A stretch of 64,000 nt of DNA, taken from positions 1,794,590 through 1,858,589 of the forward strand of contig JASGKJ010000003.1 in the NCBI GenBank assembly GCA_047600665.1, written 5' to 3'. Source of the DNA: Ferruginibacter sp. (GTDB taxonomy: Bacteria; Bacteroidota; Bacteroidia; Chitinophagales; Chitinophagaceae). The translations under genes were made by a program, and so were the position numbers. How positions within the stretch are numbered: position 1 is the stretch's first letter; every line of letters begins with the position of its first letter. Shown here one piece after another: positions 1 through 64,000 of the stretch. Below the pieces are notes generated by a model. The model saw nothing but the letters and a program-made list of their open reading frames with translations. It searched no databases and was not told where the DNA came from.

Positions 1-823
1 AGAATGCTGTCTTTTCATTGTCTTCTTTACCCCAGTTGTCCCATCCTTTTGAATGAATAATAGTATCCATAGCACAGTTCATAAATACGACTTTAGCAAA
101 AGGCTGCCATGGACGCCCCAGGAAAAAACTGTTTGGAGCCGCTTCACCCGAAAGTCTGCAATTCCTGAAAACATATCCAAATTTTTTATGCCGTGGTGTT
201 GATGCTGCAGTAAAATAGCCTCCTTTTTTTCCATAAAGGATACAACTATCGAACAGGCAGGTTGCTGCGCCAAAAATAAAATCAACCGTACCTTCAATAT
301 AACATTTAAAATAATACTGGCGGCTGTCTGAACCCTGTGTATACAAAGTATCCTGGAAACCAAGAAAACGGCAGTTGATAAATATTGCCCTGTCGCCGGT
401 TACCCTTACTGCCACTGCCTGCCCAACAGGACCGGCAGCATTTTCAAACGTAATGTTCTCTGCGTAAAACCCTGCACCAAATATGAAAAAACTGGAGGAT
501 CCTGTAGTTCCTATATTTTTCCCTTCACTGTCTTTTTTTGATGCATAGTCATCGTAAGTAAGAATGGTGCCTTCTACACTCTCACCGGTAAAATGCACGT
601 TCATTTTTGTTTCTGACAAACAAAGCTTCTCTTTATAGGTGCCGTTCTTTATAAAAATAGTTGTTACCTGCGTGCTGGAATCTTTCACTGCATCAATAGC
701 CTCCTGTACTGTTTTAAAATGACCACTGCCATCTCTTGCTACAACAATTGTTTGTGCAATGGCGGTACCAGCAAAAAACAATAATACAAATAAGAGTGAA
801 CATATTTTGGTACGGGTATACAT
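1..823 (-). CDS. Pectinesterase (CE8), 3' end runs off the window
   Basis: Manual translation from ATG at 823 gives MYTRTKICSLLFVLLFFAGTAIAQTIVVARDGSGHFKTVQEAI... and later FFLGRPWQPFAKVVFMNC...GWDNWG, which are CE8 motifs. It is absent from the ORF track because there is no stop in the window. Confidence 0.9.
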   Translation of the reverse strand, partial: MYTRTKICSLLFVLLFFAGTAIAQTIVVARDGSGHFKTVQEAIDAVKDSSTQVTTIFIKNGTYKEKLCLSETKMNVHFTGESVEGTILTYDDYASKKDSEGKNIGTTGSSSFFIFGAGFYAENITFENAAGPVGQAVAVRVTGDRAIFINCRFLGFQDTLYTQGSDSRQYYFKCYIEGTVDFIFGAATCLFDSCILYGKKGGYFTAASTPRHKKFGYVFRNCRLSGEAAPNSFFLGRPWQPFAKVVFMNCAMDTIIHSKGWDNWGKEDNEKTAF

Positions 824-824
824 C

Positions 825-1814
825 TCACTTTGTTTTAAAAACCTTATTTAAAAAAGATGCGATATAACCAGTTGTTGTATCCACCCAGGGATGAAATAAC
901 CAGAACGGGTGGACCTTTATATCAAACTTGTGTACTTCATGATAAATGTTTTGTTCTTTTAATATTCCAATGAGTTCATCCTGGCCCGCATGAAACCTTG
1001 AAAAGCCGCTGTTCAGGAATAACATGGGCACATCAGAGGAATCAGTCATCCAAAAAATGGGTGATGCCTCTTTCCATATAAGCGGTTTATCTTCAAAAGA
1101 ACCACCGAGCCATTCTATATCCGGTGAATTTGGCTGGCGTTTAAGGTTAAGTGAAGCTGGAGCCATAAAATCGATGGCACCATCTATATCAATGACCGCA
1201 CTTACAGTACTGCCGGTTCCTTTATTGCCCTGTTCTCCTTCGAACGACGGCACGTTGTTGGTCAGGCCGACCAAAGAAGCCAGTTGTCCTCCTGCAGAGC
1301 AACCGGATATGGCAATCTTAGCCGTGTCGATTTGGTATTTGTCTGCATTTGCTTTTACCCAACGTATGGCAGACTTGATATTATATACCGCTGCAGGATA
1401 CTTTGCCTCCAGCGATAACTGGTATTCCACTGGTATGGTTACAAATCCCCTGGCAGCAAGCATCTCCGCCATCGGCACCTGCATTTCCTTTGTACCCGAG
1501 CGCCAGCCGCCGCCATGCACCATGATGATGGCAGGGTATTTACCTTTTTTTACAGGACTAAAAACATCAAGGTGCAGCTGCCTGTCGCCATAAGCTGTTG
1601 CAGGCAGGGTTGTATAAACAATATTCCGCTCTGCCTTTACACCTGCCGGCACCGAATCTTTTGCAGGTACAGCAAAAGGAAAATCCCTGCGGATCTGCCT
1701 GTGCACAGCATTTACATTATAAGATGTATCCCGTGGAATACTTACTACCTGTGCAAATGCTGTCGTCAGTATTGCATGTATAAGCATTACCGTTAGCACT
1801 ATCCCTGTACGCAT
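825..1814 (-). CDS. Secreted alpha/beta hydrolase esterase (BD-FAE-like; probable pectin acetyl/methyl esterase)
   Basis: Signal peptide, HGGGW oxyanion motif, GCSAGG nucleophile elbow, C-terminal VHPFW, and PUL context. Confidence 0.85.
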   Translation of the reverse strand: MRTGIVLTVMLIHAILTTAFAQVVSIPRDTSYNVNAVHRQIRRDFPFAVPAKDSVPAGVKAERNIVYTTLPATAYGDRQLHLDVFSPVKKGKYPAIIMVHGGGWRSGTKEMQVPMAEMLAARGFVTIPVEYQLSLEAKYPAAVYNIKSAIRWVKANADKYQIDTAKIAISGCSAGGQLASLVGLTNNVPSFEGEQGNKGTGSTVSAVIDIDGAIDFMAPASLNLKRQPNSPDIEWLGGSFEDKPLIWKEASPIFWMTDSSDVPMLFLNSGFSRFHAGQDELIGILKEQNIYHEVHKFDIKVHPFWLFHPWVDTTTGYIASFLNKVFKTK

Positions 1815-1844
1815 AAAATGTTCTTTGTTTTGAGTGATTACTTT

Positions 1845-2612
1845 TTATGGAGCTGCTTTCTTCGTGATCCGGTCTGCCAGCTCCAGCTTCATGGTTCTTA
1901 TCTCAGCTAAAACCAGTTCTGCCATTCTTCTTGCTCCATATTCATTAAAATGTGTGTTGTCTTTCCTGCCGGCAGGGTAATGCGGATGCTCCATTGAGTC
2001 AAGCTGCATGAATAACACTTTTGAATATACCGGCCCAAACGCCTGTAAAAGCTCCCTGCTTTTTTTATCCAGGTCGATCACCGGCACCTGCTGTTCAGTA
2101 CCCACTTCCCATACTGCCGCCGAATATTCTTTGTGTGTTTCTTTTATATTACCCAGCGAATCAAATACCATACGTGTAACCGGTGTAACGAGAACGGGTA
2201 CTGCTTTTTTTTTACGGGCTTCGGTAATAAATTTCACAAGATTGATCTTATAATCAGGAACCGGTGTATAACGGTCTTTAAACTGTGGCTCTTTTGCTTC
2301 ATCATTGTGACCAAACTGTATAAATACATAATCACCCTCCGTAAGACTGTCTGCAACATTTTTCCACCTGCCTTCCGCAATGAATGTACGGGTGCTCCTG
2401 CCACCACGGGCCCTGTTCATAACGGTTACGGTAGAATCAAAAAAATATTCGAATGGTGTTCCCCAGCCAGTAACAGGCGACCTGTCACGGGGCTGGATAC
2501 ACATAGTGGAATCACCCACCATCCATACCCGGATATTTTTTTGCGGGATAATAAAAGCTACTATCCCCGTAAACACAATAATAACTGCGGCATCTTTAAA
2601 CCTTGAATACAT
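1845..2612 (-). CDS. Rhamnogalacturonan acetylesterase (CE12, SGNH/GDSL hydrolase)
   Basis: SGNH blocks GDST, RGGRS, QFGHND and DNTH. Confidence 0.9.
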   Translation of the reverse strand: MYSRFKDAAVIIVFTGIVAFIIPQKNIRVWMVGDSTMCIQPRDRSPVTGWGTPFEYFFDSTVTVMNRARGGRSTRTFIAEGRWKNVADSLTEGDYVFIQFGHNDEAKEPQFKDRYTPVPDYKINLVKFITEARKKKAVPVLVTPVTRMVFDSLGNIKETHKEYSAAVWEVGTEQQVPVIDLDKKSRELLQAFGPVYSKVLFMQLDSMEHPHYPAGRKDNTHFNEYGARRMAELVLAEIRTMKLELADRITKKAAP

Positions 2613-2634
2613 GTTTCATCATTTTAGTGTAAAG

Positions 2635-2664
2635 AATACCCGCAACAGGAATGTCACGGGTATT
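2635..2664 (-). other. Intra-operon stem-loop downstream of susD (weak terminator or mRNA-stabilising hairpin)
   Basis: AATACCCG (2635-2642) and CGGGTATT (2657-2664) form a perfect 8-bp inverted repeat in the 107-bp gap after susD. The U-tract is weak. Confidence 0.45.
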
Positions 2665-2719
2665 GGTTGCTACTACGACGACTGCCTATGAAAGGATCTT
2701 TATATGCTGTTTGCAATAA

Positions 2720-4402
2720 TTAGTTGTAACCCGGGTTCTGCTGAAACTGGTCTTTATTCTGCATCACATCAATTTCAACCTGCGGTATCGGTCTTACCAA
2801 ATGATAATCTTTGATATTGGGTGCAGCATCCAGGTTGTATTGCTTCACCCGCTCTAACAGTTTACCGGTTCTTTTCAGATCAAACCACCTTAACTGCTCC
2901 CCTACAAATTCTCTTGCACGTTCATCCAGGATAAAATCGATCGTAACATCAGCAGCAGTAATTTGCATAGCCGCTTCTTTACCCGGCACGGCAGCCCTTG
3001 TTCTTACCACATTGATAAAATCAGCGGCCTGCTGTAAATTACCGAGGTACATACTTGCTTCTGCTGCGATCATGTACATTTCAGGAAGCCTGAAAACTAT
3101 TGCATCTCTTTTGCTTTCATGCACCAGCGGACCACTGCGTGTTGGATCAGCAAATTTATTTACCTGTACATACCTGCTGCGGTCACCTTTGGGAAGACCG
3201 TTTGCTTCATACACATCATTACGGTCGAAGATGGTATATTTTCTTGATGCCCTGTAATCACTGGAAACAACCTCTTTTGTTGTGTACATAATGGTATCAC
3301 CAATATGAATATCTGCAGGTATGGTTGTTGGATCATTTGCCCACCATTCCGTTCTGAAAGAACCCCTGTAACGGGCGTCTTTTGTTTCATCATATAAATC
3401 GAGCAAATATCTTGATGGCAGGAACTGGTTCAGCGGCCTGCCATTCTCCACGTCAAAAGTGAGACCCGGCAATGCAAAATTCATTTCAGTAAAGAATGTA
3501 TGTGCCTGGTGACCACCTTCCCATAACCAGAAATAACCAAGGTCACTTCCGAGCGGACGGTCATTCAAACTGTTATCTGCGGTATAGTTCACAAACCAGA
3601 TCGCTTCTTTATTCGTGTTACCATTACTGTTAGTTCCCATTTGCCAAAGCGCTTTATAGTCCTTGATCATTTCGAAACCATAGTTTGTTATCACTTTTTT
3701 AGCCATATCAAGCGCCAGCTGGTATTCCTTGCGTGTTAAATAAACACGGGCAAGAAATGCTTCTGTTGCAGGTTGTGTTACCCTTCCGCCTGCAGGCGTT
3801 ATCTGTCCCTGCAGGTTTGTTTCAGCAGTACCCAGGTCTTCCAGGATAAGTTTGTAAACATCATCCACCGAAGCACGGGTTGCCGTCATTTCAGGGCTCT
3901 GTGTTTCTGTTGTTTTGATGGGTACTGGTCCGAAGGTTTCTACAAGGTGATAATAATAGAATGCCCGTAAAAAATGCACCTCACCAAGCCTTGTCTTTAC
4001 CGTTGCATCTGGCAGGCCAGAGCCTGGCAAACGGGTGATGGCTGCATTGCAGGCATTGATGCCTTTGTATAAACCAGCCCATACATGTATAAAGCCGGGA
4101 TCTGCTCCCTGCAGTGTATTATTGTACTCGTGGTATTGTGCGTAACCACCTCCCCAGCCGGCCCTCAACACTTCGTCTGTTCCTGCTTCTGTAAGCAGCA
4201 ACCCGATCATTTTGCCATACCAGAGCCTGCCGGGTGCATAACAGGCATTGATAAGCGTTTCAATACCGTCAGGCGTTTTATAAAGCACATCAGCCGTGGT
4301 ACCCGTTTTATTATTTTCCTCAAGGAATTTTTTACAGCTGCCCAGCAATACCAATGCTGATATAACTGTAACGAATAGTGTATATTTTTTAATTTGTTTC
4401 AT
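2720..4402 (-). CDS. susD: RagB/SusD family outer-membrane lipoprotein
   Basis: Lipobox LLGSC, GEVHFLRAFYY, FRLPEMYMIAAEA, ERAREFVGEQLRWFDLKR, C-terminal QNPGY; lies directly downstream of susC. Confidence 0.95.
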   Translation of the reverse strand: MKQIKKYTLFVTVISALVLLGSCKKFLEENNKTGTTADVLYKTPDGIETLINACYAPGRLWYGKMIGLLLTEAGTDEVLRAGWGGGYAQYHEYNNTLQGADPGFIHVWAGLYKGINACNAAITRLPGSGLPDATVKTRLGEVHFLRAFYYYHLVETFGPVPIKTTETQSPEMTATRASVDDVYKLILEDLGTAETNLQGQITPAGGRVTQPATEAFLARVYLTRKEYQLALDMAKKVITNYGFEMIKDYKALWQMGTNSNGNTNKEAIWFVNYTADNSLNDRPLGSDLGYFWLWEGGHQAHTFFTEMNFALPGLTFDVENGRPLNQFLPSRYLLDLYDETKDARYRGSFRTEWWANDPTTIPADIHIGDTIMYTTKEVVSSDYRASRKYTIFDRNDVYEANGLPKGDRSRYVQVNKFADPTRSGPLVHESKRDAIVFRLPEMYMIAAEASMYLGNLQQAADFINVVRTRAAVPGKEAAMQITAADVTIDFILDERAREFVGEQLRWFDLKRTGKLLERVKQYNLDAAPNIKDYHLVRPIPQVEIDVMQNKDQFQQNPGYN

Positions 4403-4419
4403 AATGCAAGTTTTTCTTT

Positions 4420-7400
4420 TTAAAGTGAGAAATTAAGACCGAATACCAGCTGCTTTGTCAGCGGGAATTCACCGGAACCACCCCTTTCAGGATCATAATT
4501 CTCTACTTTGCTGAATGTGAAATAATTTTTTGCTGTTACATAGAAAATAGCTGATTCAAACGGCAGCTTTTTAATGCTTGCCCTGTTCAGCGTGTACTGC
4601 AGCCTGATGTCTTTTATTTTTACAAATGAACCTGTCTGGTACCGGAGTGTGCTTAAGTACAGGTCATTACCATTTGTACGTGGCCGTGGATAAGCATTGG
4701 TTGGGTTCTCCGGTGTCCAGTAATCAACATTGGAAGTATTGAATATACCGCCGGTGTAATATGACCCTGCATAATCGCTGGAGATCATCTGGCCGATCCT
4801 CGCAAAAACCAGTACACTAAGCATAACATTCTTATAGCTTACCTGGTTGGTGATACCCGCAGTCCAGTCCGGTGTTGCTTTACCCAATACAATACGGTCA
4901 TCCGTTGCTGTTATTTTTCCATCGCCATTCAGGTCCTTCACTTTTATCTCACCGGGATTTGAATTATATCCCGTAGCCTGGTCTTTCTCGCCGGTCTGCC
5001 AAATACCCAGCTTTTGGTAATCATAGAATACCTGTAAAGGTTTACCAACAAACCATGCTTTTGAAATATCATCACCACCAACGCTCAACTGTACGATCTC
5101 TTCACGGAAAGTGGAGAAATTCATATCTGTTGTCCATTTGAAATTCTTTGAAGAAAAATTGACTGTGCTTAAATTGATGTCGATACCTCTTGTTTTTGTT
5201 TTACCAACATTATCAATGATAGAACTAAAACCGGTTGTTGTTGGCAGTATCCTTTCCATCAGCAGGTCACTTGTTTTGGTGGAATATACATCCACAGAAC
5301 CAGTGAGCCTGTTATTGAAGAAACCAAAATCAACGCCAAGGTTAAGTGATGTTGTTTTTTCCCAACTCAGTTCTTTATTGGCAACATTTTTTGGCCAGTA
5401 ACCAATAGCCGGTGTTTCATCAAAAGCGTATGGTATACGGCCAAGACCACCTTGTGTTTGATAAGGCTGTATGGCACTGTTACCTGATAAGCCGTAGCTT
5501 GCCCTCAATTTCAATTCAGAAAGAAAGTTCACTTTGCTCATGAAATCTTCATCATGAATTCTCCATGCAACGGCTGCTGATGGAAAACTAGCCCATTTAT
5601 TTCCTTCGGCCAGTACAGATGATCCGTCTGCACGGATTGAGCCTGTGAAGAGGTATTTTCCTTTATAATCATAGTTGATACGTGCAAAGCCGGATGCCAG
5701 CTGGCTTTCAACAAGGCTGCTGCTGATCCTGAGGTCAGTTGCATTGGCGCCCAGGTTATAAAACAATGCTGTTGCAAAGGGTTGGTTTTTTCCTTCAGCA
5801 GAAAAGGCCACCGTTCTGCCTTTTATTGCACTGGTTCCAACAAGTACATTCAGGTTATGATCATTAAAACTTTGTTTGTAGTTCAGTGTATTTTCCCATG
5901 TCCAGTTACGTGTTTTGATATCAGTGATAGAAGACTTGCTCATACCATTGTTCAATGATGCAAGCGTGTACAATGTGCCTTCATAAATACCCTGCTGGCT
6001 GTTGAAGATATCAATACCCATATTGGTTTTAAAAGTCAGGTTCTTTAAAATGTCCCATTGTGCAAAACCCACCATGAATATCCTGCTTGTCTTTGTATTA
6101 TTGGTATAGTTCATCGGGTCTTCATCCACCAATGGGTTCCTGTCCAGTGATCCTGGCCATGGATAAATTTTGATGGTGCCGTCATCATTATATGGTTTGC
6201 TGAAAGGCAATAATTTTCCAAGATTCCAGAAACTTGTATTACGCCTGTTCTGATCTGAGGAATTAAAATTAAGGATGGTACCAACTTTCAAAGATGGGGC
6301 GATCCTGTAATCGGCATTCAGGTGCTGCACAAAACGTTTCAATACATCATTTTTCAAAAAGCCCTGCTCCCTGAAAAACTCTGATGATAAACGCAGTGAT
6401 ATTTTATCATTGCCGCCGGATACTGCCACATGGTGACTGTTCACAAAACCATCATGCACCATTAATCCTGTCCAGTCAGTAGTTGTACCTTCTTTTATCA
6501 ACGAATAATTTGCTTTAAAAATAGAGCTGTCATCCGCCGGACTGCTCCACTGACCTGCAGCCCTGTACGCTTCACGTGTGATGGCTACATACTGATCCAA
6601 GTTAGATGGCTGTGCATATTTGCCAAGTGTATTAATACCAACATAATTACTTGCTTCTATTTTTGTTTTTCCTTTACCGCTTTTAGTAGTGATAAGGATA
6701 ACACCATTCGCACCTCTTGAACCGTAGATAGCTGTAGAAGATGCGTCTTTTAATATTTCAATCGAGGCTACATCATTTGGATTTACATCAATATAAGAAC
6801 CATATTGTATTCCATCCACCAGTACAAGCGGCTGGTTGGATGCATTGAGTGAACGGTTACCACGTACCGTAAAACTCATACCAGCACCTGTTTCACCTGA
6901 ACTGCGTACCAGGTCAAGCCCTGATACTTTGCCCTGCATGGTTTCAAGCACATTGGTCACTGGTGTGGAAGTGATCTGTTCCTGGCGCAATGAAACAACA
7001 GAACCGGTAAGATCTTTTTCTTCACACTGCCATACCCGATGATCACTACGTTATCCAGGCTTTGATTCAGTATCTTTTAATGTAATGTCAATGGATTTAC
7101 GGCTGCCGACAGTGATCTCCTGCTGTACATACCCAACATAACTGAATACTAAAATGGAGCTTGCTCCTTTTACATTGATCGAGTAGGTGCCCTTATCATT
7201 TGTAGTGGCACCACCGGTTTCATTCTTTACCGTTATGCTCACATTCGCCATTGGCTGACCCTGCTCATTTGTTACTTTACCAATGATGCTTTGCTCCGTT
7301 TCTTCTGGTCCATCTTTTTTAATAGCGATCAGGTGATCATTGATCATCTCGAAAGTAAGCCCGGCATTTTTTAGCAGCAGCTGCATCACTTCTGCAATGG

Positions 7401-7665
7401 CTGCTTCATTAACACTGATAGAGACCTTCTGCTTTATTTCAGCAAGGTCTCCATTATAGATAAACCGATAGGAAGTACGCTTTTCAATTGTTGAAATAGC
7501 GTCTTCAATTTCTTCGTTTTGCAGCTTCATGCTTATCTTATCCTGGGAGAATCCCCGGGCTGATACCTGTAAGCAAAAAGCCAGCATACATACAGCAGTC
7601 AACTTCATAATGATCAAAATTTGAGGTGGCCGAAGTTTTCTTGCAACCGTTTTTGAAAAAAGCAT
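4420..7665 (-). CDS. susC: SusC/RagA TonB-dependent transporter with N-terminal STN signalling domain; interrupted by a compensating +1/-1 indel pair at ~7062 and ~7017
   Basis: ORFs 7051-7755 and 4420-6990 share one frame. The shifted frame between them reads SLDNVVIIGYGSVKK, leading into KDLTGSV. ILKDASSTAIYGSRGANGVILITTK and C-terminal FGLNFSL are present. Likely start is ATG 7665 (MLFSKTVARK...). Confidence 0.9.
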
Positions 7666-7815
7666 AATTTTGGTTTTTAAGGTTAAATAATAGTATTTAG
7701 TACCAGACTGAGTTACAAAAAGTTTAATCTTATTTACAGGAGGATGGGCCAACATCTTCCTGTTTTATTATAACACTTTTGTATTCTCTATTTATTCATT
7801 TAGCATAGCTCTTTT

Positions 7816-8988
7816 TTATTCAGCAGCAATATGAATTTCGCCTGCTGATCTTTTATACGTAAACCGGGACACTTTCTGCAACGCTGTCAATGCTTCCTCC
7901 ACGGTTTCATCTTCAAATGTGCCGGTGAACAATAACTGTTTTACCCTTTCATCATCAAACACCAGTTTTACATTGTACCATCTTTCCATCTTTTCAGCGA
8001 TTGCACTAAAATCATCGTTCCTGAAAACAAGCCGGTTGTACATCCACGCTGTTTCTTCAATCTCTTGTGCATCTTTTTTTGGCTCCACCTCCACCAGTCT
8101 CATATTTTTTGTTTCTTGTGAAACCACTATTTTATTAGCTGCAGGCTCTCCCTGCTCACTATTCACCAAACCATGCACCGGTATAATGAGTTTCTGATTT
8201 GGCTTCAGCAACACTTTGTTTTCTTTATCAAACTTTGTTGTTACTTCCACTGCGCCTCTTAATAAAGTTGTTTCCATCACTGCGTCACCATCGTAAGACC
8301 GTACATTAAAGGCCGTTCCCAAAACCTTTACATCAATATCTCCTGCATGCACTACAAAAGGCCGGGCAGGATTTTTTATCACATCAAAATATGCTTCGCC
8401 ATGCAGGATTACTTCTCTTGTATTGTTATTATAATTATCACTGTAGGAAAGTGTGGAACCTGCATTCAGCCAGATCTTTGATCCATCAGGCAGCATAGCA
8501 CTTGTCCTGCTCCCTTTCTGCGCCGTGATCACAAATTCGTTTCCTGCAGCAATATTCTTTTTATCTCTGCCTGCCAGGTTGTTTCTTTCCTGCAATAAAA
8601 TGACAGTAACTGATACGATCACCAGCAGCACCGCCGCATACTTTAAAAAACTATACATATTTCTGCGGATGAAATTTTTCCTATCCCCTGTTTCTACATG
8701 ACGAACAACATCATCAACCGTACTGTTCACGGCAGGGATATCATTGGTTGCCTTCTTTGCACGCTGCTGTAATTGTTTCAGCTTTTCCTTTTTTGCTATC
8801 GATCTTGCTTTGGATAACTCAGCCTCATGTAAACTTTTATTCAACAGCTTTGGCATTGTATCCTGCCAGGCCCTGTATTCCGGGTTGCTGCTGATAAATA
8901 CCTCCAGTTCAGCAGCCTCTTCTGGAGTAGCTTCACCAAAGGTTACCCTGGCCATCAATGCTGCAATTCTGTTTGTTATTTCCATCAA
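7816..8988 (-). CDS. FecR family anti-sigma factor
   Basis: Single TM helix, LPDGSKIWLNAGSTL, GEAYFDV, VKVLGTAFNV, C-terminal DUF4974-like region; sits between the ECF sigma and susC. Confidence 0.93.
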   Translation of the reverse strand: MMEITNRIAALMARVTFGEATPEEAAELEVFISSNPEYRAWQDTMPKLLNKSLHEAELSKARSIAKKEKLKQLQQRAKKATNDIPAVNSTVDDVVRHVETGDRKNFIRRNMYSFLKYAAVLLVIVSVTVILLQERNNLAGRDKKNIAAGNEFVITAQKGSRTSAMLPDGSKIWLNAGSTLSYSDNYNNNTREVILHGEAYFDVIKNPARPFVVHAGDIDVKVLGTAFNVRSYDGDAVMETTLLRGAVEVTTKFDKENKVLLKPNQKLIIPVHGLVNSEQGEPAANKIVVSQETKNMRLVEVEPKKDAQEIEETAWMYNRLVFRNDDFSAIAEKMERWYNVKLVFDDERVKQLLFTGTFEDETVEEALTALQKVSRFTYKRSAGEIHIAAE

Positions 8989-9054
8989 AATTTAAAATGC
9001 CATTTACCAGACGCAGATTTTACAATCATCTACTAAAGGATTTGAAAAAAAATT

Positions 9055-9696
9055 TTAAGATTGTTGCAGGTACCAGCTGTTATTGCTGTTTTTACCAATC
9101 CCAATTGCTGCGCAGATGCGTTTTACAGCGATGGCCATCTGGTTATCAATCGTGTTAACAGATATGCCCAATATCTCGGCGACTTCTTTGTAGGCAAGCC
9201 CATCTTCACGTATGAGCCTGAATATAAGCCGGCATTTGGGTGGTAATGAATCAACCGCCACCTGTAATGCCTGGTTCATTTCAGATAATACAAGATCTTC
9301 GAGCGGGTTGGTGGAGTGTGATTGTACAGCATAGCCACCAGCAGAAAAGTCTGTTGAAAGTGTATGGTTTTTCTTCCTGAGGCTGGAGATGCATTCGTTC
9401 TTTACAGACTTATAAAGGTAGACTGGTAAATTCTCAATATTGGATACCAACAGCGGGTTGTTCCATAGTTTTAAAATAATATCATCCACTATTTCCTCTG
9501 CTGTTTCAGTAACTGAAACAAAGCTTTGTGCAAAATGTACCAGTTTATCATAATAATGATCAAACAGCCATTCAATGGCCCTGTCATCTCTACCAGAGAT
9601 CAGTCTTTTTATTTCCGCAAGCAAAGCAGCATCGTTGTGTTTAAGCGTTTCCATTCCCTTTTTATTAAGTGAATAATTGCACTCTTGTTCCATCAT
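9055..9696 (-). CDS. ECF-type RNA polymerase sigma-70 factor
   Basis: Region 2 (AEEIVDDIILKLW, YLYKSVKN) and region 4 (LPPKCRLIF...YKEVAEILGISVNTIDNQM). The start may be a later Met. Confidence 0.93.
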   Translation of the reverse strand: MMEQECNYSLNKKGMETLKHNDAALLAEIKRLISGRDDRAIEWLFDHYYDKLVHFAQSFVSVTETAEEIVDDIILKLWNNPLLVSNIENLPVYLYKSVKNECISSLRKKNHTLSTDFSAGGYAVQSHSTNPLEDLVLSEMNQALQVAVDSLPPKCRLIFRLIREDGLAYKEVAEILGISVNTIDNQMAIAVKRICAAIGIGKNSNNSWYLQQS

Positions 9697-11313
9697 TTAT
9701 TCCACCCTGAACCAGTCGAAATCGCCCCAACCACTGTCATTCACCTGCTGTTCCCTGGTACAAAAGATACCGACCTTTGCACCTTTCCATCGTCCCTTGG
9801 TGGCTGTAAATGGTTCACCGGCTTTTATAAAATCTCTTCCATCATAACTATAATAAAAATTACATTCTGCACTACCGGAAACCTGTACACGTAAATAAAC
9901 ATCCCCGGTGCCCAGTTTTGTAATTACAGTTTCCCTTTCTGGCTTACCGCCAGCAGCATCATTGCACACAGCATATACAAGCTGCATCCCATCTTTACTA
10001 TTCTTAATTACAATACCAGCATAACTCAGGCCCATGATGACCAGCCCGGCTTTTTCATTTTCAAGTTTTGGATTTGGAACAAAACTCACTTTGGTAGTTA
10101 CAGTAAATTGATCAGCAGGAAACTTTTGAAGTAAAACAGTGGGAACATCCCATAAATTTTTAGCACTATCAGGAATTTTTGATGAGAACAATCTTAAATA
10201 TCCTTTTGACGGATTTAAGAAATAAGCCGTTGGTTTTGGGTTAGCCATCCATTGCCATTGTTTACCCAGGATATTATCGTTGAACTCATCGCTGTCAACC
10301 GGCGTTTGAACAGGATATGTTTTACCAACAGCCGGTTTTTTATATTGTGATACCGGCTCCCCTTTTCCGTCAGCATCTTTATCCACGCCAATCACCGGCC
10401 AGTCATTAACCCATTTCATCGGTTGCAGGTGCACCACCCTGCCATATGCTTCCTTATCCTGGAAATGCAGGAACCAGTCTTCGCCTGTTTGCGTGGTTAC
10501 CCATGCGCCCTGGTGAGGACCATTGGTTGTGGAACCACCCTGGTCCATCACTACTTTTCTTTCGTATGGACCAAAAATATTTTTAGAACGCAGCACCAGT
10601 TGCCAGCCTGTGGAAACGCCACCAGCCGGTGCAAAAATGTAATAGTAACCATTACGCTTATAGAATTTTGGCCCTTCAATGGTTGGGTCCAGTTCATGCC
10701 CGTCATACACCATCACCCCTTCATCGATCACTTTCGTTCCTTCTTTATTTAACTTTTTAACAGTGATGATACTTTTAATACCGGCACGGCTGCCGGCATA
10801 TGCATGCACCAGGTATACGTTACCGTTATCATCCCACAAAGGACAGGGATCGATCAAGCCTTTTCCTTCCTGTACAAGGACCGGTTCTGACCAGGGCCCT
10901 GCGGCATTGGTGGCTTTGATAAGATATATGCCAAAGTCGGGATCAGGATAATATATATAAAACTCCCCGTTATGATGGCGGATGGCCGGCGCCCATACAC
11001 CCTCTCCATGACGGGGCACAGCAAAATGCTCAAAAGGAACCTGGCGTTTTAATGCATGGCCGATGATCGTCCAGTTAACAAGGTCTTTCGATTGCAGAAC
11101 AGGTAACCCCGGCATATCTTCAAACGAGGAAGCCGTTAAATAAAAATTATCTCCAACACGTATTACATCCGGATCTGAATAATCTGCATTGATAACCGGG
11201 TTCTTAAAAGTACCATCACCGTTATCAGCCACCCATACTTTAGACACAAAAGGTTTTTGTGCACTTACAAGTACCGAAATAAATAAACTTATGACCAGGA
11301 GAAATTGTTTCAT
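9697..11313 (-). CDS. Glycoside hydrolase family 43 with C-terminal beta-sandwich domain
   Basis: DYSDPDV, GVWAP, IDPCPLWD, EGPKFYK, HQGAWV. Start moved to ATG 11313 (MKQFLL signal peptide) to avoid overlapping the upstream gene. Confidence 0.92.
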   Translation of the reverse strand: MKQFLLVISLFISVLVSAQKPFVSKVWVADNGDGTFKNPVINADYSDPDVIRVGDNFYLTASSFEDMPGLPVLQSKDLVNWTIIGHALKRQVPFEHFAVPRHGEGVWAPAIRHHNGEFYIYYPDPDFGIYLIKATNAAGPWSEPVLVQEGKGLIDPCPLWDDNGNVYLVHAYAGSRAGIKSIITVKKLNKEGTKVIDEGVMVYDGHELDPTIEGPKFYKRNGYYYIFAPAGGVSTGWQLVLRSKNIFGPYERKVVMDQGGSTTNGPHQGAWVTTQTGEDWFLHFQDKEAYGRVVHLQPMKWVNDWPVIGVDKDADGKGEPVSQYKKPAVGKTYPVQTPVDSDEFNDNILGKQWQWMANPKPTAYFLNPSKGYLRLFSSKIPDSAKNLWDVPTVLLQKFPADQFTVTTKVSFVPNPKLENEKAGLVIMGLSYAGIVIKNSKDGMQLVYAVCNDAAGGKPERETVITKLGTGDVYLRVQVSGSAECNFYYSYDGRDFIKAGEPFTATKGRWKGAKVGIFCTREQQVNDSGWGDFDWFRVE

Positions 11314-11314
11314 C

Positions 11315-12394
11315 TTATTCTTTTTCCGGGCTCCAGTCACCCAGTATTTTATCAAGTGTATAATTTTTAAACTCACTTTTTGTTAATTGTTTTGACCAGG
11401 CCACTCTTTTCTGAACACCACCACCTGCGCCAGTACTGTTATATTCTGCATAATAAACTGTTTGTTCATTTTCTGGTTTTGACCAGTTATCCCAGCCAGC
11501 CGGTAAAATATGTCCGCCCATTTCCGTATTGATAAAAACTGTTTTTGCATTTGGTCGCCAGGGCCGTCCAAGAAAACATTTTGTTGCTGCTGTATCTGCA
11601 ATGAGTTTGCAATTGAAAAAAACATAACCGAATTTTTGACGGGTTGTAGTGGCTGCAGCTGTTATATAAGAATTCACCAGACTTTTTATAATGCAATTTT
11701 TGAAAACAACAGTTGCTTCGCCAAAAATGAAATCAGTGGTTCCTTCTATATAACAATTCTTATAATACTGGCGGCTGTTCTCTGTTGCAGCATACAAAGT
11801 ATCCTGGTTGCCCAGCAGCCGGCAATTTTCAATTTGCACCCGGTCGGCTTCCACATGTAGTGCCACCGCCTGCCCTACCCTGCCCGAGGTATTTTCTATG
11901 GTAAGATTCTTTGCAACAAAATCATTACCCTGCACCAGTAATGTATAAGAAGTATAGGTACTGTACTTGGCCCTCCCCAACGCATCCTTACCGCCGGGAT
12001 AATCTTTACCTGAATAATCTGCATTGGTAATAATGGTGGTGGCATTGTTTTCTCCGATCAATGACACTTTGGTTTTCCAGGATGGAACGATGACCTTTTC
12101 ATGATAAACACCAGGTCTTATAAAAATAGTGACCTGCTCCTGCGAAAGATCACGAACAGCATTGATTGCCTCCTGTATTGTCCTGTAATCACCACTGCCG
12201 TCCTGCGCCACCGTTAGTGTTTTGGGATAGGGTGGCACAACCTGCCCTTTTAGTCTTGCATTTACCTTCCATGCAGTATCCGTGCTTGTTTGCTGTGCAT
12301 CTATACTAACAGTATACAGCAAACCGGTAACAACCAGCACACTGGCCTTTAGCAGCGCAAACAGTCGTTTTGCATTATAATAGTTAAACGTCAT
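11315..12394 (-). CDS. Pectinesterase (CE8)
   Basis: VAQDGSGDYRTIQEAI, GQAVAL, QDTLY, IEGTTDFIFG, LGRPW, GWDNW, YYAEY. Confidence 0.95.
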   Translation of the reverse strand: MTFNYYNAKRLFALLKASVLVVTGLLYTVSIDAQQTSTDTAWKVNARLKGQVVPPYPKTLTVAQDGSGDYRTIQEAINAVRDLSQEQVTIFIRPGVYHEKVIVPSWKTKVSLIGENNATTIITNADYSGKDYPGGKDALGRAKYSTYTSYTLLVQGNDFVAKNLTIENTSGRVGQAVALHVEADRVQIENCRLLGNQDTLYAATENSRQYYKNCYIEGTTDFIFGEATVVFKNCIIKSLVNSYITAAATTTRQKFGYVFFNCKLIADTAATKCFLGRPWRPNAKTVFINTEMGGHILPAGWDNWSKPENEQTVYYAEYNSTGAGGGVQKRVAWSKQLTKSEFKNYTLDKILGDWSPEKE

Positions 12395-12398
12395 ATTA

Positions 12399-14081
12399 TT
12401 AATTTACAAGCACCATAGAAGCATCTGCATCATAATCAAATACCAGCTGGTCATTTTTATTTGGTATAGCCGTGTTCGTTAGCCTGATGTTACCGCTTTT
12501 TGCCCCGCTTACACTTAATAAAATTTTAGAAGATGGAACATACCTGATATCATTCAGTTCTATATCTGTACTGTTTTCCACGTAGATCATTGATTTTGCC
12601 TGGTGGCTGAGCAATTGCACATCCGACAGGTGAATATCATTGGCTGCGATGATCTCGGCGCCTTTGTTGGCCGTAAGAACAAGACCATTCAAAAAGATAT
12701 GCTTTACACTCATCTCGGGAAGCCCTCTTACAAAAATTCCTCTTTCAGCTCCATCACAAACAACATTATTGATATAAAAATTTTTAAACTGGGGCGTGGC
12801 TTCCGTCACCGGCGGTATCTCAGCTTTTTCGTTTTTGCCTGGAGGTTTCATAAAATAGTACATATCAAAAAGGATCGCATCATGTACGATATCTTTCATC
12901 CGGATATTCTTTATATATATATTTTCAACAACACCGCCACGCCCTCTTGCTGTTTTAAAGCGCAGGCCATTATCTGTTCCGATAAATGAACAATCATACA
13001 CAAAGATGTTCCGGGCGCCACCGCTCATTTCAGATCCAATTACAAAACCACCATGTGCTTTATACACCACGTTATTGCGGATCACAACATTTTCTGTTGG
13101 CTTACCTCTTTTACGGCCTTCTTCATCCCTCCCGGATTTAATACAGATGCCATCATCACCCACATCAAACGTGCAGTCTTCGATCAGTACATTCCTGCAA
13201 CTTTCAACATCCACCCCATCGCCATTCTGTGCATAATCAGGGTTTTTAACCAATACGTTCCGTATCACCAGGTCTTCACACAACACAGGATGCAGGCACC
13301 ATGCCGGAGAGTTTTGAAAGGTCACACCTTCAAGCAAGATCTTTTTACAATTGTTAAACACTAAAAGATTGGGGCGTAAAAAATCTTTGATATCCTCAAA
13401 ATCTTTCAGGGACTGGCCGTCTGTGATCGTTGGTGTTCTTTTTTGTTCATACGCCAGCTTTGTCTTCGCCGATGGGAACCAGGTTTTACCTTCGGTATTG
13501 ATCAATCCACCCGAAGCAACTTTTGAATTCCATTCCGATTCGGTCAGCCGGTCCTTTCCAACCATGCGCCATACATCTCCGTTACCATCGATGATGCCTT
13601 TGCCTGTTACTGCAATATTTTCCAGGTTGTTACCATAGATTGGTGACTGATTTCTTGCTGACCGTCTTCCTTCATAGGTACCTTCTATCAAAGGGTACTG
13701 GTCAAAATCTTTTGAGAATAGTAAAATAGCATCTCTTTCAATATGCAGGTTCACATTGCTTTTCATCCCTACCGGGCCGGTAAGCCATATACCGCCGGGG
13801 ACCAACACTACACCACCACCATTCTCACTGCAACGTGTAATCGCTTTACTGATACTGACAGTATTTAACGAAATGCCGTCAGGTTTTGCACCAAAATCAA
13901 CGATATTAAATGTGTCATTTTTAAATACGGGTGACTTTACTGAAGGAAGATTATCCCATGAATGACCACCTGTTGACTGGGCATTTACTCTTATGCAGCA
14001 AAGCATACACAATAAGGCTATTGCTGTAAGGATTTTATCTTTTATTTGAACATTTTCCATATTGCGGATCATCCCTTTCAT
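12399..14081 (-). CDS. Glycoside hydrolase family 28 (polygalacturonase)
   Basis: NGDGVD, GDDGICIKSG, HGGFVIGSE and RFKT catalytic motifs; signal peptide. Confidence 0.95.
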   Translation of the reverse strand: MKGMIRNMENVQIKDKILTAIALLCMLCCIRVNAQSTGGHSWDNLPSVKSPVFKNDTFNIVDFGAKPDGISLNTVSISKAITRCSENGGGVVLVPGGIWLTGPVGMKSNVNLHIERDAILLFSKDFDQYPLIEGTYEGRRSARNQSPIYGNNLENIAVTGKGIIDGNGDVWRMVGKDRLTESEWNSKVASGGLINTEGKTWFPSAKTKLAYEQKRTPTITDGQSLKDFEDIKDFLRPNLLVFNNCKKILLEGVTFQNSPAWCLHPVLCEDLVIRNVLVKNPDYAQNGDGVDVESCRNVLIEDCTFDVGDDGICIKSGRDEEGRKRGKPTENVVIRNNVVYKAHGGFVIGSEMSGGARNIFVYDCSFIGTDNGLRFKTARGRGGVVENIYIKNIRMKDIVHDAILFDMYYFMKPPGKNEKAEIPPVTEATPQFKNFYINNVVCDGAERGIFVRGLPEMSVKHIFLNGLVLTANKGAEIIAANDIHLSDVQLLSHQAKSMIYVENSTDIELNDIRYVPSSKILLSVSGAKSGNIRLTNTAIPNKNDQLVFDYDADASMVLVN

Positions 14082-15019
14082 TTAATAATTGTTTTAGGTA
14101 TAAAACCCATTTCGGTCAACCATCCCTCACACAGGTTTGTCCATTCTTCTGTAGTGCCGGGATTATTACGCAAGGCTATTGCATGGGCTCCCTGCGGAAA
14201 CACATGAAGGCTGCTTGTCACTTTCTGTTCAAACAATGCTTTATACAATAACAGGCTGTTCATTGCAGATACAACATTATCATTAAAAGCATGAACAATA
14301 AATGCAGGTGCAGTCGAATTGGTCACCCGGTTTTGTATGGAATAAGTATTTATTAAATCGGGTGAAGCATTCTCACCCAGCAAATTTTTACGACTGCCTG
14401 CATGAGCGTAGGTACCCATGTCGATGACCGGCGAAACCAGGATCATAAAATTGGGATGAGAAGAAATCGTATCCAGTGAATCATAATAACCAATAGTATC
14501 TTTTATATCGGTTCCCAACAGGGCAGCCAAATGGCCACCTGCAGAAGAGCCCTGAACTCCGATCCTATCTGTTTTTATACTCCATGCTGCTGCATTTTTC
14601 CGGATGATGCGTATTGCCCGTTGTGCATCCTGCAACGGGCCAATCTCCCTTTTTACAAGGTCTGGTGAGTTGGGCAGCCGGTAGTTCAATACGAATGCGC
14701 TGACCCCAATTGAATTGAACCATTTGGCCAACTGTGTGCCACTGGTCACGTAAGACAGGCGTTCATAACCTCCACCCGGGCATATCAATACTGCAGCGCC
14801 TTTGTTTTCCTTTACAGATGGGAAGAATGCATACATGCCTGGTGTACCTACCCTGAATATGCGTTCGTTGGAAATACTGTCTGTAAGTTTTAATCCCCGG
14901 CTGTTGGGCATTTTACCAGCGGGGTAAAGAGGAATGAATTCAGTGAATAGCCCTGCCTGTCCCCATGCAGTTACTGCAAAGAGGCAAACTGGCAGAAATA
15001 AGAAGCGCTTTCTTTTCAT
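14078..15019 (-). CDS. Secreted alpha/beta hydrolase esterase; first gene of the pectin operon
   Basis: Signal peptide, CPGGGY, GSSAGG nucleophile elbow, D...H (AFND, GAH). Overlaps the GH28 start by 4 nt. Confidence 0.85.
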   Translation of the reverse strand: MKRKRFLFLPVCLFAVTAWGQAGLFTEFIPLYPAGKMPNSRGLKLTDSISNERIFRVGTPGMYAFFPSVKENKGAAVLICPGGGYERLSYVTSGTQLAKWFNSIGVSAFVLNYRLPNSPDLVKREIGPLQDAQRAIRIIRKNAAAWSIKTDRIGVQGSSAGGHLAALLGTDIKDTIGYYDSLDTISSHPNFMILVSPVIDMGTYAHAGSRKNLLGENASPDLINTYSIQNRVTNSTAPAFIVHAFNDNVVSAMNSLLLYKALFEQKVTSSLHVFPQGAHAIALRNNPGTTEEWTNLCEGWLTEMGFIPKTIIK

Positions 15020-15164
15020 ACAGCAGCCCGGTTTTTAATTTTATAAACCATACCCGGTTCAAGACAACCAAAGCACAGTTAATTTTTAATGGCTTAACAA
15101 GCAGTAATCGTCCCGCTGATTTTCTGTGCGGCTTTTAATGCGGTACACAAAAAATCATTGTGCT

Positions 15165-15172
15165 CAAATCTA
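15165..15172 (-). promoter_or_regulatory. Bacteroidota sigma70 -7 element (TAGATTTG) for the pectin operon
   Basis: Plus-strand caaatcta matches TAnnTTTG on the minus strand, 146 bp upstream of the esterase start. Confidence 0.6.
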
Positions 15173-15191
15173 TACTACAGGGGAAAAGAGG

Positions 15192-15222
15192 AGGTTCGAT
15201 TTTTATTCGAATAGGTTCAAAA
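15192..15222. promoter_or_regulatory. Candidate HTCS operator: AGGTTCGATT and AGGTTCAAAA direct repeats 21 bp apart
   Basis: Repeats start at 15192 and 15213, immediately upstream of the -7 box and just downstream of the HTCS gene. Confidence 0.5.
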
Positions 15223-15368
15223 TTTAACCGGTATAAAAAATATTTATTGATAATCAATCACTAAGAAATTGGCTGCCTGAGTTTCCAGACAAGATTGTTA
15301 GTGCAATAAAAGTGAACCGGCACCGAAATGTCCATTAAAAACATGGCAGTCTTTATGAAAAAATTTGG

Positions 15369-18300
15369 CTAACCTGTTTTTAACCGCAGGTATTCCGATG
15401 GAGACACATGATACTTTTCTTTAAAGCAGGTACTGAAGTATTTGGGATTATTAAAGCCGGACAAATAGGCAGCTTCTGAAATATTATTTTGCCCGCCATC
15501 CAGGTATTGTTTGGCTCTTTGCAGCCGCATATCTTTTACAAATTCCACCGGCGTTAGCCCGGTAAGACTTTTGAATTTCTTATAAAAAGTAGTCCGGCTC
15601 ATCAGCATGGTTTCGGCGATGGTTTCAATATTAAAGTCAGGATCGGTCATCTTTTCTTCCACAGCCCGGATCACATCTTTTAAGAAAGTTTCATCACCTG
15701 AAGTAACCACCACGGTACCGGGACTCAATTCAACCTGCTGCTTTTTCTGAACCAGCGAGTCAAATAAATTTTTCCGCTGCCGGAGCAGGTTATCAATGGA
15801 AGCAATAAGAAATTCATTATTGAATGGCTTGGTGATGTAATAATCTGCGCCGTACTTTAATCCTTCTATCTGGCTTTCGATTGAATATTTTGCAGACAGC
15901 AGCACCACCGGTATATGGCTGGTATTAATATCATGCTTTACTTTATCCAGCAGCTGGATACCATCCATTACAGGCATCATAATATCACTTACAATAAGAT
16001 CAGGTTCCTGGCTTACCGCTTTACGGTAACCCTCTTCTCCATCCTTTGCGGTTTCCACCCGGTAAAACTCTCCTAACTGCCCTGTTAAAAACAACCTGAG
16101 TTCGTCATTATCTTCCACCAGCAATACCAATGGCGCTTCGGGTCCTTTTTCAGTATGTGTAAATATTGATTGGGGTAAAATTTGCTGCTCTACCGGTTTG
16201 GCTGTGGGTAAACCGGCAGGCGCCTCAGCAACAACCGGTGTATGTTCTCCAGCATTTTTAGTTCCTGTTTTAAGTTTAAAGGTTACTGTAAGACCACCTG
16301 CTGCATTATTTTCTGCCCAAATATTACCGCCATGAAGATTCACAAATTCTTTACAAAGCGCCAGGCCAATACCTGTTCCTTTTACTTCCCGTGCCGATGG
16401 ATGATCGCCTTCATAAAACAGTTCAAAAATATTGTTGAGTTTTTCTTTTTGCACACCCAGCCCTTCATCCGCTACAGCAATTGAAAAACTTTCTTCCCCG
16501 GGTAATGCGCTGATAATTATTTTGACCGCTTTCCCTTCAGGTGTAAATTTTATCGCATTACCCAGCAGGTTATATATTATCACATCCAGTTTATCAGCAT
16601 CTACCCATGCAGCCAGGCTGTTTTCATTTGATATTATATCAAGCTTGATCCGCTTGCTTCGTATTGCTTCTGTAAAATAATCACTGATCTTTTTTACAAA
16701 ACTTATGATCTCCACTCTTGAAGCGTTGAGTGTTGCTTTATTACTTTCCACTTTGCGCAGGTCGAGCAACTGGTTAATAAAACGTACCATCCTGTTGGCA
16801 TTCTTACGTACGATCTCTGCGTATGCTGTTCCTTCAGCAGAAAGCTTTTCTTTTTTGGCTATTTGCTCCAGCGGATTTAATATAAGTGTAAGTGGTGTTC
16901 TCAATTCGTGTGACACATTTGTAAAGAACTGGAGTTTGAGCGCTGCCAGCTTTTGTTCCACCGCAATCTTATTACGCAGCCTTATCATGGCAAGGGCTGT
17001 TCGCCAGATGATGAGCAATAGCGCTATGGCAACAACAGCGTATATGAGATATGCCCACCAGGTTCTCCATGGTGGTGGTAATATGGTGAATGAAAGCCGC
17101 CGGGAAGGGATGTTGGTGTAAAGCTCACTGTTAAGGCTCTTTACCTCGAATATATAATGACCGGGGGGAAGGTTGGTGTATGTTGCTCTCCGCTGGTTGC
17201 GGTCATCATGCCATTTGTCATCAAAACCGGCTAAACGGTAAGCATAACCGGAACGGCTGCCCGCCCGGTAATCCAATATCGAATAATCAATACTGATGAT
17301 ATTCTGGTTATGTTTCAGTGTTAGTTCAGGAACATAATTAATATCATTTTGCAGGACAGTTTCATTCATCCCGGGGCCTGCATCTTCATTATTTACCTGG
17401 ATATTGGTAAATACAATATTGGCAGCAATGCGGTCCGTGCTCATACTTGCAGGATCGAAAGAAAGCAGCCCTTTAGTGGTACCAAATACAAGCTGACCGT
17501 TGGGTAAAGGGGTTGACACAGCCGCTTCTGAAAAACTTGCCCTCGGCAATCCTTCATACGAATCATAATTTTTAAAAACTCCAGTCCCCGGTTTAAATTC
17601 TGACAGACCGCTTTCGGTTGTGATCCATAAATTACCTTTCCTGTCTTCAGCACAACTCAATACATAATCATTTGAAAGACCATCCCTCGTAGTGTAATTC
17701 CGGAACTTCAGTGAATTGTCTATATCGTTATTCTTTGCAAGACAAATACCACCACCGGAAGTAGCAAGCCACATTTGGTTTTTAGAATCCCTGTAAACAA
17801 ACTGGATATCATTGTTGCCCAAACTTTCTTTATCTCCGGGGATTTTGCTGCAGGTTACATACTTTCCAGGGTCATTGGCATCCATTATTAATAAGCCGCT
17901 GGTTGTTCCTATCCAAAGGTTACCTTTTCCATCCAGTGCCATATGCCTTATCTTATTAAAATTCTCTTTGGGATACTTAAAATAAGCATCGTTCCTGTGA
18001 ATGAATTTTACAGAATCTTTACCGTCCTGCACCAGCAGCAGGCCTTCATCAAAAGAACCAATGCATATCCTTCCCTGTTTATCTTCCAGCAATGAATAAA
18101 TTTCCCGGCAGCCCAGTCCAAATTTTTTGTTCCTGTCTGTTTGATAATGAGTCAGCCGGTATTTTGATTGCGTTACATCTGTTGGCGTAGCTTTGAACAA
18201 ACCATTTCCTTTGGTGCCTATCCATATATTATTCTTACTGTCCTGTAAAATTGAATACACATATCCGAAACCGTTAGCGGGTTCATTACTAAACAGGTCT

Positions 18301-19757
18301 TTTATTTCCTTTTCGTTTTGATATATATATAACCTGCCGCTTTTTGCCCCTGCCCAAACCCTGCCCTGCCGGTCGTAATAAATACCCCGCACTTCATTGT
18401 CAGCTCTTGAAACTTCATTTTCCTCCAATAGCTGTTGCTTAAAGCTGTTCCCCTGCAGGATCAGTTTCACAAGCTGCCGTTCGTTAGTAGTGAACCATAA
18501 TATGCCTGCTTCATCAAAAAAGATAGCATAAATAATAGAGGGCAGCTGGTAAACAGATCCGTCTGATGTATTAACCGTTTTTTTTATTGAATTTTCTTTG
18601 CTGTCGTAATACCCAAATCCACCGCCTTTCATATTTATCCAAACCATGCCGTTCTTATCTTCCAGCACCTTGTACCGGTTGCCGATCACGTTATAATGTT
18701 TTGCATTGCTTTCAAAAAAATGCCGGGATGTTTTGCTTACAGGATCATATCTTACTACACCGGTATTTTCAGGTTCTATCCATAGAAAGCCCTGCCTGTC
18801 TTCATAGACAGTATAAAGCGCCCCTGCAGATTGCTGGCTTGTTGCCGTTATATTTCTCTTTGTAATATCGAAACTAGCCAGTATTCCATCAGCGGTTGTA
18901 ATGTATACAGCTGTTCTTTTTTTTGACCTTAGTAATGCATTGATATTGCTGTTACTGATCTTATAAGACGAAAAAGTGTTTTTGTTTTTATCAAAAAGAA
19001 TAAAATTTCCATCTGCTGTTCCAAAGAAAACATGATCACTATCTTCATCAACAGTTGTACAGTTTGTGTTGCCGGCAATTTGTGCCGGTACAATACTGCT
19101 GTTTACATAGTTACTCCCGGGAGACTGAACAAAACAGCACAAACCTGCAGGTGTTCCCACCCATACCCGGTTCTGGCTGTCCTGGTGCCAAAAGTTAATG
19201 ACATTGGAAGGCAAGTACTGATCTTTACCGCCGCTCTTATTAAACCTGGTGAAGGAATTTTGTGCCGGTGTTTTTTGAGAAAGGCAAAAAAGTCCATCTG
19301 TTTCTGATTGCAGCCATACCTTACCATTGGATGCAGCCAGTATCTTATAAAAGAATGTTTTTTTATTACTGCCGCTGTCGATGAACTTTGACAATGACCT
19401 GAACTGCCTGGTTCGTTTATCAAAAAGATAAACCTGTTTATCATATGCAATGATCCATAACTGGCCTTCCTGGTCCTCCACGATCTCATCGATCCTGTCA
19501 TTTTCCAGCACAGACATATCGCCGGGAGAAGATTTAAAGGAAACAAAAGAATGCCCGTCGAAACGGTTGATCCCATCCCAGCTTCCAAACCACATAAACC
19601 CTTCGCTGTCTTTTACAATGCAGGTTACAGCCTGGTGAGATAAGCCCTGCTCAGTAGAATAAAAATCGACTTTGCATTTGGGCTGCGCCAGCGCATTTAA
19701 CAGGAACAGGAAAGAGCATATTACAGCAATAAATATCCTTTTACAAACAGGCTTCAT
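15369..19757 (-). CDS. Hybrid two-component system sensor kinase/response regulator (beta-propeller, Y_Y_Y, HisKA, HATPase, REC, AraC HTH)
   Basis: GLSHQAV/Reg_prop repeats, YTNLPPGHYIFEV, FFTNVSHELRTPL, GTGIGLAL, DIMMPVMDG, GFNNPKYFSTCFK. Confidence 0.97.
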   Translation of the reverse strand: MKPVCKRIFIAVICSFLFLLNALAQPKCKVDFYSTEQGLSHQAVTCIVKDSEGFMWFGSWDGINRFDGHSFVSFKSSPGDMSVLENDRIDEIVEDQEGQLWIIAYDKQVYLFDKRTRQFRSLSKFIDSGSNKKTFFYKILAASNGKVWLQSETDGLFCLSQKTPAQNSFTRFNKSGGKDQYLPSNVINFWHQDSQNRVWVGTPAGLCCFVQSPGSNYVNSSIVPAQIAGNTNCTTVDEDSDHVFFGTADGNFILFDKNKNTFSSYKISNSNINALLRSKKRTAVYITTADGILASFDITKRNITATSQQSAGALYTVYEDRQGFLWIEPENTGVVRYDPVSKTSRHFFESNAKHYNVIGNRYKVLEDKNGMVWINMKGGGFGYYDSKENSIKKTVNTSDGSVYQLPSIIYAIFFDEAGILWFTTNERQLVKLILQGNSFKQQLLEENEVSRADNEVRGIYYDRQGRVWAGAKSGRLYIYQNEKEIKDLFSNEPANGFGYVYSILQDSKNNIWIGTKGNGLFKATPTDVTQSKYRLTHYQTDRNKKFGLGCREIYSLLEDKQGRICIGSFDEGLLLVQDGKDSVKFIHRNDAYFKYPKENFNKIRHMALDGKGNLWIGTTSGLLIMDANDPGKYVTCSKIPGDKESLGNNDIQFVYRDSKNQMWLATSGGGICLAKNNDIDNSLKFRNYTTRDGLSNDYVLSCAEDRKGNLWITTESGLSEFKPGTGVFKNYDSYEGLPRASFSEAAVSTPLPNGQLVFGTTKGLLSFDPASMSTDRIAANIVFTNIQVNNEDAGPGMNETVLQNDINYVPELTLKHNQNIISIDYSILDYRAGSRSGYAYRLAGFDDKWHDDRNQRRATYTNLPPGHYIFEVKSLNSELYTNIPSRRLSFTILPPPWRTWWAYLIYAVVAIALLLIIWRTALAMIRLRNKIAVEQKLAALKLQFFTNVSHELRTPLTLILNPLEQIAKKEKLSAEGTAYAEIVRKNANRMVRFINQLLDLRKVESNKATLNASRVEIISFVKKISDYFTEAIRSKRIKLDIISNENSLAAWVDADKLDVIIYNLLGNAIKFTPEGKAVKIIISALPGEESFSIAVADEGLGVQKEKLNNIFELFYEGDHPSAREVKGTGIGLALCKEFVNLHGGNIWAENNAAGGLTVTFKLKTGTKNAGEHTPVVAEAPAGLPTAKPVEQQILPQSIFTHTEKGPEAPLVLLVEDNDELRLFLTGQLGEFYRVETAKDGEEGYRKAVSQEPDLIVSDIMMPVMDGIQLLDKVKHDINTSHIPVVLLSAKYSIESQIEGLKYGADYYITKPFNNEFLIASIDNLLRQRKNLFDSLVQKKQQVELSPGTVVVTSGDETFLKDVIRAVEEKMTDPDFNIETIAETMLMSRTTFYKKFKSLTGLTPVEFVKDMRLQRAKQYLDGGQNNISEAAYLSGFNNPKYFSTCFKEKYHVSPSEYLRLKTG

Positions 19758-19946
19758 TTTATTTCATTGTATCAAACAAGTTTTTTCTGCATTTTCTAAC
19801 GGTCATGGATATATAAAGCACGAAGACTTGATAATTAGCTGCATTTAGAATGCACGGTTTCTCATCTGCCTGCATTGATATTTCATTCGTTGGTAAAATT
19901 AGATAAAAAGTACCCGAATATTACTATCCAGCCAAAGGCAAAAAAG

Positions 19947-20002
19947 TTAATGCTGCCGCTTTTATTCTTATAATTACTTAAAAGAATATGCGGCAGCATT
20001 AA
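19947..20002 (-). terminator. Rho-independent terminator of the methyltransferase gene
   Basis: TTAATGCTGCCGC / GCGGCAGCATTAA is a 13-bp perfect inverted repeat, followed on the minus strand by CTTTTT. Confidence 0.7.
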
Positions 20003-20061
20003 ATGGTTTCTCATTCCAGGTAAAAGGAATTCAAACTAAAATCACATAAAAAAACATCCTG

Positions 20062-20874
20062 CTACAACTGTACTGTTACCCGTAAAAAGGTTGCCGGTAT
20101 AGAAGTAGTGTTTGCATCCCCGCTCTTGTTTTGACCGGCAAACAATGTTTCCAGTTCTTCCTGGAGTTGTTCCGCCTTGCCATTCTTCTCCGCAGCTTCA
20201 AATGCATTCATCGTAGGACCATAATAGTTTTTAAACACACTCACAAACGCTGATGGAGGATAAGAAGCATTGAAAGTAAAACTGTCTTTAACGAAAGAGA
20301 TGTTTTCTTTTGGAACACCAGCCTGTACAAACCGGTCCGTTACCTCTTCTTCCTTACCCCACAGCATCGGGCTGATAAAACCTTCAGGTGGGGCAGGGGT
20401 ATAAGCAGAGCTGATCTTTAATATCTGCGCCACCAGTGTTGGATCTCCCGGTATCCAGTTCCCCATTACTATTTTCCCTCCCGGTTTTGTTACCCGTACC
20501 ATCTCTTTTGCAACCTCGTAAGGCTTGGGTGCAAACATAGCGCCGAAGATGGTGACAACAAGATCAAAACTGTTGTCTTCAATACCGTCAAGCGATACTG
20601 CATCTCCTTCCTGGAAAACACAATTGTCAAGGCCTTCCTCTTTTGCACGCTGGTTTCCTGCTGCCACAAGATTTCTTGCAATATCGACACCTAAAACTTT
20701 TGCTCCGGTTTTTGCTTCCGGTATTGCGGTGGTACCATCGCCACAACCAAGATCTAGCACGCTAAGATCTTTTGTAACGCCTAATTTGGCTACCAAGGCT
20801 TCCCCGCTTCCACGCATTGTTTTAGCGAGCTGGGTGAAGTCTCCTTTTTCCCAAAGAATTTTGTTTGGATTCAT
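20062..20874 (-). CDS. Class I SAM-dependent methyltransferase
   Basis: VLDLGCGDG motif I, GVD, EGDA, FDLVVTIFGAMF, RVTKPGG. Confidence 0.92.
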   Translation of the reverse strand: MNPNKILWEKGDFTQLAKTMRGSGEALVAKLGVTKDLSVLDLGCGDGTTAIPEAKTGAKVLGVDIARNLVAAGNQRAKEEGLDNCVFQEGDAVSLDGIEDNSFDLVVTIFGAMFAPKPYEVAKEMVRVTKPGGKIVMGNWIPGDPTLVAQILKISSAYTPAPPEGFISPMLWGKEEEVTDRFVQAGVPKENISFVKDSFTFNASYPPSAFVSVFKNYYGPTMNAFEAAEKNGKAEQLQEELETLFAGQNKSGDANTTSIPATFLRVTVQL

Positions 20875-20970
20875 GACTTTTCTTTTTTGTTTTTATTGTT
20901 AATAAATGATTACGCTTAAATAAAGGTTAACAGGATTGAACTAAGGATACAGTTTTCACAAACACAGGAT

Positions 20971-23319
20971 TTAGAATTCTATCTTATAGCTCAGGTTGGG
21001 TACAATGAGGGCTTCCTGGTTCACCTCCACCCGTTGTTTGATAAAATTGTACCGGTGGCCGTAAAACTCCTGCTGGCTCGTGGCATTAATGATCTTTAAT
21101 GCCCACTCATGCGATGACCTTTTTTTATTTTTTTTATAGGTAAATGTAAAATGGGTGAACAATAATGGATCTGTACTTTTTTCAAATGCATGCATTGCGT
21201 CATACACAATATCCTGTTTTGCTATAGAAGCTGTTTCATTCACGGGAATGTAATGATCACCACCCTGGTAACTGATACGCAGGTTCAGTCCCACCACATT
21301 TTTATTTTCCCTTCCCACATACCATTCTTTACCGGCAAGTACATTAAATAAATAATTCCTGTTGAAACGGGTATTTCTCCACACACCATCACCACCTTTA
21401 TATTTTGAATCAAATACTGAAGTGCTTACAAGATAATAAAAACCCCGGGTCAAATATTTTTCTATTGTAATGTCGATACCCATATTTCTTCCTTTACCCG
21501 TGTTTTGTAATTTTTTATCCAGGAACCAGTCATTTTCTAAATTGATAAAAGAATACGAGCTGTCGGCTATCACAGGCACATTGAACAATTGCTGGTAATA
21601 GGGTTCAATTTTTATATGCATGCTTTGAGAAATATTCCAATCATAACTCAATACAAAATGGTGTGCTTTTGTAAAATCAAGGTTTTTATTATGCAGCTCG
21701 TTGCTGCCGGTAGATGGCTTAGTGAAATAATAATTCAGTCTTTCCAGCCTGCTGTGCAGCCCATAGGCAAAGCCTAAAGAATGGCCATCAGTTAACTGGT
21801 ATTTTAACCCCAGCCTCGGCTCCACGCCGTAATGACCATTCAATGTAAACCATTGAGCATTTATACCAGCATTAAACAACACTGAAGAAGATAACCTGAA
21901 AGAAGAACTGCTGTAAACATTCAGCAGCATGCTGTTTCCTTTTTCATTTACAATAGTTGACAAGGGTGTGCCGGAAGGATTTGCTTCTTTCAGTAAAAGA
22001 TTGTAAACCATATTCGTTACTGTTATACCTGTTTTGTTGGTATGCACTGCACTGAATTTTGTATTGATATAGCTTGACAGGATAATATTACCGGTTGTAT
22101 TCTTTATTACATTTTGCGGCAGCAGTTTTTTATCAAGACTGTTCATCCTGTCTGTTACCATATGTAACCCGTTAGCAGTAGCAGCGATCGTGGTTTTAAC
22201 ATGCATGTTCTTATTAAAGAAATACTTGTGGCCGATACCGGCAGCCATCATGTATTGTTTTACATCCTGTTGTTCCATATCCTGCTGGTATTCCCATTTG
22301 GTTGTATCTTTTTCAACATCTGCTCCCGACCTGTCAACCAGGCCAATACCCCATACAGAAAATGTACCTGCCTTTTTTGTGGGAAAATTCAGTTTAAATG
22401 AAAGATCCTGGTAGGTGGTGCCACCTGCATCATCCGGCATAAGGGATGACAACATGCCTAAAGTAGAATAACGGTAATTAAAAAGATAGGAGGATGATTT
22501 ACTTTTTTTAAAAGGGCCTTCCATGGCAGCATCAATACCAAGCAATCCCATTTGAAGCGTTGTTTCTTTTCGCTCGTTATTACCTTTCCGCATGTTCATA
22601 TCAAATACACCTGCCAGTGCATTACCATATTCTGCCGGGAATGCTCCTGTAAAAAAATCAGAGTTGGCGAGTAACTGGCTGCTCAGTCCCGTTAAACCAC
22701 CACCACCAAAAGTTGCCAGGTCTGCAAAGTGATTGGGGTTGGGTATTTCCACACCTTCCATTTTCCATTGCAACAGGCGTGGTGAGTTACCCCGGATGAC
22801 GATACCATTATTGGCAACATTGCTTGCAACACCTGCAAAAGAAGATGCCAGCCTTGCATAGTCATCGAAACCACCGGCAAATCGCCTGGCCTCTTCCACG
22901 CTGAACATCCGGGCACTGGCCACTGCCATACTATTAAGCGGTTTACTTTTATTGACCTGTGGTTTTACCACTATCATCTCCAGAGAAGCATTTTTTTCTT
23001 TCAGGTAAACAGAAACGACTGTTTCCTTACCGGCATCCACTACTACTTCTTTGATAATTTCTGTTTTGTAACCAACCAGGGAAACTTCCATATCGTACCT
23101 TCCTACAGGAACACTTGATAATTTGAAATTACCAGCACTATCAGACACTGTCTTTTTTACAGCTGCTGTGCCTGATAATAACTTAATGGAGGCAAAAGTT
23201 CCGGGCCCCTTTGACGCATCATCTTCCACCGTACCCCGGATGGTTTGCGTGATAGGCTGGGCGAAAACATTAAACTGAAAACAAAGTGATACTGAAATGA
23301 TCATGGCTTTAATACGCAT
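20971..23319 (-). CDS. TonB-dependent receptor with carboxypeptidase-regulatory-like N-terminal domain
   Basis: Signal peptide, plug IVIRGNSP...EGVEIPNPNH, FFTGAFPAEYGNALAGVFD, C-terminal YKIEF. No susD follows. Confidence 0.88.
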   Translation of the reverse strand: MRIKAMIISVSLCFQFNVFAQPITQTIRGTVEDDASKGPGTFASIKLLSGTAAVKKTVSDSAGNFKLSSVPVGRYDMEVSLVGYKTEIIKEVVVDAGKETVVSVYLKEKNASLEMIVVKPQVNKSKPLNSMAVASARMFSVEEARRFAGGFDDYARLASSFAGVASNVANNGIVIRGNSPRLLQWKMEGVEIPNPNHFADLATFGGGGLTGLSSQLLANSDFFTGAFPAEYGNALAGVFDMNMRKGNNERKETTLQMGLLGIDAAMEGPFKKSKSSSYLFNYRYSTLGMLSSLMPDDAGGTTYQDLSFKLNFPTKKAGTFSVWGIGLVDRSGADVEKDTTKWEYQQDMEQQDVKQYMMAAGIGHKYFFNKNMHVKTTIAATANGLHMVTDRMNSLDKKLLPQNVIKNTTGNIILSSYINTKFSAVHTNKTGITVTNMVYNLLLKEANPSGTPLSTIVNEKGNSMLLNVYSSSSFRLSSSVLFNAGINAQWFTLNGHYGVEPRLGLKYQLTDGHSLGFAYGLHSRLERLNYYFTKPSTGSNELHNKNLDFTKAHHFVLSYDWNISQSMHIKIEPYYQQLFNVPVIADSSYSFINLENDWFLDKKLQNTGKGRNMGIDITIEKYLTRGFYYLVSTSVFDSKYKGGDGVWRNTRFNRNYLFNVLAGKEWYVGRENKNVVGLNLRISYQGGDHYIPVNETASIAKQDIVYDAMHAFEKSTDPLLFTHFTFTYKKNKKRSSHEWALKIINATSQQEFYGHRYNFIKQRVEVNQEALIVPNLSYKIEF

Positions 23320-23486
23320 ACAATTAATTTTTTAGCAAAATTGCATGCTGGCAATGCCCGAAATGTTCCGGTTTATATTACAGCACCTGTTCGTTGTAAT
23401 TAAAAACAATCAATCCATTATCAATTGATTTTCAAATATCTAAAACTAAAATGTCCCAGGTTTTATAAACTTGAACCTGTTCAATC

Positions 23487-24596
23487 TTATAAACCTGAAC
23501 GCTCTTTTTTAAATTCTGAGGGTGTTTTACTGGTGATTTTCTTAAAGGTGGTGTTGAAAGATGTTTTCGAATTAAAACCGGATTCAAATGCGATGCCCAG
23601 GATGGACAAATTATTTTTTTCATTGTTGCTTAGCAGGTCTTTAGCTTTTGCCACCCGGTATGTATTGATGTATTGAAAAAAATTTTCATTGAACCCGGTA
23701 TTGATAAGATAGGATAACTGGTGGGAACTGATGGACATCATGTCAGCCAGTTTAACCAGGTTCAGTTCACTGTCGAGGTAAGGCTCCTGCTTTGTCATCA
23801 GCCGGGTAAGCCGATCTTTTAGGCCGTCAATATCCTCATCCGCTACAATTTTTCTTTTGGGATCAGGTTCGGGAGGCTCCTCGTTAAAGGCAATCAGTTC
23901 TGTTCTTTCTTTTTCGTTGGCAGGATAGATCTCTTTTTGTTTTAGTGAATAGTAAGCAATAAAGAAAACAGCCAGCAGTTCGATAAAATTTATATAAACA
24001 TTGGGCGCGGGCATATCATTCAAAAAACTGTAAGATGCAAACAAAAGGCTTGTTGTAAACAGGATGATGATGATCCTTTCCAGCCAGCTAAGATCAATTG
24101 CTGCCGTATCAGAAGAGAATAACTGTACATTTTTCTGGTGCCGCCGGATTTTGAGAAAAGCCACCGTTGTGTACAGCACAGACTGAAAAATGATAACAGC
24201 TGCCGCCAGTGCATAGAGCAGTTTGCTGCTGCCTGGATTAAAGAACTGCAGCAGTTTAATAACAAGATAAATGCCCGGTATGATAAAATGTTTGAGATCC
24301 GTAAAATGGAACTTGTAATTGGGATTTATATAAAATACGATGCTGAGATAAAAGAAAACAGATAAATAGATCTGCAGGTAATGTACAAACTCAGCAAAAT
24401 AATTGTTAAGCGACAGGTTTGACATAAGAACTATTTCTTCCATCCAGAAAGATGCCCATGCAAGCAGGAACAGCGCAAACCAGAAGTTGGCCTTTTTATT
24501 TACATTATAAGGATTGGAAAATTTTAAGAATGCCAGTAATATAAGTGCGCCAAACACAATTATTACAACCAGTGAATTCAGGTTTTCTGCATTCAT
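23487..24596 (-). CDS. Membrane-anchored AraC family transcriptional regulator
   Basis: About 7 hydrophobic N-terminal segments; C-terminal YLDSELNL...NFFQYINTYRV...IAFESGFNSKTSFNTTFKK. Confidence 0.93.
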   Translation of the reverse strand: MNAENLNSLVVIIVFGALILLAFLKFSNPYNVNKKANFWFALFLLAWASFWMEEIVLMSNLSLNNYFAEFVHYLQIYLSVFFYLSIVFYINPNYKFHFTDLKHFIIPGIYLVIKLLQFFNPGSSKLLYALAAAVIIFQSVLYTTVAFLKIRRHQKNVQLFSSDTAAIDLSWLERIIIILFTTSLLFASYSFLNDMPAPNVYINFIELLAVFFIAYYSLKQKEIYPANEKERTELIAFNEEPPEPDPKRKIVADEDIDGLKDRLTRLMTKQEPYLDSELNLVKLADMMSISSHQLSYLINTGFNENFFQYINTYRVAKAKDLLSNNEKNNLSILGIAFESGFNSKTSFNTTFKKITSKTPSEFKKERSGL

Positions 24597-24861
24597 TTTT
24601 TAGTAAGGCTTAATGATCGTAAGGTGGTTAAACTACAGATGAAAGTAAAAATAAAAGTTGATGATGCATAAAAAGAAAATAGCTGCAGGATACCTTATCT
24701 CACACTAACGGATATGTGGATTTTACTATCGGCTAATCTCCTGCAAACGTTTGTTAAATAATTTTTCGATTGAAATTTTCTAAATATTGGGCAATCAGGG
24801 AGTTCTGCAATACTAAAATAAATATTACGCCGTTTAAACTGCCATAACAATCTATATTCCT

Positions 24862-27800
24862 ATGGCAACTGCATCCATGCATGGGTTGCAACAAAAGGTA
24901 ATTCTTTTAAAGAATACAATTACTCAATGTTGTACCAGCAAAAGATCACTTTTATTTACAGCTGTTCTTGTTGCAAGTAAAATATCCCTGGCACAATCCC
25001 CAACTATTACAAGTTTCAGTCCTTCGCAGGCCTCAGCGGGTACCAGCATTACCATAAATGGAACAAATTTTACAGGTACTACGGCTGTAAGCTTTGGTGG
25101 TGCTGCAGCCGCTTCTTTTATTATAAATTCGTCAACGAAAATTACAGCGGTGCTTGGTTACGGATCTTCAGGAACTGTGGTGGTAACTAACGGTAGCGGA
25201 TCAGCGAATCTTGCAGGCTTTTATTACCAGTCGCTTAACAGGATCATTACGGATTTTGGTGGCTACTGGTCATCCTCGCTTACATCAACCAATTCAACAA
25301 AGCCTGACAGTTCACACAACCTGCTGGCATTTCGCTATAATAATATCATTTATTCAACCGGCGCCAACGATGCTAAGCTCACCGCCAATGGAGTAAGCTT
25401 TACAGCATCTACATTCAGGGCACTACCGGTGGCGGGTATAGCAGGAAATAACCCCGGCGGAAGTGTTTACCTCGCCCTGGCAAAAAAAGTGGATGGGAGT
25501 GCCAATGTGGCCAACCCGGCAACAGTTTCAGGTGTAACATTAAGATCGGCGCTCACAGATGGCGCTAATGGTCTTGACCTCGGAACAGGATTTACCAACC
25601 TTCCCTCCTCAGCTAATCTTACTTTTAATGTATACAGCATTGATACAACCAAGATCAGCGATGCAGAACCGGATATTGTACTGACCCAAATTGCCCAGCC
25701 GGTAAGTGGTAATGATATTTTCAGCCTGGTGGATGCATCCGGAACATTAGTAGGAAATACAGTTACACAGGATATGACCCTGCTGAATCCTTTTGGCACC
25801 TACGACCTGGACCTTTTCAACCTTACACCCAATGCACCATTCAATACAGCAACGGCCTATTCAGCAGCCAGCACCAACACCAACAGGGAAATACGGCTGG
25901 TCGCATTAAAGCTTTCAGATTTTGGCATCAACAGCAGCAATTACACACAGGTGAAAATGCTGAAAATATCCCCCAGCACCAATAGTGACTATGCATTTAT
26001 TGCCTATAACACAAGCTCACTGAATATGCCACCAAACATTACTCAAAATACCAATGCAACAAACAGCACTGTTTGCAGTGGCGGTACAGCAGGTATGGAG
26101 GTTATAGCAACGGCAGCAGCGGGTGGTTCACTAACTTATAGCTGGGAACTGTCAACCAATGGTGGCTCAAGCTGGAGTACAGTAACAGACGGAGGTTCTG
26201 TATCAGGTGCTTCAACAAAAAGACTTACTGTAACAGGTCCTGTCAACGCCTCACAATACCGGGCCACAGTAACAGAATCAGGGTCAAATTTAAGTTCCAC
26301 AAGTTCGGTCTTTACCATTACGGTGAATGCGCCTACGGCACCTACGGCAGTTTCTATATCTGGCGGCGCCACTGTGTGCCGTTATAATGCTTTGCAACTA
26401 ACGTCATCGGTTACGGGCGGAAGTAACTTATACTATCAATGGCAATCAGCAGCCAGTTCCGGAGGCCCTTACACAGATATTACAGGAGCTAACTCCTCCA
26501 CTTATCTTCCCCCTGTTTCAGCAACAGGCACCTGGTATTACAGGTTAAGGGTAAGCAGCGGCAGCGGTTGCGCAGGTTCTGTTACCTCTTCAAGCCAGAC
26601 AGTAACGGTTACGGGTATTGCTTCTGTAACACCTAACTATAATTGTGGTAGCGGGGCAGTTACTTTATCTGCAGTGGCAACCAGCGGCACCATCGACTGG
26701 TATACAGTTGATGGGGGTGGCAGCTCGCTGTATACAGGTAATAGCTATACGACTCCGTCTATTTCAACAACAACAACTTATTATGCAACTGCCAGTGGTT
26801 GCAGTTCGGCCATAAGAGAACCGGTAACGGCTACCATTTATGCAGCCGGGCAATGGACAGGCGGAACATCAGGTGACTGGAATATAGCAGGTAACTGGTG
26901 CGGCGGCATACCCACTTCATCCAGCAATGTTGTAATCCCTGCAGGATCTGTTGTAACGATACAGTCAGCCAACGCAGTGGCCAACTCAATCAATATAAAC
27001 AGTGGCGGCAGCCTTGTAATGACAGGCGCTTATAACCTGGGCATTACAGCCGGCGGCAGCTTTATAAATAATGGTACCTATACCGCCAGCGGCAGTACAG
27101 GTACTGTTGCATTCCTTGGTGCAGGTACCGTAAGCGGCACCACCACTTTTAAAAACATTGATGCATATGGTGCTTTAAATTTTGGCACAGCCAGTACCGT
27201 TAGTGGCACATTCAGCCTGCAAACGGGCGGCAGTGTAACAGGCAATTCGCCTTATTATACATGTCCTGCTTCTGTATTGTTATACAAACCTGGTGCTGTT
27301 TTTACCAGGGGACTTGAATGGACCAACGCAGTATCGGGTGCAGGATATCCTTCAAACGTATACCTGCAGAATAACACTACAGTAAATTTCCCTGGTGCAG
27401 GTGCAGGATATATTTGCAATGATCTCCAGATTGAATCTGGCTCATCATTACGGCAGGATTATTCAGGTGGCAGTGCAGCTTTAAGAGTAGGAAGAAATGT
27501 AACTATTGGAGGAACACTTTCGCTTGGCAGCAGCAGCGGCGGTGATATATATGTAGGCGGCAACTGGACAAGAAACAGCAATGGTGTCTTTAATGCCAAT
27601 AACAGGATCGTAACATTTGACGGACCAACTAATTTCAGTGGCAACGGAACATCAATGAGTACTGTCAGTGCACCCGCTTCTTCTGCAAAAGACAATGAAG
27701 GCGGCTTTGGCGGAGAAAAGTTTGCGCACTTATGGGTAAACAAAACAAATACTACCGACTCTGTGGTCTTGTTATCTAATATCACTGTTACAAGAGAAGT

Positions 27801-29736
27801 TGGTTTTACAAGAGGTACTTTCAGTTTACGCAACAGTGATGTAACGCTGGTATCCAACAGCAGTCGCACAGCAGATATTGCTCCCATAACAAATACAGCC
27901 AATATAAGTATGCGTTATGGAGGTTCCGGCAGGTTTGTGGTACAACGCTATATACCTAATCCAACCAACACCCGTTCGTGGAGGTTGCTTACTGCACCAC
28001 TACAAAGCACCGGTGCACCTTCTGTAAATACAGCATGGCAGGAAGGCGTGGTAAACCCGGATAAAACAAAACCCAATGACAGCAGTGGTATTTTTAATCC
28101 TTGGCCTGGCTATGGCACACATATCACCGGTCCCGGTGGAGCATACAGTTTAACAAACGGTTTTGACCAGGGTACCAACAGCGCATCTATATTGTATGCC
28201 GGTTCAGACTTAGCATGGACTGCGCCAGCATCCACCACCAGTTCTAAAATAACAGACCACCAGGGATGGATGCTGTTTATACGTGGAGACAGGAGCTTTA
28301 CTATCGGCACCCAGTACACGCCTGCGCAAAACACCACCCTTGAGCCAAAAGGGAGGATAAACATCGGCAATGTTTCTGTACATGCTGATGCCGGCAAACA
28401 GGTAATAGGCAACCCTTATGCGTCTGCCATAAGCCTGCTGAATGTGAGCGTGGCCGGTTCACCCGGCAGCAGCAGCACTTATTATATGTGGGATCCTAAA
28501 ATGTACACTTCGTATACTCAGCCGGGTAAGTGGGTAACGTTTACCGGTGTAGGCTCAGGATTTGTGCAAACAACCAGCGAAAGTGCTTATGCATCTGATG
28601 GCAATATCGAATCTGGCCAGGCATTTATACTTGATGTGCCAACAGCCGGCAATATTATTTTTCATGAAAGTGATAAAAAAGCGTTGAGCAGCAGCCTTAT
28701 TGGTATAACAAACCCCACCAGCGCAAGACCTGCCGCCAACAATTTTGCAATGCTCCGGTCAGATATCTATGTTGATAACGGCGCAGGCTATAAAGTAACA
28801 GATGGCGTACTGAGCATTTACAACGGCGATTATGAAAACGCAGTCACCGGTGCCGACGCAAAAAAAATGATCAATTTAAATACAAAAGAAAGTCTCAGTA
28901 TACTCAGGAACGATTCTGTTAAGATAGCGATTGAAAAAAGAAAAGATATACTGGTGGCAGACACCATCTTTTTTGCCACAGCAAAATTTAATGAATTACC
29001 CTACCAGTTCCGTTTTGACGCCAATGGCTTCAGCACCGGTTTGCAAGCCTGGCTGGAAGATAACTATACCGGCAACAGAACCGAATTGAATACAAACGGC
29101 ACCAGCAAGGTTGATTTCAATATAACTGCAGATGCAGGGTCGAAGGCAGCCAACAGGTTCAGGGTTGTATTTAAAAATGCAAAAGCTGCCACGCTCCCGG
29201 TATCTTTCACTAACGTAAAAGCATGGTCGCAAAATGGCAAGGTTACAGTACAGTGGAATGTGGAAAATGAGCTGAACATCCGCCAGTATGAAATTGAGCG
29301 GTCAACAGATGGCAGGACTTTTACAAAAACTGGACTGGTACCTGCCGGCGGCGCCAATACTTACAATTGGATAGATGAATATGCAACAGCTGCCGGCAAT
29401 TACTACCGGGTAGTGAGCGTGGAAGCAGGTGATAAAATGCTTTACAGCCGGGTGGTAAAAGCAGGCATTGCCGCTGCCGGTGGTAAGATCTCGTTACAGA
29501 ACAACCCGGTAACAAACGGAAATATTCAGTTCCGGTTAGAAAATATAAAACCAGGCCGTTATACCATCAACCTATATGATAACATGGGTAAAAGGGTAAT
29601 AAATAAAGAACTTGTTTATGATGGCAGAAGTTCATTTATTACCATACCTGTATCTGCTGCTACTGCAAAAGGTATTTATTATACAAGTATCACCGGCACC
29701 GGCATCTCAAAAAAGATGAAATTGATAATTGAGTAG
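24862..29736 (+). CDS. Large T9SS-secreted surface protein (IPT/TIG, Ig-like repeats, probable beta-helix, type A C-terminal sorting domain)
   Basis: SPTITSFSP...ITINGTNF (IPT); CGSGAVTLSA...WY...TTTYY (Ig-like); WTGGTSGDWNIAGNW; TLPVSFTNV; C-terminal NNPV...GRYTINLYDNMGK...KGIYY...KLIIE. Confidence 0.88.
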   Translation: MATASMHGLQQKVILLKNTITQCCTSKRSLLFTAVLVASKISLAQSPTITSFSPSQASAGTSITINGTNFTGTTAVSFGGAAAASFIINSSTKITAVLGYGSSGTVVVTNGSGSANLAGFYYQSLNRIITDFGGYWSSSLTSTNSTKPDSSHNLLAFRYNNIIYSTGANDAKLTANGVSFTASTFRALPVAGIAGNNPGGSVYLALAKKVDGSANVANPATVSGVTLRSALTDGANGLDLGTGFTNLPSSANLTFNVYSIDTTKISDAEPDIVLTQIAQPVSGNDIFSLVDASGTLVGNTVTQDMTLLNPFGTYDLDLFNLTPNAPFNTATAYSAASTNTNREIRLVALKLSDFGINSSNYTQVKMLKISPSTNSDYAFIAYNTSSLNMPPNITQNTNATNSTVCSGGTAGMEVIATAAAGGSLTYSWELSTNGGSSWSTVTDGGSVSGASTKRLTVTGPVNASQYRATVTESGSNLSSTSSVFTITVNAPTAPTAVSISGGATVCRYNALQLTSSVTGGSNLYYQWQSAASSGGPYTDITGANSSTYLPPVSATGTWYYRLRVSSGSGCAGSVTSSSQTVTVTGIASVTPNYNCGSGAVTLSAVATSGTIDWYTVDGGGSSLYTGNSYTTPSISTTTTYYATASGCSSAIREPVTATIYAAGQWTGGTSGDWNIAGNWCGGIPTSSSNVVIPAGSVVTIQSANAVANSININSGGSLVMTGAYNLGITAGGSFINNGTYTASGSTGTVAFLGAGTVSGTTTFKNIDAYGALNFGTASTVSGTFSLQTGGSVTGNSPYYTCPASVLLYKPGAVFTRGLEWTNAVSGAGYPSNVYLQNNTTVNFPGAGAGYICNDLQIESGSSLRQDYSGGSAALRVGRNVTIGGTLSLGSSSGGDIYVGGNWTRNSNGVFNANNRIVTFDGPTNFSGNGTSMSTVSAPASSAKDNEGGFGGEKFAHLWVNKTNTTDSVVLLSNITVTREVGFTRGTFSLRNSDVTLVSNSSRTADIAPITNTANISMRYGGSGRFVVQRYIPNPTNTRSWRLLTAPLQSTGAPSVNTAWQEGVVNPDKTKPNDSSGIFNPWPGYGTHITGPGGAYSLTNGFDQGTNSASILYAGSDLAWTAPASTTSSKITDHQGWMLFIRGDRSFTIGTQYTPAQNTTLEPKGRINIGNVSVHADAGKQVIGNPYASAISLLNVSVAGSPGSSSTYYMWDPKMYTSYTQPGKWVTFTGVGSGFVQTTSESAYASDGNIESGQAFILDVPTAGNIIFHESDKKALSSSLIGITNPTSARPAANNFAMLRSDIYVDNGAGYKVTDGVLSIYNGDYENAVTGADAKKMINLNTKESLSILRNDSVKIAIEKRKDILVADTIFFATAKFNELPYQFRFDANGFSTGLQAWLEDNYTGNRTELNTNGTSKVDFNITADAGSKAANRFRVVFKNAKAATLPVSFTNVKAWSQNGKVTVQWNVENELNIRQYEIERSTDGRTFTKTGLVPAGGANTYNWIDEYATAAGNYYRVVSVEAGDKMLYSRVVKAGIAAAGGKISLQNNPVTNGNIQFRLENIKPGRYTINLYDNMGKRVINKELVYDGRSSFITIPVSAATAKGIYYTSITGTGISKKMKLIIE

Positions 29737-29756
29737 ATCAGCGTTGTTATAAGTAC

Positions 29757-29797
29757 AACAAAAAAGCACTTTTCTTAAGAAAAAGTGCTTTTTTGTT
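29757..29797. terminator. Bidirectional intrinsic terminator between the T9SS gene and the tRNA
   Basis: AACAAAAAAGCACTTTT-CTTAAGA-AAAAGTGCTTTTTTGTT is a near-perfect palindrome with a U-tract on both strands. Confidence 0.8.
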
Positions 29798-29871
29798 GGT
29801 AGCCCCGACAAGAATCGAACTTGTATCTAAAGTTTAGGAAACTTCTATTCTATCCATTGAACTACAGGGCC
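29797..29871 (-). tRNA. tRNA-Arg(CCT), CCA encoded
   Basis: The minus strand reads GGCCCTG...GAAGT-TTCCTAA-ACTTT...GTTCGAT...CGGGGCT-A-CCA, which folds as a cloverleaf with anticodon CCT. Confidence 0.95.
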
Positions 29872-29880
29872 AAACATGTT

Positions 29881-29888
29881 CAAAATTA
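29881..29888 (-). promoter_or_regulatory. -7 element (TAATTTTG) for tRNA-Arg
   Basis: TAnnTTTG match 10 nt upstream of the tRNA 5' end. Confidence 0.7.
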
Positions 29889-30019
29889 CAATGGTAAATT
29901 TTGAACGGGCTGCAAAAATAAGGATTGGCACAATAGCATCCAAGATTGATTGCTCCTTTCGGCGAGAAGCTTTGCCCATATTCATTATTACACATTCATC
30001 TTTCATAACTCTGCTCCCC

Positions 30020-30027
30020 TATCTTTG
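30020..30027 (+). promoter_or_regulatory. -7 element (TATCTTTG)
   Basis: TAnnTTTG match 20 nt upstream of ATG 30047; divergent from the tRNA. Confidence 0.7.
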
Positions 30028-30046
30028 CACTCCAAATTTTACGTGT

Positions 30047-30718
30047 ATGAAATGGCTTACGCTCATCATTAAATACCGCCTCTGGCTGGGCATCCTCCTC
30101 CTGGCACTGGCAATTTTTACCAATATACAGGCTGGTTTCTGGCCTTCGTTTGTATTATACCTTGTTGCTGTAGTATTAATTGTGGGGCATTTTATTTTTG
30201 GACCTATGCGGCTGATACAGGGGCATATGGAAAATGGCGACCTGGAAGGTGCTAAAAAAGTGATTGATTCTATCTGGTTCCCCGGGCTGCTGATCAAACC
30301 GGTCCGTTCGGTTTATTATACCGTAAAGGGTAATCTTGACATGGCTAACCAGAATTTTGAAAGTGCCGAAAAACACCTTAAAAAAAGCCAGGATCTGATG
30401 AGTGGTGGTGGATTGCTGGGCGAACAGATGAAACAGGCAGAAGGTGCCAATAAGTTACAACTGGGCATGCTGGCCATGCAACGTGGCGATTCCAAATCTG
30501 CGGAAAGCTATATCAGGGCTGCTATCCGTGCAGGCTTGCCGGATAAGGAGAATGAAGCGGCGGCTTTTTTACAATTATCTTCCATCATGATCAACAAAAG
30601 GGAATTCAGGGCCGGTAAAGATTATTTCAGGAAAGCAAAGGCGCTGAAACCCACCACGCCCCAGATTGCAGACCAGATAAAACAAATGGAGAAATTTATT
30701 ACAAGGATGCCGGGGTAA
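30047..30718 (+). CDS. Membrane-anchored TPR-like hypothetical protein
   Basis: Two N-terminal TM helices followed by helical repeats (...AESYIRAA, ...GKDYFRKA). Start moved to MKWLTL because the promoter lies inside the longer ORF. Confidence 0.75.
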   Translation: MKWLTLIIKYRLWLGILLLALAIFTNIQAGFWPSFVLYLVAVVLIVGHFIFGPMRLIQGHMENGDLEGAKKVIDSIWFPGLLIKPVRSVYYTVKGNLDMANQNFESAEKHLKKSQDLMSGGGLLGEQMKQAEGANKLQLGMLAMQRGDSKSAESYIRAAIRAGLPDKENEAAAFLQLSSIMINKREFRAGKDYFRKAKALKPTTPQIADQIKQMEKFITRMPG

Positions 30719-30733
30719 GACCTAGTTTAATGT

Positions 30734-30778
30734 TTTAGAAAGTTTAGAGGTTTAGTTAGCTACTCTAAACTTTCTAAA
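30734..30778. repeat. 16-bp perfect inverted repeat built from ~9-nt TTTAG units, between convergent genes
   Basis: TTTAGAAAGTTTAGAG (30734-30749) / CTCTAAACTTTCTAAA (30763-30778), with extra CTAAAC units flanking. Confidence 0.8.
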
Positions 30779-30789
30779 CACTAAACATC

Positions 30790-31257
30790 CTAAACCTTTC
30801 CAAATAACTCCTCCACCTTCTTTCTCCTGAAATCAAATATTGCCTCCAGCTGCCTTTTTACAAATAAAGTATTGGCCAGGTCGCCCAGCAACCAATACGG
30901 TATTTTATAATGTACAATATCCGTCATCTCCACGCCACTGGAAGTTGCTTTAAAATGATGCTGGTGGTGCCATAAGCTGTAAGGCCCGTAGCGTTGCTCA
31001 TCTGTAAAATATTTTTTGTCTTCCACATGTACGATCTCGGTCATCCAGTACACTGGTATACCAAGCAAAGGCCTGAGTGTGTATTCGATCAGTTGCCCTG
31101 GGTATATTTTATCTCCATGGTATTTTGATATTACTTTAAAATCCAGCCCCGCCGGGGTTATTTGTACCAGGTTATCCGGTTTGCTGAAAAAATCCCAGGC
31201 AGTATCAACACTCACCGGCATTTGCTGCACTTTTTTAAAAGAATAAACCCTGCTCAT
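30790..31257 (-). CDS. SRPBCC (START-like) family protein
   Basis: AWDFFSKPDNL..ITP, FTDEQRYGPYSLWHHQH, MTDIVHY. Confidence 0.88.
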   Translation of the reverse strand: MSRVYSFKKVQQMPVSVDTAWDFFSKPDNLVQITPAGLDFKVISKYHGDKIYPGQLIEYTLRPLLGIPVYWMTEIVHVEDKKYFTDEQRYGPYSLWHHQHHFKATSSGVEMTDIVHYKIPYWLLGDLANTLFVKRQLEAIFDFRRKKVEELFGKV

Positions 31258-31351
31258 AAATATTTGTATGTATAACAGGCTAAGCCGCTTTTTGTTAAGG
31301 AAATGATTTGATTAACTTCGCCGCACAAAATCTCATTCCATACTATTACAT

Positions 31352-32500
31352 ATGAAGCTCATCAAATATTGCCTGCTTGCCCTGCTGTTGAATATAAATT
31401 TTAAGGCTGATGCCCAGCTTATATCCGGCGTCATGCAGTTCATTAACCCGGTGCAGGAAAAAGACAGCAATACGCTGTCATTCGCTTATTCCAATCTTTT
31501 CTATATAAAAGATTACGAATATTTTAATTCTATCCAGACGGGTTACACTTATTTTGGCACCTGGCAAAAACCTGAACTGGTATACCAACCAAATAAATGG
31601 CTGCGGCTGCATGCCGGCTTACTGGCGCAGCGTGATTTTGGTGATCATAAATTCAGCAAAGTAAGGCCGGTTTATTCAGCACAAATACAGCAAAAGAACT
31701 TCCGTTTTATTTTCGGTACGCTGGAAGGTAACCAGAGCCACGACCTTATTGAACCATTGCTCAGCTATGATAAAATTATTGAACGGCCGGTGGAAGAAGG
31801 CGTACAGTTCAAGTACAACAGTCACCGCTTTAATGCAGACTTTTGGCTCGACTGGGAGATACTGCAAACAGAAAATTCAGATTTTCCCGAAGAATTCAAT
31901 GGCGGCGCTGCCTTTTCTTATACGCTTACAAAACCCACCAGCGCCTGGCAGGTAAAAATTCCTGTACAATTTATTTTGCCACATAAAGGTGGACAATTGG
32001 ATACAAACAGTTCTGCAGTATCTACTGTTATTAATACGGCACAGGGGCTTTGGGTGGAATGGAACAACCCTGACAAAGAGAGCTGGCTCAAACAATTTAG
32101 GACAGATGGTTACCATGCCGGTTATTTTCATTCAGAAAGTGCAAGCCCTTATCCTTTTAATAAAGGTAATGGTGCATTGGTCAATCTTTTCCTTAAATCA
32201 AAATGGGATATCTCTTTCCTGGCAAGCTACTGGGGCGGCAGCAAATTCATTGCTCCACGTGGTGCAAAAATTTACGAAAGTGTCTCATCCATCAGCACAC
32301 TGCCGGACTATTACGAAACCAGCCGCCAGCTGCTGTTCCTGAACATGATCTATGAAAAGCAGCTGGCGCCCGGTCTTTATATCGATGCCCGCTTTTCTCC
32401 TTATTTCGACCTGAAAAATAAGCTGAGGGAATATTCATTCCAGATATTGCTTTCCTACAGGGACGTATTCAGGCTGTTTACTTTTAAGAAAAAGCAGTAA
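31352..32500 (+). CDS. Hypothetical outer-membrane beta-barrel protein
   Basis: Signal peptide and alternating aromatic/hydrophobic strands; no recognisable family motif. Confidence 0.6.
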   Translation: MKLIKYCLLALLLNINFKADAQLISGVMQFINPVQEKDSNTLSFAYSNLFYIKDYEYFNSIQTGYTYFGTWQKPELVYQPNKWLRLHAGLLAQRDFGDHKFSKVRPVYSAQIQQKNFRFIFGTLEGNQSHDLIEPLLSYDKIIERPVEEGVQFKYNSHRFNADFWLDWEILQTENSDFPEEFNGGAAFSYTLTKPTSAWQVKIPVQFILPHKGGQLDTNSSAVSTVINTAQGLWVEWNNPDKESWLKQFRTDGYHAGYFHSESASPYPFNKGNGALVNLFLKSKWDISFLASYWGGSKFIAPRGAKIYESVSSISTLPDYYETSRQLLFLNMIYEKQLAPGLYIDARFSPYFDLKNKLREYSFQILLSYRDVFRLFTFKKKQ

Positions 32501-32616
32501 AAGCATTTTTACTTTTTTGTTTCATGCATAGTATCTTTAATCAGCTTCATTGAAGGACTTGCGCCGTTATTCTTATGCAGTCAGTCATGAAGCAGAGAAA
32601 ACATTATTAAAGTTTC

Positions 32617-35600
32617 ATGCAAACATATCAGCAGCGTTTACAGCAAAAATTTAACGAAGAATATCAAAAGCTGAATCCACAGCAACGTATAGCCGTAGAT
32701 ACCATTGAAGGGCCGGTAATGGTGATTGCAGGGCCGGGTACCGGTAAGACGCAAATACTGGCAGCAAGGATCGGGAAGATATTGCTTGAAACAGATGTTT
32801 TGCCTGAAAATATTCTTTGCCTTACTTATACCGATGCAGGCGCCATTGCCATGCGGCGGCGCCTGCAGCAGTTTATTGGGGCTGATGCCTATAAGGTAAA
32901 CATCTATACCTTTCATGCTTTTTGCAACGATGTAATACAGGACAACCTGCCGCTGTTTGAAAAAAACTCCCTGGATGCCATTTCAGAACTGGAGGGCATA
33001 CAACTTTTTAAACAATTGATTGATGATTTTCCTAAAAATCACCCGCTTAAACGCTATCGTGGTGATGTGTATTTCGAGATCAACAATCTTAAATCCCTTT
33101 TTTCGTCGATGAAACGGGAAGGCTGGCAGCCGGCATTTATCAGCCAGAAAATTGATGAGTACCTCGGCAGTCTTACTACAAGGGATGAATTTATTTATAA
33201 AAGGAAATACAAAAATTTCAATGCCGGGGATATAAAGCAGGATAAGATTGATGAAGAAAAAGAGCGCATGGAAAAACTGCGGGCTGCCGTATATGAATTT
33301 GACCGTTACCAGCAGCTGATGCAGCAACGCAGCCGGTACGACTTTGATGACATGATCAACTGGGTGATAAAAGCCTTTGAAGAAAATAAAAACCTGCTGT
33401 CTGCTTACCAGGAAAAATTCCAATACATACTGGTGGATGAATTCCAGGACACCAGTGGTACACAAAACAGGCTGGTACAATTGCTCATCAGTTACTGGGA
33501 TAAACCAAATGTTTTCGTGGTGGGTGATGATGACCAGAGTATTTACCGCTTCCAGGGTGCCAACGTGGAAAACATGATCAGCTTTGCAAACACTTACAGC
33601 AATGATCTGAAAACAGTGGTACTTACCAATAATTACCGCAGCACACAACCTATCCTGGATATTTCAAAAACACTGATCAACCGCAATAACGATAGGCTGG
33701 TAAAGCAACTGGACAATCTCAGTAAAGAATTAATTTCTTCTAATGAGAAAATAAAGCAGCTGACTGAACAGCCGGTAATCATTGAATACAATTCTGTTAA
33801 AGATGAAATGGCCGGCATTACCAACAGAGTGGCTGAATTGATACGGCTTGGTATTAACCCCGGCCGCATCGCCATCATTTATAAGGAGAATAAATATGGT
33901 GAAGAACTGGCAACTTTCTTCCGTTTAAAAGGCGTCGCTTTTTACAGTAAAAAGAACATCGATATTTTACAACATCCTTTTATAAAAAAGATCATACAGC
34001 TTTTCCGTTACCTTAATGCAGAACATGATATCCCGTATGGCGGCGATGAAATGTTGTTTGAGATACTGCACTATGATTTTTATAAAATACCGCCAATAGA
34101 AATTGCAAAGATCACGGTGGAGGTAAACCAGAAAAAGTACAGCGGCGAATTAACTTCCATCAGGAAACTATTAGCTGATAAAGCCAATAGTGCACCAAAA
34201 GATCTTTTGATCCCGGCCTGCACAGCGGTCTTGCCAATCTCAGCAAAACACTGGAACTCCTGATCGCAGATGTTTCTAATCTTACACTGCAGCAATTATT
34301 CAGCAGTATCGTACAAAAGGGCGGCATATTAAAATATATCATGCAAAGCAGTGATAAAATTGAACTGCTGCAGTTGCTCACCGCACTTTTTGATTTTGTG
34401 AAAGAAGAGACCAGCCGCAACCCGGCCTTAACCTTAAAAGGAATTGTCGACATTATCGACCTGATGGAAAAAGAAGGGTTACCGTTACCAATGGTGCAAT
34501 TATCCGGTAGTGAAAAGGGCGTGAATCTTTTAACAGCGCATGGCAGTAAAGGTCTTGAATTTGAATATGTTTTTTTTGCAGGTGTGAATGCTTCTGCATG
34601 GGAAAAGAAAAGAAAACCTGGTGGAGGCTATAAATTACCCGATACAATGTTCTCTTCTGTATCAGCCACAGCAGCGCATGAAGAAGAAGAGCTCAGGCGG
34701 CTTTTTTATGTAGCAATTACAAGGGCTGAAAAACATTTATGTATATCCTATGCAAAACTGAAAAGCGACGGAAGGGAAATGGAGCCTTCGATGTTTATTG
34801 CAGAGATACAGGAACAGCACCAGCTTCCTGTTGAAAGAATAACATTGTCAGCAGAAGATACTTGTCGGAATTCCAGCTATTACAACTCAGCGACCAGGCT
34901 CCGGAGATTGAAAGAGCGGAAGATGATTTTATAGATGGGCTGCTTGCAAAGTTTGTAATGAACGTTACCGCACTAAGCAATTACCTAAAATGCCCGCTGC
35001 AGTTCTATTATCAAAGCCTCATCCGGATACCATCGGGCAGAAATGAAGCAACGGAGTTTGGCAGTGCTGTACACCATGCACTGGAAAAACTTTTCCGTAA
35101 AATGCAGGAAAGCGGCAAAGAGCAGTTTCCTTCCAAACAGGAGATGCTGGCAGATTTCAGCTGGTACCTCCGCCGGCACCGGGAAAATTTTACACCTGAA
35201 GCATATAAGCGGCGGCTGGAATACGGTGATGAAGTATTAAGTAATTACTATGATAAATATATTAACAGCTGGAACAGGATCGTTGCTGTTGAAAGAAACA
35301 TTCGTGGTGTGGTGGTAAATGGTGTGCCGATCAAAGGAAAACTGGATAAGCTTGAATTTAATGGCAAAGAAATAAATGTAGTGGATTACAAGACCGGCGA
35401 CATTGACAAAGCACTACCAAAATTAAAAGGGCCGGATGAAAAGGAGCCTAACGGTGGCGACTATTGGCGCCAGGCTGTTTTTTACAAACTGCTTATTGAT
35501 AATTATGAACAAAAGGACTGGAAAGTGATCAGTACCGAATTTGATTTTGTGGAGCCGGATAAAAAGAAAAATTACCGGAAGGAAAAAGTGGTGATCACAC

Positions 35601-35767
35601 CTGCAGATACGACCACCGTGAGCCAGCAGATAAAATCGGTTTGGGATAAAATACAGGAAAAAGATTTTTATACCGGCTGCGGTAAGCCGGACTGTCACTG
35701 GTGTAATTTTATAAAAGATAATAAACTGGAAGTGGCGCTGCACGAACTGGAAGAAGAAACGGAATAA
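32617..35767 (+). CDS. UvrD/PcrA-like ATP-dependent DNA helicase fused to a PD-(D/E)XK nuclease; split by two -1 indels (~34205-34208 and ~34861)
   Basis: AGPGTGKT, DEFQD, VGDDDQSIYRFQGA, NYRS, TAHGSKGLEF and RLFYVAITRA across the first two ORFs; GKLD...VVDYKTG in the third. Adding one base at each junction restores a single frame. Confidence 0.9.
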
Positions 35768-35851
35768 TATTAATTTTAAAAAGGAAGCCAGGTTTTAAAA
35801 AGCTTTAAAAAACTTTATGTTTTTGCCAGCTTTCAAACAGTGGAAACAGAT

Positions 35852-35859
35852 TAAGTTTG
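35852..35859 (+). promoter_or_regulatory. -7 element (TAAGTTTG)
   Basis: TAnnTTTG match 18 nt upstream of ATG 35877. Confidence 0.65.
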
Positions 35860-35876
35860 CACCTCAACCAGTTTAG

Positions 35877-37262
35877 ATGAACAGCAAGCGACTGCTTTAT
35901 TTTTTTTCATTCTCCTTTATTGCGATCATAACAGTAATGTTGTTTGGCTGTGCCCAGATAGGTGTACCCACCGGTGGTCCAAAGGACAGCATCCCGCCAA
36001 AACTGGTTGTTTCAACGCCTGAATTAAACAAAACGAACTTTACAGGCAAAGAGATCTCTTTCACCTTTGACGAATATATAGTGGTGGATGATCCAACAAA
36101 GAATGTGCTTGTTTCTCCCTATCCAAAATCAAACCCGCAGGTAAACTTTAAGTTAAAAACCGTTACTGTAAAACTGAAGGATACCTTATTACCCAATACC
36201 ACCTATGCCATCAACTTCGGCAATGCGATTAAAGATAATAATGAAGGAAATCTTTTCCGGGATTTTACTTACGTGTTCTCAACCGGGCCCACCATCGATT
36301 CGCTGCAGTTCAGCGGCCAGGTGATACTGGCTGAAACAGGCAAAAAAGACAGCACACTGATGGCCCTGCTCTACCGTAATACTGATGATACGATGGTGCA
36401 GCACCGGAGACCGGACTATGTGGCAAGGGTTGACAGGGATGGAAAATTCACTTTCCGTAACCTTTCAAAAGATACGTACAAAGTATATGCACTGAAAGAC
36501 AATGACGGACGTAAAACCTATAATGATAAAACGGAACTGTTTGCATTCAGCAATACAGATATCAACGTGTCTGAAAAGACAGACAGCGTAACATTATACG
36601 CATATGCTGAAGAAAAAGATAAAAAAAACACAACACCCCCAAAAGCATTACCAGAAAAGAGATTAAAATATACTGTCCCTGTACCAGCAGCTGATCAAAG
36701 TCTTTTAACAACGCTTGACATTAGTTTTAACCGGCCGCTTAAAAGTTTTGATGCAGAAAAAATACAAGTGACAGATTCGCTTTATAACAAAATACCTGGT
36801 ATTTCATACAGTCTTGACAGTAACAGCAAGATCCTTAGTCTTAAAACCAGTTGGAAAGACACTTTCGCCTACAGGCTTATTATTGACAGTGCTGCTGTAA
36901 CCGATACATTCAGCGCACACCTGGCCAAAAATGACACCATAAAATTCAAATCAAAAGGGGCTGCTGATTATGGCAGTCTTTTAATAAGGTTTAAAAAACT
37001 GGATACAGCCAAACACCAGGTACTCCAGATCTTTAAGGCTGACGTTATCTATAAAACTGTCCGTATTACAACAGCTTCCTGGAGCGATAAATTATTTGAA
37101 CCGGGAGAATATGAATTAAGGATACTGTTTGATACAAATGACAATGGCGAATGGGATCCCGGCAATTATGAAAAGAAACTCCAGCCTGAACGGGCCATCA
37201 CACTTGACAAAAAATTAAATATCCGTGCCAGCTGGGATAATGAACGGGAGGTGGAGTTGTAA
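35877..37262 (+). CDS. Ig-like (Big_5-type) domain lipoprotein
   Basis: Lipobox LFGC followed by AQIGVPTGGPKDSIPP, FTFDEYI, LLPNTTYAINFGNAIKDNNEGN, DTNDNGEWDPGN. Confidence 0.8.
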   Translation: MNSKRLLYFFSFSFIAIITVMLFGCAQIGVPTGGPKDSIPPKLVVSTPELNKTNFTGKEISFTFDEYIVVDDPTKNVLVSPYPKSNPQVNFKLKTVTVKLKDTLLPNTTYAINFGNAIKDNNEGNLFRDFTYVFSTGPTIDSLQFSGQVILAETGKKDSTLMALLYRNTDDTMVQHRRPDYVARVDRDGKFTFRNLSKDTYKVYALKDNDGRKTYNDKTELFAFSNTDINVSEKTDSVTLYAYAEEKDKKNTTPPKALPEKRLKYTVPVPAADQSLLTTLDISFNRPLKSFDAEKIQVTDSLYNKIPGISYSLDSNSKILSLKTSWKDTFAYRLIIDSAAVTDTFSAHLAKNDTIKFKSKGAADYGSLLIRFKKLDTAKHQVLQIFKADVIYKTVRITTASWSDKLFEPGEYELRILFDTNDNGEWDPGNYEKKLQPERAITLDKKLNIRASWDNEREVEL

Positions 37263-37273
37263 CGGATAATTAG

Positions 37274-37376
37274 TTAATTGATAATGGATAATTCCTTCAC
37301 ATTATATATTTCGCTGTTACCATTAAATCTCCAAAATAAAAATATTATCAATTATCCATTATCCCATATCAATTAA
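37274..37376. repeat. Long-spaced inverted repeat built from 7-nt GATAAT(G/T) units
   Basis: GATAATGGATAATT (37280-37293) / AATTATCCATTATC (37350-37363) is perfect over 14 bp; TTAATTGATA / TATCAATTAA is perfect over 10 bp. Confidence 0.75.
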
Positions 37377-37385
37377 TTTTGCCCA

Positions 37386-38009
37386 ATGATCTTCTCCTCC
37401 TCTCTCCTCGAAAAAGCGGTGAATGAATTTGCAAAACTGCCCGGCATTGGTAAAAAGACAGCGCTGCGGCTGGTACTGCATTTAATAAAACAGGATGCAG
37501 GCGAAGTAAATCATTTTAGCCAGGCAATCGCAGAAATGCGCTCACAAATAAAATTCTGCAGCCGTTGTTATAATATTTCTGATACCGCTGTTTGCAATAT
37601 CTGCAGTAACCGTGCCCGTAAGCAGGAAACTGTTTGCGTGGTGGAAAACATAAGGGATGTTATTGCCATCGAAAGCACCCAGCAATTCAACGGGCTTTAC
37701 CATGTACTGGGCGGCATCATCTCTCCTTTGGATGGCATTGGACCCGAACAACTGAATATTGATGCGCTGGTGGAAAGGGTTACAAAAGAAAATGTCACTG
37801 AAATAATATTTGCCCTTAACGCAAACATACAGGGCGACACCACGATCTACTACATTGGCAAAAAACTTAAGCAACTGCCGGTAAAAATAACCACCATTGC
37901 CCGTGGCATTGCCTTTGGGGGTGAGCTGGAATATGCAGATGAAATGACCCTTGCCCGCAGTATCGCTAACAGGATACCTGTAGAAAATTATATATCACAG
38001 GGCAGTTAA
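37386..38009 (+). CDS. recR: Recombination mediator RecR
   Basis: [12 protein letters not shown] HhH, C4 zinc finger (CSRC...CNIC), Toprim (VCVVE...YHVLGG), [18 protein letters not shown]. Confidence 0.98.
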
Positions 38010-38112
38010 ACCCCCGCTAATAAATTGGTATTGAACTAATTTTTCATTCCACAGAGGCAACCACACGCATGGTTGTACCGATTTGAATGCATATCCCCGT
38101 TGCATTACCGGT

Positions 38113-38550
38113 ATGAAGAAATATATCCTTATTTGCCTGGCACTTTGCATCATAGCCGCATCGGCTATCGCCTATTATTTGTATACAGATAAGGGTATAA
38201 ATATTGAAAAAGCAACAGCTCCGGTAACAACGGCAGCGGCCCTGTATGATATGTTCCTGGAAGATTCTGTAACCGCCAAATCGAACTATACAGGAAAAAT
38301 AATTGCAGTAACGGGAGATATAAAACAGGTTGCACTTAACCAGCAGCAAAAAGCAGTTGTATTGCTTGAGACCAATACAGCTGGGGCTGCAGTAAACTGC
38401 ACCTTTGAGGGGGATCCCGGCAGTTTAAAGACAGGCAGCAAAACAACTATCAAAGGCATTTGTACGGGCCTCGGTGAAGGAGATGCGGATCTCGGTATTC
38501 CGGGAGATGTGTATTTGAACAGGTGCTATATCTCAAAAACGGATCAATAA
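38113..38550 (+). CDS. OB-fold protein (tRNA_anti-like) with N-terminal membrane anchor
   Basis: TM helix, then NYTGKIIAVTG...VNCTF...TIKGICTG. Start moved to MKKYIL. Confidence 0.75.
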   Translation: MKKYILICLALCIIAASAIAYYLYTDKGINIEKATAPVTTAAALYDMFLEDSVTAKSNYTGKIIAVTGDIKQVALNQQQKAVVLLETNTAGAAVNCTFEGDPGSLKTGSKTTIKGICTGLGEGDADLGIPGDVYLNRCYISKTDQ

Positions 38551-38564
38551 AATATAAGGGTACA

Positions 38565-38936
38565 ATGAAAGCAACAATCAAACAGTGTTTATTTATCATG
38601 ATCATTACTGCAGGCACCCTGTACACATCCTGCACCTATGATAAGCAGGAACTGCTGGAACCAGGGCCTCCGGTGGGCGCCTGTGATACCATCCCGGCAA
38701 AATTCAGTGCGGATATTAACCCGATCATCCAGAGCCGCTGTGCCACGTATGAATGTCACGACCTGACTAACTCCGGTGGTTATACTTTTTTTGAATACGC
38801 TGATGTAAAAGGTGCGCTTGAAGCTATACAGCAACAGGTAATTGTTCAAAAAACAATGCCGCAGGATGGGCCGCTGTCGCAGACCGATATTGATAAAATA
38901 AAGTGCTGGATAGAAGACGGCGCTCCCAATAATTAA
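38565..38936 (+). CDS. Small lipoprotein with a cytochrome-c-like CxxxxCH motif
   Basis: Lipobox YTSC; FSADINPIIQSRCATYECH...TMP...LSQTDIDKIKCWIEDGAPNN (distal Met-Pro and a cytochrome-c-like C-terminal helix). Confidence 0.7.
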   Translation: MKATIKQCLFIMIITAGTLYTSCTYDKQELLEPGPPVGACDTIPAKFSADINPIIQSRCATYECHDLTNSGGYTFFEYADVKGALEAIQQQVIVQKTMPQDGPLSQTDIDKIKCWIEDGAPNN

Positions 38937-38951
38937 AACCGTCGTTATCGT

Positions 38952-39503
38952 ATGAAAAAAACATTTACAACAATAGTATTCATCCTTGCCATTAGCGTTT
39001 TCTCCAATGCACAAAAATATTATACCAAGAATGGCTCTATCTCCTTTTTCTCCGGCACCAAACTGGAAGATATTAAAGCAGATAACAACCAGGTGGTAAG
39101 TGTGCTGAATGCACAAACAGGAGAGTTACAATTTTCCGTGCTCATAAAAGGTTTCCATTTTGCTAAAGCAACCATGGAGGAGCACTTCAACGAAAACTAT
39201 CTTGAAAGTGATAAATATCCCAAGTCAACTTTTAAAGGAACTGTTGCCGATATAAGCAAGGTAAATTTTACAAAAGATGGCAGTTATCCCGTAACCGTGA
39301 GCGGCGACCTGACCATACATGGTGTAACAAAAAAAGTTAGCAGCACCGGTAGCATCACAGTAAAAGCAGGTGTGCCTGCAGCCTCGTCCAAATTCAATAT
39401 CAAACTGGCAGATTACAAAGTGACCATTCCAAGTGTTGTCAGCAACAATATTGCTGAAACCATCGAGATCACGGTATCCTGTAAGTACGATCAAAAAATG
39501 TAG
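38952..39503 (+). CDS. YceI family lipid/polyisoprenoid-binding protein
   Basis: Signal peptide, MEEHFNENYLESDKYPKSTFKG, GDLTIHGVTK. Confidence 0.9.
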   Translation: MKKTFTTIVFILAISVFSNAQKYYTKNGSISFFSGTKLEDIKADNNQVVSVLNAQTGELQFSVLIKGFHFAKATMEEHFNENYLESDKYPKSTFKGTVADISKVNFTKDGSYPVTVSGDLTIHGVTKKVSSTGSITVKAGVPAASSKFNIKLADYKVTIPSVVSNNIAETIEITVSCKYDQKM

Positions 39504-39511
39504 CCTTTAAA

Positions 39512-40420
39512 ATGACTGATATGACAATGACCAAAACCATACTGCTGTCTTTCTTTACAATACTTACCTGTATAAAAGCAGCTGCACAACAGCCGGCAAA
39601 AGATACAGCCGACTTAATGAGTCAACTCGAAAATGAGGCCGCTCCTAAAACGGAGTATACCAAAGCCACATTTAAGACCACCCGCCTGGTGAATGGCCAT
39701 TCGGTGGAAACACTCGCCAAGGGTGTAATGGATGTAAAGATCTCCCACCGTTTTGGCAAACTGAATAATGGCATTTATGAAATGTTTGGGTTGGACAATG
39801 CCACCATGCGTATGGGGTTGGATTATGGCATTACCGATAATATAATGGTTGGCCTCGGCCGAAGTACTTTTCAAAAAACACTGGATGCTTTTGTAAAGAT
39901 CAAACTGCTCCGCCAGTCAGCCGGTGCAAAAAATTCACCTTTCAGTATTGTATATATCCCAACCATTGCATTGGTGACATTACGCACACAACCAAAGTTA
40001 CCCATCAAGCATAAATTATATTATGCCCACCAGCTGATCATTGGCCGCAAATTCTCCGACGCATTTTCCATGCAGCTAATGCCTACGGTAATTCACCGAA
40101 ACCTTACTGCAGTTAACAGCGATCCCAATGACACCTGGGCTATTGGTATCGGTGGACGGCAAAAACTATCAAAACGGGTAAGTTTTAATGCAGAATATTA
40201 TTACCAACTGCCGGGCACTAAAATTGCCGGCTCCACCAATTCACTTTCTTTCGGCTTTGATATTGAAACAGGTGGTCATGTATTTCAGCTGCACTTTACC
40301 AACTCCACCGGCATGACGGAAAAAACATTTGTAAGTGAGACCACCGGCAAATGGGATAAAGGCGATATCCTCTTCGGCTTTAATATTGCCCGGGTGTTCA
40401 ATATCGGCAAACGCAAATAG
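39512..40420 (+). CDS. DUF5777-like outer-membrane beta-barrel protein
   Basis: TFKTTRLVNGHSVE, ISHRFG, FGLDNATMRMG, FDIETGGHVFQLHFTN, FGFNIARVF. Confidence 0.8.
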   Translation: MTDMTMTKTILLSFFTILTCIKAAAQQPAKDTADLMSQLENEAAPKTEYTKATFKTTRLVNGHSVETLAKGVMDVKISHRFGKLNNGIYEMFGLDNATMRMGLDYGITDNIMVGLGRSTFQKTLDAFVKIKLLRQSAGAKNSPFSIVYIPTIALVTLRTQPKLPIKHKLYYAHQLIIGRKFSDAFSMQLMPTVIHRNLTAVNSDPNDTWAIGIGGRQKLSKRVSFNAEYYYQLPGTKIAGSTNSLSFGFDIETGGHVFQLHFTNSTGMTEKTFVSETTGKWDKGDILFGFNIARVFNIGKRK

Positions 40421-40440
40421 CACGAATCATATAGTTTTAT

Positions 40441-40469
40441 AAAGCCATAACATTCTTGTTATGGCTTTT
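40441..40469 (+). terminator. Intrinsic terminator of the OB-fold/YceI/beta-barrel operon
   Basis: AAAGCCATAACA-TTCT-TGTTATGGCTTT is a 12-bp stem followed by T residues. Confidence 0.8.
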
Positions 40470-40474
40470 TATAT

Positions 40475-40482
40475 TAACTTTG
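40475..40482 (+). promoter_or_regulatory. -7 element (TAACTTTG) for metH, implying a ~190-nt leader
   Basis: TAnnTTTG match directly after the terminator and ~200 bp upstream of ATG 40680. Confidence 0.7.
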
Positions 40483-40679
40483 CGCCCACTTCAGGCGGAT
40501 TTGTTTATTGTTCAGCCTGTTAAAACTCAGAACTAATAAACGAAGCATTCCTCAACAACTTCACGGATTGTTCCAGTTTATCAGTTTAATTTTTATGTAC
40601 CGGGCATAGTAATGCTATCAGCATAGTTGCGTCGCACTTTTATACTGTATACCATTATTCACCCACAAATTATTGAAGT

Positions 40680-41696
40680 ATGAGCCCAATACAGAAAGCA
40701 TTGCAGCAGCGGATACTGATTATAGATGGCGCCATGGGCACCATGATACAGCGGCATAAACCAACCGAAGCAACTTACAGGGGCGAAAGATTTAAAGACT
40801 GGCCAATAGATGTAAAAAACAACAGTGATATACTAAATCTTACCCAGCCTCAGATAATTGAAGGCATTCACCGGGAGTACCTGGAAGCAGGTGCTGATAT
40901 CATTGAGACAAACACTTTTGCTGCTACCACCATTGCGCAGGAAGATTTTAAGCTGGAAGCATTTGTACATGAGCTGAACGTGGAAGGTGCCCGTATTGCA
41001 CGCCGTGCAGCCGATGCTTATACCGCAAAGGATCCATCTAAGCCCCGCTTTGTGGCAGGTGCCATTGGGCCATTAAACCGAACATTGAGTTTATCCCCGG
41101 ATGTAAACAATCCCGGTTACCGTGCTGTAACATTTGATGAAGTGGCCAAAGCATACAAAGAACAAATAAAAGGGCTGGTAGAAGGTGGTGTAGATGTTTT
41201 ATTAATTGAAACCATCTTTGATACCCTTAATGCAAAAGCTGCCATCTATGCAGCAAAAAATTTCTTCAGGGAAAATAATATACCGGAACTGCCCATTATG
41301 ATCAGTGGTACCATCACTGATGCATCAGGCAGAACACTGAGTGGTCAAACGCTGGAAGCATTTTATACATCCGTTGCACATGCAAACCCACTAAGTGTAG
41401 GGCTGAATTGTGCATTGGGTGCAAACGAAATGCGGCCGCATATTGAGGAGCTGTCGCAAATAGCAGCCTGCCATGTATCTGCTTATCCAAATGCCGGCTT
41501 GCCCAATGCTATGGGTGAATATGATGAACAACCGCATGAAACAGCACATATACTTGAAGGATGGGCAAAAGAAGGATTCTTGAACATTGTTGGTGGCTGC
41601 TGCGGCACCACGCCGGATCATATAAAACATATTGCAGAAGAAGTAAGCAAATTCAAACCGAGAGAACTGCCCCTGATGGAAAAGGAATTAATTTAA
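40680..41696 (+). CDS. metH: Methionine synthase, N-terminal homocysteine-binding module
   Basis: [46 protein letters not shown] (Zn ligands). Confidence 0.96.
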
Positions 41697-41733
41697 CCAC
41701 AAAGGGCACTAAGAAAGCATACAAAGTTCACAA
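41696..41733 (+). repeat. Left arm of a 38-bp imperfect inverted repeat flanking the GxxExxY gene
   Basis: ACCACAAAGGGCACTAAGAAAGCATACAAAGTTCACAA matches the reverse complement of 42111-42148 at 31/38 positions with no gaps. Confidence 0.85.
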
Positions 41734-42116
41734 TGTTTACTGAAAATGACATAGCGAAGATTGTGTTTGAAGCAGGACTGAAAGTTCACAAAGCATTAGG
41801 CCCCGGGTTATTAGAAAGTGCTTATGAAGAGTGCTTATGTTTCGAGTTATCAAAAACAGGCTTATTTATAGAAAGGCAAAAATGTCTTCCGCTGATTTAT
41901 GAAGATATTAAAATGGAGGCTGGATACCGTGCTGATTTTATGATTGAAAACAAATTTATTGTTGAGATAAAAGCGATTGAAACATTAGCGGATATACATC
42001 TTGCTCAAATATTAACTTATTTGAAATTATCGAATTGCAAACTGGGTTTATTAATAAATTTTAATGTATTACTTTTTAAAGATGGGGTAAAAAGAGTTAT
42101 CAATGGTTCTTTGTGA
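41733..42116 (+). CDS. GxxExxY protein (PD-(D/E)XK-like fold)
   Basis: LGPGLLESAYEECL, RADFMIENKFIVEIKA, AQILTYLK...GLLINFN; 127 aa. Confidence 0.95.
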   Translation: MFTENDIAKIVFEAGLKVHKALGPGLLESAYEECLCFELSKTGLFIERQKCLPLIYEDIKMEAGYRADFMIENKFIVEIKAIETLADIHLAQILTYLKLSNCKLGLLINFNVLLFKDGVKRVINGSL

Positions 42117-42148
42117 ACCTTGTGTACTTACTTTGTGTCCTTAGTGGT
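42111..42148 (-). repeat. Right arm of the inverted repeat flanking the GxxExxY gene
   Basis: TTGTGAACCTTGTGTACTTACTTTGTGTCCTTAGTGGT; overlaps the gene's TGA stop codon. Confidence 0.85.
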
Positions 42149-42155
42149 AAAAAAA

Positions 42156-44816
42156 ATGAGCACTATAAAACCATACTTACGTCTCAGCGGTCTTGAACCT
42201 TTGGTCATCAGGCCCGAAACCAATTTTGTAAATGTTGGTGAGCGTACCAATGTAACCGGCAGTAAAAAATTTGCACGGCTTATTAAGGAGAACAAATACG
42301 AAGAAGCATTGAGTGTTGCACGGCAACAGGTGGAAAGCGGCGCACAGGTGATCGATGTGAACATGGACGATGCTTTGCTGGATGGCGTGAAAGCAATGAC
42401 CACTTTCCTCAACCTGCTGCAAAGCGAACCGGACATTGCCAAGATACCGGTGATGATCGACTCATCCAAGTTCGAGATCATTGAAGCCGGGTTGAAATGT
42501 GTGCAGGGCAAATGCATTGTAAACTCCATCTCCATGAAAGAGGGAGAAGCAAAATTTATTGAACAGGCATTTATCTGCCGCAGCTATGGCGCTGCTGTTA
42601 TTGTAATGGCCTTTGATGAAAAAGGACAGGCGGATACAAAAGACCGCAAAGTGGAAATTTGTCACCGGGCTTATAAGATCCTTACAGAACAGGTAGGCTT
42701 TCCACCGCAGGATATTATTTTTGACCCTAACATATTTGCCGTAGCTACCGGTTTGGAAGAACACAATAACTACGGCGTTGATTTTATAGAAGCTACAAGA
42801 GAGATAAAACAACTGATGCCGCTTACTAAAATAAGTGGTGGTGTAAGTAATTTATCTTTTTCTTTCCGCGGCAATGATCATGTAAGGGAAGCTATGCACA
42901 GCGTGTTTCTTTACTACACCATCAAAGCTGGTATGGATATGGGCATTGTAAATGCCGGACAGCTGGTTGTATATGATGAGATAGAACCTGCGTTGAGAAA
43001 TTTATGTGAAGATGTGATCCTTAACCGTAACAATGATAATAACGAGGCTACGGAAAAACTAATTGCATTTGCAGAAACAGTAAAAGCAAAAGGCAAAACA
43101 GAAGTAAAAGATGAAGCCTGGCGAAACCTGCCGGTTGAAAAACGTTTGGCGCACTCACTCGTAAATGGCATTACAGATTATATCGATATAGATACAGAAG
43201 AAGTAAGGCAAAAATCTGCAAGACCCTTAGATGTGATCGAAGGCCCGCTGATGGATGGCATGAACATCGTAGGTGATCTCTTCGGCAGCGGTAAAATGTT
43301 TTTACCCCAGGTGGTAAAGAGTGCCCGTGTGATGAAGAAAAGTGTGGCGTACTTACAACCCTTTATTGAAGCTGAAAAACAGGAAGCATCCAATGCACCC
43401 ACCGTTTTACTGGCAACAGTAAAAGGTGATGTACATGATATCGGTAAAAATATTGTGGGCGTGGTGCTGGGTTGTAATGGTTACACCGTAGTTGACCTGG
43501 GTGTGATGGTGCCCGCTGATAAAATTTTAGAAGAAGCAAAAAAATGTAATGCTGCTATTATTGGTTTATCAGGATTGATCACACCATCGCTGGATGAAAT
43601 GGTGCATGTAGCACACGAAATGAAACGCCGGGAAATGAACCTGCCGTTGCTGATTGGTGGTGCCACTACTTCCCGTATGCATACAGCGGTAAAGATCGCA
43701 CCACAATATGATAAAGGCGTGGTGCATGTACTGGATGCAAGCCGCAGCGTAACCGTGGTAAGCAGTTTATTAAGCAATGAACAGAAAGCAGATTTTCTTG
43801 CCGGTATAAAAACGGAATACACAAAGCTGGCAGATGATTTCAATAATAAAAAAGCCGTTAAGCAATTTTTACCATTTGCAGCAGCGCAACAAAATACAGT
43901 AAAAATTAACTGGGAAAATTTCAAACCTGTTCAGCCAACTTTTACAGGCGTTAAAGTTTTTGATAATTATTCTTTACAGGAAATAGCAAACTATATTGAC
44001 TGGCAGCCGTTCTTTATTGCATGGGAACTGCATGGAAAATTCCCACAAATATTAAGCGATGAAAAGGTGGGTGCAGAAGCCACCAAACTGTACAATGACG
44101 CCAACATCCTGCTTAAAAAGATCATTGATGAAAAATGGCTGACCGCCAAAGGCACGGTTGGTTTTTGGGAAGCGAAGAAAACAGCACCGGATTCTGTACA
44201 GGTAAAAGATGGTGACTCAACCATCAAATTAGAATTTTTAAGACAGCAGGTAAAGAAAGCTGCTGACCAGCCCAACATATCGCTTGCTGATTTTATCAGC
44301 CCTGGCGGCAACGACTATATGGGCGCTTTCTCTGTAACGATACAGGGCATCGATCAGCATATTAAAAACTTTGAAGCGGCCCATGATGATTACAACAAGA
44401 TCATCCTGCAGGCGCTGGCCGACCGTTTTGCAGAAGCATTTGCAGAATGCCTGCATGAAAAGACAAGAAAAGAGTACTGGGGCTACGACAAAGCAGAAGC
44501 ACTCTCCAATGAACAATTGATAAAAGAAGAGTATGCAGGCATCCGTCCTGCACCAGGCTATCCCGCCTGCCCCGATCATACAGAAAAATACAAGCTGTTC
44601 AATTTACTGGGCGGCGAAGCAAATACGGGTATCCATCTTACTGAAAGCTTAGCGATGTATCCGGCATCTTCTGTTTGCGGCTGGTATTTTGCAAATCCTG
44701 AAAGTAAATATTTTGGTGTGGGTAAAATTGATAAGGACCAGCTGGAAGACTACGCTAAACGAAAGGAGATGGATATTGATGAAGTAACGAGGTGGCTAAG
44801 GCCGATACTGGAATAA
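42156..44816 (+). CDS. metH: Methionine synthase, pterin-binding, B12-binding and reactivation module
   Basis: [26 protein letters not shown] (B12 His ligand), [22 protein letters not shown]. Start moved to MSTIKP. Confidence 0.97.
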
Positions 44817-44904
44817 CAAACCGGTTTCCCGCAATTGTTTTGCCGCAAGTTTATTTGTACAGAAAAGCACTGATTGTCAAGGTAAACTTGTACAAGGAGT
44901 TGCG

Positions 44905-44912
44905 TATATTTG
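44905..44912 (+). promoter_or_regulatory. -7 element (TATATTTG) heading the cassette array (Pc-like promoter)
   Basis: TAnnTTTG match 3 nt upstream of the first GTT half-site. Confidence 0.7.
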
Positions 44913-44915
44913 AGA

Positions 44916-44927
44916 GTTGGTGGCAAT
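44916..44927 (+). repeat. Lone right half-site GTTGGTGGCAAT (attI-like entry point of cassette 1)
   Basis: Identical to 45789-45800, but no left arm or central repeat lies upstream. Confidence 0.7.
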
Positions 44928-44977
44928 ATTAAAAGAGCTTACGTTTCCAAAACTCAGTTGACAAAAAACGTTACAGT

Positions 44978-45586
44978 GTGACGCAGATCTTCAGCAAAAG
45001 CAAACTTAATCGCATGTTTCGCTTAGGTTATCGACTTGCCTTCGAGACAACAAAACCCAAAAAGAAAGATTGGGAAGACATTTATTCGCTTTGGCTGTGT
45101 GCGGCTAAAGGTGGACATAAAAGAGCGCAATTTTATTTGGGCACTTGCTATGACAATGGGTATGGGACAGAGAAAAATTTGCAATTAGCATTTGAGTGGT
45201 ACTTAAAAGCTGCAAAGACTGGACATAGAGACGCTCAATACAATGTTGGTTTTTTCTTTTCTACTGATGAACTTGGTATTAAGAACGACAAGAAAAAAGT
45301 ATTTTGGTATTCTAAAGCCGCAGAAGCTGGACTTATTGATGCACAAAGAGATTTAGGTTATTCATATTTCTATGGAGAAGGAATTAAGAAAGATGAAACG
45401 AAAGCTGTTTATTGGTATAAAAAGGCTGCATCAAAAAACGACGAAAAGGCACTTTACAATTTAGGACTTTGCTACAAACACGGTGACGGGGTTAATCAAT
45501 CAAATCGCTGGACGAAATATTACTTTGAACAAGCAAAAAAGTTTGGACATAAAGAAGCGGCAAAGGAATTACGAAAATTAGGCTGA
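44978..45586 (+). CDS. Cassette 1: Sel1-like repeat protein
   Basis: Repeated AQFYLGTCYDNGYG, AQRDLGYSYFYGEG and ALYNLGLCYKHGDG. GTG start; a later ATG at 45014 is possible. Confidence 0.9.
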   Translation: MTQIFSKSKLNRMFRLGYRLAFETTKPKKKDWEDIYSLWLCAAKGGHKRAQFYLGTCYDNGYGTEKNLQLAFEWYLKAAKTGHRDAQYNVGFFFSTDELGIKNDKKKVFWYSKAAEAGLIDAQRDLGYSYFYGEGIKKDETKAVYWYKKAASKNDEKALYNLGLCYKHGDGVNQSNRWTKYYFEQAKKFGHKEAAKELRKLG

Positions 45587-45593
45587 CGACAAT

Positions 45594-45800
45594 ACTGCCA
45601 CCAACAAACGGTTTTGCGCAAGTGTGGCTGGACAAACTAATCTTCAGCCTTACTTCGTTACTCAGCTTCAGTTTCGGGCGGACACAGCAACTTTGGGCAT
45701 TAGTTCTTACCTTCAGCTAAACAAAACTATCAGCGGTTGTTCCGGGCGGACGCAATTCTAATTCCACACCTGCAGCAAAGCCGCCAACGTTGGTGGCAAT
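45594..45800 (+). repeat. attC-like repeat 1
   Basis: TGCCACCAAC (45596) / GTTGGTGGCA (45789) pair perfectly. Inner arms GGTTTTGCGCAAGTGTGG / CCACACCTGCAGCAAAGCC pair with one bulged base. Spacers are 4 and 6 nt. Confidence 0.85.
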
Positions 45801-45818
45801 TATAAACGACCCTTCATT

Positions 45819-46493
45819 TTGAAAAATATTGTTAGACAAAACCTGTTAGTCGGATTTCTAATTTCACTACTTTCTTGTGGTCAGACAAATAAGTTTGATG
45901 ACAAGGATACCGTCAATCACAAAATAACTTCAACAAATCAATTCCCGTTTCAAAAGGCAAAAGATAAATACAACGAACTCCTAGATATCAAAGGCAGCTA
46001 CAATTATATTTCGGTTGACACAGCATCTATTAAATTACTGACTGAAAATGAAATTACAGGTTTAGACAATTTTGATTGTTACAGATTTACAATATTTAAT
46101 GGAGCCCATTACGAATATAATAGTGGACAAATCATTTGCATTGGGTTGGTTTCCAAATCAGACACCAACGACCTTAGGATTTTATTTCCAAAAGACTACA
46201 CAAAAAGTTCTTTAAATTTCTATGACCCATTCTTAAACAGTAAAATTTCTGACAGAAAGAATTATTGTACAAAACTTTCAAACCTGATAAACTATTTCAC
46301 ATCGTATCAAATAAAAAATATTGAATACAGTTATTTGGACGCCAACAATTTGCTGACAGTTATTTCTAAACATACAGTTCAGACTTACGACATAGTTTCT
46401 AAAAAGAATACATCATTTTTACAATCAGACACAATCCAATTTATATTTAGCGGAGATACATTGAAATCGTTTTTACAAGTCAGTGGAAAATAA
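45819..46493 (+). CDS. Cassette 2: hypothetical lipoprotein
   Basis: TTG start, lipobox LLSC; no family motif recognised. Confidence 0.75.
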   Translation: MKNIVRQNLLVGFLISLLSCGQTNKFDDKDTVNHKITSTNQFPFQKAKDKYNELLDIKGSYNYISVDTASIKLLTENEITGLDNFDCYRFTIFNGAHYEYNSGQIICIGLVSKSDTNDLRILFPKDYTKSSLNFYDPFLNSKISDRKNYCTKLSNLINYFTSYQIKNIEYSYLDANNLLTVISKHTVQTYDIVSKKNTSFLQSDTIQFIFSGDTLKSFLQVSGK

Positions 46494-46699
46494 CTGCAAC
46501 CAACAAAAGGTTTGCCGCAAGGCTGGCGGACGTAATAACAATCGGCAGTTGTACTATTATCAGCTAATATCGGGCTTGACCGAATTCTATTTGGCTTTTA
46601 GTTGTTAACTTCAACATCGGTTTTTCAATCGGCTTCAGTTGCCGGGCAGACAGTTATAAAATATCAGCCCTGCGGCAAGCCTCGAACGTTGTGTGTAAC
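46493..46699 (+). repeat. attC-like repeat 2
   Basis: ACTGCAACCAAC-aaaa-GGTTTGCCGCAAGGCTG ... CAGCCCTGCGGCAAGCC-tcgaac-GTTGTGTGTAAC. Confidence 0.85.
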
Positions 46700-46702
46700 T
46701 TT

Positions 46703-47239
46703 ATGAAGACCTTCAAATCAAACATATGCATTTACATTAGTTTAACCTTTCTTCTGTTGACATGGCTTTTTGTTGGAATATTTAGAGACAGTGAGTTTTA
46801 CGAACCCTCAATATTTACAAAGTATAGACCGACATTTAAGGTATTTTTTTACACTCCAATTGGCGAATCAGACTTAGAAATGGAAGAACTTTCCACTAGT
46901 AAGCAAAGTGAGGAAATAGCATTTCAAGAATTCGTTATTAAACAACATCAACAATATAACAGTGATTCAAAACTTTGGTATTTACCCTTTATTTTAATCC
47001 AGTTGACTCTGACATTTTTATGTTTTGGCATTTTCAAAAACTGGACTAACCTGACTTACAAAAATTGGCAACTGGCAGTACATTTCTTAATCAATATAAT
47101 AATCACCACTGCTGGACTTGCATTTTTATTATCATTTGACAAAACCATAATTACAATGCTCATAATAGTCATTATTCTAGCAGCCAATTGCTGGGCAATA
47201 ATTTTGCTTACAAAGCGAAGGTTAAGAATAACAACTTAG
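46703..47239 (+). CDS. Cassette 3: hypothetical integral membrane protein (~4 TM)
   Basis: Four hydrophobic segments. Start set to ATG 46703, just after the GTT site. Confidence 0.75.
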   Translation: MKTFKSNICIYISLTFLLLTWLFVGIFRDSEFYEPSIFTKYRPTFKVFFYTPIGESDLEMEELSTSKQSEEIAFQEFVIKQHQQYNSDSKLWYLPFILIQLTLTFLCFGIFKNWTNLTYKNWQLAVHFLINIIITTAGLAFLLSFDKTIITMLIIVIILAANCWAIILLTKRRLRITT

Positions 47240-47267
47240 ATTTTGTAATTACGGACATTCAACAAAA

Positions 47268-47470
47268 GCTACACATAACATTAGTTTTTATGCAAGTTGA
47301 GCATGATCAGCAACATCAGCCAATTGCAAAGCCTAGCAGTGCCTCAGGAGGAACAAACCACTTTGAGCTTTAGTTCTTAATTTCAATATCAGTTTTTCAA
47401 CCGGCAGCCGCTGTGGGCAGATGGATCCCAACCGGGATAAGGCCATACCCTTTATGCGCAAGCCATTTGA
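47268..47470 (+). repeat. attC-like repeat 3 (degenerate, right GTT lost)
   Basis: Starts GCTACACATAAC. The core AGTTCTTAATTTCAATATCAGTTTTTCAACCGGC matches repeat 2 at 29/34. It ends GCGCAAGCC with no GTT. Confidence 0.7.
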
Positions 47471-47532
47471 TTTCCTTCTAATAACGACAAAAATATTTGA
47501 CTGAATTTGTCTGCACATACCCGAAGTATTTT

Positions 47533-47925
47533 ATGAAAGTAACCTTAAGATTTAAAATTTTATCTAGCCTTTGGAGTGCTGTTATTTCCATGTTACTTTT
47601 AGCGTGTAATTCGCCGCATGATAAAATGATTGATACAATGAGCAAACAATCCTATTGTTTAGAAAAGGTTACTGATTCTGACAGTTCTATTTTTCTTCCT
47701 GGTGCCCAATTACATCTAAAGCCTGACAATTCTTTTTTTGTGTCAAGCGAGGACAATCAATTGTCAAAAATAACTGGTGAGTGGGACTTGTGTTGTTCGG
47801 GCTCAGGCTACGGTAATTATGTATTTAAGATAAAAGGATTACCTGAATGGACACAAGCGAATACAGATTTCTTTGTTTTAAGATACGGAAGGAAAATCAG
47901 ACTGTTTTTCAAAATGTGCAACTAG
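47533..47925 (+). CDS. Cassette 4: hypothetical lipoprotein
   Basis: Lipobox LLAC. Start set to MKVTLRF. Confidence 0.7.
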   Translation: MKVTLRFKILSSLWSAVISMLLLACNSPHDKMIDTMSKQSYCLEKVTDSDSSIFLPGAQLHLKPDNSFFVSSEDNQLSKITGEWDLCCSGSGYGNYVFKIKGLPEWTQANTDFFVLRYGRKIRLFFKMCN

Positions 47926-47934
47926 ACTTTGACG

Positions 47935-48146
47935 ACTGCGTACAACAGTTGGTTTGGCAATAGACTGGCAGGACGTTGCCCTGCCCAAGCGGCAGTAATT
48001 CTATTTGGCTTTTGTGCGTGGCTCAACAAGCTACGCAGAACTTTTATTTGTTACCTTCAATATCAGCAATTTATTGAGCTTCGGTTCCTGGGCTGGATAA
48101 GCAATGAATATCCTGCCTTCGGCAATACTCGGTCGTTGCAGACAAT
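47935..48146 (+). repeat. attC-like repeat 4
   Basis: ACTGCGTACAAC-agtt-GGTTTGGCAAT...GGCAGGA ... TCCTGCC-TTCGGCAATAC-tcggtc-GTTGCAGACAAT. Shares the 17-mer AATTCTATTTGGCTTTT with repeat 2. Confidence 0.8.
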
Positions 48147-48174
48147 TTTTCTAAGCATTATTAATTAACTATCT

Positions 48175-48651
48175 ATGAAAAAAATATCACTTAGTTCATT
48201 AGTCATAACACTTATTAGCTTTTCAGTCATACTTTTTATTACGACTGGTTGCAAAACATCAAAGGCTAATGTTTCCGGCAGCATGTCCAAAAATCAACTG
48301 TTGATTGAAAAAACATGGCAGGTAGATAAACTTTATCATGTTATTTCCGGGCAATATTCTTCTTATACAAGGGGAGGGCCGAATACCACCGGCATTAATT
48401 ATGATCTGCTTCGGTTCACATTTAATGCTGACGGAACGGGTAAGCATATTGGTCCTGATAATAAAACTTATTACTTTAGCTGGAAACTTAATCCAGGTGA
48501 CAGCCGGAGTTTACTCTTAACGAATAATGGACGAACTGATAGCTGGGATATGTTAGAGATTGCAGGTGACTATTTACATGCTGCAGCAAACTTAAACATC
48601 AACGGAGACACCAACAACTTAGAAGTATTCAGGTTAATACAGGTTAAATAA
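48175..48651 (+). CDS. Cassette 5: lipoprotein with a lipocalin-like beta-barrel (tentative)
   Basis: Lipobox TTGC; LLIEKTWQV...FTFNADGTG...FSWKL pattern. Confidence 0.7.
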   Translation: MKKISLSSLVITLISFSVILFITTGCKTSKANVSGSMSKNQLLIEKTWQVDKLYHVISGQYSSYTRGGPNTTGINYDLLRFTFNADGTGKHIGPDNKTYYFSWKLNPGDSRSLLLTNNGRTDSWDMLEIAGDYLHAAANLNINGDTNNLEVFRLIQVK

Positions 48652-48706
48652 CAACAAAACTGCTTGCGATATTGGATGAGTTAGGGTCAAACTATTAAAC
48701 ACGCTG

Positions 48707-49285
48707 ATGAAAAAAGCATTTTTTATATCAATCTTTACGCTGTTTGCCGGCATTTTATTTGGACAGCTAAAGAGTCCGGTAAGAGAATTATTCTTTGGAA
48801 TTAATTTGAATGCTTCCCGTAAAGCAATTTACAATCAGTTAGCTTCGGATAAACGCTTCTTTCAAAAAGGCTATATTGAAACTGATAGCCTATCGCCTTT
48901 TTATCATGGAGAATTTCATGGTTTAAGCTTTGATAAAGGATTGGTTGAGGCAAAACCAGATTCTATTGAAATTAGCCTGAATTGGTTAAAAATTAGCAGG
49001 CTGGTGAAAAATGGAGAGCACGAAACCATCAATAACTTAATATTTTTTTCTAAATACTATTACAGCTCGAATGATATCGCAAAAAAGGAATATCAACAGA
49101 TAATTGATTTAGTATCCAGGAAAAATTCTGATACATCTCATCAAGAAAGATATATTCATTTTCCTGTTCCAATTGAAAGTACAAGGTTTAATTTCCGCAA
49201 ACCAGCCTATCAGCTTGAGATTATGTTATTCAATTTCGATGCTACGCATTCAGAATTACATTTGTCATTTATCCGTAAGGAATAA
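48707..49285 (+). CDS. Cassette 6: hypothetical secreted protein
   Basis: Sec signal peptide MKKAFFISIFTLFAGILFG; no family motif recognised. Confidence 0.7.
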   Translation: MKKAFFISIFTLFAGILFGQLKSPVRELFFGINLNASRKAIYNQLASDKRFFQKGYIETDSLSPFYHGEFHGLSFDKGLVEAKPDSIEISLNWLKISRLVKNGEHETINNLIFFSKYYYSSNDIAKKEYQQIIDLVSRKNSDTSHQERYIHFPVPIESTRFNFRKPAYQLEIMLFNFDATHSELHLSFIRKE

Positions 49286-49398
49286 AATATCATGGGCATA
49301 TGCCTCCTGGCAGGAGTTGTGTAAAATAAACCGGCTTTAATAATCAGGCAGGGAACAAGTTAGCGGCTGTACCACACTTTTCGATTCCAAATGCAGTC

Positions 49399-50076
49399 TC
49401 ACACCATCATCGCTGCTGCCACAAACTGGCTGCAAACACCCACTATTAACCCGGTGTAAATTTCTTTTGGTGTATGATCACTTACGATCATCCTTGAAGT
49501 ACATACGGCACCCGTAATAAAAAAAGCCAGCGCCAGCGGCCAGGTCATCAGCATGCTGTTCAGCAACATGATCACCAGGAAAATACCGATCAGCCCGCCC
49601 ATACCAATGGCATGCATGCTGATCTTGAAATAGATGTTTGCCAGCAGCGCCGCAGAGGAAGCCAGGAAAACACCAAAGGTAAATGCTGTCAAGATGGATG
49701 GTATCTCGGGCTGGTTGCGGAACACGAGATATGTCCAGAAGAAAAAGATACCACAGGCAATGTATGGTATGATGCGTTCTTTCTGTGTGCGGAGAAAAAT
49801 TGATTTATTGAAACCAAGTGCTTTCAGCAATAACACCGTCAGCAATGGAAAAAACACCATGGTGTAACTCACCCTGATAACGATCCACCATTTTTGTGCT
49901 GCACTGTATCCTGTAAAATAGGACGGGTGTATAAAAGTTAAGAACCAGGTAACATATACCGGGATGAAAAGGGGGTGAAAAATATAAGAGAAAAGATGTG
50001 CTAGTATCCTAATTAGCAAAGGTGAACCATCAGCCCTTATTTCCCCGCTTCCATCTATTGACAATTGAGTATTCAC
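49399..50076 (-). CDS. PAP2-like integral membrane protein
   Basis: About 6-7 TM helices; KISMHAIGMGG and SRMIVSDHTPKEIYTG resemble PAP2 motifs 2 and 3. Confidence 0.65.
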   Translation of the reverse strand: MNTQLSIDGSGEIRADGSPLLIRILAHLFSYIFHPLFIPVYVTWFLTFIHPSYFTGYSAAQKWWIVIRVSYTMVFFPLLTVLLLKALGFNKSIFLRTQKERIIPYIACGIFFFWTYLVFRNQPEIPSILTAFTFGVFLASSAALLANIYFKISMHAIGMGGLIGIFLVIMLLNSMLMTWPLALAFFITGAVCTSRMIVSDHTPKEIYTGLIVGVCSQFVAAAMMV

Positions 50077-50086
50077 TATTGACTAT

Positions 50087-51568
50087 TTACAGTTCTTTCC
50101 GGAGTCTTGCCACAGGTATGTTCAGTTGCTCCCTGTATTTGGCCACCGTTCTGCGGGCAATATTATAACCTTTTTCCTGTAAAAGTTCAGTAAGCCTTTC
50201 ATCACTCAAAGGATTTTTTTTGCTTTCTCCTTCAATAAGATCGCTGAGAATCTTTTTTACTTCCCTTGTGCTTACTTCCTCGCCGCTGTCTGTCTGTAAA
50301 CTTTCACTAAAGAAGAATTTAAGCCGGTAAGTACCAAACTCTGTCTGAACAAACTTACTGTTGGCAACACGGCTTACTGTACTTATATCCAAACTTGTTT
50401 TTTCAGCAATATCTTTCAGGATCATTGGCCGAAGGTCGGTATCATCGCCTGTGAGGAAGAAATTGTATTGATACTCAACTATGGCTTCCATAGTGCTGAG
50501 TAGTGTATGCTGGCGTTGCTTGATAGCATCAATGAACCACTTGGCAGAATCGATCTTTTGTTTGATAAAAAGAATGGCTTCTTTCTGCCGCCTGTCTTTC
50601 TTGGTACTCCTGTCATAATCTTTTAGCATATCCCTGTATCCTTCACTGATACGGAGATCTGGTGCATTACGGCTGTTAAGCGTTACTTCAAGCTTACCGG
50701 CATTATTGGCAACAAAGAAATCGGGTACAATATAGCTCTCTCCCTTACCTGCATCACCCACGTTCCCGCCGGGTTTGGGGTTTAGTTTTACAATTTGTCC
50801 AATGATTGTTCTTAACTGGTCATCGTCAATGTTCAATCCACGCTGGATCTTTTCGTAGTGCTTCTTGGTAAATTCATCAAAATATTTTGCAAGCACTTTA
50901 ATTGCCATTTCCACATCATCGCCCTGCTCCTGTTTTCTTTCCAGTTGAAGCAGTAAACATTCCTGCAGATCCCTGGCACATACACCGGGCGGATCAAACT
51001 GTTGTATCTGTACCACCAGTTCAGCCACTTCCTCTTCTGTTGTCATTACATTCTGGCGGAAAGCAAGATCATTAACGATCGCTCCAAACTCCCGGCGCAG
51101 GTAGCCATCGTCATCCAGGTTACCGATGATCTGTTCAGCCACTTTTTGCTGGTGCTCTGTTAAATTAAGCTGCCCCAGTTGTTCCAGCATCAGTTCATTA
51201 AAACCGGTCTCCACTTTATGTGGAATGGTCTTGTTCTCATCCGCATCAGGATAATTATCATCCCTCATCCTGTAATCTGCAATATCATCATCTCCATCCT
51301 GCACATATTCGCTGATATCTATATTTTCATATTCATCCTCGCTGCCATCCATTTCATATTCCTCCTCCCCGCTTTCAAACTCCTCCGTATTCTCAAATTC
51401 ATCCTTTTCTTCTTCCTGGCCTGCATCCAGTGCAGGGTTCTCTTCCAGTTCTTCTTTTATCCTGTCCTCCAGCTGTGCCGTTGGTATCTGCAACAGCTTC
51501 ATCAGCTGTATTTGCTGGGGCGATAATTTCTGTAATTGTTTTTGATATAGTCCCTGACTTAAAGCCAT
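50087..51568 (-). CDS. rpoN: RNA polymerase sigma-54 factor
   Basis: QKLSPQQIQLMKLLQ region I, STVSRVANSK HTH, and RpoN box ARRTVAKYRE. Confidence 0.98.
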   Translation of the reverse strand: MALSQGLYQKQLQKLSPQQIQLMKLLQIPTAQLEDRIKEELEENPALDAGQEEEKDEFENTEEFESGEEEYEMDGSEDEYENIDISEYVQDGDDDIADYRMRDDNYPDADENKTIPHKVETGFNELMLEQLGQLNLTEHQQKVAEQIIGNLDDDGYLRREFGAIVNDLAFRQNVMTTEEEVAELVVQIQQFDPPGVCARDLQECLLLQLERKQEQGDDVEMAIKVLAKYFDEFTKKHYEKIQRGLNIDDDQLRTIIGQIVKLNPKPGGNVGDAGKGESYIVPDFFVANNAGKLEVTLNSRNAPDLRISEGYRDMLKDYDRSTKKDRRQKEAILFIKQKIDSAKWFIDAIKQRQHTLLSTMEAIVEYQYNFFLTGDDTDLRPMILKDIAEKTSLDISTVSRVANSKFVQTEFGTYRLKFFFSESLQTDSGEEVSTREVKKILSDLIEGESKKNPLSDERLTELLQEKGYNIARRTVAKYREQLNIPVARLRKEL

Positions 51569-51809
51569 ATTTGTTATTAGTATTACCCGGTTTTTAACAA
51601 AAAGGGGTATTTTTTTTCATTTTTTTGTAAAAATTTTTACAGGCTAGCCGCCTCTTTTTTCTAAAACGCTGACTCTTTATAAATATTTTACCCAAAAGTC
51701 TTTAAAACCCTTGCTGCATAACAGTTTTATACGATATGACAGCTTATAATACGATTTAAAAAAGAGTCATCCTGCTGAACCTGTTTAAGGATAACGACGT
51801 AAATTTACA

Positions 51810-52151
51810 GTGTTTGATTTTAGAAAAGTGAATAAAAAACTTAAAATTTTAATTTTCTGCATGATTTTTGTGGCAAAGGGCGTTTTTTGCCAAAAAATCA
51901 GTATAGAAACAGGTCATTTAAACCTGCTTCAACAGGGCTTGCAGCAACAGAAAAAAACATTTGAGTCTGCTAAAATAATTACTGCTAAAAGCCCGGTTTA
52001 TTTTTTACCGCCTAACTTTTACAGTACTCAATTAGGATTTGTTTGTAAGCAGGAATTAAGACTGGATAAGGTTTCAAAACTACGCTTCAGGTTCAGGCTC
52101 GGAAGTGTAGAAGCCTGTGACAGGCTGGAAGGAAAATTTAAGAGGAATTGA
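51810..52151 (+). CDS. Small hypothetical protein (start uncertain)
   Basis: Fills the gap between rpoN and GHL10; hydrophobic N-terminus; C-terminal FYSTQLGFVCKQE...FRFRLGSV..C..LEGK looks like a conserved domain. Confidence 0.55.
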   Translation: MFDFRKVNKKLKILIFCMIFVAKGVFCQKISIETGHLNLLQQGLQQQKKTFESAKIITAKSPVYFLPPNFYSTQLGFVCKQELRLDKVSKLRFRFRLGSVEACDRLEGKFKRN

Positions 52152-53363
52152 TTACTTAATACCAGGCACAACGGCGGGCTCTTTAAAATAATTTTGCCGT
52201 AAAACATCGCTCCAGCCATTGGGGTTCTTTTCAAAACTTTTGCTGCTGAAGAAGATCATCCCCTGTATGTTTGGTGTATTGCGGATCGTTTCCACCTGCC
52301 GTGGAATTTGCGTAACATCACGCCAGGCCGCATTACTGTTGGCTTTGTACAAACCGATACCGATATAACATTGTTTACCGTAAGTATGTTTGCCCCACCA
52401 GTCAACCAATACTTCAAAAGGAGCACGCCGGTGACCAAACTCCCAATAGATCTGTGGCGCCACATAATCTATCCAGCCATTTTTCAGCCATAGTAAAATG
52501 TCTGCGTACAGGTCATCGTAATCCGATTGTGAACCTACAGTATTACTGCCGTTCACAGGATCTTTGTCAATGCTGCGCCACACACCAAAAGGGCTGATAC
52601 CAAAAAGGCAGTCACTGTTTTCGCCTTTTATTGCCCGGTATAATTTGGCAATAATGGAATCTGTATTGCTCCTGCGCCAGTCTGCCTTTTTCATCCCGTT
52701 TCCATATAAACGGAAAGTTGAATCATCGGGAAACTGTTTTCCTTCCAGCGGGTAAGGGTAAAAATAATCGTCAAAATGAATGGCATCAACAGCGTACCTG
52801 TTTACCACATCCTTTACCACTTCTGTTATATATTGCTGTACATCCTTATTACCCGGGTCAAAATATTTTTTATCTCCGTAGTTAACAAACCATTCCGGGT
52901 GCAGCCTGGTAATGTGCAATGGAGATACCAGGTCATTACTGATATTGAATTGCGCCCTGTAGGGATTCATCCACGCATGAAAAACCATTTTGCGTTTGTG
53001 CGTTTCCGTGATCATAAACTCAAGCGGGTCATAATAAGGGGAAGGAGGCTCTCCCTGTATACCTGTCAGCCATTCGCTCCAGGGTTCATATGGAGAAGGG
53101 TAAAATGCATCTGTGCACGGACGGATCTGTACAACCACTGCATTCATGCCATTGCGCTGGTGCATATCCAGCAACTTTGTAAATTCAACCCTTTGTGAAT
53201 CGCTGTTATAATTTCCTTTTGAAGGCCAGTCAATATTATCCACCGTGGCGATCCATACACCACGAAACTCCGCCCTGGCCTGGGCTTTTACATGCTTGCC
53301 GGAAAAAACAATTGCTGTTAAAGCAATAAATACAGGAAAAGATTTACAGAAAGAAAATTTCAT
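52152..53363 (-). CDS. Glycoside hydrolase-like 10 family (GHL10, YddW/DigH-like)
   Basis: EFRGVWIATVDNIDWPS, NAVVVQIRP, HAWMNPYR, AIHFDDYFY, FGISPFG, DYVAPQIYW. Confidence 0.9.
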   Translation of the reverse strand: MKFSFCKSFPVFIALTAIVFSGKHVKAQARAEFRGVWIATVDNIDWPSKGNYNSDSQRVEFTKLLDMHQRNGMNAVVVQIRPCTDAFYPSPYEPWSEWLTGIQGEPPSPYYDPLEFMITETHKRKMVFHAWMNPYRAQFNISNDLVSPLHITRLHPEWFVNYGDKKYFDPGNKDVQQYITEVVKDVVNRYAVDAIHFDDYFYPYPLEGKQFPDDSTFRLYGNGMKKADWRRSNTDSIIAKLYRAIKGENSDCLFGISPFGVWRSIDKDPVNGSNTVGSQSDYDDLYADILLWLKNGWIDYVAPQIYWEFGHRRAPFEVLVDWWGKHTYGKQCYIGIGLYKANSNAAWRDVTQIPRQVETIRNTPNIQGMIFFSSKSFEKNPNGWSDVLRQNYFKEPAVVPGIK

Positions 53364-53372
53364 CGGAACATA

Positions 53373-53822
53373 TCAGGCCTGGCGCACTTTGTCCAGCAGT
53401 TTATTAAGTGTTTTTGCTTCGTTTACGGAGAGCTGCTGCAAGAGGCTCTCTATATCCGTTTCAGACTGGTCCATTTTCTGCAGCAATTTTCTCCCCTTAT
53501 CCGTGATCGTTACATCCACCAGTCTTTTATCTGTTTTACTTGTTACTTTTTTAGCCAGCCCTTTTTTTATCAGCCGGTCAACAATACGGCTGGTGTCACT
53601 CATTTTATCAAGCATACGTTCCCGTATCTGCAATGTTGACAAAGCCGCCGGGCTTCCACGCAAAATCCTCAAAATGTTAAACTGCTGGCTGGTGAGATCT
53701 TCTTTATCAAAAATGGCCTGCAATTTTTCCTTTAGCCAGTTATGCGTATAAATGATATTGATCACCCCTTTTTGATATTCGCTTCGGAAGCTGCGCTGGT
53801 TAATGTCTTTTTCGATGCCCAT
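53373..53822 (-). CDS. MarR family transcriptional regulator
   Basis: LTSQQFNILRILRG, SDTSRIVDRL..KG, DKR.V.V.IT.KG. Confidence 0.92.
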   Translation of the reverse strand: MGIEKDINQRSFRSEYQKGVINIIYTHNWLKEKLQAIFDKEDLTSQQFNILRILRGSPAALSTLQIRERMLDKMSDTSRIVDRLIKKGLAKKVTSKTDKRLVDVTITDKGRKLLQKMDQSETDIESLLQQLSVNEAKTLNKLLDKVRQA

Positions 53823-53878
53823 AATGTTTTCTTTGCCGGTTACTAAATTATGTTACACAATGATAATAAAAACAGGTT

Positions 53879-54908
53879 TTATTCGCTCCACACACTTACG
53901 CCCTCACTGCAATTGGCACAAATGTCAATGTTGCGGCGGCTTTTCATCAGTTCACTGCGAAATTGTTTGTAATTATCATTATGCCAGATCTCTTTAAAAG
54001 ACTGCATCTTTAAATTACCCAGCCGGTGCATAGCATCTTTATCAAAACAACAGGGAACCACCAGGCCATCCCAGGTAATTACATTGGCATGCTGCATTTT
54101 CCAGCAGCGGTTAGCCAGTTTGTTCTTAGCTGAAAAGGTGCCATCATTGTTTTTTTTGTAACGGCTGAATTTATCAATTGTCGGGATAAGGTTGTTAGGA
54201 TCAGTTTCATAGTCATAGACCTGTGCGGTTTTAAAACGGACGTCATCAACGCCCACTTCTTTCGCCAGTCTTTTTATATCTTCTATCTGATGTTCATTAT
54301 GTTTCACCACCAGGAACTGGAAGAATACATAAGGTGTTTTACTCTTTAATTCCCTTTTCCATTTTACTATATTCCTGGCGCCTTCCATCACTTTATTGAT
54401 GTTACCACCCACCCGGTATTGTTTATACACATCCTGCGTAGTCCCGTCGATTGAGATAATAAGCCTGTCCAGACCGCTCTCCACCGTACGCTTTGCATTT
54501 TCATCTGTAAGATAATGTGCATTGGTGCTGGTGGCAGTGTAGATTTTTTTGGGAAGCATATTTTACCATATCCAGGAATGCAGGATTAAGATAGGGCTCC
54601 CCCTGGAAATAAAAAATAAGGTAAAGCAGCTCTTTATGTATCTCGTCGATGGTTTTACTAAAAAAGTCTTTTTCAAGCATTCCTGTTGGCCGGGTAAAAG
54701 CCCTTAAACCACTCGGGCATTCCGGGCAACGCAGGTTGCAACTGGTGGTGGGTTCAAAAGAAATAGAAACAGGATAACCCCATTGAACAGGTTTATTTAA
54801 CAGGCGGCTTGCATAGAAACTGCTGAGCACTTTCACTCCATTCCAAAAACGGGTTGGTGTAAGTTTACTAAGGAGGTTTATACTGTCGTTCCAGTTAAAA
54901 TCGGACAT
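53879..54908 (-). CDS. Radical SAM/SPASM domain protein, frameshifted in an A7 run (54544-54550)
   Basis: CNLRCPEC and QGEPYL in the 5' ORF; STNAHYL, IISIDG and SPASM CWK...PCCFD...CANC in the 3' ORF. Confidence 0.88.
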
Positions 54909-54958
54909 GGCACGAAGTTAACCCATAAAAAGAAATAACTGGTTGAAAGCTTAACCGC

Positions 54959-55669
54959 TTATTTGGGGAGACAATTGATCATTTCCTTTTTAAGTGGCTC
55001 AATTGCCGGGCTTATATAAGGAATATTGAGGTTGAGCCCACGTAATACAAGCAGCATACACATCATTATAACAAATAAGGGCGTCAATTTTTTAAGTTTA
55101 GTCCGGAAAGAAAAAGAAAAATGTTTTCCCAAAATCATAAAGGAGAACATAAGCGGAAAAGTTGCCATACCAAACATAAACATCAGCAAAGCGCCGCCTG
55201 CGGGGGTGCCGGCAGCCATTGCAGAAAAAACAGCAAGATAAACCAGGCCACAGGGAAGCAATCCATTGGCAACTCCAAAGAGGAAATAGGTAATACAGTT
55301 CTTTTTAATAGAAAGCAGCTTAACCAATACCTGTTTCACTTTCAGGTGAAAAGGATTGGAAAAGGAAAATGGTTTTACATAATGTGAAAACCATATAAAC
55401 AGTACCACCGTTCCCAGTAATATGGAAAAAGCCTGCTGGTACCCGTTTACTAAAAAACTATTCCCGATAATACCAGAAAAAAAACCAATAGAAGCGTAAG
55501 TAAAAGCCCTGCCGAGATTATAAAGTGAAACAGCAATCATCCTTGCGGCTGACGAAGAAGAGCTATTTACAGGAAGACTCAATGCTAATGGACCGCACAT
55601 CCCAATGCAGTGAAAGCTCCCCATAAAACCAATGAGCAGACCCGTACTGATGATTGCTGCAATACCCAT
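54959..55669 (-). CDS. Sulfite exporter TauE/SafE (DsbD_2-like) membrane protein; cbb3 assembly factor
   Basis: SFHCIGMCGP, YNLGR, NGLLPCGLVY; last gene of the cco cluster. Confidence 0.88.
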   Translation of the reverse strand: MGIAAIISTGLLIGFMGSFHCIGMCGPLALSLPVNSSSSSAARMIAVSLYNLGRAFTYASIGFFSGIIGNSFLVNGYQQAFSILLGTVVLFIWFSHYVKPFSFSNPFHLKVKQVLVKLLSIKKNCITYFLFGVANGLLPCGLVYLAVFSAMAAGTPAGGALLMFMFGMATFPLMFSFMILGKHFSFSFRTKLKKLTPLFVIMMCMLLVLRGLNLNIPYISPAIEPLKKEMINCLPK

Positions 55670-55675
55670 AACTTA

Positions 55676-56113
55676 TTATTTAATATAAAATGACTCTTCT
55701 GCATAATAAGGAAGAGCATTGCCCGTCCAGTGTACCCGGAATTTATAAGCGCCTTTTACAAATTTTGTTTTTTCAATTAACTGCTGCCCGTTTTTAGCCG
55801 GATGAATATCAACTGTAAAGTCTTTGCTTTTATCAGATGACCGCATTACTTCAATTTTACCTCCGGTAAAATGCTGCAGTGAAACAACCGGGAATGTTAT
55901 AATTATTCCTTCAGGTGATTCCTGTATACTTAATTTTTCCCCAAGCGCATACAGGTTATTTTTTGCATCTATTACTTCCTGGAACTTTAATTCCTTTACA
56001 TAATACCTTTCATCTTCCATTTCATTGGTTTGCTTTGATGCTGTATATACCATAAACAGCATGGCCCCGATAAATACTGTATACGCTAATAATATTTTAT
56101 ATCCCCAGCTCAT
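55676..56113 (-). CDS. ccoH: FixH/CcoH family protein
   Basis: MSWGYKI N-terminal TM helix, YYVKELKFQ; sits downstream of ccoG. Confidence 0.85.
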   Translation of the reverse strand: MSWGYKILLAYTVFIGAMLFMVYTASKQTNEMEDERYYVKELKFQEVIDAKNNLYALGEKLSIQESPEGIIITFPVVSLQHFTGGKIEVMRSSDKSKDFTVDIHPAKNGQQLIEKTKFVKGAYKFRVHWTGNALPYYAEESFYIK

Positions 56114-56120
56114 AAAAAAA

Positions 56121-57524
56121 TTATATAAATGGTCCTAAAAATGTTGTGCTGACTGTTTGAAATTTTTCCTGTGGCCCATACACACCCAGCTTTACTTCCT
56201 GGTTGTGTTTTTTTACATCCCTTTTGTCAAGAATGATAAAAAAGGTGATCTCATTTACTTCTTCAGGTTTTAATACCAGATTGTGCGAACCCACCAGTTG
56301 TATTTGTCCGTGAAAGTTTTCAAGCTTAAGACTAACAGGAATTGCCGCTTTTGTTTTATTAATGATCTTTGCGGTATAGAGGTTACTGTATTTGTTTCCT
56401 GGCATTTCCTGGTATAACTGGCCCTTTGCTCTTGAGATGTAACTGTCAACACTTTTACGTGTAATAATTAACCCGCTCATGAAAAACAGCAACAACAACA
56501 ACAATACACTGTATGCTTTCATCCTTGCATTAAAAACAAAGCGCCTGCCTTTACTGATCTCATTTTCGGATGCATACCGTATTAAACCTGGCGGCTGGTT
56601 TATCTTTTCCATCACATTATTGCAGGCATCAATGCAGGCGGTACACCCAACACAATCCAGTTGCACACCATCACGAATGTCGATACCTGTTGGGCATACC
56701 TGCACGCATTTTTTGCAATCGATACAGTCTCCGTTGGTTTTTACATAGCTTTTCCGAATTATTCCACGGGGCTCTCCTCTTTTGTGATCATAAGAAACCT
56801 GCATGGTATCCTTATCAAACATAACACCCTGCAGTCTCCCGTAAGGACAGATCGTAGTACATACTATTTCCCGTATGTAGGCATATACAGTATAAAAAAT
56901 CAAAGTGAATACAAGCAAGCCGGCAAGCAGGACCAGGTGTTCTGTTACCGGCTCCCGTATTATTTTAAGTAGCTCATCCAGGCCAATTACATAAGACCAA
57001 AAAGCATTTGCTATTAAAAAAGATAACAGGAAGAATAAAACATGTTTTACCACTTTACGTACAATAAAGTCCGTTGAACCACGGTTCTCATTTCGTTTCT
57101 TTTGCTGTGCCGGCGAGCCTTCGATCATCCATTCTATTTTACGGAACACAAACTCCATAAAAACAGTTTGCGGGCAGGCCCAGCCACAAAACAGCCTTCC
57201 ATAAATAACAGTAAACAATGCAATAAAGACAATGAACGTAACCATACCCACGGCAAAAATGAAAAAGTCCTGCGGCCAGAATATCTTGCTGAATAATATA
57301 AATTTTCCTTCTATGAAATTCAGCAGCACGAATGGCATGCCATTTACCTTAATGAATGGTAATATAAAAAAAATTGCTACATAAAAATAAGAGATAACGG
57401 TGCGTAATTTATAAAAACGGCCGGATGGTTTTGTTGCATACACCCACCTGCGTTTACCCTTTTCCGTTACCGTACCAACCCTGTCCCGGAAGGTTTTTGC
57501 CTGTACCAGTTCTCCTGCATCCAT
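56121..57524 (-). CDS. ccoG: Cytochrome c oxidase accessory protein CcoG
   Basis: GRLFCGWACPQTVF, CTTICPYGRLQ, CIDCKKCVQVCP, CVGCTACIDAC. Confidence 0.96.
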   Translation of the reverse strand: MDAGELVQAKTFRDRVGTVTEKGKRRWVYATKPSGRFYKLRTVISYFYVAIFFILPFIKVNGMPFVLLNFIEGKFILFSKIFWPQDFFIFAVGMVTFIVFIALFTVIYGRLFCGWACPQTVFMEFVFRKIEWMIEGSPAQQKKRNENRGSTDFIVRKVVKHVLFFLLSFLIANAFWSYVIGLDELLKIIREPVTEHLVLLAGLLVFTLIFYTVYAYIREIVCTTICPYGRLQGVMFDKDTMQVSYDHKRGEPRGIIRKSYVKTNGDCIDCKKCVQVCPTGIDIRDGVQLDCVGCTACIDACNNVMEKINQPPGLIRYASENEISKGRRFVFNARMKAYSVLLLLLLFFMSGLIITRKSVDSYISRAKGQLYQEMPGNKYSNLYTAKIINKTKAAIPVSLKLENFHGQIQLVGSHNLVLKPEEVNEITFFIILDKRDVKKHNQEVKLGVYGPQEKFQTVSTTFLGPFI

Positions 57525-57530
57525 ACAATA

Positions 57531-58682
57531 CTATTTTGAGGCAATTTTTAAACTGTCTGTTTTTACCACGGCAGAATCTGTTGCCGGGCTTTCTGTATAC
57601 TGTACACCCTGTGCTTCTTTGGCACCTGGCGGATTGCTTCCTTTCAATGATTTTATATAGCTTGTTAGTTGCGCTATTTGCGTTGGCGAAAAATCATCCT
57701 TCCATGATTTCATTCCTTTATCCTGCCAGCCATACTTGATCGATTTAAAAATATCCCTGATGTTACCGCCATGAAGCCAGTATTCATCTGTAAGATTGGG
57801 CCCCACGTTACCCTGCGCCTTATCGCCATGGCAGGCAACACAATTTGACTTGAACACCGCAGCGCCGGCGTCAATATCTGCACCCGCAAGCATTTTCACT
57901 GTATTCTCATCCACGTTGCTGGCCTGGTTCTTTAAATATGCTTCATGTGCAGCCTTTGCTTCTGCCACTTCAATTTCATATTCCTGTACCTGCATCGGTG
58001 CAGATGCTGCCACATGGTAGCGCCACAAATATGCTATCGCAAAAACAATTGATAATGCAAAGGCCAGCTTAAACCACGGTGGTGTAACATTATCGAGTTC
58101 ACGTATACCATCGTAACTATGCCCGGTATCAATATCTGCTTCTTTCTCCATGGGCTTAAAGCTGTTCATCTTTTCCCACAATGTTTTCCAGCGATTGATC
58201 CCTGCTTTTTTCTTCAGAAGTCTTTTTTCATTTTCAAATGCTTCCACGCCGGCGAAATACTTGATCCATTTTGTAAAAAGAAAGATGGCGGACATTTCGA
58301 TAACGATCACCGTTATTAACAACCATTTTAAAAAATCAGATTCTGTAAATGAAACTGCAGGTGCGGCGGCAACAGTTTCCTGGGCAGATGTTGTGCCAAC
58401 ACTGAAGAGCGCCACCAGGAGTAAAACTGATTTTGCAACTATTTCTGCAGCCCTGTTATTTTTAGTTTTATGCTGATGATAGCCTACTGATGCTTTTAAG
58501 GCGCTTGCCATCACTATTAATATTATTGCCAGGAAACCAGCGCATACAAGTAATACGACATTTGGGTTCGTGGAAGATGCTGCAGGGACGGTTTCACCGG
58601 CAACTGCTTTATCCTGTGCTACAGCAATACAGGCGGTTAAAAACAAAAAGGCAGTACAAAATATTTTTTTATAATTTATCAT
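57531..58682 (-). CDS. ccoP: cbb3-type cytochrome c oxidase subunit III-like (CcoP), single haem, extended N-terminus
   Basis: HSYDGIRELDNVTPPWF, CVACH, GPNLTDEYWLHG, GMKSW. Confidence 0.93.
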   Translation of the reverse strand: MINYKKIFCTAFLFLTACIAVAQDKAVAGETVPAASSTNPNVVLLVCAGFLAIILIVMASALKASVGYHQHKTKNNRAAEIVAKSVLLLVALFSVGTTSAQETVAAAPAVSFTESDFLKWLLITVIVIEMSAIFLFTKWIKYFAGVEAFENEKRLLKKKAGINRWKTLWEKMNSFKPMEKEADIDTGHSYDGIRELDNVTPPWFKLAFALSIVFAIAYLWRYHVAASAPMQVQEYEIEVAEAKAAHEAYLKNQASNVDENTVKMLAGADIDAGAAVFKSNCVACHGDKAQGNVGPNLTDEYWLHGGNIRDIFKSIKYGWQDKGMKSWKDDFSPTQIAQLTSYIKSLKGSNPPGAKEAQGVQYTESPATDSAVVKTDSLKIASK

Positions 58683-58690
58683 CGGTATAA

Positions 58691-58858
58691 TTATTTTTCA
58701 TTGTCCAGCGGCAGGTTTTCAATATGTTCAATTATCCGTTTATCTGTGCGGAGCACCCAAAGTGTTACTATTGTAAAAAATGCTACAAATAATAACAGGG
58801 ATATAACAGGGTAAATACTTACACCGGCAATTTTTTCCAGGTAATAGGTAAACTTCAT
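58691..58858 (-). CDS. ccoQ: cbb3 oxidase small subunit (CcoQ-like), 55 aa, missing from the ORF track
   Basis: Manual translation: MKFTYYLEKIAGVSIYPVISLLLFVAFFTIVTLWVLRTDKRIIEHIENLPLDNEK; lies between ccoNO and ccoP. Confidence 0.9.
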   Translation of the reverse strand: MKFTYYLEKIAGVSIYPVISLLLFVAFFTIVTLWVLRTDKRIIEHIENLPLDNEK

Positions 58859-58864
58859 GGTGTT

Positions 58865-60991
58865 TTATTTTGATGTGGTGGTATTTGATCCTTTGATATC
58901 TTTCCCGAGGCGCTGCAGGTAGGCAATGAGTGCTATAATTTCTTTATCACTTTTTATATCGATCTTATCTTTTTTAAGACTGGCAGTAATTTCATTCGCC
59001 TGTATCCTGAGATCATCATTTGCTTTTGCTTCATAACCACTTTCATATGGCACACCCAGCCTGCGCATGGCATGTATCTTGGAGTTGGTGGAAGTAATAT
59101 CAAGTGTTTTTTCAAACAACCAGGGATAGGAGGGCATTACAGAACCCGACGACATGGAAGTTGGTTCCAGCATATGATTAAAATGCCAGCTGTCTGGATA
59201 TTTTCCGCCTTCTCTTGCCAGATCAGGTCCCGTGCGTTTGCTGCCCCACTGGAACGGGTGATCATAAACAAACTCGCCTGCTTTTGAATACTCACCGTAA
59301 CGGGTAACCTCGTAACGGAAAGGGCGTATCATCTGTGAGTGACAATTGTAACAACCTTCTTTTATATAAATATCCCGGCCCTGCAATTCAAGTGGTGTGT
59401 ATGGCTTAACACTTGCAATAGTGGGTACATTTGATTTTACAAGAAAAGTGGGGATCAATTCGAATATACCACCAAGCCCAACAACAAGAAGACTTAACAC
59501 GAGCAGCAGTGCAGGTTTTCTTTCGATCACGCTGTGCCATATCGAGTTTTTAGATGGTTTGTAAACCGGTGCCAGTTGCGGCGCCATTGCTTCTTCTTCT
59601 GCAATAAATGTTCCCTGTTTCGCTGTTTTTACAAGGTTATACACCATTACAAATACACCAATCAAAAAGATAGTACCACCAATTGCTCTCAGTACATAAA
59701 AAGGAACGACTGTTTGCACCACATCAATAAACTGGTACTGCAGTTGTCCTTCCGGTGTAAATGCCTTCATCATAAAGTAAGAGCGGAAAGCAGCCCAGTA
59801 CATCGGGATCGCATAGAGGATAATGCCGAGTGTGCCTATCCAGAAATGTTTTGCTGCCAGTTTCTTTGAATAAAGTTTGGTATTAAACATTTTAGGAATG
59901 AGCCAATACATCATGCCGAACGTGAGAAAGCCGTTCCACCCCAAAGCCCCCACATGCACATGTGCCACGGTCCAGTCGCTGTAATGTGAAATAGCGTTCA
60001 CATTTTTTAATGATAGCATGGGTCCTTCAAATGTTGCCATACCATAGCAGGTAACTGCCACCACAAAAAATTTCAGCACAGGATCTTCCCGAACCTTATC
60101 CCATGCGCCACGAAGTGTGAACAACCCATTCAGCATACCACCCCAGCTGGGTAATATCAGCATAATGGAGAACACTGTTCCCAGCGATTGTGCCCATTCT
60201 GGCAAGGCAGTGTACAACAAATGATGCGGCCCTGCCCAGATATATAAAAAGATGATGCTCCAGAAATGAACAATACTAAGCCGGTAAGAATAGACAGGCC
60301 GTCCTGCTGCCTTGGGTAAAAAATAATACATCAACCCGAGGTAAGGTGTGGTTAAAAAGAATGCCACTGCATTATGCCCGTACCACCATTGCACCAATGC
60401 ATCCTGCACACCTGCATACCAGGAGTAACTCTTAAAGAATGAGACCGGCAATTCGAATGAATTGACAATATGCAGCATGGCCACCGTAACCCATGACGCA
60501 ATAAAGAACCAGATGGCTACATAGAGATGCCGTTCACGGCGGGTAAATATTGTTCCAAACATGTTGATGCCAAACACCACCCATACCAGGGTGATGGCAA
60601 TATCAATGGGCCATTCCAGTTCAGCATATTCCTTACCGGTAGTAAAGCCGCACAACAATGTAACAGCTGCAGAAACGATGATCAATTGCCATCCCCAAAA
60701 ATGAATTTTACTTAAAAGCTTACTCCACATGGGTGTTTTAAGCAAACGGGGTAATGCATAATATACTGCTGTAAAAATGCCATTGCCCACAAATGCAAAG
60801 ATCACTGCATTCGTATGTAAAGGACGAAGCCTGCCGAACGTAGTAAAAGGCAAATTAAAATTCAGTACAGGGAAAGCAAGCTGAAAGGCTATTAACACAC
60901 CAACGAGCATACCCACGGCTCCCCAAAAAACGGTTGCGATGGCAAACATTTTTGGTACCCGGTTATCATAGTAAAACTTCTGTAATTCCAT
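58865..60991 (-). CDS. ccoN: Fused cbb3-type cytochrome c oxidase subunits I and II (CcoN-CcoO)
   Basis: RPLHTNAVIF, WWYGHNAV, WAGPHHL, HVHVG (CcoN); GCYNCHSQMIRP, GSKRTGPDL (CcoO). Confidence 0.98.
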   Translation of the reverse strand: MELQKFYYDNRVPKMFAIATVFWGAVGMLVGVLIAFQLAFPVLNFNLPFTTFGRLRPLHTNAVIFAFVGNGIFTAVYYALPRLLKTPMWSKLLSKIHFWGWQLIIVSAAVTLLCGFTTGKEYAELEWPIDIAITLVWVVFGINMFGTIFTRRERHLYVAIWFFIASWVTVAMLHIVNSFELPVSFFKSYSWYAGVQDALVQWWYGHNAVAFFLTTPYLGLMYYFLPKAAGRPVYSYRLSIVHFWSIIFLYIWAGPHHLLYTALPEWAQSLGTVFSIMLILPSWGGMLNGLFTLRGAWDKVREDPVLKFFVVAVTCYGMATFEGPMLSLKNVNAISHYSDWTVAHVHVGALGWNGFLTFGMMYWLIPKMFNTKLYSKKLAAKHFWIGTLGIILYAIPMYWAAFRSYFMMKAFTPEGQLQYQFIDVVQTVVPFYVLRAIGGTIFLIGVFVMVYNLVKTAKQGTFIAEEEAMAPQLAPVYKPSKNSIWHSVIERKPALLLVLSLLVVGLGGIFELIPTFLVKSNVPTIASVKPYTPLELQGRDIYIKEGCYNCHSQMIRPFRYEVTRYGEYSKAGEFVYDHPFQWGSKRTGPDLAREGGKYPDSWHFNHMLEPTSMSSGSVMPSYPWLFEKTLDITSTNSKIHAMRRLGVPYESGYEAKANDDLRIQANEITASLKKDKIDIKSDKEIIALIAYLQRLGKDIKGSNTTTSK

Positions 60992-61153
60992 TTATTCCTG
61001 ATTTAATTTGGTTTTTGTATCATCAAACAGCATACGGTTTGCAGGAGAAAAACCATCCTCGAACTGGCCGTCCTTAACGCTCCATAAAAAAGCTGCAAGG
61101 AAACCGCCTGCTATGCAGATGCTCACGCTTAAAAGAAGAAGAATAACACTCAT
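60992..61153 (-). CDS. ccoS: cbb3 oxidase assembly protein CcoS, 53 aa, missing from the ORF track
   Basis: Manual translation: MSVILLLLSVSICIAGGFLAAFLWSVKDGQFEDGFSPANRMLFDDTKTKLNQE; stop codon abuts the ccoN ATG. Confidence 0.92.
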   Translation of the reverse strand: MSVILLLLSVSICIAGGFLAAFLWSVKDGQFEDGFSPANRMLFDDTKTKLNQE

Positions 61154-61216
61154 AATTGCGGTACAAATTTGGCAGAGTCTCCACTTTCATTAAATGCCTT
61201 ACATCATTGGAGTGTA

Positions 61217-61228
61217 TGATTATTATCA
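61217..61228. promoter_or_regulatory. Palindromic FNR/CRP-like site TGAT-N4-ATCA upstream of ccoS-ccoNO
   Basis: TGATTATTATCA; a weaker TGC-N6-TCA copy lies at 61195-61206. Confidence 0.55.
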
Positions 61229-61271
61229 GTGAAAGAAGTAATTAAAAGTGACTGGATAAAAATTGTAAAGA

Positions 61272-63701
61272 TCACCTGAGCCCTTTCTGCCAGGCAATGA
61301 ATTCACTCAGGCCATAGGTAATCAAGATAATACTGACAGAGCTGGCCGGCATCAATATAGCGGCAATCAAAGGAGACAGGGTTCCCTGCACGGCAAAATA
61401 CAACCCTGTAATATTGTATAATACTGACAGGATAAAACTTATAAGTATAATTTTCTTTCCACTTTTTGCATAAGACAAGAGTGCGTCAATCTTTGAAAAG
61501 CCGGCTGCTGATAATATCCCGTCAGAAGCCGGTGTAAAATTATTCCCGCTTTCGCTTATGGCTATGCCCACATCACTTTTACGAAGGGCACCGGCATCAT
61601 TCAGGCCGTCGCCGATCATTAAAACATTTTTTCCGTATTGGGTTTGAAGATTTTGTATGTACTCAAGTTTTTGACGAGGCAGTTGATTGAACAATGTATT
61701 GTTGCTGTTGCCAATGATACTCTTCAGGTATTTTTTTTCTCCGTCATTATCGCCTGATAAAATGCTGAGGGAGTATTTTTCTTTCAGGCTGTTAATTAAG
61801 TTTAGAAAGCCAGGCCGGTATTTATTTTCAACGATAAATTTACCCGGTATTGCATCATCTATCTTTACATAAACCACACCTGCAGCAATATTATCTTTTT
61901 CTGAACCGGTAAAATCTGCTGAGCCGATCTTTATATGCTGGTTTTCTGCCCATGCTTCAATACCCCTACCTTCCACCAGTTTAAAATTTGTTGTTTTTAT
62001 TTCCGGCAGCTGATCCTGAAAATTGTTATCCCATTTCAGTTTAAGGTAATTTGCAATTGACATACTTAAAGGATGCGATGATTGCTGCATTAAAAAGCAA
62101 ACCAGGGCTTCTTCATACCCCGACAGCAGCCTGCCTTTGTATGTCACATTCATTTTACTGTTTTCTGTCAGCGTGCCTGTTTTATCAAATACAATATGAT
62201 CAGTATTCGCCAGGTCTTCGATCACATCAGGGTGGCGCAGGTACAATTCATTCTTACCAAGTATTCTTAAAATATTTCCGTTGGTAAAAGTGGCGCTCAG
62301 CAACAGTGCACAGGGGCAGGCCACAATCAGTACGGTACTTAAGGCATTCCACATCAGTGTTGGTTTCGAATGCATATACCAATAAAGACCCGCAATAAGA
62401 CCAACTGTTAATACAATAAAAGTAAATACTGTACTGAGTGTATGTATAAAGGATCTCCGGCTCTCTTTTTTTTGTTTAAAAACAGACTTATTCCATAAGG
62501 CGGTTAGATAGCTTTGCGATATTTCTTTTATAACTACCAGTTCTATTTTACCGCTTAATTGCCTACCGCCGGCATATATTATTTCGCCAACCCGTTTTTG
62601 CACAGGTGCACTTTCCCCACTCACAAAACTGTAATCAATTAGTGCTTCTCCTTTTGAAAGGATCCCGTCAACCGGAACCAGTTCATTCGAATACACCAGG
62701 ATGACATCGTTTACCTTTACTTCATTTACGGCCACAGGTATTGTACTGCCATTTTTAACAACAGTAACCGCAATGGGAAAGAAAGATTTAAAATCCCTTT
62801 CAAAAGAAAAGGAGCGGTATGTTTTGTCCTGCAGCAATCTGCCGGTGAGCATAAAAAAAACAATGCCACTCATACTATCCAGGTAGCCAGTACCTGTACC
62901 GGTAATTATCTCGTATAAACTCCTGCCAAATGTTATGGCGATGGCCAGTGCTATTGGAGCATCGATATTCAAAAACCTTTTCTTCAATCCCTGCCATGCG
63001 GCAATAAAGAATTCAGCTGCACAATAGAATAATACCGGTAATGATAAAAAGACAATAAAGTATTTTAAGGCTGCGCCAATTTCTTCTTCCAGGAAACCGC
63101 CTATAGAAAAATACTCCGGGAAACTCATCATCATGATATTGCTGAAACAGAACCCTGCGATGCCGATCTTATACGCCCTGCTTCTATCCCATAGTTTTGT
63201 TTTACCCTTTTCAATATCATGTAAACTCAGGTATGGTTCATAGCCGACAGATGCAAGTGTTTCCACCACCTTACGCAAGGAAGTAGCGGCATTTTCAAAA
63301 ACTATAAATACTTCTTTCTTTGCAAAATTCACCCGGGACGAAATGATGCCGGGGTTTAATTTACCTGCACTCTCCAGCAACCACAAACAACTGCTGCAAT
63401 GCATCTGCGGCAGGTAAAGAATAACATTTGTTTGCTTTCCATCTGTAAACTGTATTAGCTTCTTTATTATGTTCCCGTCATCCAGGAAGCTGAATTTATC
63501 CGTACGTACCTGTATCTTTTGTGCCTGCCCCGGGTTTTTATTGAGATCATAATAGCTGCAGAGCTCATGCTGATTTAGAATTTCATATACCATTTTGCAG
63601 CCTTCGCAGCAAAATTTTTTTTCTTCCAGCTTTATTTTACTCCCGCCGCAGTCTTCACCACAATGAAAACATACCAGTGTTTCTTTTACAGGCACTCTCA
63701 T
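61272..63701 (-). CDS. ccoI: Heavy-metal (copper) P1B-type ATPase CcoI/FixI
   Basis: CFHCGEDC, FCCEGC and MHCSSC metal-binding sites; CPC; DKTGT; GDGLND. Confidence 0.95.
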   Translation of the reverse strand: MRVPVKETLVCFHCGEDCGGSKIKLEEKKFCCEGCKMVYEILNQHELCSYYDLNKNPGQAQKIQVRTDKFSFLDDGNIIKKLIQFTDGKQTNVILYLPQMHCSSCLWLLESAGKLNPGIISSRVNFAKKEVFIVFENAATSLRKVVETLASVGYEPYLSLHDIEKGKTKLWDRSRAYKIGIAGFCFSNIMMMSFPEYFSIGGFLEEEIGAALKYFIVFLSLPVLFYCAAEFFIAAWQGLKKRFLNIDAPIALAIAITFGRSLYEIITGTGTGYLDSMSGIVFFMLTGRLLQDKTYRSFSFERDFKSFFPIAVTVVKNGSTIPVAVNEVKVNDVILVYSNELVPVDGILSKGEALIDYSFVSGESAPVQKRVGEIIYAGGRQLSGKIELVVIKEISQSYLTALWNKSVFKQKKESRRSFIHTLSTVFTFIVLTVGLIAGLYWYMHSKPTLMWNALSTVLIVACPCALLLSATFTNGNILRILGKNELYLRHPDVIEDLANTDHIVFDKTGTLTENSKMNVTYKGRLLSGYEEALVCFLMQQSSHPLSMSIANYLKLKWDNNFQDQLPEIKTTNFKLVEGRGIEAWAENQHIKIGSADFTGSEKDNIAAGVVYVKIDDAIPGKFIVENKYRPGFLNLINSLKEKYSLSILSGDNDGEKKYLKSIIGNSNNTLFNQLPRQKLEYIQNLQTQYGKNVLMIGDGLNDAGALRKSDVGIAISESGNNFTPASDGILSAAGFSKIDALLSYAKSGKKIILISFILSVLYNITGLYFAVQGTLSPLIAAILMPASSVSIILITYGLSEFIAWQKGLR

Positions 63702-64000
63702 TGCACAACCGGTTTTATTGGAAATGCAGCAGCTCTAATAAAGCAATCACAGCTGCGGTTCCATCCATTCAGCATCGCATACCATTTTGCCTTTTCCTGG
63801 TGATATTCTTCCGTGAAAATCCTTGTTATTATAAATATGTGATGACCAGGCGGCAGGTTCAGGTCTTCGGCACTTATTTCAATTTCTTCGACGAGTTCTT
63901 TCAAAAGATCATCCTTTGCCGCAGCCACCTGCAGCAAGGCTGGTATATCCGTACCGGCACCAGGTATACCGGTATGTTTTGTATTAAATGTGCCCAGTAC
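63698..64000 (-). CDS. 3' end of an unidentified protein, start outside the window
   Basis: The frame is open from the window edge (VLGTFNTKHTGIPGAGTDIPALLQVAAAK...). Its TGA overlaps the ccoI ATG (ATGA), which suggests translational coupling. Confidence 0.6.
   Translation of the reverse strand, partial: VLGTFNTKHTGIPGAGTDIPALLQVAAAKDDLLKELVEEIEISAEDLNLPPGHHIFIITRIFTEEYHQEKAKWYAMLNGWNRSCDCFIRAAAFPIKPVVQ

Follow-up and report, generated by a model that had tools for sequence, protein, structure and literature searches.

Why does a small gene of the GxxExxY family, enclosed by an inverted repeat, stand between the two halves of metH? The question has several parts: whether the segment was inserted there, whether it moves, and whether its repeats matter as a stem in RNA or as motifs in DNA. 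The locus lies in a 64-kb window, by which is meant the whole stretch of DNA analysed.

The segment between the metH halves

The features of the locus are as follows.

40680..41696, + strand: metH-N, the homocysteine S-methyltransferase half (PF02574, E=4.5e-103; MetH model NF007024, residues 12-343)
41694-41696, + strand: TAA stop codon of metH-N, abutting the end of the cassette
41696..41733, + strand: left arm, four units, the last of which overlaps the GxxExxY start codon
41733..42116, + strand: GxxExxY / PDDEXK_3 gene, 127 aa, with its TGA at 42114-42116
42109..42148, + strand: right arm by unit span, four mirrored units followed by GT, the first unit overlapping the TGA
42149..42155, + strand: leader of seven A, between the end of the cassette and the metH-C ATG
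42156..44816, + strand: metH-C, with pterin-binding, B12-binding and activation domains (PF00809, PF02607, PF02310, PF02965)

The NF007024 model matches metH-C with 1504 bits (model positions 339-1229), and the ATG at 42156 is consistent with the starts found in 79 relatives. The cassette is a segment of 461 bp in the sense of the metH strand. Its left end supplies or abuts the metH-N TAA, and its right end enters the leader of metH-C, the A-richness of which is matched by empty junctions in relatives. A sequence-only reading had described a GxxExxY gene between the metH halves inside an inverted repeat, and the open reading frame, the profile matches and the coordinates of the arms bear this out. 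The left arm does run from the last base of the metH-N stop codon to the A of the GxxExxY ATG (41696-41733), and the right arm (42111-42148) spans the TGA and leaves seven A before the metH-C ATG at 42156. The insert also looked more AT-rich than metH to that reading, and it is: 31.5% GC, against 44.7% in metH-N and 43.1% in metH-C, with a GC3 of 0.26 against 0.38 and 0.42. There are no Rfam families in 40300-42400, no predicted terminator inside the insert, and no excess of sigma-70 promoters in the insert in a scan that did not include Bacteroidota promoters. An exact-sequence look-up gave no record of the GxxExxY or metH-N proteins of the window.

The GxxExxY protein matches PF13366 with 136.6 bits against a cut-off of 22, covering positions 2-117 of the 117 in the profile, and TIGR04256 with 139.5 bits against a cut-off of 35. 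PDDEXK_3 and GxxExxY are its only Pfam and NCBIfam matches; there is none to GIY-YIG (cd10448). The signature motif G25-LL-E28-SA-Y31 is present, and the catalytic-type residues D68, E78 and K80 are intact, as is a RecB/Cas4-type Q92...Y96. D68, K80, Q92 and Y96 are invariant in an alignment of 38 sequences, in which E78 is at least 90% conserved. The AlphaFold model (pLDDT 95.5) has an alpha/beta fold like that of restriction endonucleases. The best fold match in the PDB is the Cas4 protein SSO0001 (E=9e-4, TM 0.43), with lambda exonuclease and RecE among the other top matches; all are weak (TM 0.43-0.48) because the GxxExxY protein is minimal. Sequence searches found no match among solved structures, and none in PADLOC or PHROGs. 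The protein is a minimal predicted nuclease of the RecB/Cas4-like PD-(D/E)XK type.

Turnover at the metH junction

The junction was compared in 79 species-level relatives in which it could be read. metH is split in all 79, and in 27 of them the junction is empty, with only 0-28 nt between the two genes. The segment is therefore rightly called an insertion, and the gene is not universal at the site: a cassette has been inserted into the intercistronic gap of a metH operon that was already split across the family.

The remaining junctions have a variety of fillings. Eighteen relatives have GxxExxY genes there, belonging to three lineages with 71-74%, 40-46% and 51-54% identity to the protein of the window. 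ORF6N genes are found in eight relatives and YhcG/DUF1016 nucleases in four. In another 16 the insert has no gene and measures 44-155 nt; clear foldbacks made of unit arrays account for about eight of these, among them one in L002, a member of the window's own clade, built of like units. Five junctions hold remnants of 261-325 nt or broken small ORFs. The arm units overlap the start and stop codons of the gene in the lineage of the window but not in the other two junction lineages. The C-terminal codons of metH-N are also different, reading ELV* at filled junctions and ELVD* or ELAD* at empty ones, which is no more than suggestive of the co-conversion of flanks known from homing endonucleases.

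The state of the junction changed at least 38 times on the metH tree, compared to a mean of 55 when states were shuffled (0 of 200 shuffles were as low). One starred clade (96) contains all three GxxExxY lineages. The sister genomes L020 and L043, with a dS of 0.21-0.25, have wholly different fillings, and a dS of 0.21 marks the closest pair of genomes in which the states differ. The metH junction is thus a hot spot where, over species-level time, fillings have been gained, lost or replaced many times.

The copy in the window has a quieter history. Homologues with 74-87% identity and readable flanks, from isolate and metagenome contigs of related Chitinophagaceae, all lie between metH-N and metH-C, including all of the nearest (83-87%). 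The dN/dS of the GxxExxY gene is 0.04-0.12, with synonymous divergence saturated or nearly so in most pairs; the ratio of its dS to that of the flanks is about 0.4-1, and its dN matches the low value of MetH at saturated synonymous divergence. The protein is the sole member of its 90% cluster, and no near-identical copy is known at a second site. No movement was seen in these comparisons, all of which are between species with a dS of at least 0.2. The copy in the window is an old resident, inherited at one site, and the purifying selection on it equals that on MetH in strength. Of the earlier proposal of a minimal mobile element, the mobile part agrees with the turnover of the site between species and disagrees with the long inheritance at one site of this copy and its close relatives. 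Long vertical retention at a dN/dS near 0.05 would suit a gene useful to the host as well as a selfish one.

No clear target-site duplication is found at the ends of the cassette. TAA is present at both ends in the lineage of the window, where it is indistinguishable from A-rich surroundings or from a longer inverted repeat. The ends in other lineages, GAACCAC...GTGGTTC or TTAACCAC...GTGGTTAA, read as extensions of the inverted repeat. Mu, Tn7 and derivatives of the MITE type are similar in that each inverted end comprises several protein-binding units in phase, and in having gene-less derivatives; the cassette, unlike Mu and Tn7, encodes no protein with a transposase fold, is not known in multiple identical copies and shows no clear target-site duplication.

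Phased motif units in the arms

A hand count confirmed that the arms (41696-41733 and 42111-42148) match without gaps at 31 of 38 positions, and a repeat search pairs 41687-41733 with 42111-42157, which lengthens the arms to 47 nt with a match of 79%. The local inverted-repeat score at the cassette is 44. None of 2000 shuffles reached this (mean 13.1, maximum 30), nor did any of 2956 random gene-sized intervals in the window (maximum 32). The make-up of the arms from CAC(A/T)AAG units of about 9 nt also holds up, more exactly as four 7-nt units per arm:

Left-arm units, + strand: CACAAAG 41698-41704, CACTAAG 41707-41713, TACAAAG 41720-41726, CACAATG 41729-41735
Right-arm units, + strand: CTTTGTG 42109-42115, CCTTGTG 42118-42124, CTTTGTG 42131-42137, CTTAGTG 42140-42146

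The spacing is 9-13-9 in both arms, counted from unit starts on the left and unit ends on the right. The innermost left unit overlaps the GxxExxY start codon, the innermost right unit its stop codon. Across ten orthologues the CAC and A.G positions of the units are invariant, while the spacers and the fourth position of the unit vary. What is conserved in each arm is four CACNAAG units, arranged as two pairs with a 9-nt phase. Codons H19-K20 of the gene contain a further CACAAAG (41787-41793), which was considered as a fifth unit and rejected as coincidence, since the His codon is mostly CAT across lineages and the 7-mer is independent of the class of the arms.

The sequence-only reading had taken the insert for an RNA intervening element: the arms would pair in the metH mRNA, the insert would be looped out or processed and so be neutral, and the looping would bring the metH cistrons together. 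The intervening sequences of 23S rRNA that contain an ORF would be the parallel. We consider this improbable. The stem is thermodynamically possible, and the minimum free energy fold of 41670-42175 closes the cassette through it. In every one of the ten orthologues pairing is possible, at a mean of 78% of arm positions, but this is because the mirrored motifs are conserved: the paired fraction (78.1%) is at the level of column shuffles (77.2% expected, 98 of 500 as high), and the covariation score of 0.078 shows no excess over the shuffled 0.069 (108 of 500 as high). Columns 49/109 and 50/108 pair in one sequence of the ten, and changes in the spacers and at the fourth unit position stay unpaired. 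Arms are about as complementary to a foreign arm (15.9) as to their own partner (16.4, p=0.29), an indel in the central spacer of one arm finds no compensating change in the other, and the z-score of the fold of the whole region is only -1.47. Furthermore, each metH half has a start codon of its own and is made as a separate polypeptide, so there is no obvious need for the two to be close in the RNA. What the arms preserve is their phased motif units, not a base-paired stem.

RNA from the relative L005 bears on the same proposal. In favour of it, the cassette is transcribed together with both metH halves in this relative, as seen in contigs of a low-depth metatranscriptome that belongs to another species and may include DNA. 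Contigs at 3889-4254 and 3996-4270 hold metH-N, the left arm and the gene, and one at 4422-4622 holds the gene, the right arm and metH-C. The contigs of this relative thus cross both arms, and the joined form expected from excision or cleavage does not appear among them, though contigs show presence rather than absence. No RNA runs were found to hold the sequence of the window itself; about 5% of its words are found in three sediment metagenomes only. The 23S rRNA intervening sequences, which have an S23p ORF and are excised by RNase III, are alike in placing a small ORF between inverted repeats in a highly expressed transcription unit. The cassette differs in that it is not in rRNA, covariation gives its stem no support, and no excised RNA was seen in the contigs of the relative.

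Mirrored arrays across the GxxExxY family

The expectation that GxxExxY genes elsewhere would also have flanking inverted repeats proved correct. Arrays counted as mirrored if each side of the gene had at least two units of the same class in mirror-image orientation. They are found at 63 of 107 GxxExxY loci, but at only 2 of 5000 intervals placed at random and at none of 241 displaced ones. The cassette is one copy of a widespread design, a GxxExxY gene between mirror-image arrays of 7-nt units. The units fall into four classes (CACNAAG, CACNGAG, CGCNAAG and CGCNGAG), which cluster on the protein tree with 8 changes, compared to 18 when shuffled (0 of 200 as low). Homologues with 73-76% identity from other orders have a like design at unrelated sites, between adk and obg in Dysgonomonas and between hflX and a glutaminase gene in Halpernia.

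The GC content of the GxxExxY genes is below that of their flanks in all 90 loci tested, by a mean of 9.5 points. By a crude ORF-based method, genes at sites other than metH are co-oriented with the neighbour in about 69% of cases per side, and with both neighbours in 20 of 39. Roughly 70% co-orientation per side is typical of bacterial genes, and an orientation bias was rejected as not clearly above this level. No orphan unit arrays are found in the 64-kb window, nor in 484 kb of mostly coding flanks outside the junction in the 79 relatives, so a genome-wide target set like those of Ssn or REP is not evident.

As a whole, the locus is best explained as an armed GxxExxY cassette, an old resident at a site of turnover, whose units are candidate sites of its own nuclease; we give this slightly better than an even chance. 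The units would be recognition sites of the nuclease on DNA, possibly in single-stranded or hairpin form. The pairing of nuclease and site could then drive gain, replacement or retention of the cassette through cutting and recombinational repair, by a logic like that of homing or of the Ssn and REP-RAYT systems. The co-clustering of unit class with protein lineage might come from simple linkage instead of recognition.

Published systems offer partial parallels. The NTS/SRM repeats of the Ssn nucleases, known from Neisseria and thousands of homologues, are the cleavage sites of the enzyme, and 42% of ssnA homologues have the cleaved repeat on both sides (PMC11893778). Ssn resembles the cassette as a small, stand-alone and widespread nuclease gene, with short repeats on both sides that vary with the protein lineage; it differs in its GIY-YIG fold, where that of the cassette is predicted PD-(D/E)XK, and in its repeats, which are single hairpins with hundreds of dispersed copies in place of phased 7-mer arrays with none dispersed in the 64 and 484 kb. 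The REP/REPIN-RAYT systems (REPtrons) also have a single gene flanked by inverted copies of its presumed substrate repeat, as well as gene-less foldback doublets. The RAYT protein, however, is a HUH/Y1 transposase and REP sequences are abundant genome-wide, while the cassette encodes a predicted nuclease of 127 aa and no such abundance was seen. Free-standing homing endonucleases (seg and mob of phages, and the PD-(D/E)XK enzyme I-Ssp6803I) are alike as small nuclease genes between conserved genes, with a patchy presence at one site in related genomes and long persistence, but they are not bracketed by repeat arrays. In the literature, a nuclease gene with arrays of its own recognition sites was found in print for Ssn and REP/RAYT only, and a repeat-armed GxxExxY cassette was not found.

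Ssn is also the precedent for a rather unlikely alternative. The gene could encode a site-specific nuclease that serves the host and is not mobile, cutting or binding a short DNA motif in an Ssn-like way, perhaps on single-stranded DNA in transformation, repair or defence; the arrays would be its cognate sites, used for autoregulation or self-marking, and ordinary recombination together with gene loss would account for the turnover of the junction. Stable inheritance at one site, a dN/dS of 0.04-0.12 and a dN as low as that of MetH agree with this, as does the both-sided flanking of many ssnA homologues. Against it, GxxExxY genes of three lineages, genes of two unrelated families and gene-less foldbacks replace each other at the same 10-nt gap, which looks like the behaviour of elements rather than loss of a host gene. 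The GC deficit in all 90 loci, the lack of dispersed target arrays in the 64 kb plus 484 kb and the lack of PADLOC or PHROGs matches also speak against this alternative.

It is very improbable that the arrays are instead bound by a host factor, or act as signals in transcription or translation by which the insert is insulated, with the GxxExxY protein not recognising them and arms and gene travelling together through linkage alone. The overlap of the innermost units with the start and stop codons would suit such signals, as would the run of the right arm into the A-rich metH-C leader, and linkage alone also predicts the co-clustering of unit class and protein clade. The codon overlap, however, is missing from the other two junction lineages. 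In addition, closely related hosts have different units at the same site according to the protein lineage, CACNAAG or, in L048, L055 and L077, CACAGAG, which a host factor does not predict.

The cassette with candidate sites of its own nuclease, which remains the preferred explanation, also has a stronger form, and this we regard as unlikely. It would make GxxExxY cassettes pan-prokaryotic minimal selfish elements in which a 125-aa nuclease reads its own phased pairs of units. The turnover at the metH junction would then be homing and replacement of cassettes driven by the nuclease, and the purifying selection would reflect activity that keeps the cassette from being lost.

PF13366/GxxExxY is a large family with no assigned function; under any of its names it was found in just five full-text papers, and in those read the mention is in passing. 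The phased arrays specific to each lineage, the conservation of motif and not stem, and selection of the strength seen on MetH turn this into a concrete question, whether the protein binds or cuts CACNAAG-NN-CACNAAG. Among relatives, the junction of the split metH genes occurs empty, filled, refilled and decayed, and this natural series allows the turnover of such cassettes to be followed.

The cassette and its arms

A GxxExxY gene and two flanking arms, together termed the cassette, lie between metH-N and metH-C in the window. The sequence-only reading of the locus agrees to the base with the features found here.

Features of the cassette and its flanks (window positions)
40680-41696: metH-N, PF02574, MetH model positions 12-343, stop codon TAA
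41696-41733: left arm, four units (CACAAAG, CACTAAG, TACAAAG, CACAATG)
41733-42116: GxxExxY ORF, 127 aa, PF13366 (PDDEXK_3) at 136.6 bits, TIGR04256 (GxxExxY) at 139.5 bits
42111-42148: right arm, four units (CTTTGTG, CCTTGTG, CTTTGTG, CTTAGTG)
42156-44816: metH-C from its ATG, with pterin-binding, B12-binding and activation domains

The arms match at 31 of 38 positions without gaps, and a repeat search extends the match to 47 nt at 79%. Neither 2000 shuffles (highest score 30) nor 2956 gene-sized intervals drawn at random from the window (highest score 32) reached the inverted-repeat score of the cassette, 44. Start-to-start spacing of the units is 9-13-9 in each arm, and the innermost units overlap the start (ATG) and stop (TGA) codons of GxxExxY. 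As had been noted earlier, the insert is more AT-rich than metH – it has 31.5% GC, and the two metH halves have 44.7% and 43.1%. metH-N is preceded, at a distance of about 210 nt, by a terminator-like hairpin (40441-40468) with a 12-bp stem and a T run after it; the sequence from this hairpin to the metH-N start codon gave no hit to a riboswitch family.

The arms had been proposed to pair in the mRNA and loop out the insert. An alignment of arm sequences from ten orthologous cassettes, with the 38 pairs of the window imposed, spoke against this – 78.1% of cells were paired, versus 77.2% with the 3' letters shuffled among sequences (98 of 500 shuffles as high), and covariation was likewise at shuffle level (0.078 versus 0.069). 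Invariance was confined to the CAC and A.G columns of the units. The spacers and the fourth unit position were variable and uncompensated, with several spacer pairs paired in just 1-2 of the ten sequences. Complementarity of a left arm was 16.4 to its own right arm and 15.9 to that of another element (permutation p=0.29). Within unit pairs, 59 of 60 spacings measured were 9 nt. The central spacer was less constant, at 11 to 15 nt, and its changes in one arm were not mirrored in the other. The arm stem is present in the MFE fold, and the z-score of the region is just -1.47. Given the shuffle-level pairing, the own-arm comparison, the spacer drift and the weak fold z-score, the inverted repeat is a by-product of mirrored, phased motifs, and the conservation of the arms is that of motif arrays.

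The metH junction in relatives

The comparison used one genome per species and covered 80 Chitinophagaceae metH-N loci with 75-82% protein identity. One of these, L074, was left out of the junction counts because its contig stops short of metH-C. The other 79 relatives all have metH split at one shared position, and the split is therefore not the work of the cassette, which is an insert into an operon whose metH was already split.

Content of the junction (metH-N stop to metH-C ATG) in 79 relatives
Empty, 0-28 nt (e.g. taaATTAAAATTGAatg): 27 genomes
44-155 nt without a gene, about eight being clear inverted arrays of short units: 16 genomes
GxxExxY gene: 18 genomes
ORF6N-domain gene: 8 genomes
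YhcG/DUF1016 nuclease gene: 4 genomes
261-325 nt, YhcG/ORF6N-type remnants or broken small ORFs: 5 genomes
L018, start placed wrongly in the scan, short gap suggested by tblastn: 1 genome

The empty site expected of a mobile or intervening element, as the insert had been described, is thus present in relatives (27 of 79 junctions). Every inserted gene is on the metH strand. Three lineages of GxxExxY gene are represented, with 71-74%, 40-46% and 51-54% identity to the window protein, and a single clade (support 96) contains all three (L048, L055, L077). Mapped on a combined MetH-N and MetH-C tree (91 rows), junction content required at least 38 state changes (shuffled mean 55; 0 of 200 as low). 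Filled loci L003 and L005 cluster with the empty L014. The sisters L020 and L043 differ in metH by dS 0.21-0.25; the junction of L020 has a 63-nt foldback and that of L043 a GxxExxY cassette whose arms are doubled. The metH junction is a hot spot.

In L043 (1486-2208) the arm array is duplicated, two per side, and the foldback of its sister L020 is of an unrelated unit type. Clear gene-less foldbacks, of 63-103 nt, were found in L020, L062, L068 and L071, in L076, and in L002 and L079, with units of other types (GGTTCAA, GATTTTGAG and CGCNAAG). In L044 and L058 an array is found on only one side of the insert.

The ORF6N genes (L028, L054, L064, L066, L080) are without mirrored arrays at their borders; upstream are near-perfect palindromes (TTGATATCGCAAATTGCGATATCAA and TTGAAGTCACAAATTGTGACTTCAA), between one and three per gene, and TTGAAGTCACAAATTGTGACTTCAA recurs within the L028 coding sequence, there encoding LKSQIVTSK. 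Hairpin AATTTCCGAGACAGTGTCTCGGAAATT precedes the YhcG/DUF1016 inserts of L039 and L057. Remnants are found in L042, L060, L067 and L072, with the hairpin left alone in L060 and with a C-terminal gene remnant in L067; these inserts and remnants show successive stages of decay at a single site. Arms or hairpins are also still recognisable where the gene is broken: by a premature stop in GxxExxY (metagenome contig L099), by division of GxxExxY into two ORFs (L027), and by frameshifts in ORF6N (L066, L080).

Age, ends and transcription of the resident copy

In a collection of 5.8 billion proteins, the closest homologues of the window protein (83-87% identity) all lie between metH-N and metH-C, with identical spacers. 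Metagenome relatives at 74-85% identity with readable flanks are at the same site, as is one of four at 70-72%. Pairwise dN/dS among orthologues is 0.04-0.12, with synonymous sites saturated or nearly so in most pairs; the ratio of GxxExxY dS to that of the flanking metH is about 0.4 to 1, and dN is at the low level found for MetH. The 90% cluster of the window protein has no other member. Same-site homologues, low dN/dS, saturated dS and this singleton cluster give no sign of recent duplication or arrival – the window copy is a long-time resident under purifying selection. On the metH tree it belongs to a clade of 12 rows (support 99), made up of 11 such cassettes and L002, a gene-less foldback. 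Since the L002 units are CGC rather than CAC, it represents replacement, not simple deletion of the resident gene.

In the window lineage the metH-N stop is a TAA immediately before CCAC, and the right end is GTGG followed by TAA and A's. MetH-N ends in ...ELV* in filled alleles versus ...ELVD* or ...ELAD* in empty sisters, and L003 and L005 have a CTAAAA remnant after the right end. The ends can be explained in two ways: the element went in a few bases upstream of the old stop and brought a new stop with it, or the TAA was duplicated.

No RNA runs containing the window sequence were found. For L005, of the same cassette lineage, metatranscriptome contigs of at least 99% identity cover metH-N, left arm and gene (3889-4254 and 3996-4270) and gene, right arm and metH-C (4422-4622). 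No joined metH-N/metH-C RNA was reported among these contigs, for which depth is low and DNA carry-over possible. The insert contains no terminator-like sites.

The GxxExxY family

H19, G23, G25, E28, Y31, C34, Y56, D68, K80, Q92, Y96, N109, K116 and R121 are invariant, and E78 is conserved in at least 90%, a residue pattern that gives a predicted D...ExK core with a RecB/Cas4-type QxxxY. The structure model is confident (pLDDT 95.5); its best solved-fold matches, Cas4 SSO0001, lambda exonuclease and RecE, are all distant (TM 0.43-0.48). The protein had no match in a PDB sequence search, PADLOC or PHROGs. Five papers with GxxExxY, PF13366 or PDDEXK_3 in the full text were found; the mentions seen are passing ones, and the family is the subject of no title among the five.

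The survey covered 107 loci with enough flank (the window, metH junctions, 80 metagenome loci and two other-order genomes). Flanking inverted repeats, anticipated from the window alone, recur at other GxxExxY genes – 63 of the 107 have at least two same-class units on each side in mirror orientation, versus 0 of 241 displaced and 2 of 5000 random window intervals. The mirrored-array architecture is family-wide. The usual outermost unit is ACCAC.../...GTGGT. The four unit classes (CACNAAG, CACNGAG, CGCNAAG and CGCNGAG) are clustered on the tree of the proteins (8 changes versus 18 shuffled; 0 of 200 as low). Homologues of 73-76% identity in Dysgonomonas (adk/obg gap) and Halpernia (gap between hflX and a glutaminase gene) share this design at unrelated sites. 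No further unit clusters were found in the 64-kb window, nor outside the junction in 484 kb of relatives' flanks.

GC content of the GxxExxY gene is below that of its flanks in 90 of 90 loci (among L001-L171), on average by 9.5 points, and still correlates with host GC (r=0.92). The deficit persists even in copies old enough to have saturated synonymous sites.

The closest published designs are REP/RAYT and the Ssn nucleases, which are flanked by repeats that Ssn cuts (PMC11893778). The GxxExxY cassette differs from both in fold, repeat form and apparent lack of dispersed copies. The units are probably recognition sites of the cassette's own predicted nuclease, and such nuclease-unit pairing would lie behind gain, replacement or retention of the cassette.

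Follow-up and report, generated by a model that had tools for sequence, protein, structure and literature searches.

Directly downstream of metH (methionine synthase), whose stop codon TAA occupies positions 44814-44816, the window (the whole 64-kb stretch of DNA that was analysed) carries a head region (44817-44915), which is followed by five small co-oriented ORFs. GC content is 31-38% across 44900-49400 compared to about 43% in the flanks, and the array is absent 3' of metH in the nearest MetH relatives, a comparison that is informative only on the nativeness of the metH end, as these proteins are at most 84% identical and share no downstream synteny. The GC drop and this absence led us to regard the array as being of foreign origin. 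The MetH C-terminus RPILE is native: relatives finish with RPILE or RPILD, and the sequences part immediately after the stop. By this comparison, foreign DNA is taken to begin directly past the native metH stop.

The features of the locus outside the head are the following:

42156-44816 (+): metH, housekeeping gene abutting the head (Pfam domains of the identical protein P0001)
44978-45586 (+): cassette 1 ORF, Sel1-repeat protein (start GTG 44978 or ATG 45015; Pfam Sel1, E=1.6e-31)
45594-45800 (+): attC-like repeat 1, left end ACTGCCACCAAC, right end GTTGGTGGCAAT at 45789 (nhmmer E=1.9e-40; single-stranded DNA fold with ~35-bp terminal stem)
45819-46493 (+): cassette 2 ORF, predicted lipoprotein, no family match
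46493-46699 (+): attC-like repeat 2, right end GTTGTGTGTAAC at 46688 (nhmmer E=1.3e-70; single-stranded DNA fold; inverted arms 46508-25 and 46665-82)
46691-47239 (+): cassette 3 ORF, small membrane protein, no family match
47266-47462 (+): attC-like repeat 3, right end degenerate, CTTTATGCGCAAG replacing GTT... (nhmmer, model positions 18-189 only)
47534-47925 (+): cassette 4 ORF, predicted lipoprotein, no family match
47935-48146 (+): attC-like repeat 4, left end ACTGCGTACAAC, right end GTTGCAGACAAT at 48135 (nhmmer E=2.7e-31)
48175-48651 (+): cassette 5 ORF, predicted lipoprotein, no family match
48650-48688 (+): short head-like or truncated site AACAACAAAACTGCTTGCGATATTGGATGA↓GTTAGGGTC where a full repeat would be expected (likeness to the core TTGCGTATATTTGAGA↓GTT by eye; here and below, an arrow marks the crossover)
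48707-49285 (+): sixth low-GC ORF, no repeat after it

The sixth ORF is probably the distal end of the island; past it lie minus-strand housekeeping genes including rpoN. Exact-protein look-ups with the products of cassette 2 and rpoN returned no identical protein, and no Rfam family matched within the array. A copy of cassette 2 with about 93% identity, together with similar repeats, occurs in one soil metagenome run, the only DNA run that matched, which contained no informative junction at the head. A tyrosine recombinase gene is absent from the whole 64-kb window.

Hairpin-forming repeats and cassettes

The repeats measure 197-212 nt in the window and about 215-225 nt elsewhere and possess a conserved central module. 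Their ends are of the RYYYAAC type on the left (ACTGCCACCAAC) and of the GTTRRRY type on the right (GTTGGTGGC). In the consensus ACTGCAGCCAAC...GTTGGCTGCAAT, the inverted core sites R'' (RYYYAAC) and R' (GTTRRRY) flank an imperfect palindrome, as they do in attC sites. It is by these ends and by the stem that the repeats of the window are called attC-like. When folded as single strands, repeats 1 and 2 are closed by a terminal stem of about 35 bp. Across 84 repeats from different loci and genomes, an inner L stem of 14 pairs, with conserved bulges and arms about 155 nt apart, displayed compensatory double changes at 11 of its 14 pairs (in 16-29 sequences each), and a T.G wobble within the stem is kept in 59 of the 84 sequences. 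The single-stranded folding energies of top and bottom strand differ by only 0.6 kcal/mol across 191 repeats and do not discriminate between the strands.

The left end of a repeat matches the start of the cassette to which it belongs. Over 118 consecutive pairs, its complementarity to the preceding repeat's right end, that is, to the cassette's own 5' end, extends to 8.1 of 11 variable positions, compared to 4.6 of 11 for the right end of the same repeat and 4.4 of 11 for a random end; the own-cassette complementarity was better in 99 pairs and worse in 12 (p=1e-17). Within the window, the left end of repeat 3 (GCTACACATAAC) is complementary to the start of cassette 3 (GTTGTGTGTAAC). The cassette boundary lies inside R' (G↓TT), with R'' complementary to the cassette's own 5' end, which is the arrangement of integron cassettes. 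In 133 of 138 cassettes the longest ORF is on the array strand, with a median length of 736 nt and a median leader (5' UTR) of 39 nt.

A degenerate 21-nt pattern of the left arm occurs in at least 119 stretches of species-representative genomes, nearly all of them Bacteroidota. The carriers are mainly Chitinophagaceae, and in addition Cytophagales, Sphingobacteriales, Saprospiraceae and Flavobacteriales. The repeat profile recovered 383 copies, up to 10 per 8 kb. At the level of sequence, these data establish the ~215-nt repeats as attC-like hairpin sites and the cassettes as discrete units that are joined at ↓GTT.

The head region and its counterparts

The region between metH and the first cassette had originally been predicted to be an attI/Pc-like array head in which a promoter is fused to a lone half-site. 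Its features are:

44817-44915 (+): head, putative attI-like region, complete, recombinase gene not adjoining (profile of 23 recombinase-linked heads; modules as after recombinase stops elsewhere)
44825-44853 (+): two direct copies of a short motif, TTTCCCGCAATTG (44825-37) and TTTGCCGCAAGTT(TA) (44839-51), by reading; the second copy holds CAAGTTTA (44846-53)
44854-44870 (+): TTTGTACAGAAAAGCAC, counterpart of the conserved AACAATACAAAAAG motif, with the first TTGTACA (by-eye comparison)
44870-44882 (+): CTGATTGTCAAGG, counterpart of the conserved palindrome TTGATAATCAA / CTGATTGTCAA (aligned to the profile consensus ttgaaaatcaa)
44883-44894 (+): TAAACTTG (44883-44890), right arm of the inverted repeat, sharing bases with the second TTGTACA (paired with 44846-53 in the single-strand fold)
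44896-44915 (+): core site GGAGTTGCG-TATATTTG-AGA, conserved left half of the crossover site, with the candidate -7 box (same core in other loci; one exact match in the window)
44916-44929 (+): half-site GTTGGTGGCAATAT (R'-type, GTTRRRY class), 5' end of cassette 1 (complementarity to cassette 1's own left repeat end)

Reading the sequence confirmed TATATTTG at 44905-44912, AGA at 44913-44915 and GTTGGTGGCAAT at 44916-44927. The upstream inverted repeat that had been noted is perfect over 8 nt, and the TTGTACA motif that had been described as repeated is found at 44855-44861 and 44888-44894. The statement that no left arm precedes the half-site holds in that the repeat profile detects no repeat copy upstream; it does not hold in full, as TTTCCCGCAATTG and TTTGCCGCAAGTT resemble the repeat's left inner arm (consensus GGTTTGCCGCAAGG).

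The crossover was placed at 44915↓44916, or at G↓TT by integron convention. Positions 44916-30 and 45591-45605 form an inverted match of 15 nt with 93% identity; since the half-site pairs with the left repeat end of cassette 1 itself at 13 of 14 positions (next best, 8), it belongs to cassette 1. GTTGGTGGCAAT has two exact copies in the window, at 44916 and 45789, and one inverted copy with 1 mismatch at 45594-45605.

A profile that was built only from the recombinase-linked heads of other genomes gave a single match in the 64 kb, at 44857-44926 (E=1.3e-5). In this alignment the head palindrome and the core line up, the T-rich run of most heads is missing in the window, and the head is diverged. 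Elsewhere, the segment between the recombinase stop and the core comprises, directly after the stop, a lineage-specific short motif repeated two to three times in direct and inverted orientation and often forming a hairpin plus T-run, and further the AACAATACAAAAAG motif, the TTGATAATCAA / CTGATTGTCAA palindrome and a T-rich run; L121 (L numbers denote loci of other genomes) carries an identical CTGATTGTCAA, and L142 carries GATTGATTGTCAA. By the profile match and the alignment of the modules, the inverted repeat and the TTGTACA copies of the window are diverged versions of these conserved modules. That such modules are kept in recombinase-linked heads fits a role in protein binding.

SOS control of the head was considered and dropped. 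The LexA-like motifs of Bacteroidetes are GGA-N5-TCC and CTAA-N5-TTAG (PMC8565304); neither is present in the head. TTGTACA is no known LexA box.

The core is widely conserved. In over 30 unrelated loci of Bacteroidota, the sequence (T/G)CGTATATTT(A/G)NGN↓GTT stands ahead of the first cassette, and it adjoins the first cassette in L092, L052, L081, L082, L042, L078, L119, L087 and others; the head is no chance promoter beside a half-site. Representative cores are:

Window: GGAGTTGCGTATATTTGAGA↓GTT
L092: GCTGCGTATATTTAAGA↓GTT
L052 and L081: GTGCGTATATTTATGA↓GTT
L082: CATGCGTATATTTGAGG↓GTT
L042: GTTGCGTATATTTAAGT↓GTT
L078: GTTCGTATATTTAAGT↓GTT
L119: GGTGCGTATATTTGAGC↓GTT

Three core variants were distinguished: type 1 is CGTATATTT(A/G)NGN↓GTT, type 2 is GCGTnTAATAnCATAAATTTAnGT↓GTT, and type 3 is a true palindrome, e.g. 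TCGTATATT-GCGAT-AATATACGA↓GTT in L146. When the complement of the first repeat's left end was sought upstream, array by array, the match was preceded by a window-type core in some 20 unrelated loci. The distance from the recombinase stop to the core is 95-180 nt in 23 recombinase-linked metagenome loci, and in 14 of the 21 loci in which the crossover was placed by complementarity it follows the recombinase gene by 109-160 nt. The genome search that was proposed with the original prediction supports its attI-like half: heads consisting of core plus GTT do precede repeat-bounded cassettes, usually just downstream of a tyrosine recombinase gene.

Heads without a recombinase gene adjoin unrelated genes. 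To judge by N-terminal sequence, the neighbour looks like a translational GTPase gene in L092 and rpsP in L079, and L052, L081, L082 and L042 add further contexts. As an attI would, the recombinase-linked heads lie by the recombinase gene and end in a GTT half-site, a correspondence of position and conservation. Repeat-bounded arrays in many genomes start with this core and half-site, and the window's head matches the profile of homologous heads; the predicted attI-like nature of the head is, on these grounds, quite probable.

The linked tyrosine recombinase

In L076, L078, L119 and L038, the core is preceded on the same strand by a tyrosine recombinase gene whose end lies 100-150 nt away. In L087 (Fibrisoma limi) this gene is decayed and only a fragment is kept, a remnant that makes recombinase loss one documented route to orphan heads. 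An alignment of three such recombinases was scanned against metagenome contigs and yielded more than 360 relatives, from which 80 loci were kept. Repeats are present downstream in 23 of the 32 recombinase loci with at least 1.5 kb of downstream sequence. All 75 of 75 repeat matches lie downstream of and on the same strand as the recombinase gene, none upstream and none inverted.

The recombinase has about 400 aa, belongs to the Xer/IntI clade and is co-oriented with the array. Pfam assigns Phage_integrase plus SAM_4. The NCBIfam scores are 214 for XerA, 192 for XerC and 182 for XerD, each under its cut-off, and the integron integrase model TIGR02249 matched in two stretches with about 180 bits against a cut-off of 265 bits. 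At IntI1 residues ~197-245, the site of the IntI-specific insertion, the recombinase shows a gap of 31-41 aa. The AlphaFold model (mean pLDDT 83) has no helix at the insertion point, just a short beta-hairpin, and predicts a confident extra alpha/beta domain (residues 1-83) that is followed by a disordered linker (84-108). The closest solved structures are archaeal XerA (4a8e, 5hxy) and VchIntIA / IntI4 (2a3v), in a fold search whose matches are dominated by the catalytic part. IntI reads folded attC sites by means of its insertion; without one, the enzyme described here may follow a recombination chemistry that differs from that of integrons.

The family counts at least 6,657 members at E<=1e-40, which are named only 'XerD' or 'tyrosine-type recombinase'. 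They are often on short contigs, and two share one contig in L119. None of the best 120 of these at least 6,657 members lies on the window's own 3.22-Mb contig. A further recombinase, in L027, is 33% identical and lies antisense inside a cassette; it was classified as cargo and rejected as the system's enzyme.

Probable attachment site, candidate promoter and relation to known systems

Taken together, we consider it probable (roughly 78%) that 44817-44915 is the primary attachment site, an attI analogue, of an integron-like cassette system of Bacteroidota, with GTTGGTGGCAAT as the 5' end of the first captured cassette. With a complete head and no recombinase, the array in the window is an orphan; as the gene is absent from the window, either a recombinase encoded elsewhere in the genome would act on the array in trans, or the array is frozen. 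In an active system, the recombinase would attach to the short motif copies and to the core's left arm (GTTGCGTATAT) and bring the head together with a circular cassette whose repeat is folded. Strand exchange would occur at the border between an AT-rich spacer of about 6 nt (TTGAGA) and the GTT arm, so that new cassettes would enter at the head.

The core may have a second role. Bacteroidota sigma-A promoters follow the consensus -33 TTTG / -7 TAnnTTTG, and TATATTTG is an exact TAnnTTTG, situated 4-11 nt before the crossover and inside the conserved core. We give about even odds that this conserved element doubles as a Bacteroidota -7 box. In that case, transcription would start at ~44917-44922 and would express the head-proximal, mostly promoterless cassettes. 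The competing reading, to which we assign somewhat less than an even chance, takes the head as a recombination site only. The conserved TATATTT(A/G) would then make TATATTTG resemble a promoter by chance, and the cassettes would be transcribed by read-through from metH or by weak internal promoters.

Several observations favour a function in recombination only. TATATTT is conserved along with flanks at non-promoter positions (TGCG upstream, the inner TA, AGA/TGT downstream), the last G of the box is an A in most heads, and some head types (type 3) have no box beside the crossover. In the window, no -33 TTG or TTTG is present 19-21 nt upstream of the box, the nearest TTG copies ending 14 nt (44890) and 28 nt (44876) upstream; against this, TTTG does occur 18-21 nt upstream of the box in L078, L119, L131 and L092. 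The segment from the metH stop (44816) to the head core contains no terminator-like site, which keeps read-through from metH conceivable (the scan used is a sigma-70 promoter scan, which does not apply to Bacteroidota, and only its terminator result was taken). In many linked heads (L147, L158), in contrast, a hairpin plus T-run separates the recombinase gene from the core, so that a fresh promoter would be needed. What also speaks against a chance resemblance is that the -7 match is exact in a genome depleted for the motif (49 copies of TAnnTTTG in the window versus 80.6 expected), and that the cassettes are co-oriented and have short leaders. Searches of sequencing runs with the window and with L165 matched no RNA run that contains this or a related locus.

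The later gaps had been described as free of TAnnTTTG. This is correct for the plus strand of 45587-45818, 46494-46690, 47240-47533, 47926-48174 and 48652-48706, and plus-strand copies within the array are found only inside ORFs (45890 and 47199). In the window, an exact box precedes no more than 3 of about 49 gene starts at a distance of up to 150 nt, so that its absence from the gaps is weak evidence that they lack promoters. In other arrays, 34 of 133 internal gaps have a TAnnTTTG of their own, which again favours the recombination-only reading.

It is improbable that the head is instead what decay has left of the attC-like site of an older cassette, and the locus a plain repeat cluster with no dedicated attachment site. 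A repeat search did group 44807-44841 with the left-arm family at 63%, TTTGCCGCAAG equals the consensus of the repeat's inner arm, and TGCG...TTGA..↓GTT is loosely parallel to the repeat's right end. However, the part of this 'left arm' that overlaps ACTGGAATAA is the native metH end, the repeat profile has no match at the head, and the central module of about 150 nt is missing; the head matches the recombinase-proximal head profile instead, and many loci keep its core at a constant spacing to the recombinase gene. Even less probable is that the repeats are structured intergenic elements (RNA stabilisers, terminators, REP-like) and the head the ordinary promoter of a small-gene operon. In favour of this, the T.G wobble of the stem would also fit RNA structure, and a central module kept in sequence across families is unusual for attC sites. 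Against it, a left end that is complementary to the own cassette rather than to the same repeat has no easy explanation unless cassettes pass through circular intermediates, the link to a co-oriented tyrosine recombinase is strict, and the ORFs are unrelated low-GC orphans in an array devoid of Rfam families.

With the attachment site as the preferred reading, the system still is not a classical integron, because the linked recombinase is without the IntI insertion and its gene points in the direction of the array. An adjacent IntI with insertion is found neither in the window, which has no recombinase, nor in the loci elsewhere, where the linked enzymes have a gap. The repeats, in the window and elsewhere, exceed the usual attC length of about 57-141 nt. 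As the default attC size limit of IntegronFinder is 200 nt, sites of the window type have probably never been scored as attC before.

Among known systems, the sedentary chromosomal integrons (the Vibrio cholerae superintegron with its VCR sites) are similar in many respects. They, too, are arrays of small, co-oriented, mostly promoterless orphan ORFs with one imperfect-palindrome site per ORF, whose ends are of the RYYYAAC/GTTRRRY type and whose sequences are similar within an array. Crossover likewise occurs at GTT with the cassette keeping its own R' remainder, and a dedicated head site stands by a tyrosine recombinase of the Xer/IntI clade. In contrast, the Bacteroidota recombinase lacks the IntI insertion, has an extra N-terminal domain of about 85 aa and is encoded upstream of and co-oriented with the array rather than divergently; the sites are ~205-225 nt long with a central module whose sequence is common to several families, and the head core is conserved across genera. 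Transcription of the recombinase gene in the direction of the cassettes is also a feature of the Treponema denticola integron, which has a co-oriented ('inverted') integrase. That enzyme, however, is a true IntI with the insertion, and its attC sites are of ordinary size.

The attI1 site of class 1 integrons resembles the head in its layout, a simple core with upstream repeated protein-binding motifs (putative here) at the front of the array, and in the expectation that a single upstream promoter drives the cassettes, but the two share no sequence similarity. The class 1 Pc is located inside intI1, about 200 nt from the crossover, whereas the candidate -7 box here is 4-11 nt away and inside the core. 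A CALIN is a cluster of attC sites without an integron integrase (Cury et al. 2016, PMC4889954). With four attC-like repeats and 64 kb free of recombinase genes, the window would agree with the definition of at least 2 attC sites and no integron integrase within 4 kb. A CALIN is by definition without attI, whereas the array in the window keeps a complete head that is homologous to recombinase-linked heads.

Integrons have been regarded as almost absent in Bacteroidetes, where, apart from one complete integron in Salinibacter, IntegronFinder 2.0 reported nothing but In0 elements, which consist of an integrase alone (PMC9024848). Recombination of folded attC sites is considered to require the IntI insertion, and this insertion was described as 'not fully conserved' in a subgroup of 'integron-like' recombinases (PMC8138268). 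The system analysed here appears undescribed, as no account of such arrays was found in the literature searched. An attC-like cassette system is present in well over 100 loci of Chitinophagaceae, Cytophagales, Sphingobacteriales, Saprospiraceae and Flavobacteriales, which exposes a widespread and apparently unannotated cassette system. Whether these loci represent a second, phylum-wide family of integron-like capture systems is, in our estimate, a toss-up; its hallmarks would be an Xer-like recombinase without the IntI insertion and with an extra N-terminal domain, ~215-nt hairpins and a core doubling as a -7 box, with the window as an orphan copy behind metH. If functional, it would mean that cassette capture evolved, or was retained, without the IntI insertion, and that mobile orphan genes form a large, hidden reservoir in soil and freshwater Bacteroidota. 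With attachment site and candidate promoter overlapping in one compact head, the system would furthermore make the expression of captured cassettes, a long-standing question, directly testable.

The parallels to Xer/dif and to the elements that exploit it (IMEX) include the enzyme, which is about equally close to XerA/XerC/XerD and to IntI. The core can also be read in the manner of dif, as an 11-nt arm (GTTGCGTATAT), a 6-nt AT-rich spacer (TTGAGA) and a second 11-nt arm (GTTGGTGGCAA). Unlike in Xer/dif, the right arm is variable and supplied by the cassette, the sites are multi-copy and cassette-linked instead of one per replicon, and the partner is a hairpin-forming repeat of ~215 nt. The left arm of L052, GGTGCGTATAT, resembles what we take to be the XerC arm of E. 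coli dif, GGTGCGCATAA, and is mentioned here as a lead only.

Irregular sites within the cassette array

Two of the junctions in the array depart from the regular pattern of attC-like repeats between cassette ORFs. The right end of repeat 3 is degenerate and reads CTTTATGCGCAAG where GTT... would be expected (window 47450-47462), which has probably left cassettes 3 and 4 joined as one unit that can no longer be divided. The gap that separates cassette 5 from the sixth ORF (window 48650-48688) lacks a full repeat, and a short site takes its place:

48650-48688, short site of about 40 nt, AACAACAAAACTGCTTGCGATATTGGATGA|GTTAGGGTC

By its sequence, this site looks like the left end of a repeat joined to a head-like core (TTGCG-ATATT-GGATGA|GTT), and it may represent a repeat that has collapsed or, alternatively, an older head.

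Possible cassette movement and folding strand of the repeats

A copy of the cassette 2 ORF with about 93% identity (window 45966-46500) was found on a contig of an unrelated soil metagenome (run X1), in which several other contigs matched the repeats. These matches are consistent with cassettes that circulate between organisms. At the comparison locus L086 (6119-6143), the array begins 24 nt past an ORF with the junction ...GTGAAGA|GTTGGCTGTAAT. The core CGTATATTT is absent at this array start, and the preceding ORF carries a C-terminal sequence that resembles acyl-CoA dehydrogenase. Here, a cassette looks to have been inserted at a secondary GTT site and not at a head.

In an alignment of 84 repeats from different loci, 59 have a T.G wobble at one inner-stem position (columns 30/217) when the coding strand is read, and on this strand G.T pairs exceed A.C pairs overall by about 2:1. 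Folding energies do not discriminate between the strands; this pairing bias hints that the folded form is the top strand or the transcript, not the bottom strand.

Recombinase genes and their upstream motif

The L119 contig (117,886 nt) encodes two members of the platform recombinase family, P0121 and P0124 (64% identical), and most family members reside on very short contigs, which together suggests that genomes carry several platforms that break assemblies. L027 encodes, in antisense orientation (4885-5769), a tyrosine recombinase of another kind, which shares 33% identity with the platform enzyme and looks to sit inside an array cassette of a Flavihumibacter MAG.

Many recombinase starts are preceded, at a distance of 40-120 nt, by a conserved motif of about 22 nt, GTGA(C/G)TGAG(N3-4)GCGAAGC (L133, L143, L159, L165, L169, L175, L182, L078 and others). 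At L139 and L145, it follows the recombinase match and precedes the head. A search of the window did not find this motif, which may have a regulatory role or mark one end of the platform.

The metH neighborhood and TAnnTTTG frequency

In the window, two separate genes make up a split metH, and a small ORF lies between them:

40680-41696, homocysteine S-methyltransferase gene
41733-42116, ORF of 127 aa between this gene and metH

This spot looks like a recurrent insertion point, because relatives carry a DUF1016/YhcG or PDDEXK_3 nuclease gene there.

Across both strands of the whole window, TAnnTTTG is markedly rarer than expected (49 versus 80.6 ± 9), and all 100 shuffles of the window contained at least 49 occurrences. 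Such a shortage is what one would expect if a Bacteroidota genome were under selection to avoid spurious promoter boxes.

Follow-up and report, generated by a model that had tools for sequence, protein, structure and literature searches.

A probable recombinase-less array of integron-like gene cassettes in a Bacteroidota genome

Sedentary chromosomal integrons, such as the Vibrio cholerae superintegron with its VCR-type attC sites, consist of long co-oriented arrays of promoterless single-gene cassettes whose very diverse cargo is AT-richer than the host and mostly of unknown function. Their sites are homogeneous within a lineage and follow the order R''-L''...L'-R', with AAC and GTT triplets and unequal spacers; crossover takes place at G|TT, so that the rest of its own R' travels with each cassette, and an attI site lies beside a tyrosine recombinase gene. 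The Bacteroidota cassette system described here shares all of these features. Arrays with several sites, no recombinase nearby and partial decay are known as CALIN (2016), and the locus that led to this analysis has the same appearance. IntegronFinder surveys have reported essentially no integrons in Bacteroidetes, and no description of the present system was found in the searchable literature.

The locus lies in the window, by which we mean the whole 64-kb stretch of DNA analysed. Between the metH stop codon (44816) and a convergent membrane-protein gene (49399-50076) are six co-oriented ORFs that show no mutual similarity (best BLASTP E-value 0.08) and have a GC content of 30-37%, compared with 43-44% in the flanking genes. 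BLASTP, base composition and ORF coordinates thus agree with the description of six unrelated, AT-rich genes given in an earlier, sequence-only reading. That reading also proposed that an invariant locus in relatives would count against gene capture; the relatives compared are not syntenic here, the convergent gene being followed in them by YkuD and urease genes, unlike in the window. No recombinase gene or remnant of one was found within the 64-kb window. We read the interval as a recombinase-less, partly decayed array, and hold with good confidence that it belongs to a Bacteroidota gene-cassette system operating on integron logic. Its genes and proposed cassettes are as follows.

44978-45586, 45819-46493, 46691-47239, 47497-47925, 48175-48651 and 48707-49285, + strand: the six ORFs, from the ORF list.
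44917-45789, + strand: cassette 1, Sel1-repeat protein (ORF 44978-45586; Pfam Sel1, 1.6e-31) and site R1.
45790-46688, + strand: cassette 2, putative lipoprotein (ORF 45819-46493, no Pfam match) and site R2.
46689-47450, + strand: cassette 3, multi-pass membrane protein (ORF 46691-47239, no Pfam match) and degenerate site R3.
47451-48135, + strand: cassette 4, putative lipoprotein (ORF 47497-47925, no Pfam match) and site R4.
48136-49398, + strand: distal segment with two small secreted or lipoprotein-like ORFs (48175-48651, 48707-49285), GC 33-37%, ending at the synteny break.

Each of the first four ORFs is followed by one of four homologous repeats of ~205 bp (45596-45800, 46495-46699, 47271-47461 and 47937-48146). 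An iterated HMM recovered exactly these four, the ones noticed in the sequence-only reading, all on the + strand with E-values of 1e-22 to 1e-48, and no further copies in the 64 kb; after the last two ORFs there was no repeat-HMM match even with all filters off. A combined arm-plus-centre pattern gave 4 matches in the window against 0.00 expected from 100 shuffles.

45591-45803, + strand: R1, attC-like, structurally intact (HMM E=2e-45; AAC ends at 45605; G of GTT at 45789).
46490-46702, + strand: R2, attC-like, structurally intact (HMM E=7e-48; AAC ends at 46504; G at 46688).
47265-47464, + strand: R3, attC-like, degenerate (HMM E=1e-22; only 9-13 outer-stem pairs).
47932-48149, + strand: R4, attC-like, ends intact (HMM E=2e-26; AAC ends at 47946; G at 48135).

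In R1, of which R'' is AATACTGCCACCAAC, the outer stem comprises 26-30 pairs and is stable in single-stranded DNA folds of both strands, and in R2 it has 26 pairs natively and 31 once the site is reconstituted. The layout originally proposed, AAC, a 4-nt spacer, GGTTT..., a long centre, ...AAGCC, a 6-nt spacer and GTT, is present in these two copies and breaks down in the others: R3 is without its inner stem and has CTT at 47450 in place of the expected GTT, while the L'' and L' of R4 belong to different subtypes, leaving mismatched inner arms that pair poorly.

The repeats belong to a much larger family. A genome scan yielded 120 loci, of which 96 were true loci holding 281-412 copies, in hosts that are mostly Chitinophagaceae, Saprospiraceae and other Bacteroidota. 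Copies form co-oriented arrays of up to 10 per 8 kb and up to 12 per 10 kb, and single genomes carry tens of ~200-bp sites. Two expectations of the sequence-only reading, namely one repeat per gene placed just after the stop codon and a conserved AAC/GTT boundary, hold in this wider sample: 292 copies follow co-oriented ORFs, the median gap being 10 nt, and AAC was found in 237/241 copies and GTT in 224/241. In most copies 180-188 nt separate AAC from G, which corresponds to sites of ~195-205 bp. The arms covary without being conserved in sequence, with compensatory changes in 12 of the 14 inner (L) stem pairs (one pair occurs as GC 42, CG 31 and AU 17 times), which argues that the sites are recognized as folded structures. 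Conserved A.C and T.G mismatches and the 4/6-nt spacer asymmetry are present, and no base is consistently bulged. Sequence motifs conserved in the centre are three GGGC(N)GGAC repeats, TTAACTTCAAC and TTTTCAATC; the centre shows no consensus structure. Cargo is highly diverse: 148 ORFs represent 89 Pfam families, none with more than 2 ORFs.

The outer arms indicate cassette structure. Over 144 consecutive pairs of sites, R'' of a given site matches R' of the site upstream at 9.17 of 13 positions, its own R' at 5.12/13 and those of random sites at 4.84/13, the upstream partner being favored in 125 of the 144 pairs (Wilcoxon p=1e-22). The outer arm of a site therefore pairs with the start of its own cassette and not with the adjacent downstream sequence, which is the signature of a cassette circle and places the crossover at G|TT, in support of the original integron-like interpretation. 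The same is seen in the window, where the start of cassette 1, TTGGTGGCAATATT, is complementary to R'' of R1 at 11/13 positions (adjacent R', 9/13), that of cassette 2 to its own R'' at 10/13 (adjacent R', 6/13) and that of cassette 3 at 10/13 (adjacent sequence, 0/13).

Cassettes also recur between loci with the boundaries that this position predicts. Cassette 2 of the window is found in L213, L214 and L215 at 79% DNA identity, and, as the sequence-only reading had anticipated for shared cassettes, the homology starts at G|TT (45788/45778) and extends into the site; these three loci have nothing matching cassettes 1 and 3, and the neighbors differ. Other cassettes, too, are shared between genomes, and their homology stops at G+2. 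One cassette in L009 forms a unitig of its own (4404-5200, between G positions 4406 and 5198), with a depth ~4-5x that of its neighbors (69 vs 13-17); three further metagenomes contain it as well, flanked differently at the boundaries. The read-level data are assembler unitigs, which break at repeats in any case, and no circle junction or excision was observed directly. Sequence comparison thus places the crossover and the edges of shared cassettes, and points to recombination as the process likely to have moved them.

The array in the window opens with a fifth boundary site that had escaped the earlier reading, lying directly after metH and ending in GTT at 44916-44918.

44807-44849, + strand: 5'-arm-like stretch overlapping the metH stop codon; AAC-AAAC-CGGTTTCCCGCAA; TTTTGCCGCAAG.
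44850-44918, + strand: attI-like leader, TTTGTACAG..CTGATTGTCAAGG..CTTGTACAAGGAGTTGCGTATATTTGAGA|GTT, ending at the first predicted crossover G|TT, G at 44916.

The arm-like stretch has 63% identity to the R1 5' arm, with a non-significant HMM match (E=0.14), and a full attI HMM gave no match reaching the window leader. The 17-nt leader core, GCGTATATTTRAGNGTT, lies at the attI crossover beside recombinase genes in L015, L121 and L122, and the whole ~75-nt leader opens recombinase-less arrays in L037, L085, L104 and L067. Within it, the element TATATTTG looks like the Bacteroidota -7 promoter element.

A tyrosine recombinase gene lies directly upstream of the arrays in L015 and L052. Of the first 96 genome loci, only 2 have an intact recombinase beside the array. 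In 80 metagenome loci with relatives at 65-84% identity, 86 sites were found downstream, all co-oriented, and 0 upstream in 305 kb. The sequence complementary to R'' of the first site is found 102-290 nt past the recombinase gene, and ~72 of the 80 genes have a conserved ~100-nt attI after them. The catalytic residues R, K, HxxR, H and Y are invariant. In integron integrases, an IntI-specific segment holds the helix that reads extrahelical bases. The linked recombinase scores 180 bits in two stretches against TIGR02249 (cut-off 265) and aligns with IntI4 over 41-214 to 8-181 and 240-312 to 247-319, so that IntI4 residues 182-246 correspond to just 25 residues and ~40 residues of the insert are missing. 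PDB entries 5hxy and 4a8e match it over its full length without this gap, and NCBIfam XerA_Arch scores 201-208 bits; it has a XerA-like core, no IntI-specific insert and an extra ~70-aa N-terminal domain. Its linkage and conserved residues make it the likely catalyst, with a presumptive DNA-binding role for the N-terminal domain. No IntI-type gene was found beside arrays in about 200 fetched loci.

In the mechanism that we propose, a cassette would consist of TT, a short leader, one promoterless gene and a ~200-nt site ending in G. On circularization its two ends would rebuild a long imperfect hairpin with an R''/R' stem of ~15 bp containing a fixed A.C mismatch, a 4/6-nt spacer, an L''/L' stem of ~18 bp and a ~140-nt centre with conserved motifs. 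Strand exchange at G|TT, between sites and with an attI-like site that has direct repeats and lies just downstream of the recombinase gene, is most likely the work of the dedicated tyrosine recombinase and would insert, excise and reshuffle cassettes; the substrate is probably folded single-stranded DNA, as in integrons. The array in the window, with the recombinase absent, two sites decayed and the distal end truncated, is probably either a platform dependent on a recombinase supplied in trans or a fossil. Its genes may be expressed by read-through from metH or from the promoter-like element in the leader.

Several observations sit awkwardly with this reading: the strong sequence conservation of the centre, which sets it apart from canonical attC, may reflect some other function, an RNA helix would equally accommodate the conserved T.G pair of the L stem, intact recombinase genes beside arrays are rare among the genome loci, and in the window two sites are impaired, the last two genes lack sites and there is no recombinase gene. 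The first two, the conserved centre suggesting a sequence-specific function, are what would be expected if the repeats were 3'-UTR RNA elements (terminators, stabilizers or sRNAs) or MITE/REP-type selfish repeats, with genes that are not mobile, and such elements could likewise stand, as the repeats always do, just after a co-oriented ORF and show a covarying stem. We regard this as very improbable, since it leaves unexplained why R'' matches the cassette start, which follows the preceding repeat, rather than its own flank, why gene-plus-repeat units recur in other genomes with breaks at G|TT and why the sites lie exclusively downstream of a recombinase and attI. In Rfam searches a tRNA was the only gathering-score match in the window, and 44700-49500 had no match even at E<=1; there are no T-tract terminators and no terminal inverted repeats with target-site duplications. 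A MITE/REP-type origin in particular, with insertion regardless of gene ends and orientation, was rejected, as copies are co-oriented with the preceding ORF and the flank complementarity follows cassette logic and not duplication; a secondary RNA role for the repeats would be compatible with these data. Also rejected was a Xer/dif dimer-resolution or IMEX site, of which there is one duplex site of ~28 bp with conserved arms per replicon or element, in view of the arrayed ~200-bp sites with covarying arms.

Another reading takes the interval as a canonical integron-derived CALIN, with long but true attC sites, an IntI elsewhere in the genome and the Xer-like enzyme incidental. Architecture, triplets and crossover all agree with attC, and the recombinase-less state fits the definition, but this interpretation appears quite unlikely: the linkage, with sites downstream and none upstream, is to an insert-less Xer-like enzyme well below the IntI cut-off, no IntI-type gene accompanies the fetched arrays, the surveys found essentially no integrons in the phylum and the sites are ~200 bp long with conserved central motifs. 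A less remote proposition, to which we give some tentative credence, is that the system formerly worked and is now inactive here, the six genes being ordinary fixed accessory genes. The missing recombinase, the structural impairment of R3 and R4, the lack of sites after the last two genes and the distal synteny break would all follow. Against this, two sites (R1 and R2) retain their full structure, other genomes show the same conserved leader, and recombinase-less arrays opening with it recur elsewhere, which suggests maintained platforms acted on in trans. The fossil proposition concerns present activity only and is compatible with a cassette array on integron logic as the main explanation.

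Beyond the window, we think it rather likely that Bacteroidota, and above all Chitinophagales, have a widespread cassette-capture system paralleling integrons, in which a Xer-like clade acts at G|TT; if true, it includes many recombinase-less platforms such as the array in the window. With similar, moderate assurance, this clade would comprise at least 7,000 protein clusters now annotated XerD, which lack the IntI insert and have an added, probably DNA-binding N-terminal domain. We also lean towards viewing the system either as related to integrons, whether as a sister or an ancestral form, or as the same strategy invented independently.

In comparison with known systems, the linked recombinase is closest in sequence and structure to archaeal XerA and bacterial XerC/D, with which it shares its catalytic residues; Xer enzymes, however, act at one short duplex dif site in chromosome dimer resolution, are unlinked to arrays of 200-bp hairpins and lack the N-terminal ~70-aa domain. 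VchIntIA/IntI4 (PDB 2a3v) is placed level with XerA by fold and sequence searches and has in common the Phage_int_SAM_4 core-binding domain and, presumably, the task, but it possesses the ~40-residue segment that is absent from the Bacteroidota enzyme. CALIN are defined by the canonical attC covariance model; that standard attC models may miss sites of the present kind, as the sequence-only reading suggested, has indirect support from the literature. The array in the window additionally opens with an attI-like leader that recurs in other recombinase-less arrays. From sedentary chromosomal integrons the system differs in its recombinase, which lacks the insert, bears the extra domain and is co-oriented with the cassettes, in a host phylum regarded as almost devoid of integrons, in conserved mismatches in place of demonstrable extrahelical bases and in sites of ~195-205 bp with a sequence-conserved centre, against attC sites of 55-141 bp with a centre conserved only in structure. 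What is held in common with integrons is the imperfect palindrome with its AAC/GTT triplets and unpaired spacers, the G|TT crossover and, in related loci, attI beside the recombinase gene, represented in the window by a leader variant without the gene. Since the linked recombinase is not IntI, the system is best described as integron-like rather than as an integron.

Between the stop codon of metH and a convergent membrane-protein gene, six co-oriented ORFs of 142–224 aa are called in the window. The sequence-only reading had described unrelated, co-oriented, AT-rich genes after metH, and this description holds: the array ORFs have a GC content of 30–37% against 43–44% in the flanks, and the six show no relatedness among themselves. 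One encodes a Sel1-repeat protein, while a Pfam search returned no match for the other five, which by eye are lipoproteins, signal-peptide proteins or multi-pass membrane proteins. metH is itself split in the window (40680–44816) into two ORFs and an intervening gene, and the sole Rfam or ARAGORN match in the window is a tRNA-Arg(CCT) at 29797–29871. The genes bordering the array are:

40680–41696: homocysteine S-methyltransferase ORF, 338 aa, first piece of the split metH
41733–42116: PD-(D/E)XK gene (PF13366), 127 aa, between the two metH pieces
42120–44816: main MetH ORF, 898 aa, remainder of the split metH; the array begins after its stop
49399–50076: membrane-protein gene, convergent to the array and followed by rpoN

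ORFs 1–4 are each followed by a repeat of ~205 bp, four in total (the attC-like sites R1–R4, each forming a cassette with its ORF), and both the repeats and the array are real. An iterated HMM of the repeat family (several hundred homologues) matches the window's 64 kb in exactly four places, each on the + strand (E = 1e-22 to 7e-48), and an arm-plus-centre pattern makes 4 matches against 0.00 expected; a naive ungapped stem scanner was discarded as too strict and noisy (2.4 matches per shuffled 64 kb). The centroid folds of R1 and R2 as single-stranded DNA, on either strand, are dominated by an outer stem of ~10 bp (TGCCACCAAC/GTTGGTGGCA) and an inner stem of ~18 bp. The layout originally proposed, in which AAC, spacer, arm, centre, arm, spacer and GTT follow one another, is found in R1 and R2 and breaks down in R3, where the inner stem is gone and CTT replaces GTT, and in R4, where the inner arms are poorly matched. 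With all filters off, the HMM detects no recognisable site 3′ of ORF5 or ORF6, and the attC remnants that seemed possible there by eye are unsupported by it.

One pattern scan of species-representative genomes yielded at least 120 loci, and among those listed 96 are true, carrying 281 copies by the first HMM. Their host genomes are overwhelmingly Chitinophagaceae (Ferruginibacter, Ilyomonas, Lacibacter, Segetibacter, Hydrotalea, Parafilimonas, Pinibacter, and others), Saprospiraceae, and other Bacteroidota. The iterated HMM finds about 400 copies over all fetched loci, and all site counts are lower bounds since the HMM is blind to a second site subtype in L015, a locus with a recombinase next to its array. 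This subtype (L015 6690–6860 and 7810–7975) has the same R/L arms, CGCCCAAC-AAAA-GGCTTTGCGCAA...TTGCGCAAAGCC-TGGGAC-GTT, and a different, shorter centre. True copies also lie on contigs binned outside Bacteroidota, in an Acidobacteria MAG (L018) and an Ignavibacteria MAG (L048, with a frameshifted recombinase of 40–50% identity), reflecting either binning error or spread beyond Bacteroidota.

Copies in the fetched loci form co-oriented arrays, the densest with 10 copies in 8 kb. That repeats elsewhere should follow genes one by one, right after the stop codon, and that AAC and GTT should persist in a larger alignment are both borne out: a co-oriented ORF (median 204 aa) precedes 292 copies, ending a median of 10 nt from the site, and among 241 full-length copies AAC stands at the aligned end in 237 and GTT in 224, with 180–188 nt between them in most. 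In an alignment of 100 copies, 12 of 14 inner-stem pairs display compensatory double changes (one pair is GC in 42, CG in 31, and AU in 17), and the site alignment has one conserved T.G and one conserved A.C position. No consensus structure was found in the alignment for the centre; its conserved motifs are three direct GGGC(N)GGAC repeats, TTAACTTCAAC, and TTTTCAATC.

Each site's 5′ outer arm (R″) was compared with the sequence after every GTT in the window. The best partner of R″1, R″2, and R″3 is the start of its own gene unit, after the previous GTT (11, 10, and 10 of 13), against 9, 6, and 0 of 13 for the adjacent downstream sequence. Gene-plus-site units that had once existed as circles, cut open at G|TT, would produce such a match, and in silico reconstitution of the window cassettes as circles gives a longer outer stem. 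Across 144 consecutive site pairs, the mean match of R″ to what follows the upstream GTT is 9.17/13, compared with 5.12/13 for its own adjacent R′ and 4.84/13 for random partners; the upstream partner is the better match in 125 pairs and the adjacent one in 5 (p = 1e-22). An A.C mismatch at position 11 of the match hardly varies.

Different genomes share some cassettes in identical form, and the homology stops 2 nt past the G. Cassette 2 of the window (45790–46688) has just eight homologues among 5.8 billion proteins, and the three that were looked up led to four loci, all four in co-oriented arrays of small ORFs. Recurrence of a cassette elsewhere with a G|TT boundary, which the sequence-only reading had named as support, is seen in three loci (L213, L214, and L215), where cassette 2 is matched at 79% DNA identity from 45788 or 45778 (G|TT) into the site, among other neighbours; these loci have nothing that corresponds to cassettes 1 or 3. 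One cassette of a Ferruginibacter array (L009) constitutes its own assembly unitig (4404–5200, between G positions 4406 and 5198), with a depth of 69 against 13–17 for its neighbours (4–5x) and alternative flanks at both boundaries, and it is found without those neighbours in three metagenomes of other studies, wastewater and aquaculture among the sources. The Logan unitigs at this locus are assembler products and count as support only; most showed repeat-to-repeat joints that are assembly-graph artefacts, and only depth, presence, and loose ends were kept. The cargo of the arrays is diverse (148 ORFs in 89 Pfam families, at most 2 members each). Mrr and GmrSD restriction enzymes, an AIPR (abortive-infection-like) protein, HNH nucleases, and beta-lactamase-fold proteins are among it (L015 4959–5888; L027 317–1993; others), which hints at defence-gene cassettes of the kind carried by Vibrio superintegrons.

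Clustering of the ORFs around the arrays revealed no recurrent neighbour family besides a recombinase and IS transposases. Tyrosine recombinases are 2 of the 145 flanking ORFs; those of L015 and L052 lie directly upstream of the first cassette, co-oriented with it, and are 75% identical to each other. A metagenome scan with these two proteins found at least 472 relatives, and for the best 80 (65–84% identity) the 172 kb downstream contain 86 sites, every one co-oriented, and the 305 kb upstream contain none. Of the 29 loci that extend 1.5 kb or more downstream, 24 have at least one site, and many contigs stop 0.1–1.5 kb past the recombinase gene, which is the expected outcome at a repeat array. 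The family comprises at least 7,275 clusters at E ≤ 1e-40, its catalytic residues are invariant, and the names that source databases give it are XerD or tyrosine recombinase, in no case integron integrase. The NCBIfam integron-integrase model scores 180 bits (cut-off 265), in two pieces, and Foldseek ranks XerA and IntI4 equal. Judged by its sequence, the array-linked recombinase is not an integron integrase. Full-length members (about 393–420 aa) bear an extra N-terminal domain of ~70 aa (beta-beta-alpha-beta-beta-alpha-beta) that has no Pfam match and is modelled in the full-length protein at pLDDT of about 86–91, followed by a disordered linker. Folded alone it reaches a low pLDDT of 58, with weak eIF1/SUI1-like matches (E about 0.003–0.02) that are not relied on.

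A sequence complementary to R″ of the first site occurs 102–290 nt past the recombinase gene, again with the position-11 mismatch, and the ~100 nt before that crossover point are conserved (attI). This attI contains a ACAATACAAAA-type repeat (four copies in L015, a single motif match in most other loci), a TTGATTTTCAAT motif, a T-run, and TAnnTTT(A/G) just before |GTT, and an attI HMM matches directly after about 72 of the 80 recombinase genes. A TGATTTTCAAT-like motif is common to attI (L121–L200) and the sites (columns ~145–153 of their alignment, A4), about 45–60 nt 5′ of the crossover; together with the three GGGC(N)GGAC repeats, it may represent candidate accessory binding sites.

The window array is headed by a ~70-nt leader ending ...GTTGCGTATATTTGAGA|GTT; L015, L121, and L122 have its 17-nt core as the core of their attI. 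In full (~75 nt), the leader also heads four other recombinase-less arrays, behind genes for a histidine kinase (L037), an adenine deaminase (L104), DUF1801 (L085), and RelA_SpoT (L067), indicating that such platforms are a recurrent configuration and not an accident of the window genome. A TAnnTTTG/A element, resembling the Bacteroidota −7 promoter element, lies at 44904–44911 and in attI cores, 4–6 nt before G|TT, and may be the counterpart of the Pc promoter of integrons. Just 5′ of the leader, 44807–44849 resembles an attC 5′ arm, though not significantly; a recombinase gene bounded by an attC half-site would explain this stretch, but the motif is absent upstream of 65 recombinase genes.

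The 64-kb window contains no recombinase gene or remnant, and is best described as a partly decayed, recombinase-less platform of the cassette system. Every relative examined has YkuD and urease genes after rpoN and the membrane-protein gene, and in the nearest, Ferruginibacter spp. with a membrane protein 70–80% identical, these stand where the window has its array; its distal end (49286–49398) is thus a synteny break. The interval between metH and the membrane-protein gene, which might have proved invariant, is therefore not syntenic and its neighbours differ, a comparison that at 70–80% identity bears on synteny and not on cassette turnover at the same locus.

The best-supported reading, drawn from sequence, is a gene-cassette platform that would work like an integron, through site-specific recombination at G|TT between structured sites and attI. 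The sites would be recognised through their fold, since the arms covary and are not conserved, which counts against ordinary recognition of duplex arms. The N-terminal domain and the repeated attI and site motifs could provide accessory arm-type contacts in place of the missing IntI helix. A canonical CALIN serviced by IntI fits worse than such a platform, as do readings of the repeats as an RNA element or a MITE. The window array may be a fossil, a proposal that concerns present activity only.

Integrons serve as the model of how genes are captured in modules; they are believed to require an IntI-specific domain and to occur hardly at all in Bacteroidota. If the cassette-platform reading is true, a plain Xer-like core shows hairpin-site recombination working, or arising, without that domain, and the origin of integrons and the essential features of their recombinase become testable. 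Soil, freshwater, and wastewater Bacteroidota would then hold a large hidden pool of mobile cassettes, with restriction genes, abortive-infection-like genes, and beta-lactamase-fold proteins in its cargo, which would account for frequent assembly breaks and hypervariable regions in Bacteroidota genomes and offer a source of new site-specific recombination parts. The IntegronFinder 2.0 survey recorded Bacteroidetes with only In0 elements and one Salinibacter integron, and a 2024 preprint counts Bacteroidota among the clades that lack integrons. We did not find such arrays described in the literature, of which our coverage is incomplete, and they may have been described elsewhere.

The integron-like capture system first suggested is supported as such, but it would not be an integron. 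The defining integrase feature of integrons is absent from the linked recombinase, which aligns with VchIntIA on both flanks of the IntI-specific segment and has 25 residues where IntI4 has 65. The sites are unlike attC in their length and in their sequence-conserved centre. Archaeal XerA is the best NCBIfam match of the recombinase (201–208 bits, cut-off 220) and colinear with it.

Follow-up and report, generated by a model that had tools for sequence, protein, structure and literature searches.

The segment from 44853 to 49300 of the window (the whole 64,000-nucleotide stretch of Ferruginibacter sp. DNA analysed here) very probably holds mobile gene cassettes in a chromosomal array that is integron-like in kind and of a Chitinophagaceae type, and we are comparably confident that the array starts at an attI-like leader 3' of metH with no recombinase gene nearby. 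Because an integron-like build is combined, in relatives, with a simpler Xer-like recombinase, these arrays seem to represent a so far undescribed lineage of gene-capture platforms among the Bacteroidota of soil and water; a full-text literature search found no description of the arrays or of their system. On balance, we lean toward a separate integron lineage in Chitinophagaceae, and probably in other Bacteroidota, that would unite a co-oriented Xer-like recombinase devoid of the extra IntI domain, an attI-like leader with direct repeats of which additional copies lie apart from the enzyme, and long attC-like sites that recombine as a folded bottom strand.

Directly 5' of the array, and outside the element, lies a housekeeping gene, the C-terminal part of the methionine synthase gene metH (42120-44816; NCBIfam NF007024, 1506 bits), which is on the + strand, as are the remnant, the leader and all the cassettes described below. 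Two metagenome relatives of this metH (L140 and L141, 73% nucleotide identity) were found as candidates for an empty site; they share its ...ATA YTG GAA TAA end and have no array 3' of it, and, with no downstream synteny, they are too distant to give insertion boundaries. Judged from their metH ends, the native stop region makes up the initial bases of an attC-left-half-like remnant with two tandem L''-like boxes (44807-44852), which was recognized through repeat family D1 at 63% plus a pattern match and reads ACTGGAATAAC AAACC GGTTTCCCGCAA TTG TTTTGCCGCAAG. The leader follows at 44853-44915 and aligns with the leaders of 17 other arrays; at the GTT that joins it to cassette 1 (44916-44918), complementarity between the nine bases 3' of GTT and the left end of repeat 1 is 8/9.

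Cassette 1 (44917-45789) consists of an ORF for a Sel1-repeat protein (44978-45586; Pfam Sel1, 1.6e-31) and an attC-like site (repeat profile E = 6.7e-48) with R'' at 45594-45605, L'' at 45610-45628, L' at 45764-45782 and the final G, that of GTT, at 45789; a stem of ~35 bp is predicted for both strands. In cassette 2 (45790-46688), the ORF (45819-46493) encodes a lipoprotein-like product that matches no known family, and the site (E = 1.3e-61) has R'' at 46493-46504, L'' at 46509-46525, L' at 46665-46681 and G at 46688. The membrane protein encoded by cassette 3 (46689-47470; ORF 46691-47239) likewise matches no known family, and the attC-like site of this cassette (47268-47470, E = 2.2e-27) has a decayed right end, with TTT at 47471-47473 in place of GTT. 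The 5' end of cassette 4 (47471-48135) is ill-defined: its start does not match the left end of repeat 4, and the predicted start, GTTGTACGCAGT, was not found in the window except as its own complement. Its ORF (47497-47925) is followed by an attC-like site (E = 1.5e-34) with R'' at 47935-47946 and the G of GTT at 48135. The terminal unit (48136-49300) starts with TTGCAGACAAT, holds ORFs at 48175-48651 and 48707-49285, and ends without an attC-like site; no ATTGTCTGCAAC-like end was found 3' of it, and the repeat profile had no match in the window past 48153.

Because repeat 3 lacks GTT and the terminal unit lacks a site, part of the array is decaying. The array ends before a convergent membrane-protein gene (49399-50076), and its GC content is 0.36 as compared to 0.42 in the flanks. 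Among the six cassette proteins, defense-system and NCBIfam scans recognized Sel1 repeats alone, an assembly index search with the window proteins showed cassette 5 and rpoN not to be on record, and sequencing-run searches with the array and with the flank found no runs. No recombinase gene is encoded in the 64-kb window, so that activity on this particular array is at most putative. Since no tyrosine recombinase accompanies the four sites within 64 kb, the window holds a CALIN if its sites are counted as attC-like, one that differs from a typical CALIN in retaining an attI-like leader.

The cassette reading draws on which unit owns the bases after GTT. The preliminary description had noticed that the 5' end of each cassette complements the start of its own 3' repeat, and all six 12-mers behind that observation are in place: cassettes 1, 2 and 3 start with GTTGGTGGCAAT (at 44916 and again at 45789) and GTTGTGTGTAAC (46688), and their ends are marked by ACTGCCACCAAC (45594), ACTGCAACCAAC (46493) and GCTACACATAAC (47268). 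When scored over the nine variable positions +4 to +12 after the G, where the practical maximum is 8/9 since a conserved mismatch occupies one of them, the three cassettes complement their own repeat starts at 8/9, 7/9 and 7/9, and a random pairing reaches at least 7/9 with a probability of 0.03. Repeat 2 is mismatched with itself (4/9), yet its right end pairs with the left end of repeat 3 (7/9), just as had been claimed. Because cassettes 1 and 2 share a nearly identical box, repeat 1 (8/9 with itself) is non-discriminating, and the window alone therefore offers one discriminating junction, that of repeat 2.

The comparison proposed in the preliminary description was made with 139 triplets of consecutive repeats, taken from 55 loci in other genomes, and the score was 7.0/9 for a cassette with its own repeat start, 4.0/9 within the same repeat and 3.7/9 at random. 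The own cassette prevailed in 127 triplets and the own repeat in 6, with 6 ties (sign test p = 1.3e-30); a difference as large as the observed one arose in none of 100,000 sign-flip permutations, and leaving out the window (n = 137) did not change the result. Right ends pairing equally well with their own left ends, which had been named as the pattern that would speak against the claim, are the opposite of what was found. An exact 9-mer complement at the first-cassette junction was seen in about 20 other arrays. Ownership of these bases is not absolute, as in array L142 a homolog of cassette 2 (69% amino acid identity, different neighbors), whose homology begins in R', differs in R' at +5 to +7 with an unchanged, identical R''.

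The same bases bear on the position of the crossover, which had been put at G|TT. Positions -8 to -2 go with the upstream repeat, being associated with the left spacer of that repeat (Fisher p = 1e-7) and not with that of the next (p = 0.67), positions +4 to +12 go with the downstream cassette, and positions -1 to +3 are invariant. Cassette homology does end precisely at the GTT on either side, but because C-G-T-T is invariant, the crossover bond is resolvable only to within these four bases, with which G|TT is compatible.

That these are integron-type cassettes, each with its own recombination site and inserted as discrete units, was also part of the earlier reading and is supported both by the cross-genome comparison and by identical cassettes bounded by GTT. 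Cassettes are re-used across arrays: L014 (6083-6702) and L123 (7124-7743), 17 kb apart on one contig, share one at 100% identity between different neighbors, with the identity spanning from GTT to the next GTT; L090 and L095 likewise share one at 100%, and L073 and L123, from different genera, share one at 84%. L128 and L129, from two samples, have integrase and leader in common and first cassettes that differ directly after ...AAGT|GTT. Among 181 cassette units, the median unique part is 692 nt, ORF coverage is 92% of the unit and the 5' UTR is 38 nt, and the longest ORF is on the array strand in 164 of 173.

The repeat is present in four full copies in the window and in 359 copies in at least 99 loci, mostly of Chitinophagaceae, at a density of up to 13-14 copies per 8 kb. 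The sites are about 180-215 nt long (repeat ~207 nt; with flanks, median 213 nt, range 179-259) and have the attC architecture R''-L''...L'-R', with AAC in 267 of 292 copies and GTT in 276 of 314. As in attC, the consensus folds into R and L stems, the latter bulged, with an internal loop between them, and nearly all R-box and L-box pairs covary. Usual attC sites measure roughly 57-141 nt; the present sites fall outside this range and have, in place of a variable center, one that is conserved across genera and includes GGGCNGAC modules. Because about 6 positions of the R box (11-12 bp) vary freely, hybrid sites within arrays are largely unpaired in R, and the fold energy dropped by about 6 kcal/mol once each cassette was given back its own R' (n = 141, p = 1e-23). 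Of the two strands, the bottom one folded better in 100 cases and the top one in 41. At two positions the bottom strand has a conserved G.T wobble (135/139 and 132/139) where the top strand has an A.C mismatch and, with a third conserved A.C (R'' position 5/R' position 11), three conserved positions are G.T pairs in the bottom strand only. An Rfam scan found no family match, one tRNA aside, and viral contigs searched with the central motif yielded only two unrelated chance sequences. A promoter within each attC was considered and rejected, TAnnTTTG being present in only 9 of 209 sites.

The leader, conserved in 18 arrays including those directly 3' of an integrase gene, carries two to four direct repeats (ACAATACAAAAnGTATAA) plus the core GCGTATATTTAWGW|GTT. 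In the window, it holds TGATTGTCA at 44871-44879, a TTGAnnnTCAA motif, and the core GTTGCGTATATTTGAGA at 44899-44915, which includes TATATTTG at 44905-44912; the last of these matches TAnnTTTG, the known consensus of the Bacteroidetes -7 promoter box, and is a putative promoter for the first cassettes. In seven loci the leader lies immediately 3' of the recombinase stop codon, and the first cassette after it varies between samples, which makes it an analog of attI in function only; we know of no sequence similarity to attI1. A metagenome search with the window's own leader found no match.

Elsewhere, leader and array are linked to one recombinase family. In all seven integrase loci examined (L014, L125, L127, L128/L129, L131, L133 and L137), the order is integrase, leader, GTT and cassettes, with a Xer-like tyrosine recombinase gene directly 5' of the leader and co-oriented with the cassettes rather than divergent from them, as it is in integrons, where the promoter Pc reads into the array. 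The recombinase retains the catalytic residues R, K, HxxR, H and Y. On TIGR02249 it scores 180-186 bits (cut-off 265), the match being split in two by a gap at profile positions 180-255, and in the alignment to VchIntIA (2a3v) its residues 206-233 replace residues 179-246 (28 residues versus 68); the IntI-specific domain (I2 helix region) is absent, and the structure model has no extra helix at the position of the IntI insertion. The enzyme falls below the NCBIfam cut-offs for integron integrases and also below those for XerC, XerD and XerA, its closest relatives in sequence and fold being XerA (4a8e, E = 2e-36; 5hxy) and VchIntIA (2a3v). No IntI-type gene was found among the 113 loci examined. 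An integrase adjoins 1 of 13 array starts in a pattern-derived set, and ORF clustering over 99 loci for a recurrent neighboring recombinase revealed no common neighbor; the recombinases of L073 (beside an IS91 transposase) and L087 were rejected as the array enzyme, since they share only about 30% identity with the array-linked family. By guilt by association, the Xer-like recombinase is the predicted catalyst. IntI reads extrahelical bases through its additional domain, and because this recombinase lacks that domain, folded single-strand recombination is less certain here than in integrons.

Each cassette consists of one ORF (rarely several) in array orientation and, 3' of it, an individual recombination site of ~180-215 nt, laid out as R'' (NCWRCNNNYAAC)-spacer-L''...center...L'-spacer-C-G, and it opens with TT and the remaining R'. 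In the mechanism we propose, the R ends of the free form would pair over 11-12 bp and L'' with L' over ~16 bp, with bulges, folding the site; the tyrosine recombinase would cut within C-G-T-T and join the cassette to the leader or to the site of another cassette, so that in an array the bases after GTT are those of the next cassette. Excision would presumably yield circles. The substrate may, as in integrons, be the folded bottom DNA strand, a suggestion indirectly supported by the conserved bottom-strand G.T wobbles and the lower fold energy.

Three other explanations deserve consideration. The array could be an ordinary integron remnant, a CALIN whose attC sites are the substrates of a canonical IntI with its gene at another place in the 3.2-Mb genome. 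We consider this improbable, given that the recombinase beside the same leader and repeats is Xer-like and lacks the IntI domain at 7 of 7 loci, that no IntI-type gene occurs in the 113 loci, and that sites of 180-215 nt with a conserved center exceed the attC range given above, even though the sites share their architecture and AAC/GTT triplets with attC, as well as the ownership pattern, and the window has no recombinase. IntI genes without detectable attC sites (In0), which have been reported from Bacteroidetes (PMC9024848), also fit such a remnant. Somewhat less improbable, though still doubtful, is that the same cassettes and recombinase use double-stranded core sites (L'-spacer-R', like dif or attI) with a two-strand exchange; equally doubtful is the corollary that the R''/R' and L''/L' pairing reflects cruciform extrusion or another constraint. 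A Xer-like recombinase that lacks the domain IntI devotes to folded attC would suit such sites, as would the resemblance, in the consensus, of L'/R' and also of R''/L'' to inverted pairs around a 6-nt spacer, and an R' that is sometimes not inherited with its cassette at +5 to +7, as heteroduplex overlap would allow. However, covariation over 190 nt needs intramolecular pairing, the three G.T positions and the better fold single out the bottom strand, and ownership switches sharply between -2 and +4. XerCD, moreover, recombines a folded single strand of CTX phage, so a Xer fold does not exclude folded substrates.

Hairpins of the REP or terminator kind, or a structured RNA, spread in some other way and with complementary ends by coincidence, would explain why the repeats are intergenic, palindromic at their ends and abundant. 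This explanation predicts pairing within each repeat, whereas pairing in the 139 triplets is at the random level within repeats and near-perfect across cassettes, as the preliminary description had argued for such hairpins; it is thus already refuted by the cross-genome ownership test, and we give it virtually no credence. Whole cassettes that move with exact GTT boundaries, wobbles conserved on the strand antisense to the ORFs, and the lack of an Rfam match also stand against it.

Integrons are the main known system for capturing and stockpiling single genes, and are defined by IntI with its special domain. A separate lineage, if real, would imply folded-DNA cassette capture without the IntI domain, or two origins, or a near-ancestral integron state. 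It would test how far the capture mechanism depends on that domain, a question raised by research into how IntI arose from Xer-like enzymes (PMC4792948), and would offer a second comparable system for experiments on folded-DNA recombination. Standard integron finders would miss such arrays, which would fit the reported scarcity of integrons in the phylum; soil and freshwater Bacteroidota would then hold a large hidden pool of mobile genes, and systematic assembly breaks in these genomes would be accounted for.

The likeness to integrons, among which are sedentary chromosomal ones (e.g., the Vibrio cholerae superintegron) and CALINs, takes in arrays of mostly single-ORF, same-strand, promoterless-looking cassettes, a 3' site for each cassette in the R''-L''...L'-R' form with conserved AAC and GTT, bases 3' of GTT that belong to the next cassette, a better-folding bottom strand, and an attI-like site with direct repeats that adjoins the recombinase gene. 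As in integrons, arrays also occur without a neighboring recombinase; sites are likewise homogeneous within one genome and have IS110-family elements inserted in them. Unlike in integrons, the recombinase has no IntI-specific insertion and is transcribed in the cassette direction, the sites are 180-215 nt long with two to three conserved internal modules, the R box has 11-12 bp and is largely unpaired in the hybrid sites of the array, complete leaders are also present at several loci that have no recombinase, and the host clade is Chitinophagaceae.

With Xer systems, the arrays share a recombinase closest to archaeal XerA in sequence and fold, and XerCD acting on the attP(+) hairpin of CTX phage is a Xer-type precedent for folded-strand recombination without an IntI domain. 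Xer, however, resolves dimers or integrates whole phages at a single dif site and forms no arrays of cassettes with individual sites; in place of one 28-bp dif near the terminus, there are many copies of a ~200-nt site here, and they flank cassettes. The pdif modules of Acinetobacter plasmids are also discrete gene modules and are thought to be moved by Xer-type enzymes, but their flanks carry inverted 28-bp double-stranded XerC/XerD sites, and they have no long imperfect palindrome, AAC/GTT ownership pattern or leader. As in the IS1111-attC group, IS110-family transposase genes sit within repeats (L073, L120 and L121); these elements are passengers of the sites and not builders of the arrays.

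Between metH (42120-44816, + strand) and a convergent membrane-protein gene (49399-50076, - strand) lie six small + strand ORFs interspersed with four copies of a repeat of ~207 nt (45594-45800, 46493-46699, 47268-47470, and 47935-48146), in a stretch with a GC content of 0.36 as compared to 0.42 in its flanks. One of the six ORFs encodes a Sel1-repeat protein, and the others had no family match in Pfam, NCBIfam, or PADLOC. In each repeat, the terminal ~35 nt at the two ends are predicted to base-pair, whichever strand is considered. Judged from sequence, this stretch behaves as an integron cassette array does, as the preliminary description had proposed. It lies outside the integron family as currently defined: the recombinase linked to such arrays is missing the domain that defines the family and runs in the same direction as the array.

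The preliminary description held that each cassette's 5′ end complements the start of its own 3′ repeat and that cassettes are joined, as in integrons, at G|TT. All of the 12-mers it quoted were where it placed them. Over the nine variable positions after GTT, cassettes 1, 2, and 3 matched their own 3′ ends at 8/9, 7/9, and 7/9, while repeats 1 and 2 matched themselves at 8/9 and 4/9 (chance of at least 7/9 for random pairing, 0.03). Own-cassette complementarity is present in the window, but the box of cassettes 1 and 2 is near-identical, which makes repeat 1 uninformative, so the window by itself offers a single discriminating junction, a thin and only suggestive basis. Across 139 pairs of consecutive repeats from 55 loci, however, the nine bases after GTT matched the left end of the next repeat, that of their own cassette, at a mean of 7.0/9 versus 4.0/9 for the left end of their own repeat and 3.7/9 for random pairing. 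Own cassette outscored own repeat in 127 cases, trailed it in 6, and tied with it in 6 (sign test p = 1.3e-30), and 0 of 100,000 sign-flip permutations equalled the observed difference, which bears out the claimed preference across genomes. Positions −8 to −2 before GTT behave in the opposite way, being tied to the left spacer of the repeat they sit in (Fisher p = 1e-7) and not to that of the next (p = 0.67); ownership therefore switches inside C-G-T-T, which is compatible with a crossover at G|TT but does not single it out. In the array L142, a homolog of cassette 2 (69% amino acid identity) has other neighbors; its 5′ untranslated stretch GCAATTATAAACGACCCTTCAT is identical at 22/22 positions (L142 1-75 vs. 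window 45789-45830), and its R′ box differs at +5 to +7 while R″ is identical.

When each cassette's site was rebuilt in its circle form (n = 141), the predicted fold energy fell by ~6 kcal/mol (p = 1e-23), and the better predicted fold was on the bottom strand in 100 cases and on the top strand in 41. In the consensus fold, an R stem of 11 bp leads through a small internal loop into a bulged L stem of ~16 bp, with no consensus structure in the central ~130 nt. Several Watson-Crick types occur at nearly every stem pair, and 85-98% of cells are paired. On the bottom strand, two of the pairs are G·T (135/139 and 132/139 sequences) and hence A·C mismatches on the top strand, and a third conserved A·C is found at the outer edge of the R box. 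This difference between the strands suggests that the one antisense to the ORFs is the one that folds, as in integron attC sites. A departure from integrons is the long, variable R box, which leaves hybrid sites in the array mostly unpaired in R; the sites are also longer than usual, with a modular center that is conserved in a manner not known from attC.

The repeat's left end reads NCWRCNNNYAAC, a 4-nt spacer, and GGTTTGCCGCAAG, and its right end CTGCGGCAAGCC, a 6-nt spacer with a terminal C, and GTTRNNNGYMAT. The center (~130 nt, e.g., 45630-45760 and 46530-46660) consists of two or three direct modules (ATCAGC...GGGCNGAC) that are kept across genera and possibly form 4-5-bp mini-hairpins; site variants of ~145 and ~180 nt lack one module. 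A 23-nt motif from the center, scanned at one genome per species, occurred in at least 113 stretches, and those listed were nearly all from Chitinophagaceae (Lacibacter, Sediminibacterium, Ferruginibacter, Agriterribacter, Segetibacter, Parafilimonas, Niastella, Terrimonas, and many MAGs). Iterating an nhmmer profile brought up at least 359 copies in at least 99 loci, with as many as 13-14 lying within 8 kb. Array contigs labeled Bosea thiooxidans, Microcoleus sp., and Gammaproteobacteria MAGs (L033, L013, L120) are probably mis-binned Chitinophagaceae. IS110-family transposase genes lie within repeats at L073 5528-7116, L120 49-1481, and L121 1853-3316, one L073 repeat being interrupted at profile position ~36-38, and are reminiscent of IS1111-attC elements, whose targets are the attC sites of integrons.

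The 181 cassettes delimited have a unique part of median 692 nt. The longest ORF lies on the array strand in 164/173. The ORF occupies 92% of the unit; 38 nt precede it and 19 nt follow. One cassette occurs twice on a Sediminibacterium contig, 17 kb apart (L014 6083-6702 and L123 7124-7743), with 100% identity from GTT to the next GTT and with unlike upstream sites and downstream cassettes; cassettes in L090 and L095 are likewise 100% identical. Homologous cassettes of Ferruginibacter (L073 2455-3222) and Sediminibacterium (L123 6200-6970; 84% identity) share the R″ box while the remaining attC body is of each host's type, which suggests that site bodies are homogenized or replaced within a genome. 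Some cassettes (L125 14481-18014, L127 11996-12955) encode MutS_V, SNIPE/T5orf172/MUG113, and Band_7/SHOCT proteins, which by their families look like defense-system components, and L127 has one multi-gene cassette of 3.6 kb.

The 64-kb window encodes no tyrosine recombinase. Among the 99 loci listed, L014 alone has one 210 nt upstream of the leader, the attI-like stretch before the first cassette, and in the same orientation; two others, a truncated one in L087 and one beside an IS91 transposase in L073, are only ~30% identical to it. By its sequence matches, the L014 recombinase belongs to a large, well-conserved family (7545 matches at E < 1e-30, the best 120 being 70-95% identical), and the DNA flanking six further members (L125, with at least 8 repeats; L127; L128/L129/L130; L131/L132; L133; L137) always ran from recombinase to leader, GTT, and cassettes with this repeat family. 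In L128 and L129 the recombinase and leader are identical, and the sequences diverge from GTTG onward. The array of L014 and L123 (CBDIRC010000001.1, 984001-1008000) begins beside the recombinase at ~988.9 kb and is still running at 1008 kb, hence at least 19 kb, the size of a sedentary chromosomal integron.

The L014 protein has all the catalytic residues (R, K, HxxR, H, Y) and best matches XerA (4a8e, E = 2e-36) and VchIntIA (2a3v, in two pieces), and its model, of moderate confidence (pLDDT 71.5), matches the two equally. In place of a 68-residue stretch of IntIA it has 28 residues, the IntI-specific domain being missing, and it falls under every NCBIfam cut-off, integron integrase included; the IntI insertion is incompletely conserved in an "integron-like" recombinase subgroup (Smyshlyaev et al., PMC8138268). 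Members of ~400 aa carry ~80-100 additional N-terminal residues with no Pfam match. We infer that this Xer-like recombinase would be the catalyst, the folded bottom strand its substrate, and that the leader would carry a promoter. For Bacteroidetes, IntegronFinder 2.0 reported a single complete integron (Salinibacter) and otherwise just In0 elements (PMC9024848). The full texts open to search held no account of such arrays, which may have been described in subscription journals.

In ~20 arrays, an exact 9-nt complement of the first detectable repeat lies 450-1600 nt upstream with no preceding repeat, after a conserved leader of ACAATACAAAAnGTATAA direct repeats, TTGAnnnTCAA, a T-run, and GCGTATATTTAWGW|GTT. 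The direct repeats (2-4 copies 3′ of the recombinase at L014 4723-4932, L125 10949-11130, and L133 10949-11120) bring to mind DR1/DR2, the accessory sites in attI1 that integrase binds. Several unrelated places on the chromosome (L042, L063, L036, L086, L082, L039) carry no recombinase gene but a full-length leader, reaching to where that gene's stop codon would be, and a genome sometimes has two (L042 and L063). Many contigs stop in or just past the leader, as expected of a multi-copy sequence.

The window keeps the leader's 3′ ~65 nt (44853-44915; core GTTGCGTATATTTGAGA|GTT), in which TATATTTG, a putative promoter element, fits the Bacteroidetes −7 box. With repeat 3 decayed and a terminal site absent, the window array may be partly inactive. 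Directly after the metH stop, 44807-44852 resembles an attC-like left half with a tandem pair of L″-like boxes; it starts in the native metH stop region and runs straight into the leader's 3′ part, a junction that no recombination product we could think of would predict. metH itself is in two ORFs (40680-44816; profile 12-343 and 334-1229) with a PD-(D/E)XK_3 (PF13366) gene between them (41733-42116), and the gap between the two parts is 477 nt in the window versus 240 nt in two metagenome relatives.
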